DNA of 64,000 bases from a virus: IMG/VR virus record IMGVR_UViG_3300045988_126112, positions 1-64,000 of that record; one strand, 5' to 3'. Of the stretch, positions 1-64,000 are shown piece after piece. Under the pieces are notes generated by a model. It searched no databases. It worked only from the letters and a program-made list of their open reading frames with translations, and was not told the DNA's origin. Every line of letters begins with the position of its first letter. Position 1 is the first letter of the stretch. Position numbers and translations under genes: made by a program.

Positions 1-833
1 CAGGTTCTTCAACTGCAGGAGGTACTGCTACAGAGGCTGCTAAAACTACTGGTACATTGACATTACAAACTAATGGCACAAGTGCTGGAACATTTAATGG
101 TAGTGCCAATAAAACTATCAATATTACTGCTGCTGGTATAGGAGCTGCTGCTGCTAATCATACTCACTCTGGATATGCTTCTGTTTCACATACTCATTTA
201 TATGCTGCATCAAAAACTGCAGGTGGAGTAGCAACTGAAGCTGCACAAACTACTGGTACTTTAACAATACAAACTGATGGTGTAAGTGCTGCATCATTTA
301 ATGGTAGTGCTAATAAAACTATCAATATTACTGCTGCTAGTATAGGAGCTGCTACTAGTAGTCATACTCACTCTGGATATGCTTCTGCAAATCATAGTCA
401 TGGATTATTAAATTCTACTTTTGGTAAAGAATTAGCAAACACTACTTCTGGTGGATGGAGTTTATTAAATAATGACTATGATGGATTTTTATTAATGTCT
501 TTAAGAACTAATGCTAATGCTCCAAACTGGATATTAGGTAATTATAGTTCTGGAATAGCATTTGGTGGTTCTGATACTAAAGGTGTTATGTCTGTATCAT
601 ATTCATCTCCTTCAGTTAAATTTGCTGGTGGTAATGGTACAGCTCCAACATGGAATTTTGCTATAACTGGTAATAATGGTGCATCTTACGATATGAGTAA
701 TTTTGCTACAAATTCAGTAGTTTTTACTATACAAAATAATGTAGAAAGCATGCAAAGAGATGTAAATAACTTGAAAACTCAAATAGGAAATATAGATGAT
801 ATATTAGATAGTATAAATGGTGTATCATTATAG
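1..833 (+). CDS. tail fibre protein, C-terminal part (5' end outside window)
   Basis: Frame 3 is open from nt 3, and the track 'M' at 57 is an internal TTG. There are two 68-aa tandem units (TAGG.ATEAA.TTGTLT.QT.G.SA.FNGSANKTINITAA.IGAA..HTHSGYAS..H.H) with His-x-His motifs typical of fibre shafts. Confidence 0.7.
   Translation, partial: GSSTAGGTATEAAKTTGTLTLQTNGTSAGTFNGSANKTINITAAGIGAAAANHTHSGYASVSHTHLYAASKTAGGVATEAAQTTGTLTIQTDGVSAASFNGSANKTINITAASIGAATSSHTHSGYASANHSHGLLNSTFGKELANTTSGGWSLLNNDYDGFLLMSLRTNANAPNWILGNYSSGIAFGGSDTKGVMSVSYSSPSVKFAGGNGTAPTWNFAITGNNGASYDMSNFATNSVVFTIQNNVESMQRDVNNLKTQIGNIDDILDSINGVSL
12..400 (+). repeat. 204-bp (68-aa) in-frame tandem duplication inside the fibre gene
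   Basis: nt 12-40 actgcaggaggtactgctacagaggctgc recurs diverged at 216-244 actgcaggtggagtagcaactgaagctgc. Both units end in HTHSGYAS. Further copies may lie upstream of the window. Confidence 0.8.
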
Positions 834-844
834 GAGGTGATATA

Positions 845-1972
845 ATGGCAACAGCAGATAAATTACAAAATATTATAGATACAAAAATAGGTTTAGGGTC
901 TGTTATAGAAGATAATGGAGGAACGATACCTAATTTATTTTCATATTATCCATCTACATTGGATAATATAATTGATAATATAAAAGGTCTGATGATAATA
1001 ATGGATACTATTGTTATTAATAAAGACACAACTGAATATCAATTAAATTTATTTTTTGAAAATTTACCAGAAGCTGGTTCTTATACAGCATTGACTAAAG
1101 TAATAACAATAGGTAGTGGTATTAATGTTAGAGATGGTGGCTCAACTTCAGGAACAAATAGTATAGGTAAGGTTGGAGTAGGTGATGTTATACCAATATT
1201 GGGAACAGCATCATCAGGATTTTATAGAATAAATAGATATAGATATGGTACTACATCTGCCGCATATAGTAATCCACTTAAAACTTATAATAATAATTCA
1301 GCATATATATCTAATAGAGTTTCTGATAATGTTGTATCTAATAAACAATATCCTATGAAAGAAATTGATATTAGTAATCTTCCTACATCTATTCAACAAA
1401 GCTGTAATTATAAAATAGCTGAATCTAAAGGCTGGGTAGTAAAATTCTCTACTGGTTCTGGAACTAACTCAGGACAAATTACTTCTACTACTATATATAG
1501 ATTTAATGATTGCTATACTGATAATTATTCTAATAGTAGTTATAGCCATAAAGTGGGTACTAATAGTTCAGTAATACGTCAAGGTTATTGGTCTGGATAT
1601 TATTATTATAAAGGAAATATAAGATTTACAAAAAGTAGATTATCTGAAGTAAAAGCAGTATTAAATAATTCAACAGTAACAAAAATGGAGTTATATTTAC
1701 AGAGAGATGATAGTGAACATGGTGGTCCATCTGGTGCAACAATCTGTTTATATGCTTGTGATAGTTCTGGTTCTTATTCAGATTATGCTATTTCTACTTC
1801 AGCAACTTTAACTAGAGGTGGTTCTACATGGATTACTCTTCCAGATGCAGTAAAAAATGGATTTGCTTCAGGTAAATATGACCATTTTAAAGTATATAAA
1901 AGTAGTACGTCTATGTCATATTATATAGTATATAAAACCAATGCTAAATTAAGATTAACATATACGACTTAA
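845..1972 (+). CDS. fibre-associated / receptor-binding protein candidate
   Basis: SD taggaggtg precedes the ATG. It has an SH3-like segment (GINVRDGGS..GKVGVGDVIPILG..GFYRINRY). The C-terminal ~130 aa are alignable to the C-terminus of the next gene (QGYWSG/EGTWSG; VTKMELYLQR/VTKIVVTVTR). Confidence 0.5.
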   Translation: MATADKLQNIIDTKIGLGSVIEDNGGTIPNLFSYYPSTLDNIIDNIKGLMIIMDTIVINKDTTEYQLNLFFENLPEAGSYTALTKVITIGSGINVRDGGSTSGTNSIGKVGVGDVIPILGTASSGFYRINRYRYGTTSAAYSNPLKTYNNNSAYISNRVSDNVVSNKQYPMKEIDISNLPTSIQQSCNYKIAESKGWVVKFSTGSGTNSGQITSTTIYRFNDCYTDNYSNSSYSHKVGTNSSVIRQGYWSGYYYYKGNIRFTKSRLSEVKAVLNNSTVTKMELYLQRDDSEHGGPSGATICLYACDSSGSYSDYAISTSATLTRGGSTWITLPDAVKNGFASGKYDHFKVYKSSTSMSYYIVYKTNAKLRLTYTT

Positions 1973-1992
1973 AATAATAAGGAGGTAATTAT

Positions 1993-4900
1993 ATGAATGA
2001 TTTAGAATTAGTTAGAAAGGTTAAAAATTCAGCATCATTAGACTCTCCAGAATTTACAGGTGTTCCAAAAACACCTACTCCTTCTGGGAGTGTAACTAAT
2101 CAAATAGTGAATGTTGAATATCTTAATAAAAGAATTACGGAATCTGGTGCTGGAGGAGGAAGTTCAGTAGATTTAAGTGGCTATGCTAAATTAGCATCTC
2201 CAGAATTTACAGGTGTACCAAAAGCACCAACAGCTTCTGGAAGTGTGCCTAATCAATTAGTGAATGTTGAATATCTTAATAAAAGAATTACTGAGTCTGG
2301 TGGAGGTTCAGGAGGTGGAGGAACATCAATAGATTTAAGTGCTTATGCTAAATTAGCATCACCACAATTTACTGGAGTTCCAACTGTACCAACACCAGAT
2401 AGTCAAAATCAATTACAAGTAACAAATGTTAAATTTGTTTCTGGGCAAGTAGATACTTTAACTGAAGTATTTACTAATAAAATGACTGAATTACAAAAGA
2501 AAATTGATAATATACAATCAGTTGGAGTTGATGTAGAAAAACTTAAACAAGAAATTATCAAGGAATTAAAACCTAATATAAGTAGTGATGTAGTAAAACA
2601 ATTACAAAGTGAAACAGTTAAAATATCTTTTTCTGATTTAGATAGTAATCAAAACAATATACTTAATCAAATAAATGCTGTAATAAAAATAATTGATGAT
2701 GCAATAAAAGCATCAAATGGTTCTTTTGTTAATACATTAACAGCATATAAATCAGAATTGGTTAGTAAAAGAGACCAATTAGTTAAACTATATAATCAAG
2801 CTAAAGCTGCATATGATGTTTGCTGTGAAAATAACAATACATCAAATTATGCAGATTTTACTCATAAATTAAAATTATGGGATGAATATGCTGGTGAAGT
2901 ATTAGGATACTGTCAATCTGTATTAAGTAAATTTAACGGATTATTAGTTGGTTTAAAAGCAGATGCTACTCAAGATGCTATATTTAAATTATTAACTAAT
3001 AATGGTGAAGTTCAAGGTATATATTATGCAGATGTAACAGATTCTACTACTGGAAGAACAACTAGACAATTATTTATAAATGGTGAATATGCTCAATTAA
3101 GAGGAGCTTGTGTAAAAGATACTGCTGAACAAGATACGTTTAGAGTTACTAAATCTGGTAATGTAATAATAAATGCTACTGAATTTAGTTTAAAAGGTAA
3201 ATCTATAAATAGTTTAGTTAAAGAAGGTATATCAAATGATACTACAATTAAAGATACTATAGACAAAGCTACATCTGGTATGCAAACAACTTTAAATAAA
3301 TTAACTCAAGATGTAGATAGATTGGATGGGCAAATAGGTAATGTTGCTGATACTGTTAAAAATGCTATAGCTGATGATATAATTACTGAAGCTGAAGAAA
3401 AAGCTTTAGGTAAATTATTTAATGATATACAATCTAGACAAACAGCTGTATTAAAAGAAATAGATGCGGTATTAACTATATTAAATGCAGATATAAATAA
3501 AGGTAATGATAGAGTTTCAACTTCTATAGATGATAGAAATAATTTAAATATTTATAGAAATAGTGTTGTAAATGCATTCGCTTCAGTTAAAGAAAGTTAT
3601 ACTTATGCAACATCTTCTTCTACAAGTAATGCTAATAAAGTTAATTATTTTAAACAATTTGATACTAATGTAACAACTTTAAATACCTATGTTGGTACAG
3701 CTAGATCTTATTGCCAAACAGCAATGAATAATTTAATGAAGGGTACTACAGCTAAAAAATTATCAGCTGATAGAGAATCAGTATTTAATGCATTAACTGA
3801 AAATGGTACTATACAAGGTATAACAATGGTTGAAGATGCAGATACTGGTAAATCTCAATTATATATAAATGGTGAATATATACGTGCAGAAGACTTTAAA
3901 GCTGGTTCTTCAGTAGCAACACCAGATTTATATGTTGAAAGAATAAACTGTGTTAGAGTTCCTACAATGCTTGAAGAAGATACTACAGTATATGTAAATC
4001 CTTCATCTTACTCTGCAAATGATGATAATGAATTCGAAGAAGGTGCTGTATTTAAAACTTTCCAAGGTGCTTTAGATGCTTGCCCTGTAATATTAAATGG
4101 TAAATCTGCATATATTAGATTACAAACTAATATAACTGAAGATTTACTTATAAGAGGTATAAATGGAGGAACATTATATATTTATCTTGAAAATCATGAT
4201 ATAAGAGGTAATATAAAAATATGGGATTGCCATTCTATAATGATATATGGTGGTACTACTTATAATGAAGATAAATCATCTTCAGATAGACCAGTTATAA
4301 CTCCATATAAAATGGTACCAATAGATACTTATTATTATACAATATTTGCTGTAAGAACAAACTTTGTATATGTTAAAAATATTAATGTATATGGTAAAGT
4401 TGCTACATCTGATTCAGTATATACAAATGATGATAAAAACTTTGCTTTAGGAGCAGGTAGAGGTTCAATATTAAATGCTGCAAATGTTGGTGTAATAAAT
4501 AGTGATAATGGTTTACATGCTGTTAGAGGTGGTAAAATTATATCTCAAAACTGTGAAGGATATTGTACTAGATATGGATATTATAATTTATATGGTGGAC
4601 AAATTGATATTTGTTCTGGTACATTCAATTCTAGATATGTATATAATGCTGTTGGTGGTAAAGTTGCTAACTATAAAGCTAAAGATAAAGATATAATAAA
4701 TGTAGCAACAAATATGGTATTCAGTACTTCTGCATTATCTGTAAATAGTTCATTAAAAGGAAATTCTAGTATAACTAACTCTACTTCTTATTCACTTAAG
4801 AGTAATACTGGATATTCTTATAGAATTGCTGGTCCTTATAAAGGTTCTTGGTCAACAGATAACGTTGTTAGAGAAGGTACTTGGTCTGGTTCTACTAATA

Positions 4901-5292
4901 AAGGATTCTGGTTCTTTGGTAGCTTATTGAAAAATTTCAAAGGTAATAATGTTACTAAGATAGTAGTTACAGTTACAAGACAATCTGCTGGTAGCTATGG
5001 TTCATCTGTAACTATGCATTTAAGATATCATAATTTTGCAACTAAATCAGCTGCTGGTAATGCAGTATCTAGTACTTCTGTAGGTCCAGCTGTAAGTGAT
5101 TGGAGTTTAAGTTGTACTTGTAGAGCAGTTGGTAATGGATCAATTAATACATTTACATTAACATCTTCAAATGCTAGTGCTGCTTTAAGTGCTATTAAAT
5201 CAGGTACATTAGCAGGATTTGCTTTATATTCAACTGGAGCAAGTTATCAACAATATTCTCCAACTATGAAAGTTACTGTTTATTGTGATTAA
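1993..5292 (+). CDS. large tail fibre / tailspike protein (1099 aa)
   Basis: SD aaggaggt. The N-terminus carries three LASP(E/Q)FTGVP..PT repeats, a common fibre attachment motif, followed by Gly-rich linkers. Next come a long heptad-like middle and a beta-helix-like stretch (LLIRGINGGTLYIYLENHDIRGNIKIWDCHSIMIYGG). The C-terminal domain is shared with the 845-1972 gene. Confidence 0.75.
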   Translation: MNDLELVRKVKNSASLDSPEFTGVPKTPTPSGSVTNQIVNVEYLNKRITESGAGGGSSVDLSGYAKLASPEFTGVPKAPTASGSVPNQLVNVEYLNKRITESGGGSGGGGTSIDLSAYAKLASPQFTGVPTVPTPDSQNQLQVTNVKFVSGQVDTLTEVFTNKMTELQKKIDNIQSVGVDVEKLKQEIIKELKPNISSDVVKQLQSETVKISFSDLDSNQNNILNQINAVIKIIDDAIKASNGSFVNTLTAYKSELVSKRDQLVKLYNQAKAAYDVCCENNNTSNYADFTHKLKLWDEYAGEVLGYCQSVLSKFNGLLVGLKADATQDAIFKLLTNNGEVQGIYYADVTDSTTGRTTRQLFINGEYAQLRGACVKDTAEQDTFRVTKSGNVIINATEFSLKGKSINSLVKEGISNDTTIKDTIDKATSGMQTTLNKLTQDVDRLDGQIGNVADTVKNAIADDIITEAEEKALGKLFNDIQSRQTAVLKEIDAVLTILNADINKGNDRVSTSIDDRNNLNIYRNSVVNAFASVKESYTYATSSSTSNANKVNYFKQFDTNVTTLNTYVGTARSYCQTAMNNLMKGTTAKKLSADRESVFNALTENGTIQGITMVEDADTGKSQLYINGEYIRAEDFKAGSSVATPDLYVERINCVRVPTMLEEDTTVYVNPSSYSANDDNEFEEGAVFKTFQGALDACPVILNGKSAYIRLQTNITEDLLIRGINGGTLYIYLENHDIRGNIKIWDCHSIMIYGGTTYNEDKSSSDRPVITPYKMVPIDTYYYTIFAVRTNFVYVKNINVYGKVATSDSVYTNDDKNFALGAGRGSILNAANVGVINSDNGLHAVRGGKIISQNCEGYCTRYGYYNLYGGQIDICSGTFNSRYVYNAVGGKVANYKAKDKDIINVATNMVFSTSALSVNSSLKGNSSITNSTSYSLKSNTGYSYRIAGPYKGSWSTDNVVREGTWSGSTNKGFWFFGSLLKNFKGNNVTKIVVTVTRQSAGSYGSSVTMHLRYHNFATKSAAGNAVSSTSVGPAVSDWSLSCTCRAVGNGSINTFTLTSSNASAALSAIKSGTLAGFALYSTGASYQQYSPTMKVTVYCD
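2029..2420 (+). repeat. three in-frame ~156-162-bp repeats (52-54 aa) encoding SPxFTGVP...NVEYLNKRITESGGG units
   Basis: SPEFTG at aa 18, SPEFTG at aa 70 and SPQFTG at aa 124 of the 1993 ORF. The first two units are nearly identical through NVEYLNKRITESG. Confidence 0.8.
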
Positions 5293-5300
5293 TAGTATGT

Positions 5301-5332
5301 CTCCCAATGGTATTGTCCATTGGGAGCTTTTT
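5301..5332 (+). terminator. rho-independent terminator
   Basis: Stem ctcccaatgg (5301-5310) pairs with ccattgggag (5317-5326), followed by cttttt. Confidence 0.75.
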
Positions 5333-5364
5333 AACAATATTGTAAAAGGAGAGTGGTGCTAACC

Positions 5365-7518
5365 ATGATTAATAATAACGTAGTATATCAACAAAATGTA
5401 TATATAGACTTTGGTACACAAAATAAATCTTTTATAGATATGCATTTATTTTTAAAAGATATTGGTATAGTAAATAATGCTTTCTTTTTAGTATTAATGG
5501 ATCCAGATTTAGCTGGTGTTAATCCTAGGGATCCTAGATTGAATAGGATGATGAAACAGAAAATATTAAGAGAGTGTATTACTAATTATTATTATTTTAT
5601 AAGAGAAGCAGTAAGAATACCTGATAGTGGGGGTGCTGTTAACTCAGGGATTCCATATAAATTACACAGAGGAAACTTAGCTTTAAACTTTTGTTTAGTA
5701 TATAATTATAATATTAATATAGAATTGCCACGTCAACATGGTAAAACTATGGGAATATGCGTAAGAATATTATGGGAATTCTTATATGGAACAACAAACT
5801 CAGAAATGATGTTCTCTAATAAGAAACATTCAGATGCTAAAGACAACTTACAACGTCTAAAGAACTTAAGAGATGCTTTACCATCTTACTTACAAATGGC
5901 TGAGCAATACGGTATTGATGGTAAACGATTAAAAATTCGTGATAGTGTAGAAACATTATCAAATCCTTTAAATGGAAATAAAATAAGAACTATGCCAGGG
6001 GCTAGAAATAAAGTAAATGCAAACTCACTAGGTAGAGGTTGTACACAACCAAGACAATGGTATGATGAATTTGCATTCATATTATTTAATAAAATTATAT
6101 ATCAATCTGCAACTCCTGCATATAAAACAGCATCTATGAATGCTAAAAAGAATGGAGCTCCTTATGGTATTATTATGTCTACAACTCCTGGTGACATGAC
6201 TACTGACCAAGGATTATATGCATTCCATGTTAAAGAAAATGCTACTCCATTTAGTGAAACTTGGTATGATATGGATAAATCTGAGATAGATGCTTTACTA
6301 TCAAAGAATACTAACTCTGTATTTGTATATATAAGATTTACTTATCAACAATTAGGTTCAGGAGAAGACTATTTTAAAGAAATGGTTATAGAATTAGGTA
6401 AAGACTGGGCAGTAATTCGTCGTGAAGTTTTACTTGAATGGTCTACGAGTTCCGAAAATTCTCCATTTAAGAAAGAAGATTTGGAAAGAGTTAAGTTATA
6501 TATTAAACAACCAATAAAAACTATAACTTTATGTAGATTCTTTAACTTTAATATCTATAAAGAAATGGATAGAAGACATGTTCCTATAATTGGAGTCGAC
6601 GTTTCTGGTGGTTATAATCAAGATAGTTCTGCTGTAACCATAATAGATTCATATACTACAGAAGTAGTAGCAGACTTTAACTGTAACTTTATCTCGATTG
6701 GTGATTTAACTAGAGTTATTTACGAACTGGTGACTAAGTTTATGCCTATGGCAGTTGTAAACGTTGAACGTAATGGTGGATTCGGTGCAACAGTAGTTAG
6801 TGAATTATTGAAAACTAGAATCAAACGTAACTTATACTTTGAAATTAAAGATAGAGTAGTAGAAGAACGTTTCAACGGTATGCATATAGCTAGAACTAAA
6901 CAAAAAACAAAAGTATATGGATTAGATTCAAGTAAAAATATAAGAAACTTATTAATGGAAATACTTAGAGAAAGAATGGAATATCATAAAGATAAATTTG
7001 TTTCTCCAATAATATATTCTGAATTAGAAACTCTTGAAGTTAAACGTAATGGTAAGATTGAACATGCTTCAAATGGACACGATGACCAAATATTCTCATA
7101 CTTAATTGCTTTATATGTATGGTATTATGGTAAGAATGTTATGGAAACTTGGAACATACAAAAACAATCCATAAGAACTGACCAAGATGCTGATGAAGGA
7201 ATAATAAGTTTAGAAGAACAATATGATGATATCTTTGAAGATGTCATGATTGATGAATATAATGACCCAAATGATGTTAAAGGACAATTAGATTACTTAA
7301 ATCAAACTAAAGCTGTATCATATGAACAATCATTAATTAATCAACAAATGCAAGATGAACAAGCTTTGCATATGCTAATACAAAATAATCCATTAGCAAA
7401 GAAAGCATTTGAAAATAAATATGGTATGGAATATGAAAATAATAATTTCGGTAATTATACTATACCAAATAGTGTATTTATGAACTTTAATAATTTTGAT
7501 GATAAAGACATAGGATAA
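5365..7518 (+). CDS. terL: terminase large subunit
   Basis: ATPase Walker A-like ELPRQHGKT and Walker B-like WYDEFAF. The nuclease half has GVDVSGGYNQDSSAVTIID and GHDDQIFSYLIA. The ATG at 5365 is preferred over the track GTG at 5353, which overlaps the SD aaaggagag. Confidence 0.85.
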   Translation: MINNNVVYQQNVYIDFGTQNKSFIDMHLFLKDIGIVNNAFFLVLMDPDLAGVNPRDPRLNRMMKQKILRECITNYYYFIREAVRIPDSGGAVNSGIPYKLHRGNLALNFCLVYNYNINIELPRQHGKTMGICVRILWEFLYGTTNSEMMFSNKKHSDAKDNLQRLKNLRDALPSYLQMAEQYGIDGKRLKIRDSVETLSNPLNGNKIRTMPGARNKVNANSLGRGCTQPRQWYDEFAFILFNKIIYQSATPAYKTASMNAKKNGAPYGIIMSTTPGDMTTDQGLYAFHVKENATPFSETWYDMDKSEIDALLSKNTNSVFVYIRFTYQQLGSGEDYFKEMVIELGKDWAVIRREVLLEWSTSSENSPFKKEDLERVKLYIKQPIKTITLCRFFNFNIYKEMDRRHVPIIGVDVSGGYNQDSSAVTIIDSYTTEVVADFNCNFISIGDLTRVIYELVTKFMPMAVVNVERNGGFGATVVSELLKTRIKRNLYFEIKDRVVEERFNGMHIARTKQKTKVYGLDSSKNIRNLLMEILRERMEYHKDKFVSPIIYSELETLEVKRNGKIEHASNGHDDQIFSYLIALYVWYYGKNVMETWNIQKQSIRTDQDADEGIISLEEQYDDIFEDVMIDEYNDPNDVKGQLDYLNQTKAVSYEQSLINQQMQDEQALHMLIQNNPLAKKAFENKYGMEYENNNFGNYTIPNSVFMNFNNFDDKDIG

Positions 7519-7523
7519 AAAAT

Positions 7524-7553
7524 AAACCCAAGGGATTTCTCCCTTGGGTTTTT
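7524..7553. terminator. bidirectional terminator between convergent genes
   Basis: A 12-bp stem aaacccaaggga/tcccttgggttt with loop tttc, flanked by an A-run upstream and a T-run downstream. Confidence 0.8.
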
Positions 7554-7554
7554 A

Positions 7555-8247
7555 CTAATCTAATATTCTATATATTTCACTCATTATAGATTTAGCTTTA
7601 TCTATTTTTTCTTGTTTGAAAGCTATGCAATCATTAAGAGTATTATTAGCTTTTTCCATTTCTTCTATTCTGTCATTCTTTTCATCAATCATAGTATTAA
7701 GCTCTGCAATTTCTTTTTCTTTACTTTCAATTGTACATTTTAATTCTTTTATATTTGCAAGACTTTCATCATAATTATCATTAAGCTTTCTATTTATATC
7801 TACATACTCTTGAAGTTTTTCAGATAATAATTTTTGTTGGTCTAGATATATTTTTTCTTTATCTTCTAATTCTTCTATACGTTTAGATTTATTTTCTAAT
7901 TCTTCAGTAAGACCTACTATTAGTTCTTTATCTTTTTGTAATCGTTCTTCATATTGATTTTTTTGTGTTTCCAATTCAGCCATAGCTTCATTTGCTTTTT
8001 CTAAAGCATTCTTAGTCATTTGGTATTCATCTTTAAGATTAACAAATTGATCATTTGCACAACTTAGTCTATCTTCTAATTCTTTTATTTCTTCATGTAA
8101 AACATCTACATCTACAGAATTATCATCTATAGCTGTATCTAATTTCTCAGTAAGGACTTTTATTTGCTCTTTCATTTCCTCAATGCTAATTTGTATTTCA
8201 CTTTTCATATTATTGATTTTTATATCAGTTCTACTTAATATTGCCAT
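7555..8247 (-). CDS. coiled-coil protein, function unknown
   Basis: 230 aa, E/K/L/I-rich with heptad character throughout. SD aaggagga lies upstream on the minus strand. Confidence 0.75.
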   Translation of the reverse strand: MAILSRTDIKINNMKSEIQISIEEMKEQIKVLTEKLDTAIDDNSVDVDVLHEEIKELEDRLSCANDQFVNLKDEYQMTKNALEKANEAMAELETQKNQYEERLQKDKELIVGLTEELENKSKRIEELEDKEKIYLDQQKLLSEKLQEYVDINRKLNDNYDESLANIKELKCTIESKEKEIAELNTMIDEKNDRIEEMEKANNTLNDCIAFKQEKIDKAKSIMSEIYRILD

Positions 8248-8288
8248 AATATATTCCTCCTTAAAATTGAATTATTTTATTAGTTAAT

Positions 8289-8321
8289 CAAAAAATAAAT
8301 TACCCAGCCGAAACTGGGTAA
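8289..8321 (-). terminator. rho-independent terminator (minus strand)
   Basis: Stem ttacccag/ctgggtaa with loop ccgaaa. The minus strand continues tttattttttg. Confidence 0.7.
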
Positions 8322-8331
8322 TTTATATATA

Positions 8332-8646
8332 CTACCAAAGCATTATTGGATCATAATCATTTGTCCATTCATCAAATCCATTAGCTTTATCCCAACCTCC
8401 AGATTCAACAAAATGTCCATATTCTGCTTCTTTTAATGCTCTTGCAGATATTTGTTTTTCTTTTGCTGATTTTTCAATATCTGATTCATATCTATAGCCA
8501 AATTCATCTATCCAATATTCTTTAGCTATATCATCTGAAACTATCAATTCTTCATCTAAAGCTGAAGCTACATATTGAGCAATGTTTTCAGCCATTTCAT
8601 TTATTAATTTATTTTTACTTCTTAGTATTGTAGTATATTCTTGCAT
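8332..8646 (-). CDS. hypothetical protein
   Basis: 104-aa ORF with SD gggaggta upstream. No family recognised. Confidence 0.75.
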   Translation of the reverse strand: MQEYTTILRSKNKLINEMAENIAQYVASALDEELIVSDDIAKEYWIDEFGYRYESDIEKSAKEKQISARALKEAEYGHFVESGGWDKANGFDEWTNDYDPIMLW

Positions 8647-8660
8647 ATTAAATACCTCCC

Positions 8661-8954
8661 TTAATATAATTCATTTAAATTAACGTCTTCTATTCTATAA
8701 TAACAATTTATTTTAATTATCATCTCTGTATCTGTATCTTTATATAAATATCTTTTATATATTACATAGTCATCAGTATATTTATCGTCTTTATCCAACC
8801 AGATTTTTATATCTCTTTGCCAATCAGCTGGTTCTCCATATTGTTTGTTCGCCATATCTAATAATGCTTCTTTGGCTTTCTCTTCTGATTCAAATACTCC
8901 CATAAATTGATCTTGATGACAACAAGAATAAGTATTCATTATTAAAACTTTCAT
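8661..8954 (-). CDS. hypothetical protein
   Basis: 97-aa ORF with SD aaggagga. No family recognised. Confidence 0.75.
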   Translation of the reverse strand: MKVLIMNTYSCCHQDQFMGVFESEEKAKEALLDMANKQYGEPADWQRDIKIWLDKDDKYTDDYVIYKRYLYKDTDTEMIIKINCYYRIEDVNLNELY

Positions 8955-8975
8955 AATCTTTTCCTCCTTTAAATT

Positions 8976-9010
8976 TATAAAAAAATTACTCAGAGAGAAC
9001 TCTGAGTAAT
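8976..9010 (-). terminator. rho-independent terminator (minus strand)
   Basis: An 11-bp stem attactcagag/ctctgagtaat with loop agaa, followed by a T-run on the minus strand. Confidence 0.75.
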
Positions 9011-9023
9011 TCTTATGACTATA

Positions 9024-9794
9024 TTAATCATTATCTACTAAGAATATTCCTTTGCCTTCTATAGTATATAATTCATCACCAATGAATGTATAATTATCTA
9101 CAACCAATAATCCATAAGGATATTCTTCTTGGTCGTCTTTAAATATTGCATATTCTATTTTACCTTCTTTATCTTTATAATAAGTATCAGTAGTTGCTAT
9201 AGGCTCAGCATCTCTATTATAACAAATAAGAATATCCAAACTTGTATATACTATTGAATCTTCTTTATCTTGAATATTAGTAATACTTCTTTTTAATGTA
9301 TTGCCAGTATTAATAATTGTATTATTATCATCTATATACATTTTGTCTTTATAATAATCATTATGATATTGATGTATCAATCTATTTTGATTATCATATA
9401 CATTTCTTATATTATCTAGCTCTACTATTTTACCTTTCTCTAATGTAATTCTAAAGTTATTTTTTATGTCTTCTATAGAAGTATAATCTCCTCTATCTAC
9501 TGGTACCCATGTATCAGGTATTTCTTCAGTATCTATATGTCTATCAATACTATTAAAATACCATCCTTTATGTTTATCTTCTGATATATCATCTAAAGTA
9601 AAATTATTTAGACCAAATAAATCATCTTCAGTTAGACAATCTGTTTCATGTACGCCTGTTCCTATACATAATATATCATCTTCAGTAGCATGATCAGTTA
9701 TTTCCAATTGAAAATGTCTATTACTCTTTTTAGCATATTTATTTAATCCTTCTAAACTTCCAAAGTTTTCTTTTATTAATTGTTTTAATTCCAT
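9024..9794 (-). CDS. hypothetical protein
   Basis: 256-aa acidic ORF with SD aggaggag. No family recognised. Confidence 0.75.
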   Translation of the reverse strand: MELKQLIKENFGSLEGLNKYAKKSNRHFQLEITDHATEDDILCIGTGVHETDCLTEDDLFGLNNFTLDDISEDKHKGWYFNSIDRHIDTEEIPDTWVPVDRGDYTSIEDIKNNFRITLEKGKIVELDNIRNVYDNQNRLIHQYHNDYYKDKMYIDDNNTIINTGNTLKRSITNIQDKEDSIVYTSLDILICYNRDAEPIATTDTYYKDKEGKIEYAIFKDDQEEYPYGLLVVDNYTFIGDELYTIEGKGIFLVDND

Positions 9795-9803
9795 AATCTT
9801 CTC

Positions 9804-9825
9804 CTCCTAAAATTTATATAATATA
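9804..9825 (-). promoter_or_regulatory. conserved 22-nt leader (minus strand TATATTATATAAATTTTAGGAG): -10-like box fused to SD
   Basis: Identical 22-mer to 10397-10418. It lies immediately upstream of the 9024-9794 start codon. Confidence 0.5.
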
Positions 9826-9833
9826 ATTTATTA

Positions 9834-10388
9834 TTAATCTTCTTTAAAGAAGATGAACAATCTATCTTTTAATAAACTTAATGAATCAAATGCTACTATA
9901 TATCCTGAATCATATTTTAAAAATGCTGGTTCTTTATAATATTTTTCATCTGATAAAGCTTTAGTAACATAAAATGTTCTTATTAAATCTTTTTGGAATA
10001 GATAGTTTACTTGTATTAATGTGGAAGGAATTGAATCGTATTCTATCAAGAATCCATTCAATTTATTATTATCATAATCTTCATTAAACGCATCTAATGC
10101 TTCTTCATCTGATTCTTTATATATATTTTCAGATTTCATATAAATAAAGAACATAGTTTGTTTTTCATTATAAGCCATTATTAGCATCCCATTTCCACTA
10201 TATAATTTTTCTAATTTATAATTATCTATTTCTTTTATTTTTTTCTCATCATCATATTCATCATTAGTTATCTGAATATAATAATTTGCTTCTTCTCCAT
10301 CTATTGATAATGAACATACTCCAACTAAAGTAAATTCATTTGTATCAATATTGTTTTCTTTCTCCAATCTTTCAATAAAATTTTTCAT
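9834..10388 (-). CDS. hypothetical protein
   Basis: 184-aa ORF with SD aggaggga. No family recognised. Confidence 0.75.
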   Translation of the reverse strand: MKNFIERLEKENNIDTNEFTLVGVCSLSIDGEEANYYIQITNDEYDDEKKIKEIDNYKLEKLYSGNGMLIMAYNEKQTMFFIYMKSENIYKESDEEALDAFNEDYDNNKLNGFLIEYDSIPSTLIQVNYLFQKDLIRTFYVTKALSDEKYYKEPAFLKYDSGYIVAFDSLSLLKDRLFIFFKED

Positions 10389-10396
10389 AACTTTCC

Positions 10397-10418
10397 CTCC
10401 TAAAATTTATATAATATA
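10397..10418 (-). promoter_or_regulatory. conserved 22-nt leader (minus strand TATATTATATAAATTTTAGGAG)
   Basis: Identical 22-mer to 9804-9825. It lies immediately upstream of the 9834-10388 start codon. Confidence 0.5.
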
Positions 10419-10464
10419 GCTTGAGAGAATTTCTTCTCCCAAGCCTTTAGTAACATAGTAATTC

Positions 10465-11079
10465 TTAGTGATGATGATGTTCACAATCACATTCACTTTG
10501 AAGCATATTTATAAATACAGATTCAACTAATTTGACCTTTTTATCAGTATCGTCTTCATATTCATAAGTAACCACTTGGTCCATAATTAATTTACCATTG
10601 ATTATTTCAAATATTTTTGAACCTATTTCATTTGGGTCTTGTGTATTTATATATAATGATTTAAGTAATTCCATTTCTGGACGATTTTCTTTATCCATTA
10701 ATGATACTCTTATTAAAATCAATGCTGCATTTGCAACCATAACATCTATAAAGATATTATTATTTATTTGATTTCTGAAAATATTTTTGTTTTTGTTTTC
10801 TTCTTTATATATTCCAGAAGTCTTTGTAAAGTCAGATAAGTCTTTAGTATTTAAACCTTCTCTTATATCACCATGGTTTATAAATACTTTGTCTTTATCT
10901 TTGATTTCTTTTTGACAAGATGTTACATCAAGTTTATTTGTCTTTTTGTCTAATTCTCTTACTGATAATAATACACAGTATTCTTCATCTTTCCCTGCTT
11001 CTCTTAAACTGATATTTGGAATATTTACACATTCCTTATTAATTTTTTCTATTGTTTCTTTTACATTTATTAGTTTCAT
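10465..11079 (-). CDS. hypothetical protein with native C-terminal CDCEHHHH tail
   Basis: 204-aa ORF with SD aaaggaggt. The 3' end reads gaatgtgattgtgaacatcatcatcactaa on the minus strand. Confidence 0.75.
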   Translation of the reverse strand: MKLINVKETIEKINKECVNIPNISLREAGKDEEYCVLLSVRELDKKTNKLDVTSCQKEIKDKDKVFINHGDIREGLNTKDLSDFTKTSGIYKEENKNKNIFRNQINNNIFIDVMVANAALILIRVSLMDKENRPEMELLKSLYINTQDPNEIGSKIFEIINGKLIMDQVVTYEYEDDTDKKVKLVESVFINMLQSECDCEHHHH

Positions 11080-11129
11080 AAATGTACCTCCTTTAATTTA
11101 TATTATTATTTATTTCAAAACCACAATGA

Positions 11130-11720
11130 CTAGAAAGTCATTGTAATTGGTCTTGCTATTTGTAAAGCTTTTACAACATTAACTTTTATTATTTCTTCAT
11201 CTTCTACTTTATATACTCTCTTAAGTATTTGGTCTTTCTTTAGAACGCACCAGTCATACCAATTATTATCAGATATATTGAATGCTGATGTTAATCCATA
11301 TAATTCATTTCCTATACAAAATACTTTTCCATTTTTTATTTCTTTTATAAATTCAAATAATATTGTAGCTCTATTTATTCTTCTTGTAAAGTTATCTAAA
11401 GATAATTTATAATTTCTTCCAAAATTATAGATATTCTTTATTCCTACTAATTTTGAGAAGTATCTAAATAGATATATGTTTTCATCAGTTAAAAGTCCTT
11501 CTGTAGTCATTACTTCTAACATCATTTTATCTCCTAATCTTTCTATGAATTTTTGATTCTTTTCATTTAAATTTTTAAAGAATTCAAAGTTATCAAATAT
11601 AACTTCTATTTCTTCATCACTATTATCTATAGCGTTAAAGTTTAGTAGTCCTACATAACTACTGTCTTCATATTTTCTTTCATTTATCATTTTTAGCATA
11701 ACTTGTTCTACATTTTTCAT
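11130..11720 (-). CDS. hypothetical protein
   Basis: 196-aa ORF with SD ggaggga. It is the first gene of the minus-strand cassette. Confidence 0.75.
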   Translation of the reverse strand: MKNVEQVMLKMINERKYEDSSYVGLLNFNAIDNSDEEIEVIFDNFEFFKNLNEKNQKFIERLGDKMMLEVMTTEGLLTDENIYLFRYFSKLVGIKNIYNFGRNYKLSLDNFTRRINRATILFEFIKEIKNGKVFCIGNELYGLTSAFNISDNNWYDWCVLKKDQILKRVYKVEDEEIIKVNVVKALQIARPITMTF

Positions 11721-11789
11721 AATTTTTTCCCTCCAATAGTTTTCATTAAATTAAATTTTTATTATATAGTATTGCTTTTATTACACTTT

Positions 11790-11799
11790 TATAATATAT
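11790..11799 (-). promoter_or_regulatory. ATATATTATA promoter-like motif (minus orientation)
   Basis: The plus strand reads TATAATATAT. It lies 70 nt upstream of the 11720 start, in the divergent intergenic region. Confidence 0.4.
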
Positions 11800-11876
11800 A
11801 ACCCAATATTATTTTAGTAAGAAAAAATATTATAGTCAACAAATTCAATAATAAAAATATAAGGAGGTAAAACAAG

Positions 11877-12677
11877 ATGAGTGGTTTTATAGCAAACAAT
11901 AGTGAATATAATATAAATACAGATCATTCAATGTCTGTAATATTATCACATTTCGATCCAGAGTTAATTCTGAGAACTGTTAAAGGATGGATAGATATAA
12001 AGTATGAAGAACCAATGCCTTTAATAAGTAATATAATAATGGGGTATAATGAAAATTTCAAACAACTTCTTCATACGTATCAAAATCAATTAGACCAAGA
12101 GCAAACAATGAATACTAGAAATATGATTTACAAGGATATAATAAATCTTATATGCAATGAATATAATCTAGAATTTAATATAGCAGATTATGATGAGATA
12201 GATTTGTATACTCCTGCATTTTATTTATTCAGATTATTAGTATCTGAATTTACTGAGAATGTAAAAACATTCTTTACTAATTTTATTTTAAAAGAAAAAA
12301 ATAATCTTTATGAAAGTTTAAACATGAATCAATTTAAGAAAGACAAAGATGCTAGTACAGTATATAACAAGAAAAGAATGGACAATAATAAACTAGCAAT
12401 CATAATATCTAGATTAGGATATGTAATAGATAATATTTGTGTATATGATATTTCATTTGAAGATTTCTTACGTAATGTATATTCAGATGAGAATTTAATT
12501 CAATATTTATTACGAATAGTTGCTCCTAGAAGTGATTTCTTTAAACAATATGTAGCAACTATGTTTGGTGAAATGTCTAAAGTAAGAGCATCTTTAATAA
12601 GTGGAATTACTATAATGCTATATAAAGCAGCTGGTAATGATATATTTATAAATGACCTTATGGAGGATGAAGAATGA
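11877..12677 (+). CDS. hypothetical protein
   Basis: 266-aa ORF with SD aaggaggt. No family recognised. Confidence 0.8.
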   Translation: MSGFIANNSEYNINTDHSMSVILSHFDPELILRTVKGWIDIKYEEPMPLISNIIMGYNENFKQLLHTYQNQLDQEQTMNTRNMIYKDIINLICNEYNLEFNIADYDEIDLYTPAFYLFRLLVSEFTENVKTFFTNFILKEKNNLYESLNMNQFKKDKDASTVYNKKRMDNNKLAIIISRLGYVIDNICVYDISFEDFLRNVYSDENLIQYLLRIVAPRSDFFKQYVATMFGEMSKVRASLISGITIMLYKAAGNDIFINDLMEDEE

Positions 12678-12844
12678 TTACGTTAAAAGAGAAACTTCAA
12701 GTAACATGTTTATCTATTAAAATAACATGTATAGTTGCATTAATTTCATTATTATTTATTAAAGAACAACGTGAGATTGGATTGTTTACAATTTCATTAT
12801 GTTATCCTATAGCTGATATATGCAATTATATATTAAAACGATAA
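12674..12844 (+). CDS. small membrane protein (56 aa, below the track cut-off)
   Basis: ATGA start/stop overlap with the upstream gene, with SD ggagga 5 nt upstream. I hand-translated it without in-frame stops: MITLKEKLQVTCLSIKITCIVALISLLFIKEQREIGLFTISLCYPIADICNYILKR. Confidence 0.55.
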   Translation: MITLKEKLQVTCLSIKITCIVALISLLFIKEQREIGLFTISLCYPIADICNYILKR

Positions 12845-12862
12845 AAAGTAAAGGTGATGTGA

Positions 12863-13051
12863 ATGATGAATAAAGAAGAAACTCTTAATACAATTTCTTT
12901 TTGTATTAAATTATTACTTGCTATAGGTGCATTACGAATAATTTATGATGCTAAATATGTAGTATTACAGTTATTTGGAATATTTATATTATATCTAATA
13001 ACAATTGCCGTTACTAGATTATTAAGATTTATATTTAGAGGAGGAAAATAA
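12863..13051 (+). CDS. small membrane protein (62 aa, two hydrophobic helices, basic C-terminus)
   Basis: Hydrophobic helices ISFCIKLLLAIGALRIIY and LQLFGIFILYLITIAV, with tail RLLRFIFRGGK. The topology is holin-like, but no homology is claimed. Confidence 0.6.
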   Translation: MMNKEETLNTISFCIKLLLAIGALRIIYDAKYVVLQLFGIFILYLITIAVTRLLRFIFRGGK

Positions 13052-13052
13052 T

Positions 13053-14234
13053 ATGTCAACAAAATTAACTGATGAACAAGTAAAAATGATAAGTGATACT
13101 TTAACTCAAGAAGGAGAAGCTCAAAAAGGAATAGAAGAATCTTATAGAAAAATAATGAATGCTTCAGATGAAGAAAAAGAAAAAATGCTAGAAATGCCAG
13201 AAGAAAATGGTTCAGGTGTACCATATAATGTATTAAATAAATCTCTTGTAAAAACTAATGCTTTAGTTTCAGTAAATCCTGCTACAGGAGAAAAAGTTGT
13301 AATGAAAGACCAATCAAAACTAAAAACTAAAACACAAGAAGAAATAGAAATAGAAGACTTACTAGGAATAACAGATGAAGATATATCTAATGCTGATATA
13401 AAATTAGCAGAAATACAAGATGAAGTACTTACTAAGAGTACTAAAGAATTAGCTGATTTATCTGATGATGATGCTATGATAATGCTTAATTTAATAAAGA
13501 AATCTGAAGATGGTATAGAAGTAACATATGATGAATTACCAACTAAGATAGCTTTATTAGTAGATAATCTTAGAGTAGGACCAGATGGTAAAAGAAGAAG
13601 TACAAAGACTGTAATAAAAGACTTATTACATTTCATTAAGAATCAAGCACAAGCTGACCAAGAAATAATAAACTTACAAGATACATTACAAAAAGAAATG
13701 GATATGCCATCTCTAATAGGAATGTATAATGAACAAACAGATAAACTTATGTCTGAAAGTTTAATTAATTTAGCTAATAAAGCTGAAGAACAAGGAAATG
13801 AAGATAAGGCAAAACAATTAAGACTTATGTCTAGTGTATATGAAGATGCCAAAAACTTTATATCTATAAGCAATGCTATAGAAAATAAAGAAAAAGAAGC
13901 CAAAAAACTTGATCGTGAAGTAAAAAGATTTAACAAATATATTAGGGACTTTAATTTTAAATATGCTAAGAATACAAAGTTCACTATAGATAGTCTTCAA
14001 AATACTTCACTTATATTACAAAGACATACACAATGTACAGAAGAACAAGCTGAAAAATTCTTAATAATATTCTGTAGAATTTGCTTAAATAAATCTTCAA
14101 ATGATGTAATAGATCACATATATATGTATTTCACTCTAAAAACAATTACTACATTGGACGCATATAAACCTAATGACGAAGTTTATGTGAAAAAGATAGA
14201 ACAATTATGTAATATATTACAAAAATTAAAATAA
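13053..14234 (+). CDS. hypothetical acidic protein
   Basis: 393-aa E/K/D-rich ORF. SD aggagga sits inside the end of the previous gene, so the two are tightly coupled. Confidence 0.8.
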   Translation: MSTKLTDEQVKMISDTLTQEGEAQKGIEESYRKIMNASDEEKEKMLEMPEENGSGVPYNVLNKSLVKTNALVSVNPATGEKVVMKDQSKLKTKTQEEIEIEDLLGITDEDISNADIKLAEIQDEVLTKSTKELADLSDDDAMIMLNLIKKSEDGIEVTYDELPTKIALLVDNLRVGPDGKRRSTKTVIKDLLHFIKNQAQADQEIINLQDTLQKEMDMPSLIGMYNEQTDKLMSESLINLANKAEEQGNEDKAKQLRLMSSVYEDAKNFISISNAIENKEKEAKKLDREVKRFNKYIRDFNFKYAKNTKFTIDSLQNTSLILQRHTQCTEEQAEKFLIIFCRICLNKSSNDVIDHIYMYFTLKTITTLDAYKPNDEVYVKKIEQLCNILQKLK

Positions 14235-14293
14235 GATTCTTGATATGATAACAATTATATAATATAAATGATATTATATAAGGAGGTGTTATA

Positions 14294-14845
14294 ATGAAAT
14301 ATTATGGTGAAATAAATCCACATAAATTTGATGGAGATTGGCATCCATCTCCACCATTAGAAGATGACTTTATTGATGGGAATTTTCATAATCATGATAA
14401 TCATTATAGAGATTACATGCTTACTAGTTTAGTAAAAGCTGAAATAGTAAAAACTTTAAAATTAGAATTATCAAGATATAATTGTAAGAAAACAGTTCAT
14501 CTAACTAAAGATGACAGAGTAGAAATAGTATATTTAGATCATTTACAATTAAGATATAAATTTGGAAGAATTAAAGATCTAGACACTAATAGACTTTGCT
14601 TAGATTGTTCAGATGAGTGTACATCTGAAATTATTCATGTGTCTTTACAAGATATAAGAGATATTGAAGTTTATTATGGAAAATTTATATTAAGACCAAA
14701 TAAATGTGAATTTAATGATGCTTATAAAAATGATTGTTGGTGCAAAGACGACAAACCTGAAAGATGTGATATTTTATATGTTCCTGAAAAAATGTACACA
14801 CAAGATGACATTGAGATATTATTACAATGGCTAAATGGAGATTAA
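14294..14845 (+). CDS. hypothetical Cys/His-rich protein
   Basis: 183-aa ORF with SD aaggaggtg. It has several Cys clusters (CLDCSDEC, CWC, C.F). No family recognised. Confidence 0.8.
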   Translation: MKYYGEINPHKFDGDWHPSPPLEDDFIDGNFHNHDNHYRDYMLTSLVKAEIVKTLKLELSRYNCKKTVHLTKDDRVEIVYLDHLQLRYKFGRIKDLDTNRLCLDCSDECTSEIIHVSLQDIRDIEVYYGKFILRPNKCEFNDAYKNDCWCKDDKPERCDILYVPEKMYTQDDIEILLQWLNGD

Positions 14846-14915
14846 AAGTATTTCGTTAGAATCAATAATCGTTTTTTATAATATAATAATAATATAAACA
14901 AGGAGTGATACAACA

Positions 14916-16385
14916 ATGGCAAATTATCCTGTAAAATTTGTACAACTTACTGAAGTACAATTTAAAGCATTAACTGCTAAAGATAAAGGTACTTTATATT
15001 TCTTATCTGATGTAGGTCAAATATACAAAGGAGATGTACTATACAGCGGTACAGTTATGGCTAAAGCTGGTGAAGCTGGTAAACAAGGTGTTCTTTATGT
15101 AGATGCTAATGGTAGATTATTCGAAGGTACTGGAAATGGATTTAAAGAAATAGTTCCAGCTGCTCATACTTTAGATGCTAAAGATGATGTTAAATCACCA
15201 ACATCTAAAGCTGTAGATGACTATCTTAAAACTAAATTAGTAGCAGATGTTACTTACGACTCTGTTGCTCAAAAATTATCTGTAACTAAATATGGTCAAG
15301 AAGCTGCTGATTTAACATTAACAGGTATGTTATCAGCTACTGGTGTTACTTATGTAGATGGTACTTTAACTTTACCAACTGTAAATGGTGAAGCTGTAGT
15401 ATTAAACTTACCAAAAGAAAACTTTGTTAAATCTGGTTCTTATGATGCTGCTACTCAATCTATAGTATTAGTATTAACACAACCAACTGAAGAAGGAGAA
15501 GAACAAAAAGTAATTATACCAGTTTCTGCATTAGTTGATATATCTAAAGTTGAAGGTTCTGCTACTTTAGATTTAAAAATGAGTGCTGAAAAAGTTATAA
15601 GTGGTGCTGTTAAAATATCAGCTGCAGAAGGTAACTTAATAGTTGCTAAAGATGATGGTATATTCGTATCTGCAGTTGACTTATCTGGTAAACTAGATAC
15701 AGTTGATAAAACTAAAGTTGACGAAATAGTTACTGTTAAAGCTGATGGTCAAGTTAAACCAAGTGGTAAAAAAGTTGGTGGAGCTACATTAGCTGATGAA
15801 GTTAACTCTAATACAGTTGCTACAGAAGCTGCTGTTAAAGCTGCAGATACTGCATTAGAAACTAAATTAGAAACAAGTATAGCAGACGGTTTAGCTCTAA
15901 AAGTTGCTAAAGCTGATATAGCTGTAGCTGCTGGAACTACTGCTGATGCTTCAGATGAAAAAGTTGCATCTCAAAAAGCTTTAGCTACAGTTAAAGAAGA
16001 CGCTGCTGCAGCTTTAACTGCAAAAGCTAAAGAATTAGCAGCATCTGTAGATGCTTTAAAAACTTCTGCTGCTGCTGCATATGTAGAAAAAGCTAATATA
16101 TCTACAGCTATACCTGCTGATGCTAAAACTGCTGTTGATACTAAAGTTGCATCTGAAAAAGCTGTTGCTGATGTAAAAACTACATTAGAAGCTGCTGATG
16201 CTGCATTATTAGAAGCAGTTACAAATATAAACAAAGCTAAAGTTGACAAAACTTCTATACTTGCTGCAGTAAGTGAAGCACCATCAGATGAAAAAATATT
16301 ATCTGAAAAAGCTGTTGACGCTTTAATAAAAGCAGTAAAACAAGAAATATCTGAAGGATTATCTTGGGATGATCAAACTGTTTAA
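14916..16385 (+). CDS. Ala-rich fibre / virion surface protein
   Basis: The N-terminus VKFVQLTEVQFKALTAKDKGTLYFLSD.GQIYKG resembles the common fibre N-terminal motif. The reiterated S(D/E)EK(V/I).S.KA(V/L) motif is typical of fibre shafts. Confidence 0.5.
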   Translation: MANYPVKFVQLTEVQFKALTAKDKGTLYFLSDVGQIYKGDVLYSGTVMAKAGEAGKQGVLYVDANGRLFEGTGNGFKEIVPAAHTLDAKDDVKSPTSKAVDDYLKTKLVADVTYDSVAQKLSVTKYGQEAADLTLTGMLSATGVTYVDGTLTLPTVNGEAVVLNLPKENFVKSGSYDAATQSIVLVLTQPTEEGEEQKVIIPVSALVDISKVEGSATLDLKMSAEKVISGAVKISAAEGNLIVAKDDGIFVSAVDLSGKLDTVDKTKVDEIVTVKADGQVKPSGKKVGGATLADEVNSNTVATEAAVKAADTALETKLETSIADGLALKVAKADIAVAAGTTADASDEKVASQKALATVKEDAAAALTAKAKELAASVDALKTSAAAAYVEKANISTAIPADAKTAVDTKVASEKAVADVKTTLEAADAALLEAVTNINKAKVDKTSILAAVSEAPSDEKILSEKAVDALIKAVKQEISEGLSWDDQTV

Positions 16386-16398
16386 TTATTAAACAATC

Positions 16399-16408
16399 AT
16401 ATATTATA
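16399..16408 (+). promoter_or_regulatory. ATATATTATA promoter-like motif
   Basis: Exact 10-mer, 91 nt upstream of the endolysin ATG. Here it lies upstream of the 16420-16449 hairpin. Confidence 0.35.
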
Positions 16409-16419
16409 AACTAGAGAAG

Positions 16420-16449
16420 AAGCTACTTGAGAAATCAAGTAGCTTTTTT
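16420..16449 (+). terminator. rho-independent terminator / leader hairpin
   Basis: An 11-bp stem aagctacttga/tcaagtagctt with loop gaaa, followed by ttttt. Confidence 0.7.
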
Positions 16450-16489
16450 ACTGTCAAACATATAATTAATTTGAAAGGAGGTAATATTA

Positions 16490-17536
16490 ATGGCTAATAA
16501 AGTAATGAGTGCTGAAACATTAGTTAAAAAATTAAAAGATATAGTTAATAATTATAAAACTATATATGTTTATGGCTCTATAGGTGGAATAGTAACAAAT
16601 TCACTTATAAATCAAAAAGCTAAACAATATCCATCTTTTTATACACGTGCAAGAACTGCTAAAATAAGAGCAAAAGTTGGAAAAGGATACTTTGGATTTG
16701 ACTGTGTTAATGTTATAAAATCAGTTCTTTGGGGTTGGGATGGAAATAAAAATGCATCTTATGGTGGTGCTAGATATGCATCAAATGGTGTAAGAGATGT
16801 ATCTGCAGATGGAATGATTTCTATATGCACATCTGTTTCATCTTCAAGATGGAATAGTATACAAGTTGGTGAAGCTGTATGGCTTCCTGGACACATAGGA
16901 GTTTATATAGGTAACGGATTAGTTATAGAATGTACTCCTAAATGGGATAACTGTGTACAAATATCTGGATTAGGCAATATAGGAAGAACTTATAATGGTA
17001 AATCTAGAAGTTGGAGAAAACATGGTAAAATCCCATATGTAAGTTATGGTAATTCAACTTCTACTAATATAAATGAAAATACTTCTACATTAGATACTTC
17101 AGTTGCTGGTACTTATAAAACTACTACTAATGTAAATATGAGAAAATCAGCTACTACAGATTCATCTATAATAACTACAGTTAAAGAAGGAAAATCAGTA
17201 GAAGTTGTAGGTAAAGTTTCTTCTTCTTGGTATAAAATAAAATATGATGGACATACTGGATATATGTCTTCAAAATATTTAAAGAAAGAATCTAGTAATT
17301 CTACAACAACAGATGATAAAGTTATAGTTACTGGGCATATAATAACTAAGAAATCTGTTAAATTAAGAAAAACAGCTGATTGGAATGAAGATGCTTCAGA
17401 TACATTCCCAGCTAACACTAAATTTACTGTAGTTGCTAAAGTAACTGCTAAAAATGGTAAGACAAAAATGTATAAAACTAAATCAGGTTACTATGTAACT
17501 GCAAGTGAAAATTATGTTACTTTTTATAGTGATTAA
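16490..17536 (+). CDS. endolysin: NlpC/P60-type cysteine peptidase plus two SH3b-like wall-binding repeats
   Basis: A Cys in GFDCVNVIKSV and a His in PGHIGVYIGNGLVIE match the NlpC/P60 arrangement. The C-terminus has two SH3b-like units (YKTTTNVNMRKS...SWYKIKYDGHTGYMSSKYL, then a second unit). Confidence 0.75.
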   Translation: MANKVMSAETLVKKLKDIVNNYKTIYVYGSIGGIVTNSLINQKAKQYPSFYTRARTAKIRAKVGKGYFGFDCVNVIKSVLWGWDGNKNASYGGARYASNGVRDVSADGMISICTSVSSSRWNSIQVGEAVWLPGHIGVYIGNGLVIECTPKWDNCVQISGLGNIGRTYNGKSRSWRKHGKIPYVSYGNSTSTNINENTSTLDTSVAGTYKTTTNVNMRKSATTDSSIITTVKEGKSVEVVGKVSSSWYKIKYDGHTGYMSSKYLKKESSNSTTTDDKVIVTGHIITKKSVKLRKTADWNEDASDTFPANTKFTVVAKVTAKNGKTKMYKTKSGYYVTASENYVTFYSD

Positions 17537-17542
17537 TTATAG

Positions 17543-17577
17543 TCTGCTTAGTCTTAGACTAAGCAGATTTTTATTTG
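17543..17577 (+). terminator. rho-independent terminator
   Basis: Stem tctgcttagtc/gactaagcaga with loop tta, followed by tttttatttg. Confidence 0.8.
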
Positions 17578-17610
17578 TTTTATAACCAATTATAAAGTGG
17601 AGGTGTAAAT

Positions 17611-18798
17611 ATGAGAGATGTAATAACTTTTATTAATAGAGAAAATGAAATAGATAATCTTAATAGTAGAATACAACAAAGTAGAGGAACTCTTATAGAA
17701 ATTCATACAGCAGATTTGCATTTTGGTGTTATGAATCCAAAAACACAATACGATATATTATGTGAGCAATTATTAAATAAAGTAGCTGATATACCATTTG
17801 ATATATTTTCTATCAATGGTGATATTTTTGATCATAAATTTATGTCTAATTCAGATGTAGTAATGTATGCAACTATGTTTATAGATAATGTAGTTAATAT
17901 GTGTAGACAAAAAGGTGCTACATTATTTATAATAGCAGGTACAGAATTACATGATTCTGGACAATTAAAACTATTTTATCATTATCTTGCAGATAAAACA
18001 GTAGATGTAAGAATAGTTGAAGAAGTTAAATTCGAATATACTAAAGGAGCTAAGATACTTTGTATACCAGAATTGTATAATAAAGGAGAAGAATATTATA
18101 AGAATATAATGTATACAAGTTGGTATGATGCTGCATTCATGCATGGAACTTATACAGGCTCAATTTATAATCCAAACCCAAAAGGATTAGATTCAGATAG
18201 AGAAGTAACATTTAAATTTGATGATTTTCAATATTGTAAAGGACCAATAATATCTGGTCATGTTCATACACAAGGATGTTTTGATAAGTATATATATTAT
18301 TGTGGTAGTCCATTAAGATGGAGATTTGGCGAAGAACAACCAAAAGGATTCTTAATACTATTACACAACTTAGATACACAAGAGCATTATACTTATTTTG
18401 AAGAAATACAATCATTTAGATATGATACTTTTAATCTAGACCATATGCTTATGTGTGATCCTAAAGATGTAATTGAGTATGTAAATAAATTAAAAGATTC
18501 TGGTATTCATAATATAAGATTAGAATTTACATCAGTAGATGAGAAGACTCTACCTAATTTCAATATAATCAATAATTACTATAAAAATAGTAATAGTGTA
18601 AAGATTAAATCTTCATATAGTCAAACTCAAAAGATAATGAGAGAGAATAGTGAAGTATTAAGTCAATATACAGATTATGATTATGTATTAGACCCTAAGT
18701 TAAGTCCAAATGAAATATTTTGTAGATATGTAAATCAACAAAAAGGCTATCAATATATTACAGTAGATAAACTTATAGAAATACTAAAAGAAATTTAA
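17611..18798 (+). CDS. sbcD: Mre11/SbcD-type metallophosphoesterase nuclease (T4 gp47-like)
   Basis: Calcineurin-type motifs appear in order: HTADLHFG, NGDIFDH, GTELHD, HGT, SGHVH. Confidence 0.75.
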   Translation: MRDVITFINRENEIDNLNSRIQQSRGTLIEIHTADLHFGVMNPKTQYDILCEQLLNKVADIPFDIFSINGDIFDHKFMSNSDVVMYATMFIDNVVNMCRQKGATLFIIAGTELHDSGQLKLFYHYLADKTVDVRIVEEVKFEYTKGAKILCIPELYNKGEEYYKNIMYTSWYDAAFMHGTYTGSIYNPNPKGLDSDREVTFKFDDFQYCKGPIISGHVHTQGCFDKYIYYCGSPLRWRFGEEQPKGFLILLHNLDTQEHYTYFEEIQSFRYDTFNLDHMLMCDPKDVIEYVNKLKDSGIHNIRLEFTSVDEKTLPNFNIINNYYKNSNSVKIKSSYSQTQKIMRENSEVLSQYTDYDYVLDPKLSPNEIFCRYVNQQKGYQYITVDKLIEILKEI

Positions 18799-18801
18799 CT
18801 T

Positions 18802-18811
18802 ATATATTATA
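18802..18811 (+). promoter_or_regulatory. ATATATTATA promoter-like motif
   Basis: Exact 10-mer 50 nt upstream of ATG 18852, followed by TAAGTGTAGTAAAATA. Confidence 0.45.
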
Positions 18812-18851
18812 TAAGTGTAGTAAAATATTTATATATACTGGAGGTAGTATT

Positions 18852-19448
18852 ATGGTTAATAGAAAAATAAAAGTTATAAGAAATTGTATGAAGAGTTATG
18901 CTAAAGAAATGTTTTTAGGTCTATATCAATCAGATGTATTTTACAATGATACATCTATTGAAATCAAAAGTAAGACTAAACAATTAATCAGAGTTTATAA
19001 AATTATAAATTTTGATTTATCATGGTACAGAGCTTCTAAGAAAAAATTATTAGAAGCAAACTATGAAGACAATAAAGAAATAAGAAATGTTCTTAGAAAG
19101 ACTAGAGGATTCTTAGCTAATCTATTATTGAAAAATTTTAATATCAATACAGAAGTTTATGAATCAATAGAATATACGCTTTTCATTAAGTACAAAGGAC
19201 TTATAGAAGAAGCTAATGACAAAATATATTACTTAGAAAACTATGATTCATTTGAATTAGATAATGAAGATAGAATTCTAGTTGAGCATTTATTAGGGTT
19301 AAGAGATTTCGCTTTACCTTATAAATGCGATGTTTTTGAAAAGACATTAAAAGAAATCAAAGACTCATATTCAAAAGAAGACTTTGGTAAAATATTATTA
19401 CCAGTAGAAATTGATCATGATATTGACGTATATGCTTTATTACCTTAA
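18852..19448 (+). CDS. hypothetical protein
   Basis: 198-aa ORF with SD ctggaggt. No family recognised. Confidence 0.8.
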   Translation: MVNRKIKVIRNCMKSYAKEMFLGLYQSDVFYNDTSIEIKSKTKQLIRVYKIINFDLSWYRASKKKLLEANYEDNKEIRNVLRKTRGFLANLLLKNFNINTEVYESIEYTLFIKYKGLIEEANDKIYYLENYDSFELDNEDRILVEHLLGLRDFALPYKCDVFEKTLKEIKDSYSKEDFGKILLPVEIDHDIDVYALLP

Positions 19449-19456
19449 ATGTATTG

Positions 19457-19486
19457 TGGAGGGTCATTTAATGACTCTCCATTTTA
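19457..19486 (+). terminator. rho-independent terminator
   Basis: An 11-bp stem tggagggtcat/atgactctcca with one G-U pair and loop tta, followed by ttttat. Confidence 0.65.
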
Positions 19487-19545
19487 TATTTAAAAATATG
19501 AAAAACATATAATTATAATCATATTTTTTTTGGAGGGTGAGACAG

Positions 19546-21270
19546 ATGAATATTGAACGTAGAACCAAATATATGGGTCATCAAAAACATATTAATAAGG
19601 GGAATGTAAAAGCAAATATAAATTTTGACGTAAACACATTAACTTTAATGTGTAATTATATTATTACAGATAATAGAAATATAAGAAGGGGTCATTTGAT
19701 TAACATGAGAAATCTATTTGAAATAATGGATATGAGTAAATATCAATCAGACCCAACAAGATTAAAATGTATAAAATTCATCAAAAAAGGATTAGAAGCA
19801 AAATTAGAATTAGGATTAAAGAATCCACATTTAGTATTAAAGCATATAAATGGCGGTATAGTTGAAGATAATCAAGAAGCTATAGCTCATTTAGATGATT
19901 TTGCTATGATGAATACAAGAGAATTAGATTATATATCTAAAACAATATCAGAAGCTTTAAAATATGCTTATATGAGTAATGAAGCTGATGATCTATATGA
20001 TGTATTAACTAGATTTAGAGCTACAGATTATATAGATAGGGGCGAAATAGTATCTGAGCTTGAAGAAAAAATAGTAAATCTAAATAATAAATTTAGAAAA
20101 GCAAGAAGTGAAAATCAAGAAGAAATTATATTCAGTTTAAGAGAAGGACAATTTGAAGAATCAATGAAAGATATACACGAAAGTTTAACTAATCCAAGTT
20201 CTAGATTATATACTGGAATGAAAGGATTTAATAAACTTATTGGAGGTTCTTTTGAATCTGGAAGAACTTATATGTTAATAGGTTTACCAGGGGGTGGTAA
20301 ATCTTTAACTTTATTAAATTTAGCAAAACAAATAAAAATGAATAATAAACATTTTGTACCAAAAGATAAAACTAAAATACCAGTAATAGTATATCTTACA
20401 ATGGAAAATACTGTAAAAGAAAATGTTGATAGATTATTCAAAATAACGACAGGTAAAAATATGAGAGATTATTCGGCTGATCAAGCAATAGAAATGCTTA
20501 AAGAAGATGAATTATATCTTACAGATGATAATCCAATTGATATATTAATAGAATATAAATCTGATGGTAGTATAGATACTTCATATTTATATGATTTAAC
20601 AGAAAGACTTGAAGAAGAAGGATATGAAGTTATATGTATGATACAAGACCATATTAGAAGAATGCATTCAGTAGAAAGAAATAAAGAATTAAGACATGAA
20701 TTATCAAATGTTTCTAATGAAATGAAAACTTATGCTATGTTAAAAGATGTAGTATTTATAACAAATACACATCTAAATAGAGAAGCAGCTAAAACTATAG
20801 ATGATAATGCTAGAAGTAATAAATCAGATCTTATCAGAACTGTAGGTAGAGCTAATGTACAAGAGTCATTTGCATTAATAAACAACGTAGACTTTGCTGC
20901 ATTGATAGCAATAGAAACAGATGAAGCTGGTAATAAATATATGGGATTTAAAAGAATAAAAGAAAGATTTGAAGTAGATTTGAATTTTAATATTGTATAC
21001 CAGCCATTTATTAATTCCACCTCAATAGCATTTATGGAAGATATTAATAATAGAAAAGATTTTTATAAAACTACATTAAAATCAAATAATAATGTTATAG
21101 GTGTAGTTAATGAACCAACTGAAGAAAAATATAAAATTCTTAATAATGAGATTCTTTCTGATGATTTTAGTATGTTTGATTATAAAGCACCAAAGAAAGA
21201 AACAACTAATTTAAATATAAATATACCAATAACAGGTAGAGATGTTATATTTATGCATAAAAAGGAATAG
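19546..21270 (+). CDS. DnaB/gp41-like replicative helicase (RecA-fold ATPase)
   Basis: GMKGFNKLIGGSFESGRTYMLIGLPGGGKSLTLLNLA matches the DnaB C-terminal domain Walker A context, and Walker B is VICMIQDHI. ATG 19546 is preferred because the track GTG at 19537 overlaps the SD tggaggg. Confidence 0.65.
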   Translation: MNIERRTKYMGHQKHINKGNVKANINFDVNTLTLMCNYIITDNRNIRRGHLINMRNLFEIMDMSKYQSDPTRLKCIKFIKKGLEAKLELGLKNPHLVLKHINGGIVEDNQEAIAHLDDFAMMNTRELDYISKTISEALKYAYMSNEADDLYDVLTRFRATDYIDRGEIVSELEEKIVNLNNKFRKARSENQEEIIFSLREGQFEESMKDIHESLTNPSSRLYTGMKGFNKLIGGSFESGRTYMLIGLPGGGKSLTLLNLAKQIKMNNKHFVPKDKTKIPVIVYLTMENTVKENVDRLFKITTGKNMRDYSADQAIEMLKEDELYLTDDNPIDILIEYKSDGSIDTSYLYDLTERLEEEGYEVICMIQDHIRRMHSVERNKELRHELSNVSNEMKTYAMLKDVVFITNTHLNREAAKTIDDNARSNKSDLIRTVGRANVQESFALINNVDFAALIAIETDEAGNKYMGFKRIKERFEVDLNFNIVYQPFINSTSIAFMEDINNRKDFYKTTLKSNNNVIGVVNEPTEEKYKILNNEILSDDFSMFDYKAPKKETTNLNINIPITGRDVIFMHKKE

Positions 21271-21278
21271 CATTTGAG

Positions 21279-21704
21279 CTATTCCTTATTTAACAAGTCT
21301 TGATTTGTAGTAATAAAATCTTCTTCAGATGAATATATACTTGAAAGTATAGAAGAAAGAGTACTAGGTCTTAATAATCTAATCTTTCTTTTATTAAATT
21401 CCTTTATATTAGTCATCTGATTTAAGAATAGTATAATATAATAGTATTCACAGAATCCATATAAGTCATAAGCCAATAATTTTGGTTTATAAATATACTT
21501 GTTAAATTCTTTGTCAGTTAGTTTTACTAATGCTGACTTTTCAAGAATCTCTTCTTGATAATCATTTAATACATTATGTACTAATAATATTTCAGAGTTA
21601 TCTATAGCTTTTTCAAATATAGATAGATTGCTGTAATATATATTAGAATCATAATCTTTATATTTTATAAAGCTTTCTAAAGTACATGTAGTTTCAACAG
21701 ACAT
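21279..21704 (-). CDS. hypothetical protein
   Basis: 141-aa ORF whose start overlaps the upstream stop. There is only a weak LysM/gpX-like flavour (KLLAYDLYG...YIILFLNQ). Confidence 0.7.
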   Translation of the reverse strand: MSVETTCTLESFIKYKDYDSNIYYSNLSIFEKAIDNSEILLVHNVLNDYQEEILEKSALVKLTDKEFNKYIYKPKLLAYDLYGFCEYYYIILFLNQMTNIKEFNKRKIRLLRPSTLSSILSSIYSSEEDFITTNQDLLNKE

Positions 21705-22054
21705 TAATCATACCTCCTATAAATGAAAGGTTTGTTGATGTCGCCACCAACGAAATTTACAATAAACTTTTGACCTGATAATCCTATAAGAGAAGAATCA
21801 GGACAAAGTTCTTTAGGAACATATAAATCTATATAGTTAGATTTAATACATTTATATGTACGTAATTCATCTTTATTCTTATTGATTATATTTGAATTAC
21901 TTACATAGCTAACTGTATCAGTTGGCTCCGTTTTATCAACCAATGGTAATAATGCAGGAATAACAACTTTAACATTACTTCCATAAGTAAAATCAGTTAA
22001 AGCTATAGCTATTTCTGTAGAATTAATAGTGGTCGTGTTGTATATTTTACTCAT
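21704..22054 (-). CDS. hypothetical protein (weak baseplate-spike OB-fold-like C-terminal motif)
   Basis: 116 aa. GQKFIVNFVGGDINKPFI resembles the GD.V.V.F..GD...P.I motif of gpV/gp45-type spikes. The function is not established. Confidence 0.7.
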   Translation of the reverse strand: MSKIYNTTTINSTEIAIALTDFTYGSNVKVVIPALLPLVDKTEPTDTVSYVSNSNIINKNKDELRTYKCIKSNYIDLYVPKELCPDSSLIGLSGQKFIVNFVGGDINKPFIYRRYD

Positions 22055-22072
22055 TTACAATCACCTCTACTA

Positions 22073-22082
22073 TATAATATAT
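22073..22082 (-). promoter_or_regulatory. ATATATTATA promoter-like motif (minus orientation)
   Basis: The plus strand reads TATAATATAT. It lies 19 nt upstream of the 22054 start in a divergent region, so strand assignment is ambiguous. Confidence 0.3.
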
Positions 22083-22114
22083 TTAATTAATAGTTTTGAA
22101 AGGAGAAACTTAAT

Positions 22115-22594
22115 ATGAGTAGTATGTTAGAAATGAGACAGAATTATGATCTGTTATTAGAATTTGGATTTGGAGTAAACAATGGTATTATCTATGACCA
22201 AGATTTAGATAAACCAGTAGAATTAGTTTATAATGGAAAATCTAAGATATTAATAAATTATATCGAAGGAACAAGAGTGGATTGGAGATATTATGAAGAC
22301 TTTAATCCATATTATAACTTTAAACAATTGAAAGCTTTAGTTGAGTATTATGTACAAAAACTTTCAATTGAAGAAGACCCAGATGAAAGAAAATATTTTG
22401 TAGTATTAGGAACTCAAAACAGTAAAGATGACGAGGATAAAGTTTGTATTGTTGGAATAACTGACCAACAAGAAGAAGTTCGTTCTAGATATTTTGACAA
22501 AAATCAAATCTATTTATGTTATATAGATTTTCTATTTGCATTATCTGGAAATTACAATCAAGATTTAACTCTATATACTTTAGATAGAGATTAA
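22115..22594 (+). CDS. hypothetical protein
   Basis: 159-aa ORF with SD aaaggaga. Confidence 0.8.
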   Translation: MSSMLEMRQNYDLLLEFGFGVNNGIIYDQDLDKPVELVYNGKSKILINYIEGTRVDWRYYEDFNPYYNFKQLKALVEYYVQKLSIEEDPDERKYFVVLGTQNSKDDEDKVCIVGITDQQEEVRSRYFDKNQIYLCYIDFLFALSGNYNQDLTLYTLDRD

Positions 22595-22621
22595 TTATAA
22601 AAAAATTAGGAGGTAGGTAAT

Positions 22622-22981
22622 ATGAAAAATAACACATTATCAAATAATTTAGAAATGCTAGAAAAATTAAGTGAAGTGCAAACTATAACTACAGGCTTTG
22701 GAGAATTTGAATTTTCTGTTCCTAGATGTATATTAGAACAAACAGAAGAATTATTATATGAATTAGATGTGCAACCAGAAATAGTTCCTCAATATAGTGA
22801 AAATAATATATTTTTACAATATGAAAGAGATGATGATGAATCTGTTCTTGAATTTACTATAGAACGTAATGGAGTAATAAGTGTTTACACTAACTATGAA
22901 CCTATTGAGGATTTAAGCTATGAAGAAATAGATTTAGACATAGATAAAATAAATGAAATTATATCAAAATTTTATAAATAG
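22622..22981 (+). CDS. hypothetical acidic protein
   Basis: 119-aa ORF with SD taggaggt. Confidence 0.8.
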   Translation: MKNNTLSNNLEMLEKLSEVQTITTGFGEFEFSVPRCILEQTEELLYELDVQPEIVPQYSENNIFLQYERDDDESVLEFTIERNGVISVYTNYEPIEDLSYEEIDLDIDKINEIISKFYK

Positions 22982-22982
22982 T

Positions 22983-23015
22983 ATAAATGGGGGAAATCCC
23001 CCATTTATATTTTTT
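22983..23015 (+). terminator. rho-independent terminator
   Basis: Stem ataaatggggg/cccccatttat with loop aaat, followed by atttttt. Confidence 0.8.
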
Positions 23016-23028
23016 GAGAGGTGATTAA

Positions 23029-24228
23029 ATGCTTACACAGGAACAAGAATATATAAAAGATAGAGCTATAGAATGGTGGAGAGGAGGAGGTCAAGTTTTC
23101 CAATATACTGGTGGACCAGGAACTGGAAAATCTTTTCTTTTAAAATATATAATAAAAGAACTTAATATACCTTGGTATAAGATAGCACCTATGGCTTATA
23201 CAGGTCAAGCTGCTATAGTAATGCGTTCATATGGTTTGGATAATGCTAGAACTATCCATTCTTGGCTATATGAACCTGTCATAGATTATGTAAGAAATCC
23301 AGATGGTACTTTTGCTTTAGACCCATATTTAAACAAACCTATTAGGAAATTAATGTTTGTACCTAAAAATTTAGATGATATTGATTTATTTGTTATAGAT
23401 GAAGGTTCAATGGTTCCGATATCTATGAAACAAGAAATAGAATCTAGAGGTAAAAAAATATTGGTTACTGGTGATATAGATCAACTACCTCCTATATATG
23501 GAGATAGTGCTTATCTAACTAATGGTCAATTATATAGACTTACTGAAGTTATGAGACAAAAGAAGAATAGTCCTATAATATATTTAGCACATAGAGCTTT
23601 ACAAGGGTTAGATATAGAGCCAGGAATATATGGAAACTGTAAAGTTATATATGATAATGAACTTACAGACCAAGAAATAATAGATTCAGATATTATATTA
23701 TGTGGAAGAAATGCTACTAGAGAGATGATTAATAATAATTATAGACATAATATATTACAAATAGAAAGAACTCTACCTGTACAAGGAGAGAGAATGATTT
23801 GTAGAAAGAATAACTGGCAAATAGAATCAGATGGAATTAATATAGCTAATGGTCTTTTAGGAATAGTAAGTAGAAGCCCAGGGTTAACAGATTTCGATGG
23901 TAAAATATATAAAATGGATTTTCTTCCTTTAATGAGCGATGGAGTATTTGAAAATTTAGAATGTGACTATAAATACTTAATAGGAACAAAAGAAGAAAAG
24001 GAAGAAATAAAAAATGATAGATATAGCGTTGGTGAAAAATTCGATTATGGTTATGCTATAACAACTCATATGTCTCAAGGTGGTCAATTTTCTAAAGGTA
24101 TCTATGTTGAAGAATATCTAAGAAGGGATATACAAAATAGACTTAACTTTACAGGCATAACTAGATTTAAAGATAGTATGATTTACGTAAAGAGAGCACC
24201 AAAAAATTATTTTATATATAATAGATAA
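23029..24228 (+). CDS. dda: SF1 RecD/Dda-like DNA helicase
   Basis: Motifs GGPGTGKSFLL (Walker A), FVIDEGSMV (Walker B), TGDIDQLPPI, and ITTHMSQGGQF with the C-terminal motif. Confidence 0.8.
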   Translation: MLTQEQEYIKDRAIEWWRGGGQVFQYTGGPGTGKSFLLKYIIKELNIPWYKIAPMAYTGQAAIVMRSYGLDNARTIHSWLYEPVIDYVRNPDGTFALDPYLNKPIRKLMFVPKNLDDIDLFVIDEGSMVPISMKQEIESRGKKILVTGDIDQLPPIYGDSAYLTNGQLYRLTEVMRQKKNSPIIYLAHRALQGLDIEPGIYGNCKVIYDNELTDQEIIDSDIILCGRNATREMINNNYRHNILQIERTLPVQGERMICRKNNWQIESDGINIANGLLGIVSRSPGLTDFDGKIYKMDFLPLMSDGVFENLECDYKYLIGTKEEKEEIKNDRYSVGEKFDYGYAITTHMSQGGQFSKGIYVEEYLRRDIQNRLNFTGITRFKDSMIYVKRAPKNYFIYNR

Positions 24229-24248
24229 ACATAAAAATAATTTTGAGC

Positions 24249-24258
24249 ATATATTATA
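24249..24258 (+). promoter_or_regulatory. ATATATTATA promoter-like motif
   Basis: Exact 10-mer 40 nt upstream of ATG 24289. Confidence 0.45.
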
Positions 24259-24288
24259 GATATGAAAATAATAAAAGGAGGTGTTATT

Positions 24289-24681
24289 ATGAGTAATAAT
24301 AACATGGGTAAAGAAGTAATAAATTTTAAACAAGGAGCTCTTCCAAGAAGAGAAAAGAGTGCTGAGATTATATATTTAGTCTTAGCAATTAAAAAAGATG
24401 ATGATGAAGAAGAACCATCACAAATAAATGAAGTAATACCAAATATGAGAGATCTATATGATTTCTTAATTGATAATTTCGAAGTGCTAGATTTAGAAAA
24501 TACTAGAATCTTCAGTTCTTCACCAGATATAAATAAAGAAGGACTTATAGATTTAAGAATATATAAATCAGCATATGAAATGCTTAAATATTTAGAAGGT
24601 ATATATGTACATGAAAAATTTAGAGTTGATGATGAGATACAAGAAAATGTATTTTACCAAGAATCAACTTTAGACTTATAA
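24289..24681 (+). CDS. hypothetical acidic protein
   Basis: SD aaaggaggtg lies 6 nt before ATG 24289. The track start at 24262 precedes the SD. Confidence 0.8.
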   Translation: MSNNNMGKEVINFKQGALPRREKSAEIIYLVLAIKKDDDEEEPSQINEVIPNMRDLYDFLIDNFEVLDLENTRIFSSSPDINKEGLIDLRIYKSAYEMLKYLEGIYVHEKFRVDDEIQENVFYQESTLDL

Positions 24682-24701
24682 AATAAGGAGGTCAATAATA
24701 T

Positions 24702-25169
24702 ATGCGTCCAAATAATAATAAGAAAAAAGAGAGTAAATATATTGAAAGAAACATTCAAAAAAGTGGAGCTAATTTTATGATGTTAAAGAGTCCAATAGAT
24801 GTAATGAAAGATGCTCCAAATATAATAAAAGAGCTAGTGTTTGGAAATATAGATTTGGATAGATGGGGTTCAATATTCATATTGAATCAATATATTCAAG
24901 GTCTTAAACAATACACAACTGAACAATACAATTTATTAGCAAGTTTAGATAAGATATATACTTTTGCTAATATGTATGGACAATTGAATCAAGCTGAATT
25001 TGAATTCCATACAAAAGTAATTAAACCAAAAATGATGGTTTATTACAACATATATGCAACTATGTGTAATATAGAGATGCAAAGATCATATATGCCAATA
25101 TATAAATTACAACAAGATCTTAGCACTCCATATATAAGAGAACTATTTAAAAATGATATAAGAATATAG
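24702..25169 (+). CDS. hypothetical protein
   Basis: 155-aa ORF with SD aaggaggt. Confidence 0.8.
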   Translation: MRPNNNKKKESKYIERNIQKSGANFMMLKSPIDVMKDAPNIIKELVFGNIDLDRWGSIFILNQYIQGLKQYTTEQYNLLASLDKIYTFANMYGQLNQAEFEFHTKVIKPKMMVYYNIYATMCNIEMQRSYMPIYKLQQDLSTPYIRELFKNDIRI

Positions 25170-25206
25170 GGGTATTTCTATGCCCCTATTGAAAGGAGAA
25201 AAAATT

Positions 25207-25614
25207 ATGTTAAAAAAATCTATGCAAACAATACAAGATATATTTAAAAAAATAGGGGTAGATAACTTATTCATTCAAGGAGATAATAGTAACTTCTTTC
25301 AAGTAGGAGATAATATAAGAGAGAATGCTGTTATCTTTGATGATGAAAATGAAATAATGTGGGCAATAAGATTATCACAAGATGTACCAAATTATCAATA
25401 TCGAATCTCAGGATTAGATTATGATGAAATACAATATCTATCTTGTGGTGCATCAAGACAACAAATTGAAGCTTTCTTGAAGTTATTCGGGATGGAAGAC
25501 GAATACAAAAGAAAATTCCCTAAATCAAAACTTGATAAGGGATTATATGAACACGTTAACGTGTTTAACCAAATCAAACCTAAAAAAAATACAGATGAAA
25601 ATGATGGTAAATAG
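25207..25614 (+). CDS. hypothetical protein
   Basis: SD gaaaggagaa precedes ATG 25207. The track start at 25180 lies inside the hairpin 25166-25189. Confidence 0.75.
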   Translation: MLKKSMQTIQDIFKKIGVDNLFIQGDNSNFFQVGDNIRENAVIFDDENEIMWAIRLSQDVPNYQYRISGLDYDEIQYLSCGASRQQIEAFLKLFGMEDEYKRKFPKSKLDKGLYEHVNVFNQIKPKKNTDENDGK

Positions 25615-25637
25615 TAATAATAAAAAATATTATAACT

Positions 25638-25647
25638 ATATATTATA
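25638..25647 (+). promoter_or_regulatory. ATATATTATA promoter-like motif
   Basis: Exact 10-mer 70 nt upstream of ATG 25708. Confidence 0.45.
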
Positions 25648-25707
25648 GAAAGGATAGATATATAAATCTATCAAAATATATTACCAAAATACTAGGAGGA
25701 ATGAATT

Positions 25708-26733
25708 ATGATAAATAACATGAATGGAATGTACCAAAATCAAGCATATTACATGAACCAAGGATATGGTTCACCAGTAAGAATGCCAAAAAGAAAAAAT
25801 GTTTTAACTGATGCTCAAATAGCATCATTAAACAAATCAGCAAACTTATTAGAGTTTACTGATGAAGAAATATTACAAAATAGCTGTGACCACATAAGTA
25901 ACCAAACTGGAGGTTTCGCTCTAAATGAATATACACCATTAGGTGCCAATGGAGCTAAATGTGAAAAATGTGGTGAAAAATTTAGACTAGTTGATGATTC
26001 AGTTGCAGTAGCTGCTGATAACAATCAATACACAGTAGACCTATTAAACACTATACAAACTTATGGTGTTGAAATAGACGAAGCTTTAAAACTAGAAATA
26101 GGTAAAATTAAAGCATTTGTTAAAAAGATTCCAAAAATGTATGAAGCTGTAATGTTAACATGGAATCAAAAATATGCACAATATGTTACAAACAATCAAG
26201 CAATGGGAGGAGGAGACAATGTTAAATTCTATGATTATGTAATGTCTGGAGCAATACCAATGTCAAATCCTTCATTGATGAATCAAAATCTACAAAATGC
26301 AGGTTTTTATATGAACCAACAACCTATGGGATATCAACAACCACCTATGTATAATGAACCAATGATGGGTGGATATAATCAACAAATGCCACCTATGTAT
26401 CAAGAACCAATGATGGGTGGATATAATCAACAAATGCCACAAGTTCCATATCCAAGTGCAATGCAACAACAAGCACCTCAAATGAATATGAACTATCCTG
26501 CAGGAGGTCAAGTTACAAATAATAACTCATTCTTCAGCAGTAATACAGGGCAACAACAAATGCAACAACCTGCATATAGTCAACCACCAGTTGGTGCAGT
26601 TCAACAACAAGCTCAAGCACAACAAGTAGGAGCTCAACAACAAGTGCAACAACAATATACACCACCAACTGTTAAAAAAGATAGTGATGTAGTAGACCCA
26701 AAACCAGTTGCTACTAAACCAATGAAAGCTTAG
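25708..26733 (+). CDS. protein with putative Cys/His metal-binding site and Q/M/P-rich low-complexity C-terminal half
   Basis: SD aggagga. The N-terminal half has CDH...CEKCGEKF. The C-terminal ~170 aa are rich in Q/P/M/N/G/Y and include the duplicated PPMY.EPMMGGYNQQM. Confidence 0.8.
   Translation: MINNMNGMYQNQAYYMNQGYGSPVRMPKRKNVLTDAQIASLNKSANLLEFTDEEILQNSCDHISNQTGGFALNEYTPLGANGAKCEKCGEKFRLVDDSVAVAADNNQYTVDLLNTIQTYGVEIDEALKLEIGKIKAFVKKIPKMYEAVMLTWNQKYAQYVTNNQAMGGGDNVKFYDYVMSGAIPMSNPSLMNQNLQNAGFYMNQQPMGYQQPPMYNEPMMGGYNQQMPPMYQEPMMGGYNQQMPQVPYPSAMQQQAPQMNMNYPAGGQVTNNNSFFSSNTGQQQMQQPAYSQPPVGAVQQQAQAQQVGAQQQVQQQYTPPTVKKDSDVVDPKPVATKPMKA
26341..26436 (+). repeat. 2 x 48-bp in-frame tandem repeat
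   Basis: 26341-26388 and 26389-26436 differ only in one codon (aat versus caa). Confidence 0.9.
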
Positions 26734-26757
26734 TAGTAACTGTAATAAATTAATGAT

Positions 26758-26790
26758 AAAGGATATAGGATTTTCCTATATCCTTTATTA
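26758..26790 (+). terminator. rho-independent terminator
   Basis: A 13-bp stem aaaggatatagga/tcctatatccttt with loop ttt, followed by atta ctttg. The T-run is weak. Confidence 0.65.
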
Positions 26791-26834
26791 CTTTGATTTG
26801 AAACGATAAACTATTTTTTATGAGGTGAGGTAAA

Positions 26835-29153
26835 ATGACGAAAAAATTAAATAAAAAAATGATAGACAATATCAAGAATTATAGCATAACAACATTGTCA
26901 TCATTTGCAGAAGGTATAAGACAAACAATAGGTATGTATATAGGTCATAGAGGTAATAAAGGTTATCTTAATATGATTAGAGAGCTTATACAGAATGGAC
27001 TTGATGAAGAACAAAAAGAGGATTCTCCTGGTGATAAAGTTTATGTAAGATATAATGAAACTAATAAAGAAACTATGGTAGCTGATAATGGTAGAGGTAT
27101 ACCATTCGGTGATATAATTAGAGTGTTTACTAGTTCACATACATCTTCAAACTATAATAAGAAAAAAGGAGAATATTCAAGTGGATTAAATGGTGTTGGT
27201 GCAAAAGTAACAAATGCATTATCAGCAAGATTTACAGTTGACTCTTATATTTTAGGGGAACATAGAAGAGTTGAATTTGAAAAAGGTATTCCAGTTACAG
27301 AAGAATATGATGATATGAAAGATGTACCTAAAGATGCACAAGGTACAACTGTAACATGTATTCCTGATGAAGATGAAAAGATATTAGGTGAAATAACTCT
27401 TAAAGCTGAAGAAGTCTTACACTTAATAGAAAAACTTATGCCTATAACTAAAATAGGTAGTGAAGTTATATTTGAAGGTATAAAATGTAATGGTGAAGTT
27501 ATTAAGAAAATAATCAAAAATGAAGATGGTATGATTACAAACTTAATAGAAAAAACTTCAAAACCATTAATAGCTCCAGTTAGAATATTTAAAGATACTG
27601 GAGAAATGAAAGTGGAAGCATACTTTACTTATGATTCCAACTCTCTTGGAGATGAAGATATAGCATCTTTTGCTAATTTCTGTCCTACAGAAAGTGGTAC
27701 ACATTATAAAGGATTTGTAGATGGATTATGTAAATACTTTAGAAATTATATGAATAAAGTATATATGAAACCTATAAACAAGAAAAAGAAAAATAAACTT
27801 ACAATAGTAAATGCTGACATAATGGATGGATTAAGAGCAATAATTCATGTGTGTCATTTAGCACCACTATTTACAGGGCAAGCAAAAGAAGTATTATCAA
27901 ATGAAGAAATGGCTCCATTTGTAAGAGATACTGTATATGAACAATTAACTCAATGGTTTAATAGATATCCTAAAGACTTACAAAAGCTATGTAAACTCTT
28001 CAAAGAAGTTGCAGAAGTCAGAGTGAAAGCAGAAGAATCAAAGACTAAGTTAAGTAATAACTATAAGTCTGATATTTTTACTGGTCTTCCAACTAAATTC
28101 TTACCTCCAAATAGATTGAAAAATACTGAGATATTTATAGTCGAAGGGGATTCAGCTAAGAACTCTGCTTCAAACAGTAGAGATGAAACTTATCAAGGTG
28201 TTATGCCAATAAGAGGTAAGACATTAAATATAGTAGGTAAATCTAAGAAAGAAATATATTCAAATGAAGAAATATCTGGTATATTAGCTATATTAGATAA
28301 ATATAAAGATTGTAAACTTGTTATAACAGCTGACCGTGACCCAGATGGTAGTCATATAGCAACAAACTTATCAACAACTATAGCTATACTTAGACCAGAT
28401 GTAATTAAAGAAGGTAGATTGTTTAAAGCTTTACCACCATTATATGGAGTAAAGGTTGGAAAACAAATGATTTACTTTGGTACTAGAATTGAATATGTTG
28501 AATACTTACAAGATTTATTCTCTAAGAAAAATGAATTATGCATAAATGGAAAAGCTTTAGATAGAAAAGAAATGTCAGCTATGGCGTATAATAATATAGA
28601 TTATACTTATGAATTAGAATCATTTGCTAGAAAATATGCATTAAATCCAAAATTCTTAGAAAGTATAATCAAATATATGAATTATCCATTTGATAAATTA
28701 CAATCAATTCTTAAATCTATTTATGGAAAAACTATAGATATATCTAAGAGAGGTAATTATATAGTAATAAATGGATTAGTGGATAATGTAGTACAAACAT
28801 TATTTGTTAATGATAAATTCTATGAACAAGCTAGATATCTTAAAGATAAATATTTGTGTGACCCTGATGAAACTTATACATTAAATGGTGTAAATTATAT
28901 ATGGTTATATGATATAATGAAAGCATTTGAAAGTACTACAAATGTAAATGTTACAAGATATAAAGGGTTAGGTGAAATGAATCCTGCAGAGTTTGCAAAA
29001 ACAACTCTTAAACCTGAAAATAGAATATGGGTTCAATATACTTTTGACAATATGAAAGAAGATATAGCTAAATTAAAAGAATACTCAACAACTAAAGGTA
29101 AGAAACTTTTAATCAAAGGTGATACAGCAAGAAGAGCAGATTTACTAGGGTAA
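26835..29153 (+). CDS. type IIA DNA topoisomerase, ATPase/Toprim subunit (GyrB/ParE/T4 gp39-like)
   Basis: GHKL motifs ELIQNGLDE, DNGRGIP and GLNGVGAKVTNALS. Toprim motifs EGDSA and DRDPDGSHI. YKGLGEM near the C-terminus. Confidence 0.9.
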   Translation: MTKKLNKKMIDNIKNYSITTLSSFAEGIRQTIGMYIGHRGNKGYLNMIRELIQNGLDEEQKEDSPGDKVYVRYNETNKETMVADNGRGIPFGDIIRVFTSSHTSSNYNKKKGEYSSGLNGVGAKVTNALSARFTVDSYILGEHRRVEFEKGIPVTEEYDDMKDVPKDAQGTTVTCIPDEDEKILGEITLKAEEVLHLIEKLMPITKIGSEVIFEGIKCNGEVIKKIIKNEDGMITNLIEKTSKPLIAPVRIFKDTGEMKVEAYFTYDSNSLGDEDIASFANFCPTESGTHYKGFVDGLCKYFRNYMNKVYMKPINKKKKNKLTIVNADIMDGLRAIIHVCHLAPLFTGQAKEVLSNEEMAPFVRDTVYEQLTQWFNRYPKDLQKLCKLFKEVAEVRVKAEESKTKLSNNYKSDIFTGLPTKFLPPNRLKNTEIFIVEGDSAKNSASNSRDETYQGVMPIRGKTLNIVGKSKKEIYSNEEISGILAILDKYKDCKLVITADRDPDGSHIATNLSTTIAILRPDVIKEGRLFKALPPLYGVKVGKQMIYFGTRIEYVEYLQDLFSKKNELCINGKALDRKEMSAMAYNNIDYTYELESFARKYALNPKFLESIIKYMNYPFDKLQSILKSIYGKTIDISKRGNYIVINGLVDNVVQTLFVNDKFYEQARYLKDKYLCDPDETYTLNGVNYIWLYDIMKAFESTTNVNVTRYKGLGEMNPAEFAKTTLKPENRIWVQYTFDNMKEDIAKLKEYSTTKGKKLLIKGDTARRADLLG

Positions 29154-29166
29154 TTAATTACCCTAG
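29145..29166. repeat. perfect 22-nt palindrome ctagggtaattaattaccctag spanning the stop codon
   Basis: Read directly from the sequence. It lies between the two topoisomerase subunit genes and has no T-run. Confidence 0.9.
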
Positions 29167-29199
29167 TTTAAACATGCAATTGAAGGAGAGTGTTAATAT

Positions 29200-31584
29200 A
29201 TGGGAGAAATAATTAAAAAGAATATTTGTAAAGCATTTGAAGAAGATGCATCTAGATATGCATTATATGTCAATAGACGTAGAGCGTTACCTGATATTAG
29301 GGACGGATTGAAACCATTTCAAAGAAGAGTTATTTATGCAGGACTAAAAGACGTAAAATGTTTTGATTTTAATCACAAAGTAAAATCACAAGAATTAGTA
29401 GGAGCAGTAATAGGTAAATATCATCCTCATGGTGATGCTGCTGTATATGATGGTATGTCAGGTATGGTAAACTGGTTTAAAATAAATGTACCTTTACTTA
29501 TAGGTGAAGGTGGATGGGGCGACTTCCAAGGTAATAAAGCATCTGCATCTAGATATACAGAAACATTCTTATCACCATTTACATTAAAATATGTAATAGG
29601 AGATTTAATAGAAGAAAAAGATATCGTTGATTATCTTCCAACTTATAATGATGTAAGAATGGAACCAGAATATTTTCCAGTTAAAGTACCACTATTATTA
29701 TTAAATGGTAATTTTGGTATAGGATATGGAATGGCTATGAATATACCAACTCATAATGTAAATGAAGTAATAGATGCTACAATCAATTTAATACACAATC
29801 CACAAGATGATGTAGTATTAGTTCCAGATAGTTGTATGGAATGTGAGATAGTGAATACAGATTGGAAATCTATATGTAATTTAGGTAAAGGTAGTTATAT
29901 ATCAAGAGGTATAATAGATACAGTAATAGAAAAGAATAAGATAACTTTGGTTATTAAATCTATACCAGATTTAACTTACTTAGATAATATAACTGATAGT
30001 ATAAAGAAATTTATAGAAAAGAAAATGTTGCCTCAAATAAGTGATATGAAAGATAGATCTTATATAGACCCTAAAACAGAAAAAGAGGTAATGAAATATG
30101 TAATTGAGCTTAAGAATGGTTCTGACCCTGAATATGTAAAATCATTTATATATAAGAATACACAATTACAAAAGACTAATACTATATCTATGGAAATCAT
30201 AAAAGACTTCAACCCAAAAAGAATATCTTATAAAGAGTATTTGATAAGATTTCTAGATATAAGAATGACAACTAAATTATCATATTATTACAATAAACTT
30301 TCAAAGGTAAATACAAAATATCATGAAATGGATGCTTTCGTTAAACTTCTTGAAAGTGGACAAATAAATGAAATAATAGAAATGATACAAAGTAATAATA
30401 AAGCAGATGATGAATTAGTTAAGTATCTTTCTGATTTATTAGATATCACAGATTTTCAAGCTACTTATATTATAAATCAAAATATAAGAAAATTATCTTT
30501 ATATCATCTAGACAATTATAGAGCTAAAAGAGAAGAATATGAATCTTTAAGAAAAAAATATATTCATATGATAGAAGATGAAGATGCTCTTTTACAAGAA
30601 ATAGAAGATGAACTTATTGAGTTTAAACTTAAATATGGTAAACAAAGAAAAAGTAAAATTATATCTAAAGCAGAAATGATTAATGTACCTAAAGGAAGAT
30701 TTAAACTTATAATAACTGAAAAGAATTGTATAAAGAAAGTTCCAGATACAGCATCTATAGGTAGCTTTAGAGATGATAAACCTAGATTAATTCTTGAAGG
30801 AGATAATGAACAAAATATATTAATATTCTGTATGGAAGGTAAAGTATATAAATTACCTATACATAAGATACCATTATGTCAAGGTAATTCAAATGGTACT
30901 CCATTGAATATGATATCAAATAAACTAATAGGCTCAATAGTTACAGTTATGTATGAGCCTGCATTGGAAAGTTTAACTAAACTTAATAGACCTTATTTTA
31001 TAAGTGTAGCAACTAAATATGGATATATTAAGAAAATGGATATAGATGACTTTCTTGCAGTTCCACCAAGTGGAATTATATACTCTAAATTGAATGAAGG
31101 AGATTATATAAGTAATATAAGTATTATAGGAGCTGGTGCAGATATTATATTAACAAATAATACAGATAAAGTATTGAGATTAAATAGTAATGATATTCCT
31201 CATTTAAAGAGAAGTACAAAAGGAAATATCACATTCTCTAATACAGTAGAAAATCAAGCTAACGAAGTTAATAAAATGTCTATAATTAAACCAGACGACA
31301 CAGATGTAGTTGTTATAACAGATAGTGGTAAAGTTAATAGATTAAGTATAGCTGCATTACCATGTGGTAAAAGAAATACTACAGGTAATAAAGTTATTAA
31401 GTTATCTAAAGGCGACCATATCAATTGTGTAATAACAACTAGACAAGATAAGACTTTATTATTGGAAACTCAAAATGGTAATATAGAATTAAAAGTTTCT
31501 GATTTACCATTAGGTAGTAGTATGAGTGCAGGTAATAAAGTTATTAACAAGAATGATATAATACTTAGCTGTAACATAATATAA
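29200..31584 (+). CDS. type IIA DNA topoisomerase, breakage-reunion subunit (GyrA/ParC/T4 gp52-like)
   Basis: RALPDIRDGLKPFQRRVIYA, YHPHGD, and SRYTE (active-site Tyr context). Confidence 0.9.
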   Translation: MGEIIKKNICKAFEEDASRYALYVNRRRALPDIRDGLKPFQRRVIYAGLKDVKCFDFNHKVKSQELVGAVIGKYHPHGDAAVYDGMSGMVNWFKINVPLLIGEGGWGDFQGNKASASRYTETFLSPFTLKYVIGDLIEEKDIVDYLPTYNDVRMEPEYFPVKVPLLLLNGNFGIGYGMAMNIPTHNVNEVIDATINLIHNPQDDVVLVPDSCMECEIVNTDWKSICNLGKGSYISRGIIDTVIEKNKITLVIKSIPDLTYLDNITDSIKKFIEKKMLPQISDMKDRSYIDPKTEKEVMKYVIELKNGSDPEYVKSFIYKNTQLQKTNTISMEIIKDFNPKRISYKEYLIRFLDIRMTTKLSYYYNKLSKVNTKYHEMDAFVKLLESGQINEIIEMIQSNNKADDELVKYLSDLLDITDFQATYIINQNIRKLSLYHLDNYRAKREEYESLRKKYIHMIEDEDALLQEIEDELIEFKLKYGKQRKSKIISKAEMINVPKGRFKLIITEKNCIKKVPDTASIGSFRDDKPRLILEGDNEQNILIFCMEGKVYKLPIHKIPLCQGNSNGTPLNMISNKLIGSIVTVMYEPALESLTKLNRPYFISVATKYGYIKKMDIDDFLAVPPSGIIYSKLNEGDYISNISIIGAGADIILTNNTDKVLRLNSNDIPHLKRSTKGNITFSNTVENQANEVNKMSIIKPDDTDVVVITDSGKVNRLSIAALPCGKRNTTGNKVIKLSKGDHINCVITTRQDKTLLLETQNGNIELKVSDLPLGSSMSAGNKVINKNDIILSCNII

Positions 31585-31648
31585 GTATATAACATAATAT
31601 TAGATAGATTTTTGGTTATTTTATTCTTAAAAGATCCTTATGAGAGTT

Positions 31649-31682
31649 GAGAGATGGGTGGTTCCATCTCTCTTTATTTTTT
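31649..31682 (+). terminator. rho-independent terminator
   Basis: Stem gagagatgg/ccatctctc with loop gtggtt, followed by tttatttttt. Confidence 0.8.
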
Positions 31683-31698
31683 AAAAATAATAATAATC

Positions 31699-31708
31699 AT
31701 ATATTATA
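31699..31708 (+). promoter_or_regulatory. ATATATTATA promoter-like motif
   Basis: Exact 10-mer 53 nt upstream of ATG 31752. Confidence 0.45.
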
Positions 31709-31751
31709 ATGATGAGGAATAAAAAATTATAAACTTGGGAGGAATATAAAA

Positions 31752-32468
31752 ATGAAATGTAAAAAAACAATAATTAGTGTAATAGTATTATCATCTTTAG
31801 GATTAAATTCTTCAATTGATAATGCTATTACAATCAAAGAAGTAAAACCAGTAGTTGAATCAGCAAAAACAATAAAGAAAAAGAAAGTAGTAAAATCAGA
31901 ACCAATAACTTCAGATGCAATTCTTTATAAAGAAGAAATAAAGGATATGAAAAAGAAGTTATTAAAACAAGCAAAGAAAAGTAATAAGAATGCTAATATG
32001 GAAATGATAGATTATGCATTCGAATCAGCAGATAATAGAAAGAGCATGGAAAAAGATATGAATGATTATCTTAAACTTGTAGCCATGCATTTATCAATTA
32101 TGGAAATTGAAAGTAATTTCAATAATTCTGTAATATGTAAAAATCCAACCACATTAGATATTGGACTAATGCAAGTTAATACTTCTGTAGTGGGATATAT
32201 AAGAAAAGGATTAAAAGACCAATCTCTTAATCCTTATAATTTAAAAGATAATGTTGAGATGGGTAGCTATGAGCTTTATACTTGTTATAAGAAAGCTAAG
32301 AAAAAACATCCATCTAATATATTATGGTATACATATGCATACTATAATAGAGGATTATACTTTGAAAAGTATAGTTGGGATTATGATCAAACAAATAAAA
32401 GAAGTATGAAATTTATAAAAGCTTTTAATAAATACTATAAACGTATGTTTAAAGGAGGAGTAATATAA
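31752..32468 (+). CDS. membrane-anchored or secreted lytic transglycosylase (SLT domain)
   Basis: N-terminal hydrophobic segment KKTIISVIVLSSLGL. SLT motifs IMEIESNF (catalytic Glu-Ser), DIGLMQVN and AYYNRG. Confidence 0.75.
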   Translation: MKCKKTIISVIVLSSLGLNSSIDNAITIKEVKPVVESAKTIKKKKVVKSEPITSDAILYKEEIKDMKKKLLKQAKKSNKNANMEMIDYAFESADNRKSMEKDMNDYLKLVAMHLSIMEIESNFNNSVICKNPTTLDIGLMQVNTSVVGYIRKGLKDQSLNPYNLKDNVEMGSYELYTCYKKAKKKHPSNILWYTYAYYNRGLYFEKYSWDYDQTNKRSMKFIKAFNKYYKRMFKGGVI

Positions 32469-32644
32469 TGATGGATATAAGATTTATGATAGAATATATT
32501 AATAGAATACATAAAGCAATTGGAAAAGAAATATTTACATATGTGGACAGAAGTGATTTCTATTTTATAAAGAAAGGTGAAGAAAAGATAGCAGTAGTTG
32601 ATTTTATCATATATCATGATAGAATCAAAAAATTACTTGGTTAA
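32468..32644 (+). CDS. small hypothetical protein (58 aa, below the track cut-off)
   Basis: TAATG overlap with the SLT gene stop, with SD aggagg 9 nt upstream. I hand-translated it without in-frame stops: MMDIRFMIEYINRIHKAIGKEIFTYVDRSDFYFIKKGEEKIAVVDFIIYHDRIKKLLG. Confidence 0.55.
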   Translation: MMDIRFMIEYINRIHKAIGKEIFTYVDRSDFYFIKKGEEKIAVVDFIIYHDRIKKLLG

Positions 32645-32768
32645 TGAATTCTATAGTAATATAGTATAGAATTGTAATAAAAATAATAAATTGAAGGTAT
32701 GTATTATATAAAATTTAATCAAGACAGTAACAAATTAATATAAATAAATTTTTAGGAGGTATACTTAT

Positions 32769-33098
32769 ATGAAAAAAGTATTAGTAATTTTAAATGAACA
32801 ACACAAATTAATGGAATCACAAGAAGCATTATTAAATGACAGATTTAAAGACAACTGGAGAATATTACCAATACCACAAAATGGAATGACAAAACAACAA
32901 CAAGATGAAGCTTTAAGAGACATCAAAGGACATGTTGTAGTATTTGCATCACCTATTCCATATTTACTTGGTAAAGCTGTAGCTCAAGGTGAAACAACTT
33001 TAGTATTACATAATGACCTTAGAGATAAAAAAGAATTGCCAAATGGTAAAATCATCTCAGTAGTTGCAAAAGAAGGATGGGAACTTTTAGAAATATAG
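32769..33098 (+). CDS. hypothetical protein (monocistronic)
   Basis: 109-aa ORF with SD taggaggt and a terminator directly downstream. Confidence 0.8.
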   Translation: MKKVLVILNEQHKLMESQEALLNDRFKDNWRILPIPQNGMTKQQQDEALRDIKGHVVVFASPIPYLLGKAVAQGETTLVLHNDLRDKKELPNGKIISVVAKEGWELLEI

Positions 33099-33123
33099 AA
33101 AGGAGATAACTTAGCTAATCTTT

Positions 33124-33160
33124 AAAGGTAGTGGAGAAATCCCTACCTTTATTTTTTTTT
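33124..33160 (+). terminator. rho-independent terminator
   Basis: Stem aaaggtag/ctaccttt, followed by a 9-T run. Confidence 0.7.
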
Positions 33161-33170
33161 CTATGTTACT
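33159..33170 (+). promoter_or_regulatory. TTCTATGTTACT 12-mer (copy 1 of 3)
   Basis: Exact 12-mer directly after the terminator T-run, 36 nt upstream of the ATATATTATA motif. Confidence 0.4.
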
Positions 33171-33194
33171 GTGTAAAACTCACTTATTTTGATT

Positions 33195-33204
33195 ATATAT
33201 TATA
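33195..33204 (+). promoter_or_regulatory. ATATATTATA promoter-like motif
   Basis: Exact 10-mer 56 nt upstream of ATG 33251, followed by TAAGTGTCATAATATAA. Confidence 0.45.
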
Positions 33205-33250
33205 TAAGTGTCATAATATAATATATATAAATTTAAGGAGGTAAAATATT

Positions 33251-33496
33251 ATGAAAAAATTAGAAATAGTAAAATTAATGTTAAAGAATAATTATAAATT
33301 TGCTGGAGAAGTATCTGGAGATACAGTAAATGAAAATGCAAAGTATGCGGATTGTGCATACTACGATAAATATCTTACTTTTAAGAAAGATGGAGAAACA
33401 TTATTTATAAATTCTTATAAAGGAGCATTAGGAAGAAGAATAATTAGAATATTTGAAAACGGTAGCTATAGAACATACGCTACTGATTTACTATAA
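33251..33496 (+). CDS. hypothetical protein (monocistronic)
   Basis: 81-aa ORF with SD aaggaggt and a terminator directly downstream. Confidence 0.8.
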   Translation: MKKLEIVKLMLKNNYKFAGEVSGDTVNENAKYADCAYYDKYLTFKKDGETLFINSYKGALGRRIIRIFENGSYRTYATDLL

Positions 33497-33497
33497 T

Positions 33498-33528
33498 AAA
33501 TAGGGTCGAAAGACCCTATTTATTTTTT
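33498..33528 (+). terminator. rho-independent terminator
   Basis: Stem aaatagggtc/gaccctattt with loop gaaa, followed by a T-run. Confidence 0.85.
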
Positions 33529-33582
33529 GCTTATTTCTGTTTATAATAACATACTATTAATTCAAGAAAGGAGGTAACTTAT

Positions 33583-34764
33583 ATGACTGCTAAAAAAGGT
33601 GATGTCATACTTAAACAGATATACCCTAAAGTAAGTAATAAGATTAAGAATAATCAAAGTAAATATAAACAATGTCTTGCTAGATTTGTAGATAAACGTT
33701 CTACAGAATTATATGATATTGCTCCATGTGATAGAATATATTTTGGTATAGAAGACTTGGAAGATTATTATAAATCTACTGGAATAAATGAAAAAGAAGT
33801 TGAATCAGCTTTATCAAATACTTACTATGCTGATATAGGAAACTTTAATCCAAGAGCTGCTAAAGACCCTTTTACTATAGCACAATTATGTGTCGTACGT
33901 TATTATTTTTTGCAAAAGAAACAAAAAGAATTAGAAGTATCTTGTATATATTTAGCATTTTCTGGAAAGTTTTATCCATCAATACATCATGGGTCTTTCC
34001 CAAAAGTTCAGCCATCTGAATATAGACACGTGATGGAATATGTAATAAACAATGAGCTATCTAATAAGTATGATATAAAATCACAAGGAAGTGTATTTAA
34101 AGCTGTACTTAGTATTTGTAATACTTGGATAAAAACATATGATGATAGATTTAAATCTTTTGAAGATGAAGATTGTGTTTATCTTATACAACAACTTCAT
34201 GATAGAATTAAATCATTTATGAAGAATATAGCTGAAATATATTATAGAGTATATGCTGATAAAGACAAATATTTAGCTTATAGTAGTGATAATCTAAGTG
34301 ATGATAATTATAGAATAGCTGATAATGATTCTTTAAGAATTGAAAGATGTGTTGAAAATACAATGAGCTATATAAATAATACATCAGTAGATTATAAGTT
34401 ATGTAAAATGACTTCAGACAGTAACGTAAAAACAGATGAAGTCAAAAGTATAATAGAAAGTATATTAAACAATAATGATAATGTACCAGAAATAAAAGAG
34501 CTGGTAAGAATTATAATAGCTGAGTATTTTGTAAATTCAAAAACTAAAGATGTAAGGGATATAGATTTCATTACGAAATCTATTACACCAAAACCTAATA
34601 CAAAAAATACAAATATACTTAGGGAAAAACAAATAATTGAAGGATGGTTATGCGAAAATAGTAGTGCTTATATGAGAAGACGTAGCAGAGAAGCTACAAA
34701 AAACAGTTACTTTAAATCAGTACTTACATATTTCGTATTACTAATTCATAATTCTAATAAATAA
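33583..34764 (+). CDS. hypothetical protein
   Basis: 393-aa ORF with SD aaaggaggt. No family recognised. Confidence 0.8.
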   Translation: MTAKKGDVILKQIYPKVSNKIKNNQSKYKQCLARFVDKRSTELYDIAPCDRIYFGIEDLEDYYKSTGINEKEVESALSNTYYADIGNFNPRAAKDPFTIAQLCVVRYYFLQKKQKELEVSCIYLAFSGKFYPSIHHGSFPKVQPSEYRHVMEYVINNELSNKYDIKSQGSVFKAVLSICNTWIKTYDDRFKSFEDEDCVYLIQQLHDRIKSFMKNIAEIYYRVYADKDKYLAYSSDNLSDDNYRIADNDSLRIERCVENTMSYINNTSVDYKLCKMTSDSNVKTDEVKSIIESILNNNDNVPEIKELVRIIIAEYFVNSKTKDVRDIDFITKSITPKPNTKNTNILREKQIIEGWLCENSSAYMRRRSREATKNSYFKSVLTYFVLLIHNSNK

Positions 34765-34778
34765 TGGAGGGATATATT

Positions 34779-35369
34779 ATGGAAGAAAGATTAAAAAACA
34801 ACTTATTCAAATTCGATTCTATGGGAAAAATAGAATGCAACAAACTTGTTAATGTAGAATGTAGTAATGATAAGGTAATCATTACTAATAACAATAACCT
34901 TACTAAAGGTTTAAGATTTTATGAAACAGTAAATGACGTTGCTGTGTGTGAAATTATAGATAAACTTGTAGTTGAACCAAACTTAATATCTATCTATAAA
35001 GATGGTGAGCTTTCTAGAAGTTTAGATTTAAATAACATGGAAACTCTAGAATTGGATGCTATAGAAAATACAGATGATAATAGCACAGAAATAACTTGCT
35101 CTTATACTTTAACTAAAGAAGCTATAGAAAGAACTGAACAAGAAAGAGAAACTGAACCAGAAAGTGAAGAAATTGAAGTTCATATAAATCAAATACTACC
35201 TAATTATATGGAACATTTAAACACTTTCTTAAACTTACAAATAATAGAATATAATAAATTATTACTATCTCTTCTTAATCCTAATTTAAAAGTAGAAGGA
35301 TTACTTGATAGTATAACTATATTACCACAAGATGTTACTATAGAAGATTTAAATAAAGAAGAAAAATAA
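34779..35369 (+). CDS. hypothetical acidic protein
   Basis: The track ATG at 34764 is part of the SD (atggaggg). ATG 34779 follows at proper spacing. Confidence 0.75.
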   Translation: MEERLKNNLFKFDSMGKIECNKLVNVECSNDKVIITNNNNLTKGLRFYETVNDVAVCEIIDKLVVEPNLISIYKDGELSRSLDLNNMETLELDAIENTDDNSTEITCSYTLTKEAIERTEQERETEPESEEIEVHINQILPNYMEHLNTFLNLQIIEYNKLLLSLLNPNLKVEGLLDSITILPQDVTIEDLNKEEK

Positions 35370-35392
35370 TTTCATTAAGGAGGATTTATATT

Positions 35393-35935
35393 ATGATAAA
35401 CAATTCATTATTTACAAGTAAAGACCAAACATGGGAAACACCACAAGATTTATTTGACACTTTAAATAACGTATTCAATTTTGAAGTAGACGTATGTGCA
35501 GTTCCTGAAACTGCTAAGTGTAGTTATTTTTATACACCTGAAATAGATGGTTTATCTCAAACTTGGGATAATACATGTTGGATGAATCCTCCTTATGGAA
35601 GAGAACAAGTTAAATGGATAGAAAAAGCATACAGAGAAAGTTTAAAAACTGGCACTACTGTTGTATGTTTAATACCTGCTAGACCTGATACAAAGGTCTG
35701 GCAGAATATTATATTTCCAAATGCATCAAACATATGTTTCTTAAAAGGAAGACTTAAGTTTGGAAACTCAAAGGACTCAGCTCCTTTTCCATCAGCATTA
35801 ATAGTATTTGGAGATGTTAATCAACAACAATTAGAAGTATTAAACCAATTAGGATATTCAGTTAATGTACTACCTACAGATAGAGTTGTGATACATTATC
35901 ACTATGAACATCCAGGTGGAATAAGATTTTTTTAG
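35393..35935 (+). CDS. dam: phage-type DNA N6-adenine methyltransferase (Dam family)
   Basis: The N-terminus FTSKDQTWETPQDLFD..LN..FNFEVDVCA and catalytic NPPYG are characteristic of the phage N-6-adenine-methyltransferase family. Confidence 0.85.
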   Translation: MINNSLFTSKDQTWETPQDLFDTLNNVFNFEVDVCAVPETAKCSYFYTPEIDGLSQTWDNTCWMNPPYGREQVKWIEKAYRESLKTGTTVVCLIPARPDTKVWQNIIFPNASNICFLKGRLKFGNSKDSAPFPSALIVFGDVNQQQLEVLNQLGYSVNVLPTDRVVIHYHYEHPGGIRFF

Positions 35936-35947
35936 GAGGAAAATAAT

Positions 35948-37120
35948 ATGCATGAAATTATATTGATATTAAATTATGATAAAGACGTTAATAAAGAAAA
36001 ATTAGATCAAGTTATAAGAGAGCAAGTTTATAGTAATTATAATAAACTGTATACGAATACTGGTAAAAATAATTTACATGACTTTATTAAGCAAATAATG
36101 ATAAATGTAGTTGGAGATACATTAGTATTTCCAGATTTTATATTAACACAAGAAGATTTACAAGCATTTTATACTGTAATGAGTGGTGAGTATACTGTAA
36201 ATATTATTCAATTTATAAATAATTGGAATAAAGATAAATTAACTGCAAAAGAATATAATGATAGTGTATTCTATGCTGCTCAATATTGTGATTCAATATA
36301 TCTAGTAAATGAAGCTACAGGATTCTATAAAAATTATAGTGACCATCTTTTAGAAGCTAGATACTTATTAGATATATTATCAAATAATTTAAAACACAAT
36401 TCTAGAGTTCATGATTCAGATAAAGTATTCGATAAAGATATTAATGAATGCTATGAAAAATATTACCCTGAACTTAAGAAAATACCTTATTATGATAAAG
36501 ATGGTAATAGAAATAAAGAATATTTAGATTATGAAGATAAGTATATGAGAGAAGCTATGAGTAAACATGTTATAATTAACTCTCATCATTACTATGATTG
36601 GAAAAATAGTAGCTCAGCAACATTACTAGATTTACTTGAAGCTGTAATTGATGTATATTCTTCTATAATTATAAATACTGAAGAACCTTTAGAATTAGAA
36701 AGATTTATTGACATAGTTAAGAAAAAAGGTATGCTAATAGATATAGAAGATATGATAGCTAATACTATAAGAGAATTAGGATATAAAACTAATGAATCTT
36801 ACTTTATTAGATATAATAGATCTAAACATATAGAAAAAAGAGTGATAGATAATGATGATTATAAACATCTTAGAGGTAAAGAAGCTCTTGATTGGATAAA
36901 AGCAAAGAATGATTATTATTATGAAAACTTTGTTAAATGCTTTATATCTAATATACAATTAATTACATTTACATTTTTTGATGAAAAAACTGGAATGTTT
37001 GTTAATGAAGACCTTAAGAGTATGAATTTTTATTTCGACTTATATTATAATGAAGATGAAAATGATATTAAACTTTTTGCTACTCCGATAGATGATAGTT
37101 TGGATAGAATATTAATATAG
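35948..37120 (+). CDS. hypothetical protein
   Basis: 390-aa ORF with SD taggagga. No family recognised. Confidence 0.8.
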   Translation: MHEIILILNYDKDVNKEKLDQVIREQVYSNYNKLYTNTGKNNLHDFIKQIMINVVGDTLVFPDFILTQEDLQAFYTVMSGEYTVNIIQFINNWNKDKLTAKEYNDSVFYAAQYCDSIYLVNEATGFYKNYSDHLLEARYLLDILSNNLKHNSRVHDSDKVFDKDINECYEKYYPELKKIPYYDKDGNRNKEYLDYEDKYMREAMSKHVIINSHHYYDWKNSSSATLLDLLEAVIDVYSSIIINTEEPLELERFIDIVKKKGMLIDIEDMIANTIRELGYKTNESYFIRYNRSKHIEKRVIDNDDYKHLRGKEALDWIKAKNDYYYENFVKCFISNIQLITFTFFDEKTGMFVNEDLKSMNFYFDLYYNEDENDIKLFATPIDDSLDRILI

Positions 37121-37133
37121 GGGGAATAGATAA

Positions 37134-37400
37134 ATGAAAACAAGATTTATTTTTGATAAAAGTAAAAATGTTTGTCCTAAAGAAGTAGAAATAGATTTAG
37201 ATGAGGAAAATATAATACAAAATGTAGAATTTACAGGAGGTTGCTCTGGAAATCTAAAAATGATTTGTAAAATGATACAGGGTAAATCCAGTAAAGAGGT
37301 AATTGAATTATTTAAAGGAAATACTTGTGGAAATAAAGATACATCTTGTTGCAATGAATTAGCAGAAATACTAAAGTTAATAACTGAGGAAGGTGAATAA
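37134..37400 (+). CDS. TSCPD-domain / TIGR03905-like small Cys-rich protein
   Basis: The pattern NVCPKE...VEFTGGCSGNLKMI..MI.GKS..EVIELFKGNTCGNKDTSCCNELAEIL matches the GVCS/GGC.GN/CG.K.TSC layout of this family. Confidence 0.7.
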   Translation: MKTRFIFDKSKNVCPKEVEIDLDEENIIQNVEFTGGCSGNLKMICKMIQGKSSKEVIELFKGNTCGNKDTSCCNELAEILKLITEEGE

Positions 37401-37402
37401 AG

Positions 37403-38140
37403 ATGGCTAAAGATATGAATAATAAATTAAGAGCTGAATGTGAGCAATTAATTTATAAAGTATTCGATGCCTTAGATCCTAGCAAAACTAATTCAGATTT
37501 CTATAAAGAGAAATTTTCTAAAATGAGTAATGACCAATTTAAGAAATTTATCTCTTTAAGATTTCCATATAGATTATATTTAACTCCTTTTAAAATAGAA
37601 CCAGGAATACCAGAAGCAGAAAAAGCATTGAAAATTCTTGGTGTACCTATGTTAGAAAAGGTTGCATTACCTTACTTATATCAAGATAAAGATGGTAATC
37701 CAGTTACAAGTAAAGAATGTATGGTTGGGTATATGCATATAAAAAAGGTTCAACAATTCGTTACTAAAAAGAATGCAATGTCTGTAGATATATCTCAAAG
37801 AGATATGAAATCTGGTCTTTTACTTAGTCATGATAAAAATGGTAAAGAATCAGATAGAGAATTTGAATCTTTAACAATATATGGATTAAACAATACAATG
37901 AAAGAGTTTGGTACTGTACGTGCCGATGCTATGGATGCTAAGAACTTAGCATATAATAATATAAATACAGTTGGTAGTTTATCTTTAAAAGAATTAGACA
38001 TAGATGATAAAGATTTATTATCTAAAAATATGATGAATGTATATCTTCTTGGTGCATTAATATATTCTGATGTAATAAATGAAGATTACTATTTACCATA
38101 TACATTAGATAATAAGAAGAAAGAATTAGAAAGAAAATAG
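37403..38140 (+). CDS. hypothetical protein
   Basis: 245-aa ORF with SD gaaggtga. No family recognised. Confidence 0.8.
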   Translation: MAKDMNNKLRAECEQLIYKVFDALDPSKTNSDFYKEKFSKMSNDQFKKFISLRFPYRLYLTPFKIEPGIPEAEKALKILGVPMLEKVALPYLYQDKDGNPVTSKECMVGYMHIKKVQQFVTKKNAMSVDISQRDMKSGLLLSHDKNGKESDREFESLTIYGLNNTMKEFGTVRADAMDAKNLAYNNINTVGSLSLKELDIDDKDLLSKNMMNVYLLGALIYSDVINEDYYLPYTLDNKKKELERK

Positions 38141-38152
38141 GAGGTGTTTCTA

Positions 38153-38290
38153 ATGACTGAACAATATGGAGTTATAAATGAAGTTGGTGATTTAGGTTTA
38201 GGTTTTACTCCTCTAAGTGAATCTGAACAAAAACAACTTAAAGAAGAAGACAAAAAGAAAAAAGATAAGAAAGATAAAGAAGAAGAATAA
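38153..38290 (+). CDS. 45-aa highly charged microprotein (below the track cut-off)
   Basis: SD ggaggtg lies 6 nt upstream and a strong terminator 10 nt downstream. I hand-translated MTEQYGVINEVGDLGLGFTPLSESEQKQLKEEDKKKKDKKDKEEE. Confidence 0.55.
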   Translation: MTEQYGVINEVGDLGLGFTPLSESEQKQLKEEDKKKKDKKDKEEE

Positions 38291-38299
38291 TATATAAAA

Positions 38300-38333
38300 T
38301 CCTCAGTAGAAATACTGAGGGTTTTTATTTTTT
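38300..38333 (+). terminator. rho-independent terminator abutting the SD of the tubulin operon
   Basis: Stem tcctcagta/tactgaggg with loop gaaa, followed by tttttatttttt. The SD aggagga begins at 38333. Confidence 0.8.
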
Positions 38334-38348
38334 AGGAGGATGAGTAAT

Positions 38349-38756
38349 ATGCAATGGAATTATAGAGTTAAAAGATTACTAAAAGCTGGTGAATATAATA
38401 GAAATGGATATATAGTAGATAAAGAAAGTCTAAATAAACATTTAGATACATTAATAAAATATGGCGTTTTACATGTATTAGAACCATTTGAAAATGATGA
38501 AGAAAAGATATTTAAAAATTTAGTTACAGTACCTTTAGAAAAAATAATAGGTAGTGTTTGTGGTTATGATGATGATTATTTTTATTTAAATGATATAATC
38601 AATCCAAAATATGAAGATTGTTTAGATGAATTTTCATGTGAAATGGCTTTACTTATAGATCCAAAGAATGATTATACAAATGAAGATGGGATATTAGTAC
38701 GTAAAGTACATAGAGTATTACAATTAAGATTAATTAAAAATATAGGAGGAAAATAA
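38349..38756 (+). CDS. hypothetical protein, paralogue A (upstream of tubulin gene)
   Basis: ATG 38349 lies 9 nt after the SD. YRVKRLLKAGEYNRNGYIVDKESLNKHL aligns with FKIKRFCEAGKKNANGYIFEVESTNKCI of the next ORF. Confidence 0.75.
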   Translation: MQWNYRVKRLLKAGEYNRNGYIVDKESLNKHLDTLIKYGVLHVLEPFENDEEKIFKNLVTVPLEKIIGSVCGYDDDYFYLNDIINPKYEDCLDEFSCEMALLIDPKNDYTNEDGILVRKVHRVLQLRLIKNIGGK

Positions 38757-38757
38757 A

Positions 38758-39159
38758 ATGAGTGAATTTAAAATCAAAAGATTTTGTGAAGCAGGAAAGA
38801 AAAATGCTAATGGCTATATATTTGAAGTAGAAAGTACTAATAAATGTATAGCTGACTTCTTAGGGGAAGACTTAGTATATGTAGAAAATAAATATGATTC
38901 AGATGGTTTTGCTTTATCAAAACCAATAGAAAAAATAGGAAAATTATCAGGCTTCGACAATGAATATATTTACTGTGATAATTTAAAAGAAGAATATAGA
39001 GATAGAATTGATGATTTAGTAGCAGGATTAATAATTAATGTAGAAGCAGATGAAAACTTCAAAATCTGTGAAGGTGTAGATGCAATAGTAGTTATACCTA
39101 ATAAACTTATAGGTATAAGAGTATGGGACAAAAATAAAAAAGATGTAACAATAAATTAA
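38758..39159 (+). CDS. hypothetical protein, paralogue B
   Basis: It starts 1 nt after the previous stop. It shares the N-terminal motif and the length class (133 versus 135 aa). Confidence 0.75.
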   Translation: MSEFKIKRFCEAGKKNANGYIFEVESTNKCIADFLGEDLVYVENKYDSDGFALSKPIEKIGKLSGFDNEYIYCDNLKEEYRDRIDDLVAGLIINVEADENFKICEGVDAIVVIPNKLIGIRVWDKNKKDVTIN

Positions 39160-39188
39160 ATCATTTAAAAACTAGGAGGTAGATATTT

Positions 39189-40307
39189 ATGATATCAATT
39201 AAAGTATTAGGAATAGGAGCAGCAGGAAATAAAGCAGCTGCACAATTAATTAAAAGTGGAGTATTAGAAGAATCTTCAGTAAGATTAATAAATAGTACTC
39301 TAGGAGATGTACCAGACGAATTTCAACAAATAGCAATAGCATTAAGTTCTGTTGATGCTGGTTGTGGTAAAGAAAGATCAATGGCTAAAAACTTAGCTAT
39401 ACAAGCACTTAAAACTAACTTAGGAAGAGAGTTAGCTGAATTAATAACAGATGAAGATAGATTAGTTGTTATAACTACTTCAACTGGTGGTGGAACAGGT
39501 GCAGGTTCTTCATTAATTATAGGACAATATATACAAGAAGTATTAGGTAAAAAAGTAATGATTTATGCATTTACAGGATTTGAAGAAGATGCTAGGGAAC
39601 TTAAAAATACTGTAGAATTCTTCAAAGAAATAAATCCAAGCTTTATAGTTCAAGCTACATCAAATAAGAAATTCTTAGATGAAGCACCTAATAAATTAAA
39701 AGCAGAAGAATTAGCTAATAATGAATTCTGTAATAGAATGAATATAATTACAGGACAAGGAATAGTTAACTCTACTCAAAATATAGACGAAACTGACTTA
39801 TTCAAAATAATAACAACTCCAGGTTATATGGATGCAGGATTTATATCAATGTCTAAACTAAAAAATACTGAACAATTTAATTCAAATATAGTTAATTTCT
39901 TAGATGAAAGACATTCATTAGAAACTTCTAAATCTGCTAAAAGATTAGCTGTAGTTGTTAACTTACAAGATAAATATCAAGATTTTGTAGATTATAAATT
40001 TACTCCATTAAAAGATAGATATGGTGTTCCATTTGAAGTATTCAATCATGTACAAGATGTTCAAGAAAACTTAAGTGATTGTATATGGTTTATATCTTCA
40101 GGAATGGCTATGCCTTTAGATGAAGTACAAGAAATATATGATAAATATATAGAAGAAACAAATAAGATAAATAAAGCTCAAGATAATTTTTTTGATGTAG
40201 CTAATCAAATGGTATCTGAAGATATAGATGATATGTTTGATATAAATACTACTGCAAATAAAGCATCAACTACAAAGACAGCTGAATCATTCTTTGAAAA
40301 CTTATAA
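39189..40307 (+). CDS. tubulin/FtsZ-family GTPase (PhuZ/TubZ/FtsZ-like)
   Basis: IKVLGIGAAGNKAA (G1), TSTGGGTGAGSS (tubulin signature GGGTG.G), NIDETDLFKIITTPGYMDAGF (T7-like NxDxxD), and an acidic C-terminal tail SEDIDDMFDI. Confidence 0.85.
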   Translation: MISIKVLGIGAAGNKAAAQLIKSGVLEESSVRLINSTLGDVPDEFQQIAIALSSVDAGCGKERSMAKNLAIQALKTNLGRELAELITDEDRLVVITTSTGGGTGAGSSLIIGQYIQEVLGKKVMIYAFTGFEEDARELKNTVEFFKEINPSFIVQATSNKKFLDEAPNKLKAEELANNEFCNRMNIITGQGIVNSTQNIDETDLFKIITTPGYMDAGFISMSKLKNTEQFNSNIVNFLDERHSLETSKSAKRLAVVVNLQDKYQDFVDYKFTPLKDRYGVPFEVFNHVQDVQENLSDCIWFISSGMAMPLDEVQEIYDKYIEETNKINKAQDNFFDVANQMVSEDIDDMFDINTTANKASTTKTAESFFENL

Positions 40308-40322
40308 AAATAAAATACAATT

Positions 40323-40332
40323 ATATATTATA
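40323..40332 (+). promoter_or_regulatory. ATATATTATA promoter-like motif
   Basis: Exact 10-mer 51 nt upstream of ATG 40374. The extended match TTATATATTATA..GTGTAATAAAATAATA is shared with the 51300 copy. Confidence 0.5.
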
Positions 40333-40373
40333 AACGTGTAATAAAATAATAATATATAAAGGAGATGTTATTT

Positions 40374-41285
40374 ATGTTTGAAAGAATGATAAACAACGAT
40401 TTTTTAAAAGAGGGTATGCCATTGCCAGACCCTAAACCATTACACAAAATTACATTTTTGGATAATCCTAAACTTTATCCAGATATGTATAAAGAAAAAT
40501 TTCAAAATTTAGATGCATTAGAAGTAAATGAAATATACAATATATTGGAAGGCAGTATAAGTGTAATATTAGAAAGAGCTGCAGATAATGAAGAATTTGA
40601 AAAAGACTTATTGAAGAATGATAAAATCTTAAATATATTATTGCGTTTATTTGTTGACAATTCTTCAAAAGGTTCTTATTTAGATTATATTTCTTTGTAT
40701 AGATTCAATTCAATAGCTGTATATTGTTTTGAAAATGTACCTAATTTAGCTAATATGTATATCCAATTAGGATACTATGCTAATAAATATATGATAGACA
40801 AAATAACTCCAATAGGAGAAGTTAGTCAAGAAGATGTAACTAAAATGATGTTATATTTTCTTAGAGGTGGTGACCCATTAAGTAATATAGTAAGATTGAA
40901 TAATTATGTTATAAAACTACCTAACAAGATTATCACAGATTATTATATGCTTAGATTGTATGAAACATTATGTTCCGATTTAGGTTTAGTAGGTTTATCT
41001 GCTATAGCTAAATCAGTATTGTTTGATTTTAATATTATAACAAATGATAATGAAAATAAAAATATGAGTGCTATGATTAATGCAGTATTATCATTGATAG
41101 ACCAAAATCCATCAATAACTAGAACTGTATTACTTGATATATATAATTATGCATCAACACCATTAAATGGAAAATACAGAGGTATGAGAATTAGTTTATC
41201 TAAAGGATTATCTCCAAGTGAATTTCCAATGTTATGTCAAACAATAAATTTATTGATGATGCAAGAACAAATATACTTACCATAA
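40374..41285 (+). CDS. hypothetical helical protein downstream of tubulin
   Basis: ATG 40374 is preferred because the track ATG at 40365 abuts the SD aaaggag. No family recognised. Confidence 0.75.
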   Translation: MFERMINNDFLKEGMPLPDPKPLHKITFLDNPKLYPDMYKEKFQNLDALEVNEIYNILEGSISVILERAADNEEFEKDLLKNDKILNILLRLFVDNSSKGSYLDYISLYRFNSIAVYCFENVPNLANMYIQLGYYANKYMIDKITPIGEVSQEDVTKMMLYFLRGGDPLSNIVRLNNYVIKLPNKIITDYYMLRLYETLCSDLGLVGLSAIAKSVLFDFNIITNDNENKNMSAMINAVLSLIDQNPSITRTVLLDIYNYASTPLNGKYRGMRISLSKGLSPSEFPMLCQTINLLMMQEQIYLP

Positions 41286-41358
41286 AAAATAATATGAATG
41301 TAACATATAAGTATATAGAAATACTTATGTTTACTTTCTCTTTATAAATAAATGGTTG

Positions 41359-41394
41359 ATATAGAGCTGTTAATTCAGCTCTATATTTTTTTTT
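41359..41394 (+). terminator. rho-independent terminator
   Basis: Stem atatagagctg/cagctctatat with loop ttaatt, followed by a 9-T run. Confidence 0.85.
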
Positions 41395-41410
41395 CAGGAG
41401 GTGTAATATT

Positions 41411-41776
41411 ATGAAATTAAAGAAATTATTAGTTCCAGTTATATTAGCAGGTTGTTTACTTACAGGCTGTCAAAAACCTGTATATGATAAACGATTTGCA
41501 GATGAAGTAAAAATAACTTATATGGAGTATAAACCATCAGAATATAAAATGCGATATAACCCAGCTACAAAATCTTGGGTTCCTTATCATACTGATGAAG
41601 AATATCTTGTAGAAGTAAAATATGATAAAGATGGACACAGAACATATTTTTATGATAAATATAGCTATGAAGCTGTTAAAGATAAAAAAATAGGTGATAA
41701 TGTAAAAGCTTTAGTTCATGTATATGTTTATGAAGATAGTACAGCTTCATATACAATAGAAAGTTTAAAAAAATAG
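41411..41776 (+). CDS. lipoprotein
   Basis: Signal peptide MKLKKLLVPVILAGC with lipobox L-A-G-C. SD caggaggtg. Confidence 0.75.
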   Translation: MKLKKLLVPVILAGCLLTGCQKPVYDKRFADEVKITYMEYKPSEYKMRYNPATKSWVPYHTDEEYLVEVKYDKDGHRTYFYDKYSYEAVKDKKIGDNVKALVHVYVYEDSTASYTIESLKK

Positions 41777-41788
41777 GAGGATGATATT

Positions 41789-43030
41789 ATGTCATTATTA
41801 GTACAATCATTTAGAGAAAAAGTTAGTAAAGAAAAAGATATTAGAAAGAAAGATGAATCAAAACCTATGACTTGTTATAGTACAGGATTCTTAGGATTTG
41901 ATATGAGAAATGGTTCAATTCAATATGGTAAAAGAGATGGTAAAGAGTATAAGTATATATCTGCAGGAATAGTAGATGGTACTTATAATATGATTATAGG
42001 AGGTACTGGTACAGGTAAAACAACATTTGTTTTACAAGCATCAGGAAATATAGTCAGACCATTTGAAAACTCTGCTATATTCTTAGATGATGCTGAAGCC
42101 GCATCATCTGCAGTAGTTAGTAGAAACCAACAATTATTAGGAATATATGACCCAGAAGAATATAAAAGAAAAGTAATAGCTAGAAATACTGGTATAACAG
42201 CTGAAAATCTATATGAAAGAATAGTAATGATACATGATATGAAATTAGCTGAACCAGATAAATATATGTATGATACTGGTCAATATGATATGTTTGGAGA
42301 AAAGATATATAAACTTCAACCAACAGTATATATACTAGATTCATTAATGCAATTAATGCCTGATGCAGTTACAGAAGAAGAGTCTTTATCAGGACAAATG
42401 AGTGTAACTTCAACAGCTAAAACAAATGCAGCTATATTTAGAAGAATAATACCTAAATTAAAAGCAGCTAATATAATCTTATTTGTAATAAATCATATAT
42501 TAGAAGACGTTAATATATCTATCTTTAAGAAAAAACCAGATGTTCCATATCTTAAACAAGGTGAACGTCTTCCAGGTGGTAAAACAATACCATACTTAGC
42601 AAATAATTTAATAAGATTTGATTTATCTAGTAAGTTGAAATCTGATGAAGGATTCTATATAGATGGTCATATAGTATCTATATCATTCAATAAATCTAGA
42701 TCTAATAAAGCAGGTAAATCTGTAAATATGGTATTTGACCAAGAAAGAGGATATGACTATGATTTATCATTATATCTTTTACTTAAAGAAAATAAACGTA
42801 TTAAAGGAGCAGGAGCTTATCTATATCTAGAAAGCTGTCCAACTATAAAATTTGCTCAAAAACAATTTAAAGAAAAACTTATGCAGCATCCTGAACTTCA
42901 AGATGCTTTTAATAAAGAAGTAGCACCTTTACTAATGGAAATGGTATCTGAAGTTACAGAAGAAGAATCAGAGAGAAGTGTTGTTAGTAAAAACTTATTC
43001 AGCATGATGAATGATGAATTAACAGCATAA
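41789..43030 (+). CDS. uvsX: UvsX/RecA-family recombinase
   Basis: Walker A GGTGTGKTTF and Walker B VYILDSL. The layout SGQMSVTSTAKTNAAIFRRIIPKLKAANIILFVINH...PGGKTIPYLA...FNKSRSNKAG parallels T4 UvsX (recalled from memory, not searched). Confidence 0.7.
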   Translation: MSLLVQSFREKVSKEKDIRKKDESKPMTCYSTGFLGFDMRNGSIQYGKRDGKEYKYISAGIVDGTYNMIIGGTGTGKTTFVLQASGNIVRPFENSAIFLDDAEAASSAVVSRNQQLLGIYDPEEYKRKVIARNTGITAENLYERIVMIHDMKLAEPDKYMYDTGQYDMFGEKIYKLQPTVYILDSLMQLMPDAVTEEESLSGQMSVTSTAKTNAAIFRRIIPKLKAANIILFVINHILEDVNISIFKKKPDVPYLKQGERLPGGKTIPYLANNLIRFDLSSKLKSDEGFYIDGHIVSISFNKSRSNKAGKSVNMVFDQERGYDYDLSLYLLLKENKRIKGAGAYLYLESCPTIKFAQKQFKEKLMQHPELQDAFNKEVAPLLMEMVSEVTEEESERSVVSKNLFSMMNDELTA

Positions 43031-43032
43031 TC

Positions 43033-43042
43033 ATATATTATA
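43033..43042 (+). promoter_or_regulatory. ATATATTATA promoter-like motif
   Basis: Exact 10-mer 60 nt upstream of ATG 43093. The hairpin 43042-43069 lies between the motif and the SD. Confidence 0.4.
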
Positions 43043-43074
43043 TGAGTGATAGAGAAATCTATCACTCATCTTTA
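43042..43074 (+). terminator. hairpin (weak terminator or leader structure)
   Basis: An 11-bp stem atgagtgatag/ctatcactcat with loop agaaat. Only cttt follows. Confidence 0.45.
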
Positions 43075-43092
43075 AGGTAGGAGGATAGTAAT

Positions 43093-45294
43093 ATGAAAAT
43101 TGATGTTATCGACAAAGTAAAGGAAATGGAGGATCAATTTCCTTCAATGGAGTATTTATTATGTAAAGGATTGATGATGCCATTCAATCCTTCAAATTCA
43201 GGTAGTAGAAAACAAATGATGGCAGCTCAACTTGAGCAAGGATTAGAGTTATATCATTCTGAATTACCAAGAGTACAAACTGGATATGAAAATAGATTTG
43301 GTGACAGATCTTCTTCATTAATAATTGCAGATAAAGAGTATGTGGTAGTTCACAAAATAAGTAAATTTAGTTTTGATCCAGATAGATTCTATTATCTAAT
43401 TATCTATGATACTAAGGGTAATTCATTTGATATGATTACTAAACAAGAGTATCAATATATAACAGAATCTTATGGAATCTTATACAATACAAAATATATG
43501 GATAAACTTAGACCAGGTGTTAAGATTAATAAAGGTGATACAATAAGAAAATCTTTAGCTTATGATGAATTTAATAATAGATGTGATGGTGTAAATCTTA
43601 TGTCTACTTATTTATCATCAGAAGAAACAAAAGAAGATGGTATTTGGATTTCTGAAACAGCTTCTAAGCTATTGGCGTGTCCATTAGTAAAGAAAGTACA
43701 AATTCAAATAAATGATAATGATATACCATTAAATCTGTACTATGATGATGTAGAAAGAGATTATAAATCATTTCCAGATGTAGGTGAAAATACAGATAGA
43801 ACTAATGGTGTATTAATGGGTATAAGACGTATGAAGAAAGAAGAAATACTATTCACTCAAAACAAAAATAATTTATCAAAAATAATGCTTAGTGATGATG
43901 TATTTACAGCTTCAGGAACTGTAGTAGATGTTGATATATATTGTAATAATCCAGAAACATTATCAAAATATGTTCATTTTGGACAATTACAATTTTATCA
44001 TCAAGAACAAATGGCTTTCATGAATGATTTTATATCTAAAGTTGGTCCATTGATAGAGTCTGGATATAATTGCTCTTATGAGATGAAAAAATTATATCAT
44101 AGATTCAAAAAGATATATTATGGTGGGCAATATCTTAAAGATAATGTCTTCTCAAATACAATATTAGAATTGACATTAGTTGAATATAATCCAGTTGAAG
44201 TTGGTGATAAGATAGCTAACAGATATGGAGGTAAAGGTGTTGTATCAAAAATAAGTCCAGATAATATGATGCCTTTATTAGATAATGGTAGAAGGGTAGA
44301 TTTAATCTATAATGGTTCTACTTGTATAAATAGAGAGAATAATGGACAATTAAATGAAATGTTTCTTAATTATGCAAGTAATAGAATTGTGGATCATGTA
44401 AGAAGTTTAGATGGTTCATTTGACTTAAATTATACTATAAATCTATATATAGATTATCTTAATATTCTTAATCCTAATTTAGCTGAAAGAATGGAGCAAT
44501 ATATACTTTCAGCAGAATTGGATGACCAAGTTGCATTTATGCAATATATATTTGATGAAGGATTTATACTTTCATTAGACCCTATGTGTGATATCAATAT
44601 AGATACATTATATAAGATTTGGAAGAAATTCGGATTCATAAAACAATACAATGTTGTTGTACCTCAAATAGGTTCAGATGGTAATTATAGATATGTAAAA
44701 ACTAGAAGAACTCTTGAATGTGGTGAACAATATATTTGGCGTTTAAAACAATATGCTGAAGAAAAGTTTTCTACAGTTTCATTATCAGCAACAAACTTAA
44801 AAAATGAAAATACTAGAAACAGCAGTAAGAAATCATATAAATCTCCACATGCAAAAACTTGTGTAAGATTTGGTGATATGGAAACTGGTAATATGCTTCA
44901 TTTAGGTATAGAACCATTGATTACAAATCTAATGATGCTATCTTTAGCACCTAAAGCTAGAAGAAGATTAGGAACTGAATTAACTGAAGGTCCTTTATTT
45001 GATTTAGATGTTAAACTTCATCCTGAAGATAGTAACAGAAGTGTAGAAATATTGAATGCTTATCTTATAACTATAGGATTGAAACTTACTTTTACTAAAG
45101 TGCCTAAAAAGTTTATATATCCTATAAAATATAATATAAATGGTGTTCCAGTTTTAAATAAAGATGATACTACTTATCATCCTGCAATAACTTATATTGA
45201 TAAGAAAGGAAATCAATTTATAGGAGATTATGAACCTGTAAATCCTATAGATAATTTAAAAGAAGTTATTCATTGGAACAGAAAGGAAAAATAA
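43093..45294 (+). CDS. rpoB: multisubunit RNA polymerase beta subunit, C-terminal half
   Basis: MMPFNPSNSGSRKQMMAAQLEQ matches the [22 protein letters not shown] region, NRYGGKGVVSKI matches RHGNKGVIS, MMPLLDNGRRVDLIYN matches DMPY..DG.PVDIVLNP, and RFGDMETGNM matches RFGEMEVWA. Confidence 0.85.
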   Translation: MKIDVIDKVKEMEDQFPSMEYLLCKGLMMPFNPSNSGSRKQMMAAQLEQGLELYHSELPRVQTGYENRFGDRSSSLIIADKEYVVVHKISKFSFDPDRFYYLIIYDTKGNSFDMITKQEYQYITESYGILYNTKYMDKLRPGVKINKGDTIRKSLAYDEFNNRCDGVNLMSTYLSSEETKEDGIWISETASKLLACPLVKKVQIQINDNDIPLNLYYDDVERDYKSFPDVGENTDRTNGVLMGIRRMKKEEILFTQNKNNLSKIMLSDDVFTASGTVVDVDIYCNNPETLSKYVHFGQLQFYHQEQMAFMNDFISKVGPLIESGYNCSYEMKKLYHRFKKIYYGGQYLKDNVFSNTILELTLVEYNPVEVGDKIANRYGGKGVVSKISPDNMMPLLDNGRRVDLIYNGSTCINRENNGQLNEMFLNYASNRIVDHVRSLDGSFDLNYTINLYIDYLNILNPNLAERMEQYILSAELDDQVAFMQYIFDEGFILSLDPMCDINIDTLYKIWKKFGFIKQYNVVVPQIGSDGNYRYVKTRRTLECGEQYIWRLKQYAEEKFSTVSLSATNLKNENTRNSSKKSYKSPHAKTCVRFGDMETGNMLHLGIEPLITNLMMLSLAPKARRRLGTELTEGPLFDLDVKLHPEDSNRSVEILNAYLITIGLKLTFTKVPKKFIYPIKYNINGVPVLNKDDTTYHPAITYIDKKGNQFIGDYEPVNPIDNLKEVIHWNRKEK

Positions 45295-45296
45295 AT

Positions 45297-47648
45297 ATGT
45301 ATGAATATTTAAAACAAATGTTAGAGTATATAAAGACATATAATGAATTGCCAAAAGATTCAATTCAATTTAATGATATATGTTTAGAGTTGTATAATAA
45401 CAGTAATAACTTAAATGATTACCAAGTCCAGTCTTTGGACTTGGTTTTAAAAATATGTAATACAGTTTATGAGAATTCATCTACTGTATTAATAGATGAT
45501 GATTTTTATGATCATCTAGTTGAAATATATAGAAAGTATAATGGAGATTTCAGAATTGGTGCAGAAACCATAGACATAAATGAAATGAGAAATGTAATTA
45601 CTTTTATAAAGAAACCTGAAGAAAGAGATGTTATAAGTTATAATAAGTATAATGAAGATAATATGATGTTTTATAAAGATTTATCGTATAATAGTCCTTT
45701 GGATAAATATGATTTGAAGAAACAAAATTATACTTATAATGGAGATATATCTAAAAGAAAAGTTTTAGATAGTCAATTATATCCAAGTCTTGTAGGTACA
45801 TTGGACAAATGTAAATTTGTTTTAGATAGTCAAGCAAAAGAAAAAGGAGTTTATAATGAACCAAATGTTAAAATATTTGAAAGAGATTTTCTAATCAAAC
45901 ATATGAAAATGGGAATTATAAATCCACATGACAAATACACATTAATAGCAGAATTGAAATATGATGGTATTTCAATATGTGCTGAAGTACAAAATGGTGT
46001 TATAATATCAGCAAATACAAGAGGAGATGTTAAAGATGATTTATCAGCTGATTTAACTCCTATATTTGCAGGATATAAATTTTATAGAGTTAATGAAGAT
46101 ATATCTAATGGTGAAAAATATGGTGTTAAATTTGAAGCCGTAATGACAAAATATAATCTTATGATGTATAATCAAATGAAAGGAAGAAGTTATGCTAATG
46201 GTAGAACAGCCATAATAGGATTACTATCTTCTTCAGATGCCTATAAATATAGAGATTTGATAACATTGGTTCCATTGGATTGGTCTTATAGTGATCAAAT
46301 GACTGAGTTAGGTGATAATTATGAATTAGCATATATATTAGGAACTAGAAAGATGCAAATTCAATTACTTAACGATAGATTTAGAAATGGTCAAATTAAT
46401 AGATTTACTATAATGGAAGGAGATTATAAGAGTCTATTATTCCAAGTAAAAAGATTTGTTGAAGAAGCAGAAATGATGAGAGATTTTATTCCATATATGT
46501 ATGATGGAGTAGTAATATCTTATGATGATCCTTCAATAAGAAAACAACTAGGTAGAGAGCATAGTGTAAATAAATATAGTATAGCTATAAAATTTAGTGC
46601 TTTAAAGAAAAGTACTATATTTACTGGTTATACTTATACAGTAGGTCAAGATGGTAGTATAACTCCAATGATACATTATAATCCTGTAATGTTCTTTGGA
46701 ACTATACATGACAAAGCAAGTGCTCATTCATATGATAGATTTATGAAACTTGGTTTAAGAAAAGGAGATGTAGTTGATGTTGAGTATACTAATGACGTAA
46801 TGGCTTATGTTACTAAACCAGATAATAGTCATAATGCTAGTAATAATAATCCATTAGAAGTATTTCCAACTCATTGTCCTTCATGTGGTAGTAAACTTGT
46901 TATAAGTAAATCTGGTAAACAAGTTATGTGTGAAAATAAAGATTGTCCAGAAAGAAATATTAGAAGAATTGATAATATGTTTAAGAAGTTAAATATAAAA
47001 GATTTTTCTGAAGCTTATCTTACAAGAATAGGAAGATATCATTTAAAAGATTTAATGAGTTTAACTAAAGATGATGTATCTTTCTTAGGAGAAGTTAATT
47101 CTCAAAAATTTGTAGATAGTATGAGATATTTACAAACTAATCCAATATATGATTATAAAATCATAGGTTCATTAGGATTCAATAATGTAGGTAGTGAGAA
47201 ATGGAAAATCATATTTACAAAATATGACTTACATGAATTTGTTAACTTAATGAATAATAACTGTCTTCCTATGGAAAGTTTAACTAATCTTAAAGGATTG
47301 GGTCCTGAGACAGTTAATACAATCTTTAATGAATATGAATTCTTTAAAGAAGATATTATGTTTATAGAAACTTTTAAAAATGTAAAATCTATTAAACATG
47401 ATATTGAGAATATAAATATAAAGAAGATAAGATTCACAGGTGTTAGAGATAGTGAACTTATTAACTTTGTATCAAACATGGGACATGATATTAATGGAAC
47501 TGGAAGTGTTACAAAAGATACAGATATATTAATAGTCCCATATGAAAATTATTCAAGTTCAAAAGTTTCAAAGGCGATATCAAATGGAAACACTTTAATA
47601 GTCCCAATTGATACGTTTAAGGAAAACTTAAATGAGTATCTAAAGTAA
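45297..47648 (+). CDS. ligA: NAD-dependent DNA ligase (LigA family)
   Basis: Adenylation motif ELKYDGISI (KxDG), Zn finger CPSCGSKLV...CENKDCPE, HhH-like region, and a C-terminal BRCT-like IRFTGVRDSEL. ATG 45297 follows the upstream stop, and the track TTG at 45273 overlaps the upstream gene. Confidence 0.85.
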   Translation: MYEYLKQMLEYIKTYNELPKDSIQFNDICLELYNNSNNLNDYQVQSLDLVLKICNTVYENSSTVLIDDDFYDHLVEIYRKYNGDFRIGAETIDINEMRNVITFIKKPEERDVISYNKYNEDNMMFYKDLSYNSPLDKYDLKKQNYTYNGDISKRKVLDSQLYPSLVGTLDKCKFVLDSQAKEKGVYNEPNVKIFERDFLIKHMKMGIINPHDKYTLIAELKYDGISICAEVQNGVIISANTRGDVKDDLSADLTPIFAGYKFYRVNEDISNGEKYGVKFEAVMTKYNLMMYNQMKGRSYANGRTAIIGLLSSSDAYKYRDLITLVPLDWSYSDQMTELGDNYELAYILGTRKMQIQLLNDRFRNGQINRFTIMEGDYKSLLFQVKRFVEEAEMMRDFIPYMYDGVVISYDDPSIRKQLGREHSVNKYSIAIKFSALKKSTIFTGYTYTVGQDGSITPMIHYNPVMFFGTIHDKASAHSYDRFMKLGLRKGDVVDVEYTNDVMAYVTKPDNSHNASNNNPLEVFPTHCPSCGSKLVISKSGKQVMCENKDCPERNIRRIDNMFKKLNIKDFSEAYLTRIGRYHLKDLMSLTKDDVSFLGEVNSQKFVDSMRYLQTNPIYDYKIIGSLGFNNVGSEKWKIIFTKYDLHEFVNLMNNNCLPMESLTNLKGLGPETVNTIFNEYEFFKEDIMFIETFKNVKSIKHDIENINIKKIRFTGVRDSELINFVSNMGHDINGTGSVTKDTDILIVPYENYSSSKVSKAISNGNTLIVPIDTFKENLNEYLK

Positions 47649-47680
47649 TAAATTATAACCAAGGAAACATAATTATAATT

Positions 47681-47690
47681 ATATATTATA
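47681..47690 (+). promoter_or_regulatory. ATATATTATA promoter-like motif
   Basis: Exact 10-mer 71 nt upstream of ATG 47752. Confidence 0.45.
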
Positions 47691-47751
47691 AGTATGATAA
47701 ACAATAATAATTGTTTATAAATATTATTTAAATTATTAGGAGGATTGTAAT

Positions 47752-48399
47752 ATGAAAGTAAACTTAAAAGAAAGCCAATTATTAGTTCAATTAGTAGAAA
47801 ACGTGAGTAGAGTTCAAGGTCTAAGAATATCTGATGTTAACTGGGAAATGATGATAGAAGATCTTAGTACAGCTATTTACAAATTCTTAGCTATAGCTAA
47901 GGATAAAGACAAAAAAGTAGCATTAGTATTTACTGATGCATCAGAAGCTCATAACTTCTTAATAGCAGCTATCATTGAATATCATAAAAATGATGATTCA
48001 GATGAAGTTGGAGGAAACTGGAGCTTCGTTTATACATTCAACAAAGAAGATGTAACTGACTGTGAAATCATTCATGCGAATGACCCTAAATTCATACAAG
48101 CTTTTAATGATGTAACTAGTGAATCATTAAAAGATAAACATGGTGATATGACAGGTTATACAGTAGACGGAATGATAGTAACTAAAATATTTGAAGCTAT
48201 ATTTAAATATCTAAAAATATGGCTAGACACTAACGCTAGAACAGATGAGGTTGTAGACTTAGTTTTAGAAGACCACTTTGAAGCATCTGTAGCAGTAGAA
48301 GATGGAATCAAAGTAATGTCTATGGTCCCACATGGTAGAGCTAAGTCTCAAATAAAAGATGACGATGCTGTATCACAAGATGTAAGCTTAGATAAATAA
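47752..48399 (+). CDS. hypothetical acidic protein (monocistronic)
   Basis: 215-aa ORF with SD taggagga, its own promoter motif and a terminator. No family recognised. Confidence 0.8.
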   Translation: MKVNLKESQLLVQLVENVSRVQGLRISDVNWEMMIEDLSTAIYKFLAIAKDKDKKVALVFTDASEAHNFLIAAIIEYHKNDDSDEVGGNWSFVYTFNKEDVTDCEIIHANDPKFIQAFNDVTSESLKDKHGDMTGYTVDGMIVTKIFEAIFKYLKIWLDTNARTDEVVDLVLEDHFEASVAVEDGIKVMSMVPHGRAKSQIKDDDAVSQDVSLDK

Positions 48400-48425
48400 T
48401 TTATAAAGTAGTATAAAAATATAAT

Positions 48426-48457
48426 AAACCATGTGTTAACTCACATGGTTTATTTTT
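48426..48457 (+). terminator. rho-independent terminator
   Basis: Stem aaaccatgtg/cacatggttt with loop ttaact, followed by attttt. Confidence 0.8.
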
Positions 48458-48480
48458 AATTTCGAAAGAGAGGTAAAAAC

Positions 48481-49185
48481 ATGAGTATGAAAAAAGCTAT
48501 TCTGAATGATAAAATGTACAATCTAATATCTAAAGAAGAATTCTTTTCTAAGAAAGATTATTATAATTCTATTAGTTCAGTAGCTATAGAAGAAGAAATG
48601 ATAGTTGATGGAGAAAGAGTAACTGTAGGATTACCAATAACACAATCAAAAAATGTTACAGGAGCTTATTCTGAAGAGGATTCACCATTAATCTTCTTTA
48701 CAAATAAAGACGAAAGTTATGATAAATATATATGTCAAGATAGTAATGTAATTGACTTTTCTAATATTGATAATATGAGTCAATATTATGAAAACTGTAT
48801 TAAGTATAATGATGCTGAAAGAGAAATTATAACTAATACAATTAATCAATCAAAACCTGTAATAAAGGAAGATGATTCACCTTTATTAAAGATAACAAAG
48901 CAAACTATCTGCGATAAGAATATAGATATGGATAAATATGCAGATAGATTTGAGCAATACAATAATGATAAAAGATTAGTAAGTTCCTCAAAGAAAGATA
49001 TTACAATGAAGAAAGCATCAATGATGTTAGATAAACTAGATGTTGACACTTATGTAATAACTACAAATAAAGAAGGAGATATTCCTAATCCAATGCCAGG
49101 ACCATTGATAAGAAAAGTATCTGGTGAAGGAGAAGAATTAACAGTTGATGAATTGATAAAATTATTAAAAGGAGAGGAAGAATAA
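48481..49185 (+). CDS. hypothetical protein
   Basis: 234-aa ORF with SD agagagg. Confidence 0.75.
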   Translation: MSMKKAILNDKMYNLISKEEFFSKKDYYNSISSVAIEEEMIVDGERVTVGLPITQSKNVTGAYSEEDSPLIFFTNKDESYDKYICQDSNVIDFSNIDNMSQYYENCIKYNDAEREIITNTINQSKPVIKEDDSPLLKITKQTICDKNIDMDKYADRFEQYNNDKRLVSSSKKDITMKKASMMLDKLDVDTYVITTNKEGDIPNPMPGPLIRKVSGEGEELTVDELIKLLKGEEE

Positions 49186-49186
49186 T

Positions 49187-50920
49187 ATGTTATCACAAGC
49201 AGAATTCTTTAGAGAATTTAATAACGATACAAAAATCGAATTCAATGATGCTCTATTTGATAGAGATCAAGATGAAATAATGATGGAGCTGATGAAAGTA
49301 ATTTTATCAGCTCAAAGAGAACAAATATTTACAATAAAAGTATTATCATTTGTTATAAATGATGACCCAGATAAAATAGATAAGATATTAGCTGATTATG
49401 TAAATTATACAGAAAGAAATATTAAGAAAAAGAAACCAAATGAATATGAGTATGTAAATCTTAGAGATAGTGATGTAAGATTACTTACAGTACATTATCT
49501 TATAAAAGATAAGAATGATTCAGAAATACTTAAAGTTCATATATTATTACCAAGAATAGTTGATAAGTATTATTTTAGAATAGGTGGTAATATGTGGTTA
49601 GCTATGTTACAAATAGTAGATGGAAGCACATACAATAACTCTTTATCTAATAATCCAAGAAAAGCAAGTGTTACTTGTAAGACAGTAATGCCTTCAAGAA
49701 TATTTAAAAACTTTGGAACTTTAGAAGACATGAGTGGTGAAAATATAGAATGTGTATATTTTACTAGTAATATATTTAAGAAGACTTTACCATTGTTCAA
49801 ATATATATTAGCTAAATATGGATACTTTGATGGTAAAAGATTTGTTGAAATATCTGATATAGAATTGACTTCTGCACCTAGTACAAATAAAGAAGACTAT
49901 TGTGTTAAACTTAAAGATGGAATATATATTTCAGTTCCTAGATATTTGTTTGATAATGACCAAGTAGTTCAATCATTCTTTTATACTATGGCAATGAGTA
50001 TAATGAATGATAAAAGAGCAACTATGGAAAAGGTTATTACAAGAGATTATTGGTTAGAAGTTTTAGGAGCTGAATTTAAAACAGCTACAGTTAAAAAAGG
50101 ATTAGAATTACTTAACTCTTTAGAAGGTATATATGATATATCCACTAAGGAAGACTTAAGATTAGATGATTATACTAAAAGAAATATTTATTCTATCTTA
50201 TTGTGGATAGTAAGAGAATTTGCTAGACTAAAAGTAAAAGATAACCTTGATGTAAGACTTAAATATGTAAGATATGGAAAATATATAGCATCATTATATT
50301 CCATGAAACTTATAAAAGGTCTTAAGAGATTAACTGATAGTAAAAATAAAGTAGAGATAAAATCTATAGTAAGAGCTATAAAGACAAAACCTACATTCTT
50401 ATTAGATGAGATATGTAAGTGTAATCTTATAAACTATAGAAACTTGGTAAATGACCAAGATGCTTTATTAGCATTAAAATATTCATTTAAAGGTGTATCT
50501 GGTATAGGTGATAATAATAATAAATCTATACCTGATATATATAGACATGCACATTATAGTCATTTAGGAATATTAGATACAGATAGTAGTCCTAAATCAG
50601 ACCCAGGAATAAGTGGAGTTCTTTGTCCAATGATTAAACTTCATGATAATTATTTTACAGATTATAAGGAACCAGATTATTGGGAAGAAGAATTTAAGAG
50701 AACTTTAGATGAGTATAAACAAATGACTTCTAGGAAAGAAGTAATTAAGTTTAAACAAGAGTTAGGATTGAAAGTTGATAGTGAAGAATTGACAATCATA
50801 GAAAAGAACATCGAAATATCTAAAGGATTGATTGATGTTATCAAATTCAATTATGAAGATGAAAGACTAGCTAAGTTTAAACCAATAATAGATATGGGAG
50901 GAATGATTTATTTTGAGTAA
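49187..50920 (+). CDS. rpoB: multisubunit RNA polymerase beta subunit, N-terminal half
   Basis: DIYRHAHYSHLGILDTDSSPKSDPGISGVL matches the RpoB region EVRDVH.SHYGR.CPIETPEG.N.GLI. It is tightly coupled to the upstream gene. Confidence 0.7.
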   Translation: MLSQAEFFREFNNDTKIEFNDALFDRDQDEIMMELMKVILSAQREQIFTIKVLSFVINDDPDKIDKILADYVNYTERNIKKKKPNEYEYVNLRDSDVRLLTVHYLIKDKNDSEILKVHILLPRIVDKYYFRIGGNMWLAMLQIVDGSTYNNSLSNNPRKASVTCKTVMPSRIFKNFGTLEDMSGENIECVYFTSNIFKKTLPLFKYILAKYGYFDGKRFVEISDIELTSAPSTNKEDYCVKLKDGIYISVPRYLFDNDQVVQSFFYTMAMSIMNDKRATMEKVITRDYWLEVLGAEFKTATVKKGLELLNSLEGIYDISTKEDLRLDDYTKRNIYSILLWIVREFARLKVKDNLDVRLKYVRYGKYIASLYSMKLIKGLKRLTDSKNKVEIKSIVRAIKTKPTFLLDEICKCNLINYRNLVNDQDALLALKYSFKGVSGIGDNNNKSIPDIYRHAHYSHLGILDTDSSPKSDPGISGVLCPMIKLHDNYFTDYKEPDYWEEEFKRTLDEYKQMTSRKEVIKFKQELGLKVDSEELTIIEKNIEISKGLIDVIKFNYEDERLAKFKPIIDMGGMIYFE

Positions 50921-51119
50921 AGTATATTTTATGTTTAGCTCTCAACAAGCTAATTTAAGAAAAGAAGTAGAAGGTTTTAAATACACTCCAGGAACAGTAT
51001 TAGTCAATGGTAGATATAAACAATATACTGAAATTGTCTCTGATCCTGATAATGCAACATATCCAGATGCCATAGTTGTGGCATCTGGAGAAAAATCTAG
51101 AATGATATATAGAAAGTAG
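50913..51119 (+). CDS. hypothetical protein
   Basis: 68-aa ORF with a TTG start 10 nt after gggagga, overlapping the end of the previous gene. The start is uncertain, with an alternative ATG at 50931. Confidence 0.55.
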   Translation: MSKVYFMFSSQQANLRKEVEGFKYTPGTVLVNGRYKQYTEIVSDPDNATYPDAIVVASGEKSRMIYRK

Positions 51120-51128
51120 TTGGCGATT

Positions 51129-51299
51129 ATGAATAGTGTTGATTTATCTATGAATGATTTATATGTAATATCAATATTAGTTGCAGTAATATTAGCCTTA
51201 TCATTTGCATTTTTATATATGGTATATGAATCAATAAAACTATTGTTCTATATTGTTTATTATATCTTAATTGATGAAAACAATAAAAAGGATAAATAG
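51129..51299 (+). CDS. small membrane protein (56 aa, below the track cut-off)
   Basis: I hand-translated MNSVDLSMNDLYVISILVAVILALSFAFLYMVYESIKLLFYIVYYILIDENNKKDK without stops. The SD is weak. Confidence 0.4.
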   Translation: MNSVDLSMNDLYVISILVAVILALSFAFLYMVYESIKLLFYIVYYILIDENNKKDK

Positions 51300-51301
51300 T
51301 T

Positions 51302-51311
51302 ATATATTATA
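51302..51311 (+). promoter_or_regulatory. ATATATTATA promoter-like motif
   Basis: Exact 10-mer 45 nt upstream of ATG 51347, followed by TATGTGTAATAAAATAATA. Confidence 0.5.
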
Positions 51312-51346
51312 TATGTGTAATAAAATAATATATTGGGGGTAATAAT

Positions 51347-51682
51347 ATGAATTTACTTGAAAGAAGAGAACAAAGAAGAAAAATCAGAAGAAAGATAGCT
51401 TGGACAATGGCAACAATAGGAGTAGTATTTTTAACTGGTTCTGCTATATTAAATGCTTACAGTAGAACTCATGTAATGAAATATACAAGTAATGAATTTG
51501 ATGTAGTAGATAAGATAGAACTAGATACAGGATGGTTTGACCATCATGTAATATATGAAATTAGAGTAAAAGATACAGGAGCTCATTACTATCTAACAGA
51601 TAAAGGTGAATTAGTTCCTGTGTATGGCTTTAATGGAGATATTAAAACTAGTGAATCTTTAGACGAAAAGAAAGATAAATAA
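51347..51682 (+). CDS. N-terminally membrane-anchored protein
   Basis: A basic stretch RREQRRKIRRK is followed by the transmembrane helix IAWTMATIGVVFLTGSAILNAY. SD tggggg. Confidence 0.75.
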   Translation: MNLLERREQRRKIRRKIAWTMATIGVVFLTGSAILNAYSRTHVMKYTSNEFDVVDKIELDTGWFDHHVIYEIRVKDTGAHYYLTDKGELVPVYGFNGDIKTSESLDEKKDK

Positions 51683-51687
51683 AATAG

Positions 51688-51722
51688 AAAGCTGGTGGAG
51701 AAATTCACCAGCTTTTTTATTT
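51688..51722 (+). terminator. rho-independent terminator
   Basis: Stem aaagctggtg/caccagcttt, followed by tttttatttg. Confidence 0.8.
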
Positions 51723-51759
51723 GTAAAAATACGACAACTTTAAATAAAGAGGTGATAAT

Positions 51760-54468
51760 ATGAAAATAAATTATATACGTTTAGTAGGCTATATAGGTAT
51801 ATATAATGGAATGGGATTAGAAGATATTGCTATAGATTTCTCTAAAAGTAAATATAAGAAAGTAGTAATTAAAGGAGCTAATGGTAGTGGTAAGAGTACA
51901 TTAACAAAAGCTTTACATGTAATGCCAGATAGTAATTCATCTTTAATTCCTACAATGGAATGTAGAAAAGAGATTACATTAACTAATAATGATATAATGT
52001 ATAATATACAAATTATACATCCAATCACATCTAAAGGAGAACGTGGTCAAACTAAAGCTTATATACAAAAGATATCAGGAGGAGAAAGTATTGAGCTTAA
52101 TCCAAATGGTAATATAAGAAGTTATAAAGATGCTGTATTTACAGAATTGAATTTAGATCCTAATTTTATAGCATTAAGTCAACTTTCAGGAGAGAATAAA
52201 GGATTAGCATCTTTAAAACCTGCTGATAGAAAGAGATTTGTTAATTCTATTATAGGCAATATAAGTGCTTATAATGATTTAAATAAATCATTTACAAAGA
52301 AAGCTAATGAATTTAGAGCTATGAGAAACAGTATATTATCTAAAATAGATAATCTAGGAGATATAGATAAACTTAATATAGCTTTAAATAGTATAAATAT
52401 TAAGTGGAATATGCTCACTAAGGAAAAAGAAGATATATTACAAGCTATATCTTCTGAAAAAACTAAAATAAATATGCTTGATGAAGATAATAAAATTCAA
52501 GATAAGTTTAATATAGTTTCAAATAATGTAAATATTGCTAAACGTAACTTACAAGATTTGAATAAAAAATTGGCTAAGGAATCTAGTAAGTTTAATTGTG
52601 ATATAAGCAAAGAATCATTAACAGAGTTTCATACTCATTTATCTAATCAAGAATTAGAATTGCTATCAGATATAAATATAAATGAGCAAAAAGTAAATTC
52701 TTTATTGAATGATAGAGAAGAAGATGCTAAACGTTTACAAGAATTATCTGGTAAGCTTAAAGGATTAGAAAGCAATAGTAATAATAAAGATAAACTTAAA
52801 TCTTTAATTGAACAAACTAAATTAGATGTGAATAGTTATTCTAAGACTATATCTAATATGAAAATAAAAGATATCAATAATATATCAAAAGAAGAATTTA
52901 TATTAGCTTTAGATTCTTTACATGATATAGAAGAAATGGTTAGTAATCTTAAAGCATCTTATAATTATGATTTATTCAATTCTGCTTTATATTATATAGA
53001 AAATGGATTACAAGTTAAAACAGAATGGGATTCAGAGATATTAGAATCAAGTAAATTACTTGAATGTAAAAAGAAAGAATATATTGATTTATCTAATCTA
53101 AAAAGTAAAGCATCTATATTAGATAGTAGACCTAGTAAATGTAAAATAGATAGTTGCCCATTAATAAAAGAAGCTTTAGATATTCAATCTAAGTATAGTA
53201 ATTTAGACAATGATATTATTGAATTAAGCAATACAATTACATCATTAGAAATTCAAGTAGCTGAATTACGTAAGTCTAAAGAAACTTCATATGAAACTAA
53301 TAGATGTAAATCTGATATAGAAATGCTTATAAGATGTATAGATAGGAATGCAACTATAATAAGAAAACTTATAGTTGATGAAAAGTTTCTTGATACTGCT
53401 AGAATATTAGATATATTGAATGATAATAATATATTTAACGAATTACAAACTATATATTCGTATATAGATGCAGCTAATGTTATAGATTATTATAAGACAT
53501 CAGTAGAAAAACTTAAAGATTATACTAATGAATATAATATACTTGAACAAAAAGAATTTATAACTGATGGTATAGTTGAACAAATCAAATATACACAAAG
53601 TAAATTTGATGAGATTAATAAGACTATTAAAGAATGTAATAAGATTATTGTAGATAATAAGAATACTATTTCAACTAATAAATCTGTAATAATAGATGTA
53701 GAGTATATATTAAGTTTATATGAAGAAATAGAAAAGAATGAGAAACTTAAAGAAGATATGCTTAATGAGTTTGAAACTATAAAAAATTCAATGAAATCTA
53801 TTAAGCAATCAGTAGATAATATTGATATGCTTACTAATAGATTGAATCAAGTAAATAAAGAACTAGTACCATTAAACAATGAAAAAGATAGAGTACAACA
53901 TGCTATAAAATTATTAATAGAGTATCAAGAGGATTTAAAAGTTTATAATGAAAAGTATGAACTTATAGAAACTCTTAAGAAATATTCATCACCAACTACA
54001 GGTATACAAACTATATTCATAAATTTATATATGAATAAGTCATTATCATTAGCGAATAAGTTACTTCAACTTATGTTTGATGGTAAGTATGTATTATGTC
54101 AATTTATTATAAATGACCATGAATTTAGAATACCATGTATGGGTAGTGGATTATTGAATGATGATATATCATCTATGAGTACATCTGAAACTTGTATGAT
54201 TAGTATGATACTATCATTTGCAATTCTTCAACAAGCATCTACAGATTATAATATACTTATATTAGATGAAATAGATGGTGGGTTAGATACTCATAATAGA
54301 TTAACATTTTTAAATGTACTTGAAGAACTTATCAATATGCTTAACGTTGAGCAATGTTTCATTATATCTCATAATGATGAAATAAATCTTAAAGATTGTG
54401 ACATCATTATGTTAAAGAGTAATGGACAATATAGTAATATTGATGGAAATGTAATTTTTAAGTATTAA
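51760..54468 (+). CDS. sbcC: Rad50/SbcC-type SMC-like ATPase (T4 gp46-like)
   Basis: Walker A GANGSGKST at the N-terminus and a ~550-aa coiled-coil middle. The C-terminus has the signature-like SSMSTSE, Walker B ILILDEIDGGLD and H-loop FIISHN. Confidence 0.8.
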   Translation: MKINYIRLVGYIGIYNGMGLEDIAIDFSKSKYKKVVIKGANGSGKSTLTKALHVMPDSNSSLIPTMECRKEITLTNNDIMYNIQIIHPITSKGERGQTKAYIQKISGGESIELNPNGNIRSYKDAVFTELNLDPNFIALSQLSGENKGLASLKPADRKRFVNSIIGNISAYNDLNKSFTKKANEFRAMRNSILSKIDNLGDIDKLNIALNSINIKWNMLTKEKEDILQAISSEKTKINMLDEDNKIQDKFNIVSNNVNIAKRNLQDLNKKLAKESSKFNCDISKESLTEFHTHLSNQELELLSDININEQKVNSLLNDREEDAKRLQELSGKLKGLESNSNNKDKLKSLIEQTKLDVNSYSKTISNMKIKDINNISKEEFILALDSLHDIEEMVSNLKASYNYDLFNSALYYIENGLQVKTEWDSEILESSKLLECKKKEYIDLSNLKSKASILDSRPSKCKIDSCPLIKEALDIQSKYSNLDNDIIELSNTITSLEIQVAELRKSKETSYETNRCKSDIEMLIRCIDRNATIIRKLIVDEKFLDTARILDILNDNNIFNELQTIYSYIDAANVIDYYKTSVEKLKDYTNEYNILEQKEFITDGIVEQIKYTQSKFDEINKTIKECNKIIVDNKNTISTNKSVIIDVEYILSLYEEIEKNEKLKEDMLNEFETIKNSMKSIKQSVDNIDMLTNRLNQVNKELVPLNNEKDRVQHAIKLLIEYQEDLKVYNEKYELIETLKKYSSPTTGIQTIFINLYMNKSLSLANKLLQLMFDGKYVLCQFIINDHEFRIPCMGSGLLNDDISSMSTSETCMISMILSFAILQQASTDYNILILDEIDGGLDTHNRLTFLNVLEELINMLNVEQCFIISHNDEINLKDCDIIMLKSNGQYSNIDGNVIFKY

Positions 54469-54549
54469 CCTTAAAGTAATAAAAATTCCATAATATTATA
54501 ACTCTTAGTTTAATGGTATGATATGTGAATAATTATTTACATAGATTAA

Positions 54550-54587
54550 ACCCCTAGCTATAATTAGCTAGGGGTCTTTTATTTTTT
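54550..54587 (+). terminator. rho-independent terminator (possibly shared by convergent genes)
   Basis: Stem acccctagcta/tagctaggggt with loop taat, followed by cttttatttttt. Confidence 0.8.
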
Positions 54588-55527
54588 AGTATAAATTTAA
54601 ATTACTATTATCTCCTACTATTATTAAAGGATAACTTGTATCTAAGTTAACATTTCTTGCAACATTTTCATTAGGATAAGGTATTGTATCTTCTAAGAAC
54701 ATTGGATCTGGTCTTGGAACATTTGGTATACTTTCTCCTGTAGACATATCCATTACATCAAAATGTCTTTCTCCTGTAACAGCATTTAAAACTAATACTG
54801 TTTTTATATTAGGATTACTTTCCATTCTCATAAAATTTTGCTCTGGAGTTAACATACCATTATCTATAGGTGATTGCCCACCTGCAGAAACTAATAAATT
54901 GGCTCCACCATTTTGGAAAGCCATTTGATTTGAACCTATACCACTTTTGAAAGTATTCATTGGAGCTTGTATAAATGCATTATACATATCCATTAAATAC
55001 TTATCATCATTATCAGCTGTAGCTTGTTGAGCTGATATTTCTTTCATACGTTTTAATTCAAGATTATGAGAATCTGTTATAGTTTTATTAAGTTCTCTTA
55101 TAGCTGTAATCTTTGTATTTATAAGATTACTTCCTATTCCTGTAAGGTCTGTAATATAATTATATTTATTTTTTAATGTTTTTGATGATCTTACATTTTC
55201 AATATCTTTCATCACTTGATTATTATACATATCAACTTGCATAATAGCTGTATGAAGCATATTATTAGTTTGATCGTAAGTGTTTAAATATGGGTCATTT
55301 GTTTGAGTCATTGATAAATTAGTTTGAGTATTTGCATCAAGTACTTCTACATTTTGTTTTTGTTGTTTTTCTTGTTCAGACTTTTTAGGTCTACCTCTTT
55401 TTCTTTTAGGTTTTTCTATTTCTCCTTCTTCTGCACTACCTATTTTAGCAGCTTTTCCTTTACCTTTAGTAAGGAAATCTAAATTTATAAGCTCACTAGC
55501 TTTAGTTGTTTTTTCACTCATTTTCAT
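54586..55527 (-). CDS. hypothetical protein with N-terminal AT-hook-like basic motif
   Basis: 313-aa ORF with SD aaggagga. It has KPKRKRGRPKKSEQ near the N-terminus, and the remainder is N/Q/T-rich. No family recognised. Confidence 0.75.
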   Translation of the reverse strand: MKMSEKTTKASELINLDFLTKGKGKAAKIGSAEEGEIEKPKRKRGRPKKSEQEKQQKQNVEVLDANTQTNLSMTQTNDPYLNTYDQTNNMLHTAIMQVDMYNNQVMKDIENVRSSKTLKNKYNYITDLTGIGSNLINTKITAIRELNKTITDSHNLELKRMKEISAQQATADNDDKYLMDMYNAFIQAPMNTFKSGIGSNQMAFQNGGANLLVSAGGQSPIDNGMLTPEQNFMRMESNPNIKTVLVLNAVTGERHFDVMDMSTGESIPNVPRPDPMFLEDTIPYPNENVARNVNLDTSYPLIIVGDNSNLNLY

Positions 55528-55582
55528 TCCTCCTTAAATAATCATTTAATGTTATGTTTCAATGATTAATTATGATATAATC

Positions 55583-55592
55583 ATATATTATA
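55583..55592 (+). promoter_or_regulatory. ATATATTATA promoter-like motif
   Basis: Exact 10-mer 77 nt upstream of ATG 55660. Confidence 0.45.
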
Positions 55593-55659
55593 TTCTGGTA
55601 TACTTTTAAGATTATAAAAACAATATATTAATCAAAAAATTTGAAGGAGGTCCTGTGTG

Positions 55660-57609
55660 ATGCTTAAAAAGTATATTGAAGGTTCAAATGTTAGTCTTTT
55701 AAATACAATGTATTTATATCCAAAAAGACAAGAAAATGGTAAATATGACCATGGGTCAATGACATTAGTTTATAAAGATTTAAACACAAATGAAAAACAT
55801 GTAGAATGTATTGATGACCCAGAAATAGAATATTATGTTTTAAATGAAGGTGAAAGAGTTCCACCTAAAGCATTATTTGTAGAGAAAGATAAAGTAACAA
55901 TGAAAACAAGTAAATTTAGAAATCTTGAAAGAGATTTAGCTAAACTTACTGGAAAGGAAGACTTTTATAAAGAAAATATCTATAATGGTAATAGATATAT
56001 GAATAGACATATTCATAGTGATAGTATAAACATATTCAATAGCGATATGAATATCAACGATTTTTATAGATACAAATTTGATAGACTGTATAAGAATAAA
56101 CCATTTAAACCTACTAAATCTTATTTCGATATAGAAGTTGATGGTTTACATCAAATGGGAGATTTCCCAGAACCAGGTGAATGTCCTATAAATGCTATAA
56201 CATATATAGATTCAGACCATATGTGTGTATTAACTTTATTACTTCGTAATGGTGCCGAACCAAATCCATTAATAGAAGAATTTGAAGATTCTGTAAATGA
56301 TGAATTATATACAAAATTAAAATCATTTATAAGAGAAAGAGTTGGTGGAGAAAAGAATGAAAGAAAATTTGGATTAGATAAAATGCAATATAAGATATTA
56401 TTTTATGACAAAGAAATACAATTAATATATGATTTCTTTAATATAGTAAATAAGTTTAAACCAGATTTCTTATTGGCATGGAATATGCGTTTCGACGTTC
56501 CATACATCATTCAAAGAATACTAAACTTAGGATATGACCCAGCTATAATAGCTTCACATCCAGATTTTGAACATAAACATTTTTCATATTATATTGATAA
56601 TAGAGCTGAAGAAGTTCCTGAAAGATGTGATGCTTGTAAAATATCTTCTTATAGTGTATATATAGATCAAATGATTCAATTTGCTTCAAGACGTAAAGCT
56701 AAGAAAGGAGCTTTTGCAAGTTGGAAACTTGATTATATAGGTGATGTAACTACAGGTATTAGAAAATTAGATTATTCTCATATAACTACAGATATAGCTA
56801 AATTACCATATCTTAATTATGAAGTATTTGTTTTCTATAATATAATGGATACAATTGTTCAATATTGTATTGAGCATAAAGTTAACGATGTTGATTTCTT
56901 AATCAATAAAGCTATGGTTAATAATACAAGATATGAAAAAGTTCATAGACAAACTGTATATTTAGCTAATAGAGCTACAAAGTTCTTTAATAATATGGAT
57001 TTAGTAATATCAAATAATAAGAATGTATTTAATCCTAAACCAACTGAAAAATTTCCAGGTGCTCATGTAGCTGATCCTAAGAGAGTAAATAATTATTCTA
57101 AAATGAAACTTAATGGTGTACCTATAATGATATTCCAAAACCTAGATGACTTTGATTATAAATCAATGTACCCTAGTGATATATCAGAATTTAATATAGC
57201 AACTAATACTCAAATAGGAAGAATACTTATAAAAGATAAAATATATGAAAATGAAAATCCATATAAATCTGAATATTATTGTAGAGAGGGAGCTTTCATT
57301 GAAGACTTCCATAGTCACAATTATATTGAATTCTCTCGTAGATGGTTTAACCTTGCTGGATATATAGATTTATGTAAAGATATTGAATATTACTTTAACT
57401 TTATAAGAAGACCTCAAGTTCTTCCTAGCATGACTTATGATGGACAAAAAGTAGTTATAAACTATTTAGGAAGAAAAGATGATAATCTTAAAGATGTAAT
57501 TACTTTCCATAAAACTAAAGAAGTTATACATTCCAATGAAGTTCAACCAGATATGACAGATATTATAAACAGTATCAATGTAAATCAAATAGTATATAAA
57601 GAAAACTAA
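55660..57609 (+). CDS. family-B DNA polymerase, N-terminal part only (3'-5' exonuclease domain plus polymerase motif A)
   Basis: ExoI YFDIEVD, ExoII WNMRFDVPYI, ExoIII YNIMDT, and motif A LDDFDYKSMYPS. No K...NS.YG (motif B) or YGDTDS (motif C) occurs before the stop, and a strong terminator follows. Confidence 0.8.
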   Translation: MLKKYIEGSNVSLLNTMYLYPKRQENGKYDHGSMTLVYKDLNTNEKHVECIDDPEIEYYVLNEGERVPPKALFVEKDKVTMKTSKFRNLERDLAKLTGKEDFYKENIYNGNRYMNRHIHSDSINIFNSDMNINDFYRYKFDRLYKNKPFKPTKSYFDIEVDGLHQMGDFPEPGECPINAITYIDSDHMCVLTLLLRNGAEPNPLIEEFEDSVNDELYTKLKSFIRERVGGEKNERKFGLDKMQYKILFYDKEIQLIYDFFNIVNKFKPDFLLAWNMRFDVPYIIQRILNLGYDPAIIASHPDFEHKHFSYYIDNRAEEVPERCDACKISSYSVYIDQMIQFASRRKAKKGAFASWKLDYIGDVTTGIRKLDYSHITTDIAKLPYLNYEVFVFYNIMDTIVQYCIEHKVNDVDFLINKAMVNNTRYEKVHRQTVYLANRATKFFNNMDLVISNNKNVFNPKPTEKFPGAHVADPKRVNNYSKMKLNGVPIMIFQNLDDFDYKSMYPSDISEFNIATNTQIGRILIKDKIYENENPYKSEYYCREGAFIEDFHSHNYIEFSRRWFNLAGYIDLCKDIEYYFNFIRRPQVLPSMTYDGQKVVINYLGRKDDNLKDVITFHKTKEVIHSNEVQPDMTDIINSINVNQIVYKEN

Positions 57610-57615
57610 TAAAGG

Positions 57616-57650
57616 AGCTATAGAGAGAAATCTCTATAGCTTTCTTTTTT
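57616..57650 (+). terminator. rho-independent terminator
   Basis: Stem agctatagaga/tctctatagct with loop gaaa, followed by ttctttttt. Confidence 0.85.
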
Positions 57651-57672
57651 GTAAAAGTTGATTCTTTCACTT

Positions 57673-57682
57673 ATATATTATA
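57673..57682 (+). promoter_or_regulatory. ATATATTATA promoter-like motif
   Basis: Exact 10-mer 122 nt upstream of ATG 57795. Confidence 0.4.
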
Positions 57683-57757
57683 ACTATGACATAGATATAT
57701 AATATAAAAAAATATATTGGTAAGTATGTCGTGTAGGCATACAAATTATGTCAAGTT

Positions 57758-57769
57758 TTCTATGTTACT
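57758..57769 (+). promoter_or_regulatory. TTCTATGTTACT 12-mer (copy 2 of 3)
   Basis: Exact 12-mer followed by TGATATAATAATAAGGAG, which is an extended -10-like TGnTATAAT just before the SD. Confidence 0.4.
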
Positions 57770-57794
57770 TGATATAATAATAAGGAGAAAGAAA

Positions 57795-58145
57795 ATGAGA
57801 AATAGTTTAGTAGAAAGTAATAATACAGTAACAGTTGAAGATGAAGAAATAATAATGAATGTAATTAAATCTTCAGGATTAACAAACTACGCACAAATAG
57901 TAGGAGAAGAAATAGTTAAAGGAATCAACGAACTAATGGAAGAATTAGAAGAAGGTGTAGTTGGTGACAAAGACTTCAAAGTTAAATACATCGAAACTTC
58001 AATGAAAATAAAATCATCAAAAATAGGAATAAATGTATTTCATAAACTATTTGATGAAGAAGTGGATGACTTATATGAAAAAACTGACAGACTATCTAAA
58101 ATAATAGAAAACTTATTTAAAGAAGAATTATATGCTAATTTATAG
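57795..58145 (+). CDS. hypothetical acidic protein
   Basis: SD aaggaga precedes ATG 57795. The track start at 57717 lies in the promoter region. Confidence 0.75.
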   Translation: MRNSLVESNNTVTVEDEEIIMNVIKSSGLTNYAQIVGEEIVKGINELMEELEEGVVGDKDFKVKYIETSMKIKSSKIGINVFHKLFDEEVDDLYEKTDRLSKIIENLFKEELYANL

Positions 58146-58158
58146 GAGGAGTAATACA

Positions 58159-58347
58159 ATGACATATGAAGAAATGTTAATGAAAATGAAAGAAAATAGA
58201 GAAAGAATAGAAAGAGAAGCAGAAGAAAGAAGAAAACAATTATTAGAAGAAAGAGAAAAAGAATATCAAGAACTTAAGAAAAAAGTTCTTGAAGAAACTT
58301 CTCATTTGTGTGATGGATTATTAGAATCTATCACACAAAATAAATAG
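58159..58347 (+). CDS. small charged coiled-coil protein
   Basis: SD aggagga lies 8 nt before ATG 58159. The 62-aa product is E/R/K-rich. Confidence 0.7.
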   Translation: MTYEEMLMKMKENRERIEREAEERRKQLLEEREKEYQELKKKVLEETSHLCDGLLESITQNK

Positions 58348-58372
58348 AGCCATATGGCTCTATTTATTTTTT
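58342..58372 (+). terminator. rho-independent terminator
   Basis: Stem aaatagagcc/ggctctattt, followed by attttttg. It overlaps the stop codon. Confidence 0.8.
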
Positions 58373-58381
58373 GTCATAATC

Positions 58382-58391
58382 ATATATTATT
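58382..58391 (+). promoter_or_regulatory. ATATATTATt promoter-like motif (9/10 match)
   Basis: It lies 43 nt upstream of the TTG start at 58425. Confidence 0.35.
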
Positions 58392-58424
58392 TAAATATAA
58401 ACACTAGAATAGGAGGTGGTCTAA

Positions 58425-59978
58425 TTGAATAAAATAGAAGTATATAGAACGCATATAAGAATAAATGATTATACAGTAGGTTCTTGTATAGCTTTAGAAA
58501 ATTGTTTTACAATATATGACCCAATAACACATGATTTTTATTATGAAGGATTATATTATGATGAAGAGTCAAGAACTTTATTTATACCAAGAGGAGTTGA
58601 TATTCCTTTTATAGAAAAAAGAATTGGAGCTGAAGCAGTATTTATTAATGGATGTGATAAATTTGATGTATTTAATAATATTCAGCTTAAGTATTTTCCA
58701 AGAGATAATGTACAAAAACAAGCTTTACAATTTATGATAGGAGTAGATAAATATGAACGTAATCAATATCTATCTCAATTATCTGTAAACTTAAATACTG
58801 GTAAAGGAAAAACTTATTGTTCAATAGCAACTATAGCTTATATAGGAGCTAGAGCTATTATAATAGCTTATTCAACTAAATGGCTACAACAATGGAAAGA
58901 ATTTATATTAGAGTATACAGATACAAGACCAGAAGAAATCTGTATGATGATATCATCATCTAAGATATCAAGAACTATGAAAGAAAAAAATAAAGATAGA
59001 TATAAATTTATACTTACATCTCATAGTTCTATAGGCTCTTATGCTAAAAATAATGGATGGGAATCAATAGGAAAATTATTTAAAGAATTAAAGATAGGTA
59101 TTAAAATATATGATGAATCTCATCTTAATTTTAAATCAATGTATATGATTGACTATTTTACTAATACGTGGAAAACGTATTATGTAACTGCTACACCTTT
59201 ACGTAGTAATAAAGATGAAAATAAGATATATCAATTATATATGAAGAATGTTCCTGGGATAGATTTATTCAATCAAAATGAAGATCCACATACACATTAT
59301 ATAGCTATAAGATATAATAGTCAACCGCCATTAGATGTATTACAAAAATGTAAGAATCAATATGGATTAGACAGAAATAAGTATGTAAACTATATAGTTC
59401 ATAATCAAAACTTCTATAAGATGCTAAGACTTATTATGAATATGATAATAAATAAAGGTGGTAAAACTCTTATATATATTGGGACTATTCAAGCTATAGA
59501 TATAGTATATGAATGGATAATACATGAATATCCAGAGTTTGAATATAATACTTGTATACTTACATCAGAAGTTGAAGACAAAGAAATTATATTAAAGAAT
59601 CAAATTATATTATCAACTACAAAATCAGCAGGTACAGCTATGGATATACCATTTTTACAACGTACAGTTATATTAGCTGAACCATTCAAATCTGAGATAT
59701 TAGCTAGACAAACTTTAGGAAGAACTAGAGCTAATAATACTGAATATGTTGAAGTTGTAGATACAGGATTTAAAATGATAAATAAATGGTTTCTAACAAA
59801 GAAACCAATATTTAAGAAATATGCATTATCATGTAAGATAATTAATGTATCAAATAGAGATTTAGATAGTATGAGTGATAAGATTATAAATGATAGACAA
59901 GCTAAAATGCTTATTCCAAAAGAATACAAAAATGTAATAACTTTCCATGGTATAGAAGGTGGAATCACTTTCTATTAA
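58425..59978 (+). CDS. uvsW: SF2 DEAD/DExH helicase (UvsW-like)
   Basis: NLNTGKGKTY (motif I), IYDESH (II), VTATP (III), TKSAGTAMDIP (V) and QTLGRTRA (VI). The start is TTG, 6 nt after aggaggtg. Overall architecture parallels T4 UvsW (recalled from memory). Confidence 0.7.
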   Translation: MNKIEVYRTHIRINDYTVGSCIALENCFTIYDPITHDFYYEGLYYDEESRTLFIPRGVDIPFIEKRIGAEAVFINGCDKFDVFNNIQLKYFPRDNVQKQALQFMIGVDKYERNQYLSQLSVNLNTGKGKTYCSIATIAYIGARAIIIAYSTKWLQQWKEFILEYTDTRPEEICMMISSSKISRTMKEKNKDRYKFILTSHSSIGSYAKNNGWESIGKLFKELKIGIKIYDESHLNFKSMYMIDYFTNTWKTYYVTATPLRSNKDENKIYQLYMKNVPGIDLFNQNEDPHTHYIAIRYNSQPPLDVLQKCKNQYGLDRNKYVNYIVHNQNFYKMLRLIMNMIINKGGKTLIYIGTIQAIDIVYEWIIHEYPEFEYNTCILTSEVEDKEIILKNQIILSTTKSAGTAMDIPFLQRTVILAEPFKSEILARQTLGRTRANNTEYVEVVDTGFKMINKWFLTKKPIFKKYALSCKIINVSNRDLDSMSDKIINDRQAKMLIPKEYKNVITFHGIEGGITFY

Positions 59979-59992
59979 TATATAAAATGATT

Positions 59993-60002
59993 ATATATTA
60001 TA
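59993..60002 (+). promoter_or_regulatory. ATATATTATA promoter-like motif
   Basis: Exact 10-mer 78 nt upstream of ATG 60071. Confidence 0.45.
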
Positions 60003-60070
60003 TACTTGAAATAAAATAAATTAAAGGTGTGAGAGTTATAGAAATATAACTCTCAAAAGGAGGAAAAGTT

Positions 60071-61234
60071 ATGTTAAATGTAACAATGAAATCACAAGCT
60101 CAAATTATGTTAAGAAGTATGATATCACAAATATTAGAAGATAGAAAAACAATAAATACAGAAAGCGAATTAAAAGACTTATTTTCAATTTTCAAATTAG
60201 TATTAGATGGCAATAAATATTTAACTTCATCTTTAGCATTAAAAGATTTTAAAGGAAGATTACCAATATCTAAAAATGAAATTGAAAAATATATATATCG
60301 TTCATTACCATCAATTACCATAGATAATGAAGATAATTTTGAAGAAGAAATTGATAGCTCTATGAAAAGATTAATTGATTTAACTATAGCTGAAAGAAAA
60401 GCAAAAAAATATGAAGAACAAAGACAAGAAAATAAGAAAATTGAAGAATTAAAACCAGTAGAAGAGGCAAAACCAATACCACAACAATTATATTACCCAG
60501 AGCAAAATCCTTCAATTCCTTATCCAGAATTATGTCAACAACAACCACAACAAATACAACCTCAAATGTTTCAACCGCAACAAATGCAACCTCAAGGTTT
60601 TCAACAACCACAACAAATACAGCCTCAAGTTTTACCACAAACATATCCAACTCAAGAAGAAGAATTTGATGAAAATGCTGATTTCACATTACAAGATATT
60701 ATAGATGGTAGATTAGTGATTAGACCTACTGATAGTCTTGAAGTAGCTAGAAAGAAATTAGCATTAGCTGATGGCAAAACTATACGTTTTGCCAATGGAA
60801 TATTTAATAATCAATTTACAACTCCTCAACAAAATGAAGTTCAAGTTGAAGAAGTTGATAAAAATGATTCTGAATATGATAGAGTAAAGAAAATATTTAA
60901 TGTATTTAAATGTAATGTAGATAAAAATTCTTCATATGAAGATAAAGAAAAATATATTTCAGAAAGAGGAATGTTATACAATTCTGTTTATAAAGATGAC
61001 ACATCTAAATATTTAGTAGAAGACAAAAAGAATGATGTAATGTTGGGGTTACAAGCAATATGCACAATAATGGGCGAAGATATAAACAGCATAAATTGTA
61101 GTTCTAATAAACAACTATTATCAGATTTAGGAAAATTCTTAGTTGAAAATATTAATAAAGAAAATATTGATAGAGCTATAATGTGTGTAGATATTTTCGA
61201 AGAGCACGTATTAAATGCAATAAAAAATATGTAA
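60071..61234 (+). CDS. hypothetical protein with central Q/P-rich repeat tract
   Basis: SD aaaggagga. The central tract reads QQPQQIQPQMFQPQQMQPQGFQQPQQIQPQVLPQ. Confidence 0.8.
   Translation: MLNVTMKSQAQIMLRSMISQILEDRKTINTESELKDLFSIFKLVLDGNKYLTSSLALKDFKGRLPISKNEIEKYIYRSLPSITIDNEDNFEEEIDSSMKRLIDLTIAERKAKKYEEQRQENKKIEELKPVEEAKPIPQQLYYPEQNPSIPYPELCQQQPQQIQPQMFQPQQMQPQGFQQPQQIQPQVLPQTYPTQEEEFDENADFTLQDIIDGRLVIRPTDSLEVARKKLALADGKTIRFANGIFNNQFTTPQQNEVQVEEVDKNDSEYDRVKKIFNVFKCNVDKNSSYEDKEKYISERGMLYNSVYKDDTSKYLVEDKKNDVMLGLQAICTIMGEDINSINCSSNKQLLSDLGKFLVENINKENIDRAIMCVDIFEEHVLNAIKNM
60535..60640 (+). repeat. imperfect CAA/CCA-rich in-frame repeats encoding (Q)QPQQ(I/M)QPQ units
   Basis: caacaaccacaacaaatacaacctcaa recurs as caacaaccacaacaaatacagcctcaa, with a shorter copy between them. 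Confidence 0.8.
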
Positions 61235-61244
61235 AGATAATTGT

Positions 61245-61281
61245 AATAAAGGAGATAACTTAGTTATCTCCTTTATTTTTT
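61245..61281 (+). terminator. rho-independent terminator
   Basis: A 15-bp stem aataaaggagataac/gttatctcctttatt with loop tta, followed by a T-run. Confidence 0.85.
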
Positions 61282-61291
61282 CTATGTTACT
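61280..61291 (+). promoter_or_regulatory. TTCTATGTTACT 12-mer (copy 3 of 3)
   Basis: Exact 12-mer directly after the terminator T-run, in the same context as copy 1. Confidence 0.4.
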
Positions 61292-61348
61292 ACAATAAAG
61301 TATATATAATGATACATTTAAGAAATTGTAAAAGTTTATTATTATATT

Positions 61349-61358
61349 TATATATTAT
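61349..61358 (+). promoter_or_regulatory. ATATATTATA promoter-like motif
   Basis: Exact 10-mer 55 nt upstream of ATG 61404. Confidence 0.45.
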
Positions 61359-61403
61359 ATTAGTAAGAAGTATAAATATTATATTATATAAGGGGGAAAT
61401 AAT

Positions 61404-61628
61404 ATGTGTAAAAAATTAATAACAGACAGAGGAATAATTTGGGAGTATAATATTGAATTAGTGAAAGTTTTTATAGAAACATTTGGAAGAGCTCCAAAAA
61501 CTAAAGAAATAGTTAATGGAGTAAAACTAGGTCAATTTTGGAATAAATGCAAATCAGATAATAAACATAAAAGACTAACTGCAGATAGAAAGGCTACTGT
61601 TGACTATATAATAAATACAATGTTATAA
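61404..61628 (+). CDS. small protein resembling a single helicase-associated (HA) domain
   Basis: WEYNIELVKVFIETFGRAPKTKEIVNGVKLGQFWNKCKSDNKHKRL fits the W..n...l..f....G..P......g..LG.W pattern. The assignment is weak. Confidence 0.6.
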   Translation: MCKKLITDRGIIWEYNIELVKVFIETFGRAPKTKEIVNGVKLGQFWNKCKSDNKHKRLTADRKATVDYIINTML

Positions 61629-61693
61629 GTTTTAGATAAAATGGATGAGTATGAATTACTTGTCCATTTTATTTTTTGTTTTATTTTTTGATT

Positions 61694-61703
61694 ATATATT
61701 ATA
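61694..61703 (+). promoter_or_regulatory. ATATATTATA promoter-like motif
   Basis: Exact 10-mer 33 nt upstream of ATG 61727. Confidence 0.45.
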
Positions 61704-61726
61704 CATATAATAAGGGAGGTGTAGAT

Positions 61727-62401
61727 ATGAAAGATGTTATTAGTTATATATATGAAAATTATAATAGTATGAGTGACACATTATTTACAGCAGGTAACTT
61801 AGCAATAAAATTCTATGTTAAATTTAATTACAATGTACCAAATAAGGGGAAACGTTCTTATTATGGTGAATGTACTTATATGGATAAGAACGGAGATGTG
61901 GGAATGAGTATTCAAAGGAAAATACTTCCCCATCTATCTATAGAAAATAGAATGCTCTTTGAAGGAATGAGTAAGAAAGAGTATATATTAATAAATATAG
62001 GAGATATGTTTTATGTCAATTCTAGATTATCGGCTATGGCTCAAATATTATTAGACGCAAATACATTCAAATATAATTCTAATAATAGATTAGAATTAAT
62101 TAAAGCTCATGAAGAAATATGTATTCAATTATATGGTAAAAGATTGGAAATGATTCCTATAGTAATTAATAGAGAGAATGGACAAATACAGGGAGTTAGA
62201 GTTACTTTACAAGAAGCGAATAATTATACTGATATAACTATAGATGAATTCATGGGTATATATCAGATATTTAAAACTATAGATGTTTATGGTTATGCTG
62301 CATCAATGTTAGCTTTTATGGGCAGACCTGAATTTGGAACAAATAATTATAATATGATTTCTAATAGTTATAATAACAATAATAATTCTCCATTTAAATA
62401 A
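61727..62401 (+). CDS. hypothetical protein
   Basis: SD aagggaggtg precedes ATG 61727. The track start at 61676 lies in the promoter region. Confidence 0.75.
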   Translation: MKDVISYIYENYNSMSDTLFTAGNLAIKFYVKFNYNVPNKGKRSYYGECTYMDKNGDVGMSIQRKILPHLSIENRMLFEGMSKKEYILINIGDMFYVNSRLSAMAQILLDANTFKYNSNNRLELIKAHEEICIQLYGKRLEMIPIVINRENGQIQGVRVTLQEANNYTDITIDEFMGIYQIFKTIDVYGYAASMLAFMGRPEFGTNNYNMISNSYNNNNNSPFK

Positions 62402-62430
62402 CTTATTAATAAAAAAGGGGGAATTAAAAA

Positions 62431-62742
62431 ATGACAGTAATAGAACTATTGAATGCTTTAAAAATAACAGGGGAACTTAGAAAATATTTTCAAGATGCTT
62501 TAAATTATGTAATTGAAGAAGAACAAAATTTCTTAGATATAAATCTTGCAAAAGATATATATCCACATTTAGCAGAGATATATGAACTATCTCCATTAAC
62601 AGTAAAGACTAAGTTTATAAGAATGGTTTGCAACTTCAATAAAGATCATCCTAGAATCTTCAAAAAATATTTTGGTGTAAATACTAAAATGACTGTCAAA
62701 AAAGTTTTAACTTTGATGTTAGTAAAATTAGATGTAAGATAA
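62431..62742 (+). CDS. hypothetical protein
   Basis: 103-aa ORF with SD aaggggga. Confidence 0.75.
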   Translation: MTVIELLNALKITGELRKYFQDALNYVIEEEQNFLDINLAKDIYPHLAEIYELSPLTVKTKFIRMVCNFNKDHPRIFKKYFGVNTKMTVKKVLTLMLVKLDVR

Positions 62743-62750
62743 AACAAAAT

Positions 62751-62785
62751 AGCACAAGGATAAAACTCCTTGTGCTTTATTTTTT
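62751..62785. terminator. bidirectional terminator between convergent genes
   Basis: Stem agcacaagga/tccttgtgct with loop taaaac. It has a T-run downstream and an A-run upstream. Confidence 0.8.
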
Positions 62786-63547
62786 CTAAAATGTGAATAT
62801 CATTGGTTGATTTTTATTTGCAAATGATACATAACTACTTTCAAGTATATCTATAACTTCTACTCTTGATTCAGCTTTAGTACGTAAATCATCTAGTTTT
62901 ATATCTACATTTGCAAATACTGTTTCTAATCCATCATAATATTTAAGTTCTTCATATAAGAATGTAGCTACATCTGCTATAGCTAGACGTTCAAATATCT
63001 CCATTTTAGTTGGAGCTATAGTTTGTAAATTTATGTGTTTTACAAATATCCATAAATAGAATGAATTCCATTGCTTAGTTACATCTATATTAAATGATGA
63101 TTTTAATGCTATTTTATTTGGATATTCAAAGTCTAAATATATACCATTATTATACATAGATATATTATCAGCTGCATTTTGTAAACCAACTATACTTTCT
63201 AAATCCATTGGTTGTACATACCAGTCTGTTATACCATATCCATATGCACCAAATATAGCACTATTTTTTGGTTCATCCCAAGCTATATCTTTTACACCTA
63301 AGATTTTAACTCCTGGTCCAATCTTATCTTCATCTATAATCCAGTAATCACCTTTTTTAGTAGCTATTTCATTTATTTCTACTTTTAAAGCATGAGGAAA
63401 ATATCTAGAAAAAGTTTCTAATGTTTCTTCATTAATAACATTTACCCATTCAGGTTTAGATAATTCTTTTGGTAATTGTAATTGTCTAGTACCTAAACGT
63501 CTTTCTATCTTATTTAACAATCTAGTCATATCATTACTTAAAGCCAT
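62786..63547 (-). CDS. virion morphogenesis protein, possibly T4 gp13-like neck protein
   Basis: The N-terminus LLNKIERRLGTRQLQLPKELSKPEWVNVINEETLETFSRYFP parallels the gp13 N-terminus ..ILRRLGAPIINVEL...I...AL.LY (recalled from memory). SD aggagtga. Confidence 0.4.
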   Translation of the reverse strand: MALSNDMTRLLNKIERRLGTRQLQLPKELSKPEWVNVINEETLETFSRYFPHALKVEINEIATKKGDYWIIDEDKIGPGVKILGVKDIAWDEPKNSAIFGAYGYGITDWYVQPMDLESIVGLQNAADNISMYNNGIYLDFEYPNKIALKSSFNIDVTKQWNSFYLWIFVKHINLQTIAPTKMEIFERLAIADVATFLYEELKYYDGLETVFANVDIKLDDLRTKAESRVEVIDILESSYVSFANKNQPMIFTF

Positions 63548-63560
63548 AATAAATCACTCC

Positions 63561-64000
63561 TTATAGTTTATAGCAATAATTCATTAATTCATTTGTAATA
63601 TAGTTTTCAAGGTTTATTACAAATGAAGTACCTAAATTATCAGAAAGCATAACTTTTGTTCCTCCATCTATAACTTGCACATTTTCATATAAGAATTCTA
63701 GACTGTCTACAACTGAGTTTAAATTAGTTGATTCAGTTTTTACATAGTCTATTACTTCTTTATTAGTTATAGGAACTATAGTACTTGCACTTTCATCTAA
63801 TATAAGTTTATTTCCTTCTATATCTCTATCTAGTTCTTCTATAGATTCATTTACTTTTCCATATTCTCCTAATATCTTTTGCATATAAGCTTTCTTATGA
63901 GAAGGGAATACAACCCAGTCATAAGTAATAAGTCTTATATTTTTTACTTCTGCACCTCTAGAAGTATTTTGCACAGTACCTAAAGCTCTTAAAGAAAATG
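63561..64000 (-). CDS. prohead core protease, T4 gp21-like (S77 family), C-terminal part; 5' end outside window
   Basis: The frame stays open to the window edge, and the track 'M' is an internal GTG. FSLRALGT matches SSRGLGS (catalytic Ser context) and YDWVVFPSHKKA matches VDAVWGPSAPDA of gp21 (recalled from memory). Confidence 0.45.
   Translation of the reverse strand, partial: FSLRALGTVQNTSRGAEVKNIRLITYDWVVFPSHKKAYMQKILGEYGKVNESIEELDRDIEGNKLILDESASTIVPITNKEVIDYVKTESTNLNSVVDSLEFLYENVQVIDGGTKVMLSDNLGTSFVINLENYITNELMNYCYKL

Follow-up and report, generated by a model that had tools for sequence, protein, structure and literature searches.

The non-virion RNA polymerase (nvRNAP) of Bacillus phage AR9 is composed of gp270, gp154, gp105, gp089 and gp226 and contains neither an alpha nor an omega subunit (PMC9209446). 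In enzymes of this AR9/PBS1 type (PDB 7S00, 7S01, 7UM0 and 7UM1) the beta subunit is made of two polypeptides, gp105 and gp089, and in AR9 the virion RNAP transcribes the nvRNAP genes, which belong to the early class, the early promoter consensus being AAATATATATTAT-(6N)-G+1 (PMC5312081). The nvRNAP of phiKZ (PDB 7OGP), a phage that uses TATG promoters and infects a host whose DNA contains thymine (PMC5312081), belongs to the same enzyme class. A large catalytic subunit made as two polypeptides is likewise found in archaeal RpoB (B'/B'') and in cyanobacterial beta'. The original prediction from the DNA studied here had regarded the archaeal RpoB as split at a similar place; however, the split sites of jumbo-phage beta do not match the archaeal split, and it is only the beta' split that coincides with the cyanobacterial one (PMC7598289).

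We analyzed a window of 64,000 nucleotides (positions 1 to 64,000 of IMG/VR record IMGVR_UViG_3300045988_126112) that contains two ORFs corresponding to the two halves of such a beta subunit (Table 1). We estimate at roughly 90% the probability that these ORFs encode the N- and C-terminal parts (betaN and betaC) of an AR9/PBS1-type nvRNAP of an uncultivated human-gut jumbo phage of ~244 kb and 26% GC. The AR9-type split-beta RNAP is known already, and the phage is an additional member. Flanking sequences were read from ENA contig ERZ918339 k127_120508 (244,046 bp), in which the window corresponds to about 175,420-239,419 on the reverse strand; the window and about 36 kb of flanks together cover ~100 of the 244 kb.

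Table 1. Features of the window discussed in the text
Feature	Position	Strand	Remarks
Virion-RNAP beta, extreme C-terminal fragment	37403..38140	+	245 aa; RNAP part of AR9 g078, without HD domain
AR9-type early promoter-like motif ATATATTAT-N6-G	43033..43048	+	ends 44 nt upstream of betaC ATG; ATATATTAT core 52 nt
nvRNAP betaC (probable)	43093..45294	+	733 aa, ATG to TAA; AR9 gp089 homologue
NAD-dependent DNA ligase	45297..47648	+	AR9 g095 homologue (tblastn); not RNAP part
Second AR9-type early promoter-like motif	47681..47696	+	ends 55 nt upstream of 47752; ATATATTAT core 63 nt
215-aa clade-specific gene	47752..48399	+	no Pfam match; weak phrog_13343 match
Hairpin, 13-bp with T-rich tail	48423..48454	+	between 215-aa and 234-aa genes
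234-aa clade-specific gene	48481..49185	+	no family match; abuts betaN start
nvRNAP betaN (probable)	49187..50920	+	577 aa; AR9 gp105 homologue
68-aa small gene	50913..51119	+	TTG start; alternative ATG 50931 gives 62 aa; overlaps betaN stop

Identification of the two beta polypeptides

The proposal that the upstream ORF encodes the C-terminal half of an RpoB homologue was borne out by its best match, PDB 7S00_C (AR9 nvRNAP gp089; E 9e-72), to which it is homologous over its full length (residues 13-665 align to 10-646 of gp089), as well as by matches to phrog_3295 "RNA polymerase beta subunit" (E 5.5e-87 across 21-669), the NCBIfam rpoB models (E 2e-19) and Pfam RNA_pol_Rpb2_6 (E 1e-13, 51.7 bits against a cut-off of 23.4). 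By tblastn the C-half was placed at AR9 73270-75156, which is g089, with 31% identity, whereas the phiKZ enzyme is a much more distant relative (7OGP_C, E 4e-13). The motifs that had been quoted for this half are all present in the translation (MMPFNPSNSGSRKQMMAAQ at 28, NRYGGKGVVSKI at 376 and RFGDMETGNM at 592), which also retains the PF...SGSRK segment and the beta motifs NRYGGKGV and RFGxME. The protein does not, however, start exactly at MMPF, as had been thought, since 27 residues come first, as they do in AR9 gp089.

Similarly, the downstream ORF corresponds to the N-terminal half of beta, its best match being PDB 7S00_c ("RNA polymerase beta subunit", AR9 gp105; E 8e-36), with residues 86-495 aligned to 66-477 of gp105. 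In tblastn it matched AR9 83578-84786, which is g105, at 27% identity, and the motif quoted for it, YRHAHYSHLGILDTDSSPKSDPGISG, is found at about position 453. The HMM comparison proposed for both ORFs was positive for the C-half in Pfam, NCBIfam and phrog_3295, whereas the N-half matched phrog_2943 (E 3e-15) but no model in Pfam or NCBIfam. Among the gp105 residues of the -10 uracil pocket in AR9, R363, K375 and N382 (PMC9209446), R363 aligns with an identical residue of the N-half, R381, and the other two have no identical partner. The betaN protein is 81 aa longer than its AR9 counterpart, mostly at the C-terminus. The beta halves are only 27-31% identical to those of AR9, and the split point is the same in both phages, lying between the HxSHxG...DPGxSG region and the (M/I)P(F)...R..M segment, with coincident alignment ends. 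In the Staphylococcus jumbo phages S6, PALS_2, SA1 and UFV_DC4, betaC was matched at 30.5-30.7% over 90% (E about 1e-72), and tblastn with the N-half from the window did not detect an N-half there (E < 0.01).

In view of the fact that the N-half is too divergent for Pfam and that genes sit between the halves, it might be argued that the two ORFs are decayed, non-functional remains of one rpoB broken by insertions. We find this scarcely credible, since both ORFs are intact and have ribosome-binding sites, and their full length and arrangement are kept over a clade with hundreds of clusters (783 clusters in metagenomes for betaN homologues). In addition, the halves are 39-60% identical across the clade, similar to ligase and UvsX; in two relatives, L021 and L022, the values are 60% and 39% for the C-half and 58% and 43% for betaN. 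Finally, the same split is that of an active, structurally solved enzyme in AR9.

Gene order and early promoter motifs

The original prediction described a permuted gene order in which the C-half lies upstream of the N-half, with the NAD ligase and two ORFs without family match between them. The arrangement itself was confirmed, but it is not peculiar to this phage, as the order UvsX, betaC, NAD ligase, betaN is common to the window and AR9, in both of which a small ORF follows. Collinearity between the window and AR9 extends over ~45 kb, from g002 to g114, and the collinear AR9 genes identified by tblastn include g078, UvsX (g086), g089, ligase (g095) and g105. On the evidence of these alignments, the ancestral AR9/PBS1 arrangement has C before N and the ligase in between, and the window retains it as inherited synteny; the split arrangement is also kept in L021 and L022. 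The betaC/ligase/betaN cluster spans 11.6 kb in AR9 and 7.8 kb here: the interval lacks counterparts of AR9 g090-g094 and g096-g104, among them Ugi, Ku and HU, and instead contains three clade-specific genes, and no Ugi homologue was found in the window as a whole. A further difference is that AR9 has several introns, whereas neither introns nor homing endonucleases were seen here in the terminase, GyrA, g078 and g145 homologues, the counterparts of intron-containing AR9 genes within the sequence covered.

The ligase, which has Pfam adenylation, OB and Zn domains and matches phrog_3869 (E 4e-88), likely starts at the ATG at 45297, 2 nt past the betaC stop, as it does in the ENA gene calls. Translational coupling around betaN was found as originally described, the stop of the 234-aa gene lying 1 nt before the betaN ATG and the 68-aa gene, with a GGGAGGA Shine-Dalgarno sequence upstream, overlapping the betaN stop by 8 nt. 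The hairpin between the 215-aa and 234-aa genes is terminator-like and possibly leaky.

Early promoter-like motifs of the same sequence as in AR9 were identified at two positions in the cluster. The motif upstream of betaC is kept in both L021 and L022, and that upstream of the 215-aa gene occurs at the same place in L021 and is absent in L022. Throughout the window there were 18 matches to ATATATTAT-N6-G versus 2.5 expected (7-fold), a number reached in 0/100 shuffles; 14 of them lie in intergenic DNA, each pointing to the next gene. Judged by sequence, betaC and the betaN-containing cluster carry early virion-RNAP promoter motifs, as expected for nvRNAP genes. A scan of the region for sigma-70 promoters returned sites no more numerous than in shuffles.

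A virion-type RNAP and the beta' and specificity subunits

Two beta sets are present in jumbo phages of this group (PMC7598289), which raises the alternative that the two ORFs are beta pieces of the virion-packaged RNAP and not of the nvRNAP. We consider this very improbable, based on several lines of evidence: the sole AR9 loci matched by the ORFs in tblastn and phmmer searches were the non-virion genes g089 and g105, and not the virion genes g189 and g078; the virion beta is split elsewhere (PMC7598289); a separate g078-like virion fragment exists in the window; and both beta units carry the early motif, whereas none was found upstream of that fragment. The nvRNAP assignment is therefore preferred.

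The virion fragment itself had been missed by the original prediction, although a second beta set was expected there, and that expectation was in part realized within the window. The fragment matched AR9 63319-63717 and 65383-65568 (g078) in tblastn and phrog_3233 "RNA polymerase beta subunit" (E 2e-25 over 3-222 of 225), and it aligned weakly with the final conserved region in bacterial beta; it differs from g078 in having no HD domain. About 19 kb past the window end is the gene for a 568-aa protein that is 32% identical to AR9 g145, the virion beta'N (E 1e-58), contains GGDYDGDQV and matches NCBIfam rpoC at the catalytic region. The g078-like fragment and the g145-like beta'N are, by homology, a second, virion-type RNAP set in the same genome, comparable to the companion virion RNAP of AR9. 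With both beta halves and a beta'N bearing DYDGD on one contig, the claim that the phage encodes its own multisubunit RNAP is upheld.

The beta' pieces and any specificity subunit had been predicted to lie outside the window or among the orphan genes. The window was found to contain neither a DxDGD motif nor a homologue of beta' or gp226. Beyond it, the prediction held for the virion-type beta'N, whose DYDGD is on the same contig, and a candidate was identified for the gp226 counterpart, but the nvRNAP beta'N and beta'C genes (homologues of AR9 g270 and g154) were not located in the window and about 36 kb of flanks. The candidate is a 505-aa gene about 13.5 kb past the window end which, like gp226 in AR9, adjoins GroEL and primase (GroEL - g227 - X - primase). 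Its product showed weak similarity to phrog_25005 (E 0.0087; 56-489 aligned to 33-450 of 464) and, in pairwise BLASTP, to gp226 (E 8e-5, 23% identity over 307 aa), and gp226 V206-I207 aligns with P230-I231. It had no match in the PDB by sequence, and its structure model, for which the alignment input consisted of near-identical sequences only, was unusable (pLDDT 33.7). Synteny and weak similarity make this gene a candidate counterpart of gp226, the sigma-like fifth subunit.

Other contigs of the gut clade carry a g270-like beta'N with NADFDGD. In a search with AR9 gp270, none of the 120 matches listed, among 231, came from this phage; a beta'N profile scan of metagenome contigs gave 80 loci, 0 of which overlapped the known region, and a scan of GTDB genomes recovered mostly beta' genes of CPR bacteria. 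Several candidates for the beta'N of this phage were rejected: P0057, P0104 and P0297 belong to other phages (43-64% GC or different gene order), L098 and L099, although matching in GC (26%), represent a distinct species, the source phage of P0606 has 20% GC, and P0691 is on a 247-kb contig of 27.5% GC to which no link from this genome was established. Amino-acid composition, tried as a filter for candidates, did not discriminate.

Clade-specific genes beside betaN

Positional homologues of the 215-aa protein in L021 and L022 are 49% and 32% identical; the gene is named "hypothetical protein" in all sources. The 234-aa protein has 239 representative homologues, all of about 205-225 aa, and is 52% (L021) and 30% (L022) identical to those of the relatives, in both of which the gene overlaps the betaN start. 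Its AF2 model is confident (pLDDT 93.5), and a Foldseek comparison with the PDB found no fold match (E > 0.1, TM < 0.2), while in BFVD its own family alone matched significantly. HTH-like partial matches of the model (PDB HipB, prob 0.15; BFVD repressor/antitoxin, E 0.2-1.6) were treated as noise. The 68-aa protein is present at the same position in L021 (59% identical) and L022 (40%), and no alignment was obtained with AR9 g106, which has the same position in that phage. Searches with phmmer of the orphans against AR9 g087-g107, gp226 and the beta' genes gave no match, and the 234-aa fold, having no PDB match, provides no evidence for a beta' piece or a sigma-like subunit; the suggestion that the orphans have one of these roles thus gained no support.

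A different possibility, which we think unlikely, is that the 234-aa protein, and perhaps the 68-aa and 215-aa proteins, are extra clade-specific RNAP subunits or assembly factors in a variant of the AR9 design. Consistent with this are the positions of the three genes, which are kept next to betaN even in relatives with as little as 43% betaN identity (the 234-aa gene in each case abutting or overlapping the betaN start), together with the size of the 234-aa family, the confidently predicted fold without known structural relative and the lack in AR9 of a homologue of any of the three proteins. Conversely, adjacency and coupling are common in unrelated phage early genes, the orphans resemble neither sigma or gp226 nor alpha, omega or beta', the terminator-like hairpin sets the 215-aa gene apart, and four polypeptides suffice for activity of the AR9 core (PMC7598289). 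Slightly more doubtful still is the proposal that the 234-aa protein, possibly with the 68-aa protein, acts in this alpha-less RNAP, either as a new accessory subunit or in its assembly; if true, the enzyme of the clade would be a variant of AR9 design with six or seven polypeptides.

Implications for the phage and its clade

By analogy with AR9, a virion-packaged RNAP, with its beta C-terminal fragment encoded in the window and its beta'N ~19 kb past it, would enter the cell with the DNA and would begin transcription at early promoters of the ATATATTAT-N6-G type, among them the ones ahead of betaC and of the betaN cluster. The betaN and betaC polypeptides would be made separately and never joined; together with a split beta' and a fifth, sigma-like subunit, for which the 505-aa gene is the candidate, they would form an enzyme lacking alpha and omega. 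Once assembled, the nvRNAP would carry out late-gene transcription with no need for the host polymerase. A clostridial bacterium of the gut is the probable host.

No match to GenBank phages was obtained by megablast, and no close relative was found in IMG/VR. The clade comprises very large, uncultivated phages of 230-380 kb that are common in human and animal guts and form hundreds of sequence clusters. At present its RNAP genes are all labelled "hypothetical protein", including those in an NCBI Romboutsia timonensis MAG. To our knowledge, the AR9/PBS1-type RNAP had previously come from a small number of Bacillus and Staphylococcus phages in culture. While knowledge of how such enzymes work is unchanged by our finding, this host-independent, alpha-less, split RNAP is thereby extended to a large clade of gut phages, and the conservation of gene order and of the virion-RNAP promoter motif at about 30% protein identity indicates that the two-polymerase programme is ancient and stable.

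Assignment of the two beta-half ORFs

The two ORFs that the original prediction had read as halves of an RpoB homologue, here termed betaC and betaN, were placed correctly in it, and all of the peptides quoted from them were present in the translations. In profile searches, the RpoB assignment of betaC was borne out by matches to Pfam RNA_pol_Rpb2_6 (E 1e-13, exceeding the gathering score), to PHROG 3295 'RNA polymerase beta subunit' (E 5.5e-87, covering almost the entire protein) and to the NCBIfam rpoB models (E 2e-19), and by sequence it is unambiguously identifiable as the C-terminal half of an RNA polymerase (RNAP) beta subunit. For betaN, no Pfam or NCBIfam model was matched in the profile searches, but PHROG 2943 was (E 3e-15), as was one of the chains of 7S00. 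Within that structure, betaC aligned with chain C, AR9 gp089 (E 9e-72; residues 13-665 on 10-646), and betaN with chain c, AR9 gp105 (E 8e-36; residues 86-495 on 66-477), which decisively points to the two ORFs being counterparts of both beta chains in the solved non-virion RNA polymerase (nvRNAP) of Bacillus phage AR9. Among the gp105 pocket residues, R363 alone aligned with an identical residue in betaN. The AR9 loci matched by the two ORFs were g089 and g105 only, both annotated as non-virion subunits; the virion beta genes were not matched.

Features of the window and of the same contig beyond its end
Feature	Position	Strand	Remark
Large terminase	5353-7518	+	single continuous ORF
Dam-type N6-adenine DNA methyltransferase	35393-35935	+	Pfam E 2e-26
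Virion-RNAP beta, extreme C-terminal fragment, 245 aa	37403-38140	+	matches RNAP part of AR9 g078, virion RNAP subunit
Tubulin/FtsZ-family GTPase	39189-40307	+	Pfam Tubulin E 6e-8
Early promoter-like motif before betaC ATG	43033-48	+	ATATATTAT-N6-G
Inverted repeat GTGATAGAGAAATCTATCAC	43045-43066		overlaps predicted +1 of betaC early promoter
betaC, 733 aa	43093-45294		C-half
Early promoter-like motif before 215-aa gene, head of cluster with betaN	47681-96	+	ATATATTAT-N6-G
Hairpin with T-rich tail	48423-48454		ahead of 234-aa gene
betaN, 577 aa	49187-50920		N-half
DNA polymerase B	55657-57609	+	matches only AR9 g132
ATATATTAT-N6-G sites (examples)	11784, 16399, 18802, 22067, 25638, 31699, 33195, 40323, 43033, 47681, 51302, 55583, 57673, 59993		
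gp226 candidate, 505 aa	L025:14283-15800, ~13.5 kb past window end		gp226 position
Virion-type beta'N, 568 aa	L027:15206-16912, ~19 kb past window end	-	32% identity to AR9 g145

Gene order relative to AR9 and relatives

The AR9 genome was assembled whole from annotated stretches and all window ORFs were compared with it. The order in AR9 (KU878088) is UvsX-like recombinase g086, g089 (betaC), g095 (NAD ligase), g105 (betaN) and a small ORF, and the window was collinear with AR9 from g002 to g114 (SbcD, DnaB, RecD, GyrB, GyrA, g052, g078, UvsX, g089, ligase, g105), the g105 homologue being followed by a transposed block (SbcC, DNA polymerase, helicase) and then by g112 and g114. The placement of betaC before betaN with the ligase between them, which had been considered a permutation, is real but inherited from the AR9-type order. 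This architecture has already been described from AR9/PBS1, of which the present phage is a new divergent member: the AR9/PBS1 nvRNAP is the closest known system, at 27-31% identity; the locus here is compacted and has three clade-specific neighbour genes. The proposed likeness of the split to that of archaeal RpoB is contradicted by a review, according to which the jumbo-phage beta split sites do not coincide with the archaeal one (PMC7598289).

In two relatives, L021 and L022 (betaN 58% and 43% identical), the order UvsX, betaC, ligase, ~200 aa, ~220 aa, betaN, ~70 aa and SbcC was kept. This order is not universal, since in loci from other AR9-like lineages (L012 and L023) betaN lies directly upstream of beta'N, and the placement of RNAP genes varies between lineages. 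At these gut-lineage loci (L012 1310-4338, L023 8322-11332) the two genes lie downstream of GyrA and HU, the last base of betaN being also the first of beta'N; the GC content of L012 is 43%.

The window itself is AT-rich (~26% GC) and nearly all coding, on the + strand, with tight junctions around both beta genes. The ligase ATG (45297) follows the betaC stop by 2 nt, and the 234-aa ORF ends 1 nt ahead of the betaN ATG. The 68-aa ORF, preceded by a GGGAGGA Shine-Dalgarno sequence, has its start 8 nt upstream of the betaN stop.

The large terminase is uninterrupted, whereas the homologous AR9 gene g121 consists of five joined pieces; the two matched segments (residues 19-227 and 281-596) are separated by a short unmatched linker. 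AR9 g132 is the exonuclease and partial catalytic gene of a split DNA polymerase, and because the g152-like catalytic part was absent from the window, the polymerase is probably split in the present phage too. The tubulin/FtsZ-family GTPase, which had FtsZ rather than PhuZ or TubZ as its best PDB matches (E 7e-9), is without an AR9 counterpart and is kept in L021; in this AR9-like lineage it may act as a cytoskeletal protein of the phage. The Dam-type methyltransferase occurs here in a relative of uracil-DNA phages.

Genes adjoining betaN

The 215-aa (47752-48399), 234-aa (48481-49185) and 68-aa (50913-51119) ORFs are real genes, kept in position and sequence in L021/L022 at 49/32%, 52/30% and 59/40% identity, respectively, a conservation similar to that of betaN. 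The suggestion that such orphans might be beta' pieces or a specificity subunit found no support, because they resembled neither beta' nor gp226 (the AR9 sigma-like subunit), nor the AR9 proteins of the corresponding region. The family of the 234-aa protein comprises 239 representatives, uniform in length, and the AlphaFold model of this protein, built on a 100-sequence alignment, was very confident (pLDDT 93.5, pTM 0.71); a Foldseek search of this model gave no match in the PDB (best E 0.19, TM ~0.1) and, in BFVD, matched only a member of its own family.

Virion RNAP, beta' and specificity subunits

The original prediction proposed searching the rest of the genome for a second beta set, expected if virion and non-virion enzymes are separate. 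One piece of such a set was found, but it lies inside the window and had been overlooked: the g078-like virion beta fragment, which matched PHROG 3233 'RNA polymerase beta subunit' over the whole profile length (E 2e-25) and showed a weak alignment to the final conserved block of bacterial beta. Unlike the AR9, PBS1 and BpSp versions, it is without an N-terminal HD domain.

No DxDGD motif occurred in any frame of the window, and none of its ORFs was similar to AR9 gp270, gp154, g264 or gp226. Past the window end we followed the contig by way of exact-sequence matches, and the proposed search for beta' motifs was rewarded by the 568-aa beta'N, so that a beta' homologue, whose absence had been named as speaking against an RNAP, is present in the genome. 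Along residues 25-551 this protein matched the AR9 virion beta'N subunit, g145 (E 1e-58); it contains GGDYDGDQV and had an NCBIfam rpoC match at the catalytic segment. It is one uninterrupted ORF, whereas AR9 g145 is broken by two introns with homing endonucleases. DYDGD is also the form in AR9 gp270, in contrast to the canonical NADFDGD of the non-virion beta'N at L098 (9671-11158) and L099 (26% GC gut phage); on related gut contigs, none of them linked to this genome, a g270-like beta'N with NADFDGD adjoins a g264 homologue. For the phage itself, the window and ~36 kb of its flanks yielded neither a non-virion beta'N nor a non-virion beta'C gene.

The 505-aa candidate for gp226 lies at the exact gp226 position, with the homologues of GroEL (g228) and g227 on one side and that of primase (g225) on the other. 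Its match to the gp226 PHROG was weak and collinear (E 0.0087; residues 56-489 on 33-450 of 464), and pairwise BLASTP with gp226 gave E 8e-5 and 23% identity over 307 aa. The V206-I207-W of gp226 aligns with P-I-W, V206 being replaced by proline.

Early promoter motifs

In AR9, the virion RNAP transcribes early genes, the nvRNAP genes among them, from AAATATATATTAT-(6N)-G (PMC5312081, and the sites annotated in AR9). The core ATATATTAT occurred 42 times in the window versus 17 expected, and ATATATTAT-N6-G, the same as the AR9 consensus, 18 times versus 2.5 expected (7-fold), a number reached in 0/100 shuffles. Fourteen of the 18 sites fell in the intergenic 6% of the window, and all 14 face the next gene. 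The motif upstream of betaC was kept in both L021 and L022, and that before the 215-aa gene in L021 but not L022. No such motif was present upstream of the virion beta fragment, in keeping with late expression of that gene.

The hairpin ahead of the 234-aa gene may attenuate transcription. The inverted repeat near the betaC promoter may serve as an operator or form a 5' stem-loop; L021 has a similar hairpin after the motif.

Source and proposed transcription programme

An identical betaC protein is encoded on contigs from human-gut metagenomes that measure 244,046 bp (ENA ERZ918339 k127_120508) and 245,515 bp (ERZ19289564 NODE_27), and the window corresponds approximately to positions 175,420-239,419 of the former, on its reverse strand. 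The phage had no megablast match among GenBank phages, and IMG/VR gave neither an exact match nor a close relative; dozens of gut contigs, 241-248.5 kb in length, encode its proteins. An NCBI MAG that bears the label Romboutsia timonensis contains the same phage (locus tags ACLR5O_00095-01815, all 'hypothetical protein'); the label hints at a clostridial gut bacterium as host and could be a binning artefact. A g270-like beta'N is deposited under Romboutsia ilealis (P0666). The betaN search gave 783 sequence clusters, comprising a small subclade at 55-99% identity and hundreds at 42-48% on 212-382 kb contigs; the phage therefore belongs to a large uncultivated clade of gut jumbo phages.

By homology and synteny, the phage would run the AR9 two-polymerase programme. 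The injected virion RNAP would read the early promoters; betaN and betaC, among the early genes, would be translated separately and would join a split beta' and a sigma-like subunit in an alpha-less, omega-less late-gene enzyme, a model taken from the AR9 system (PMC9209446, PMC7598289). Observed here are the homology, split position, synteny, promoter motifs, virion beta' and the gene at the gp226 position; from the AR9 parallel we infer the timing, assembly and independence from the host enzyme. The motif sites provide a ready map of the predicted early transcription units.
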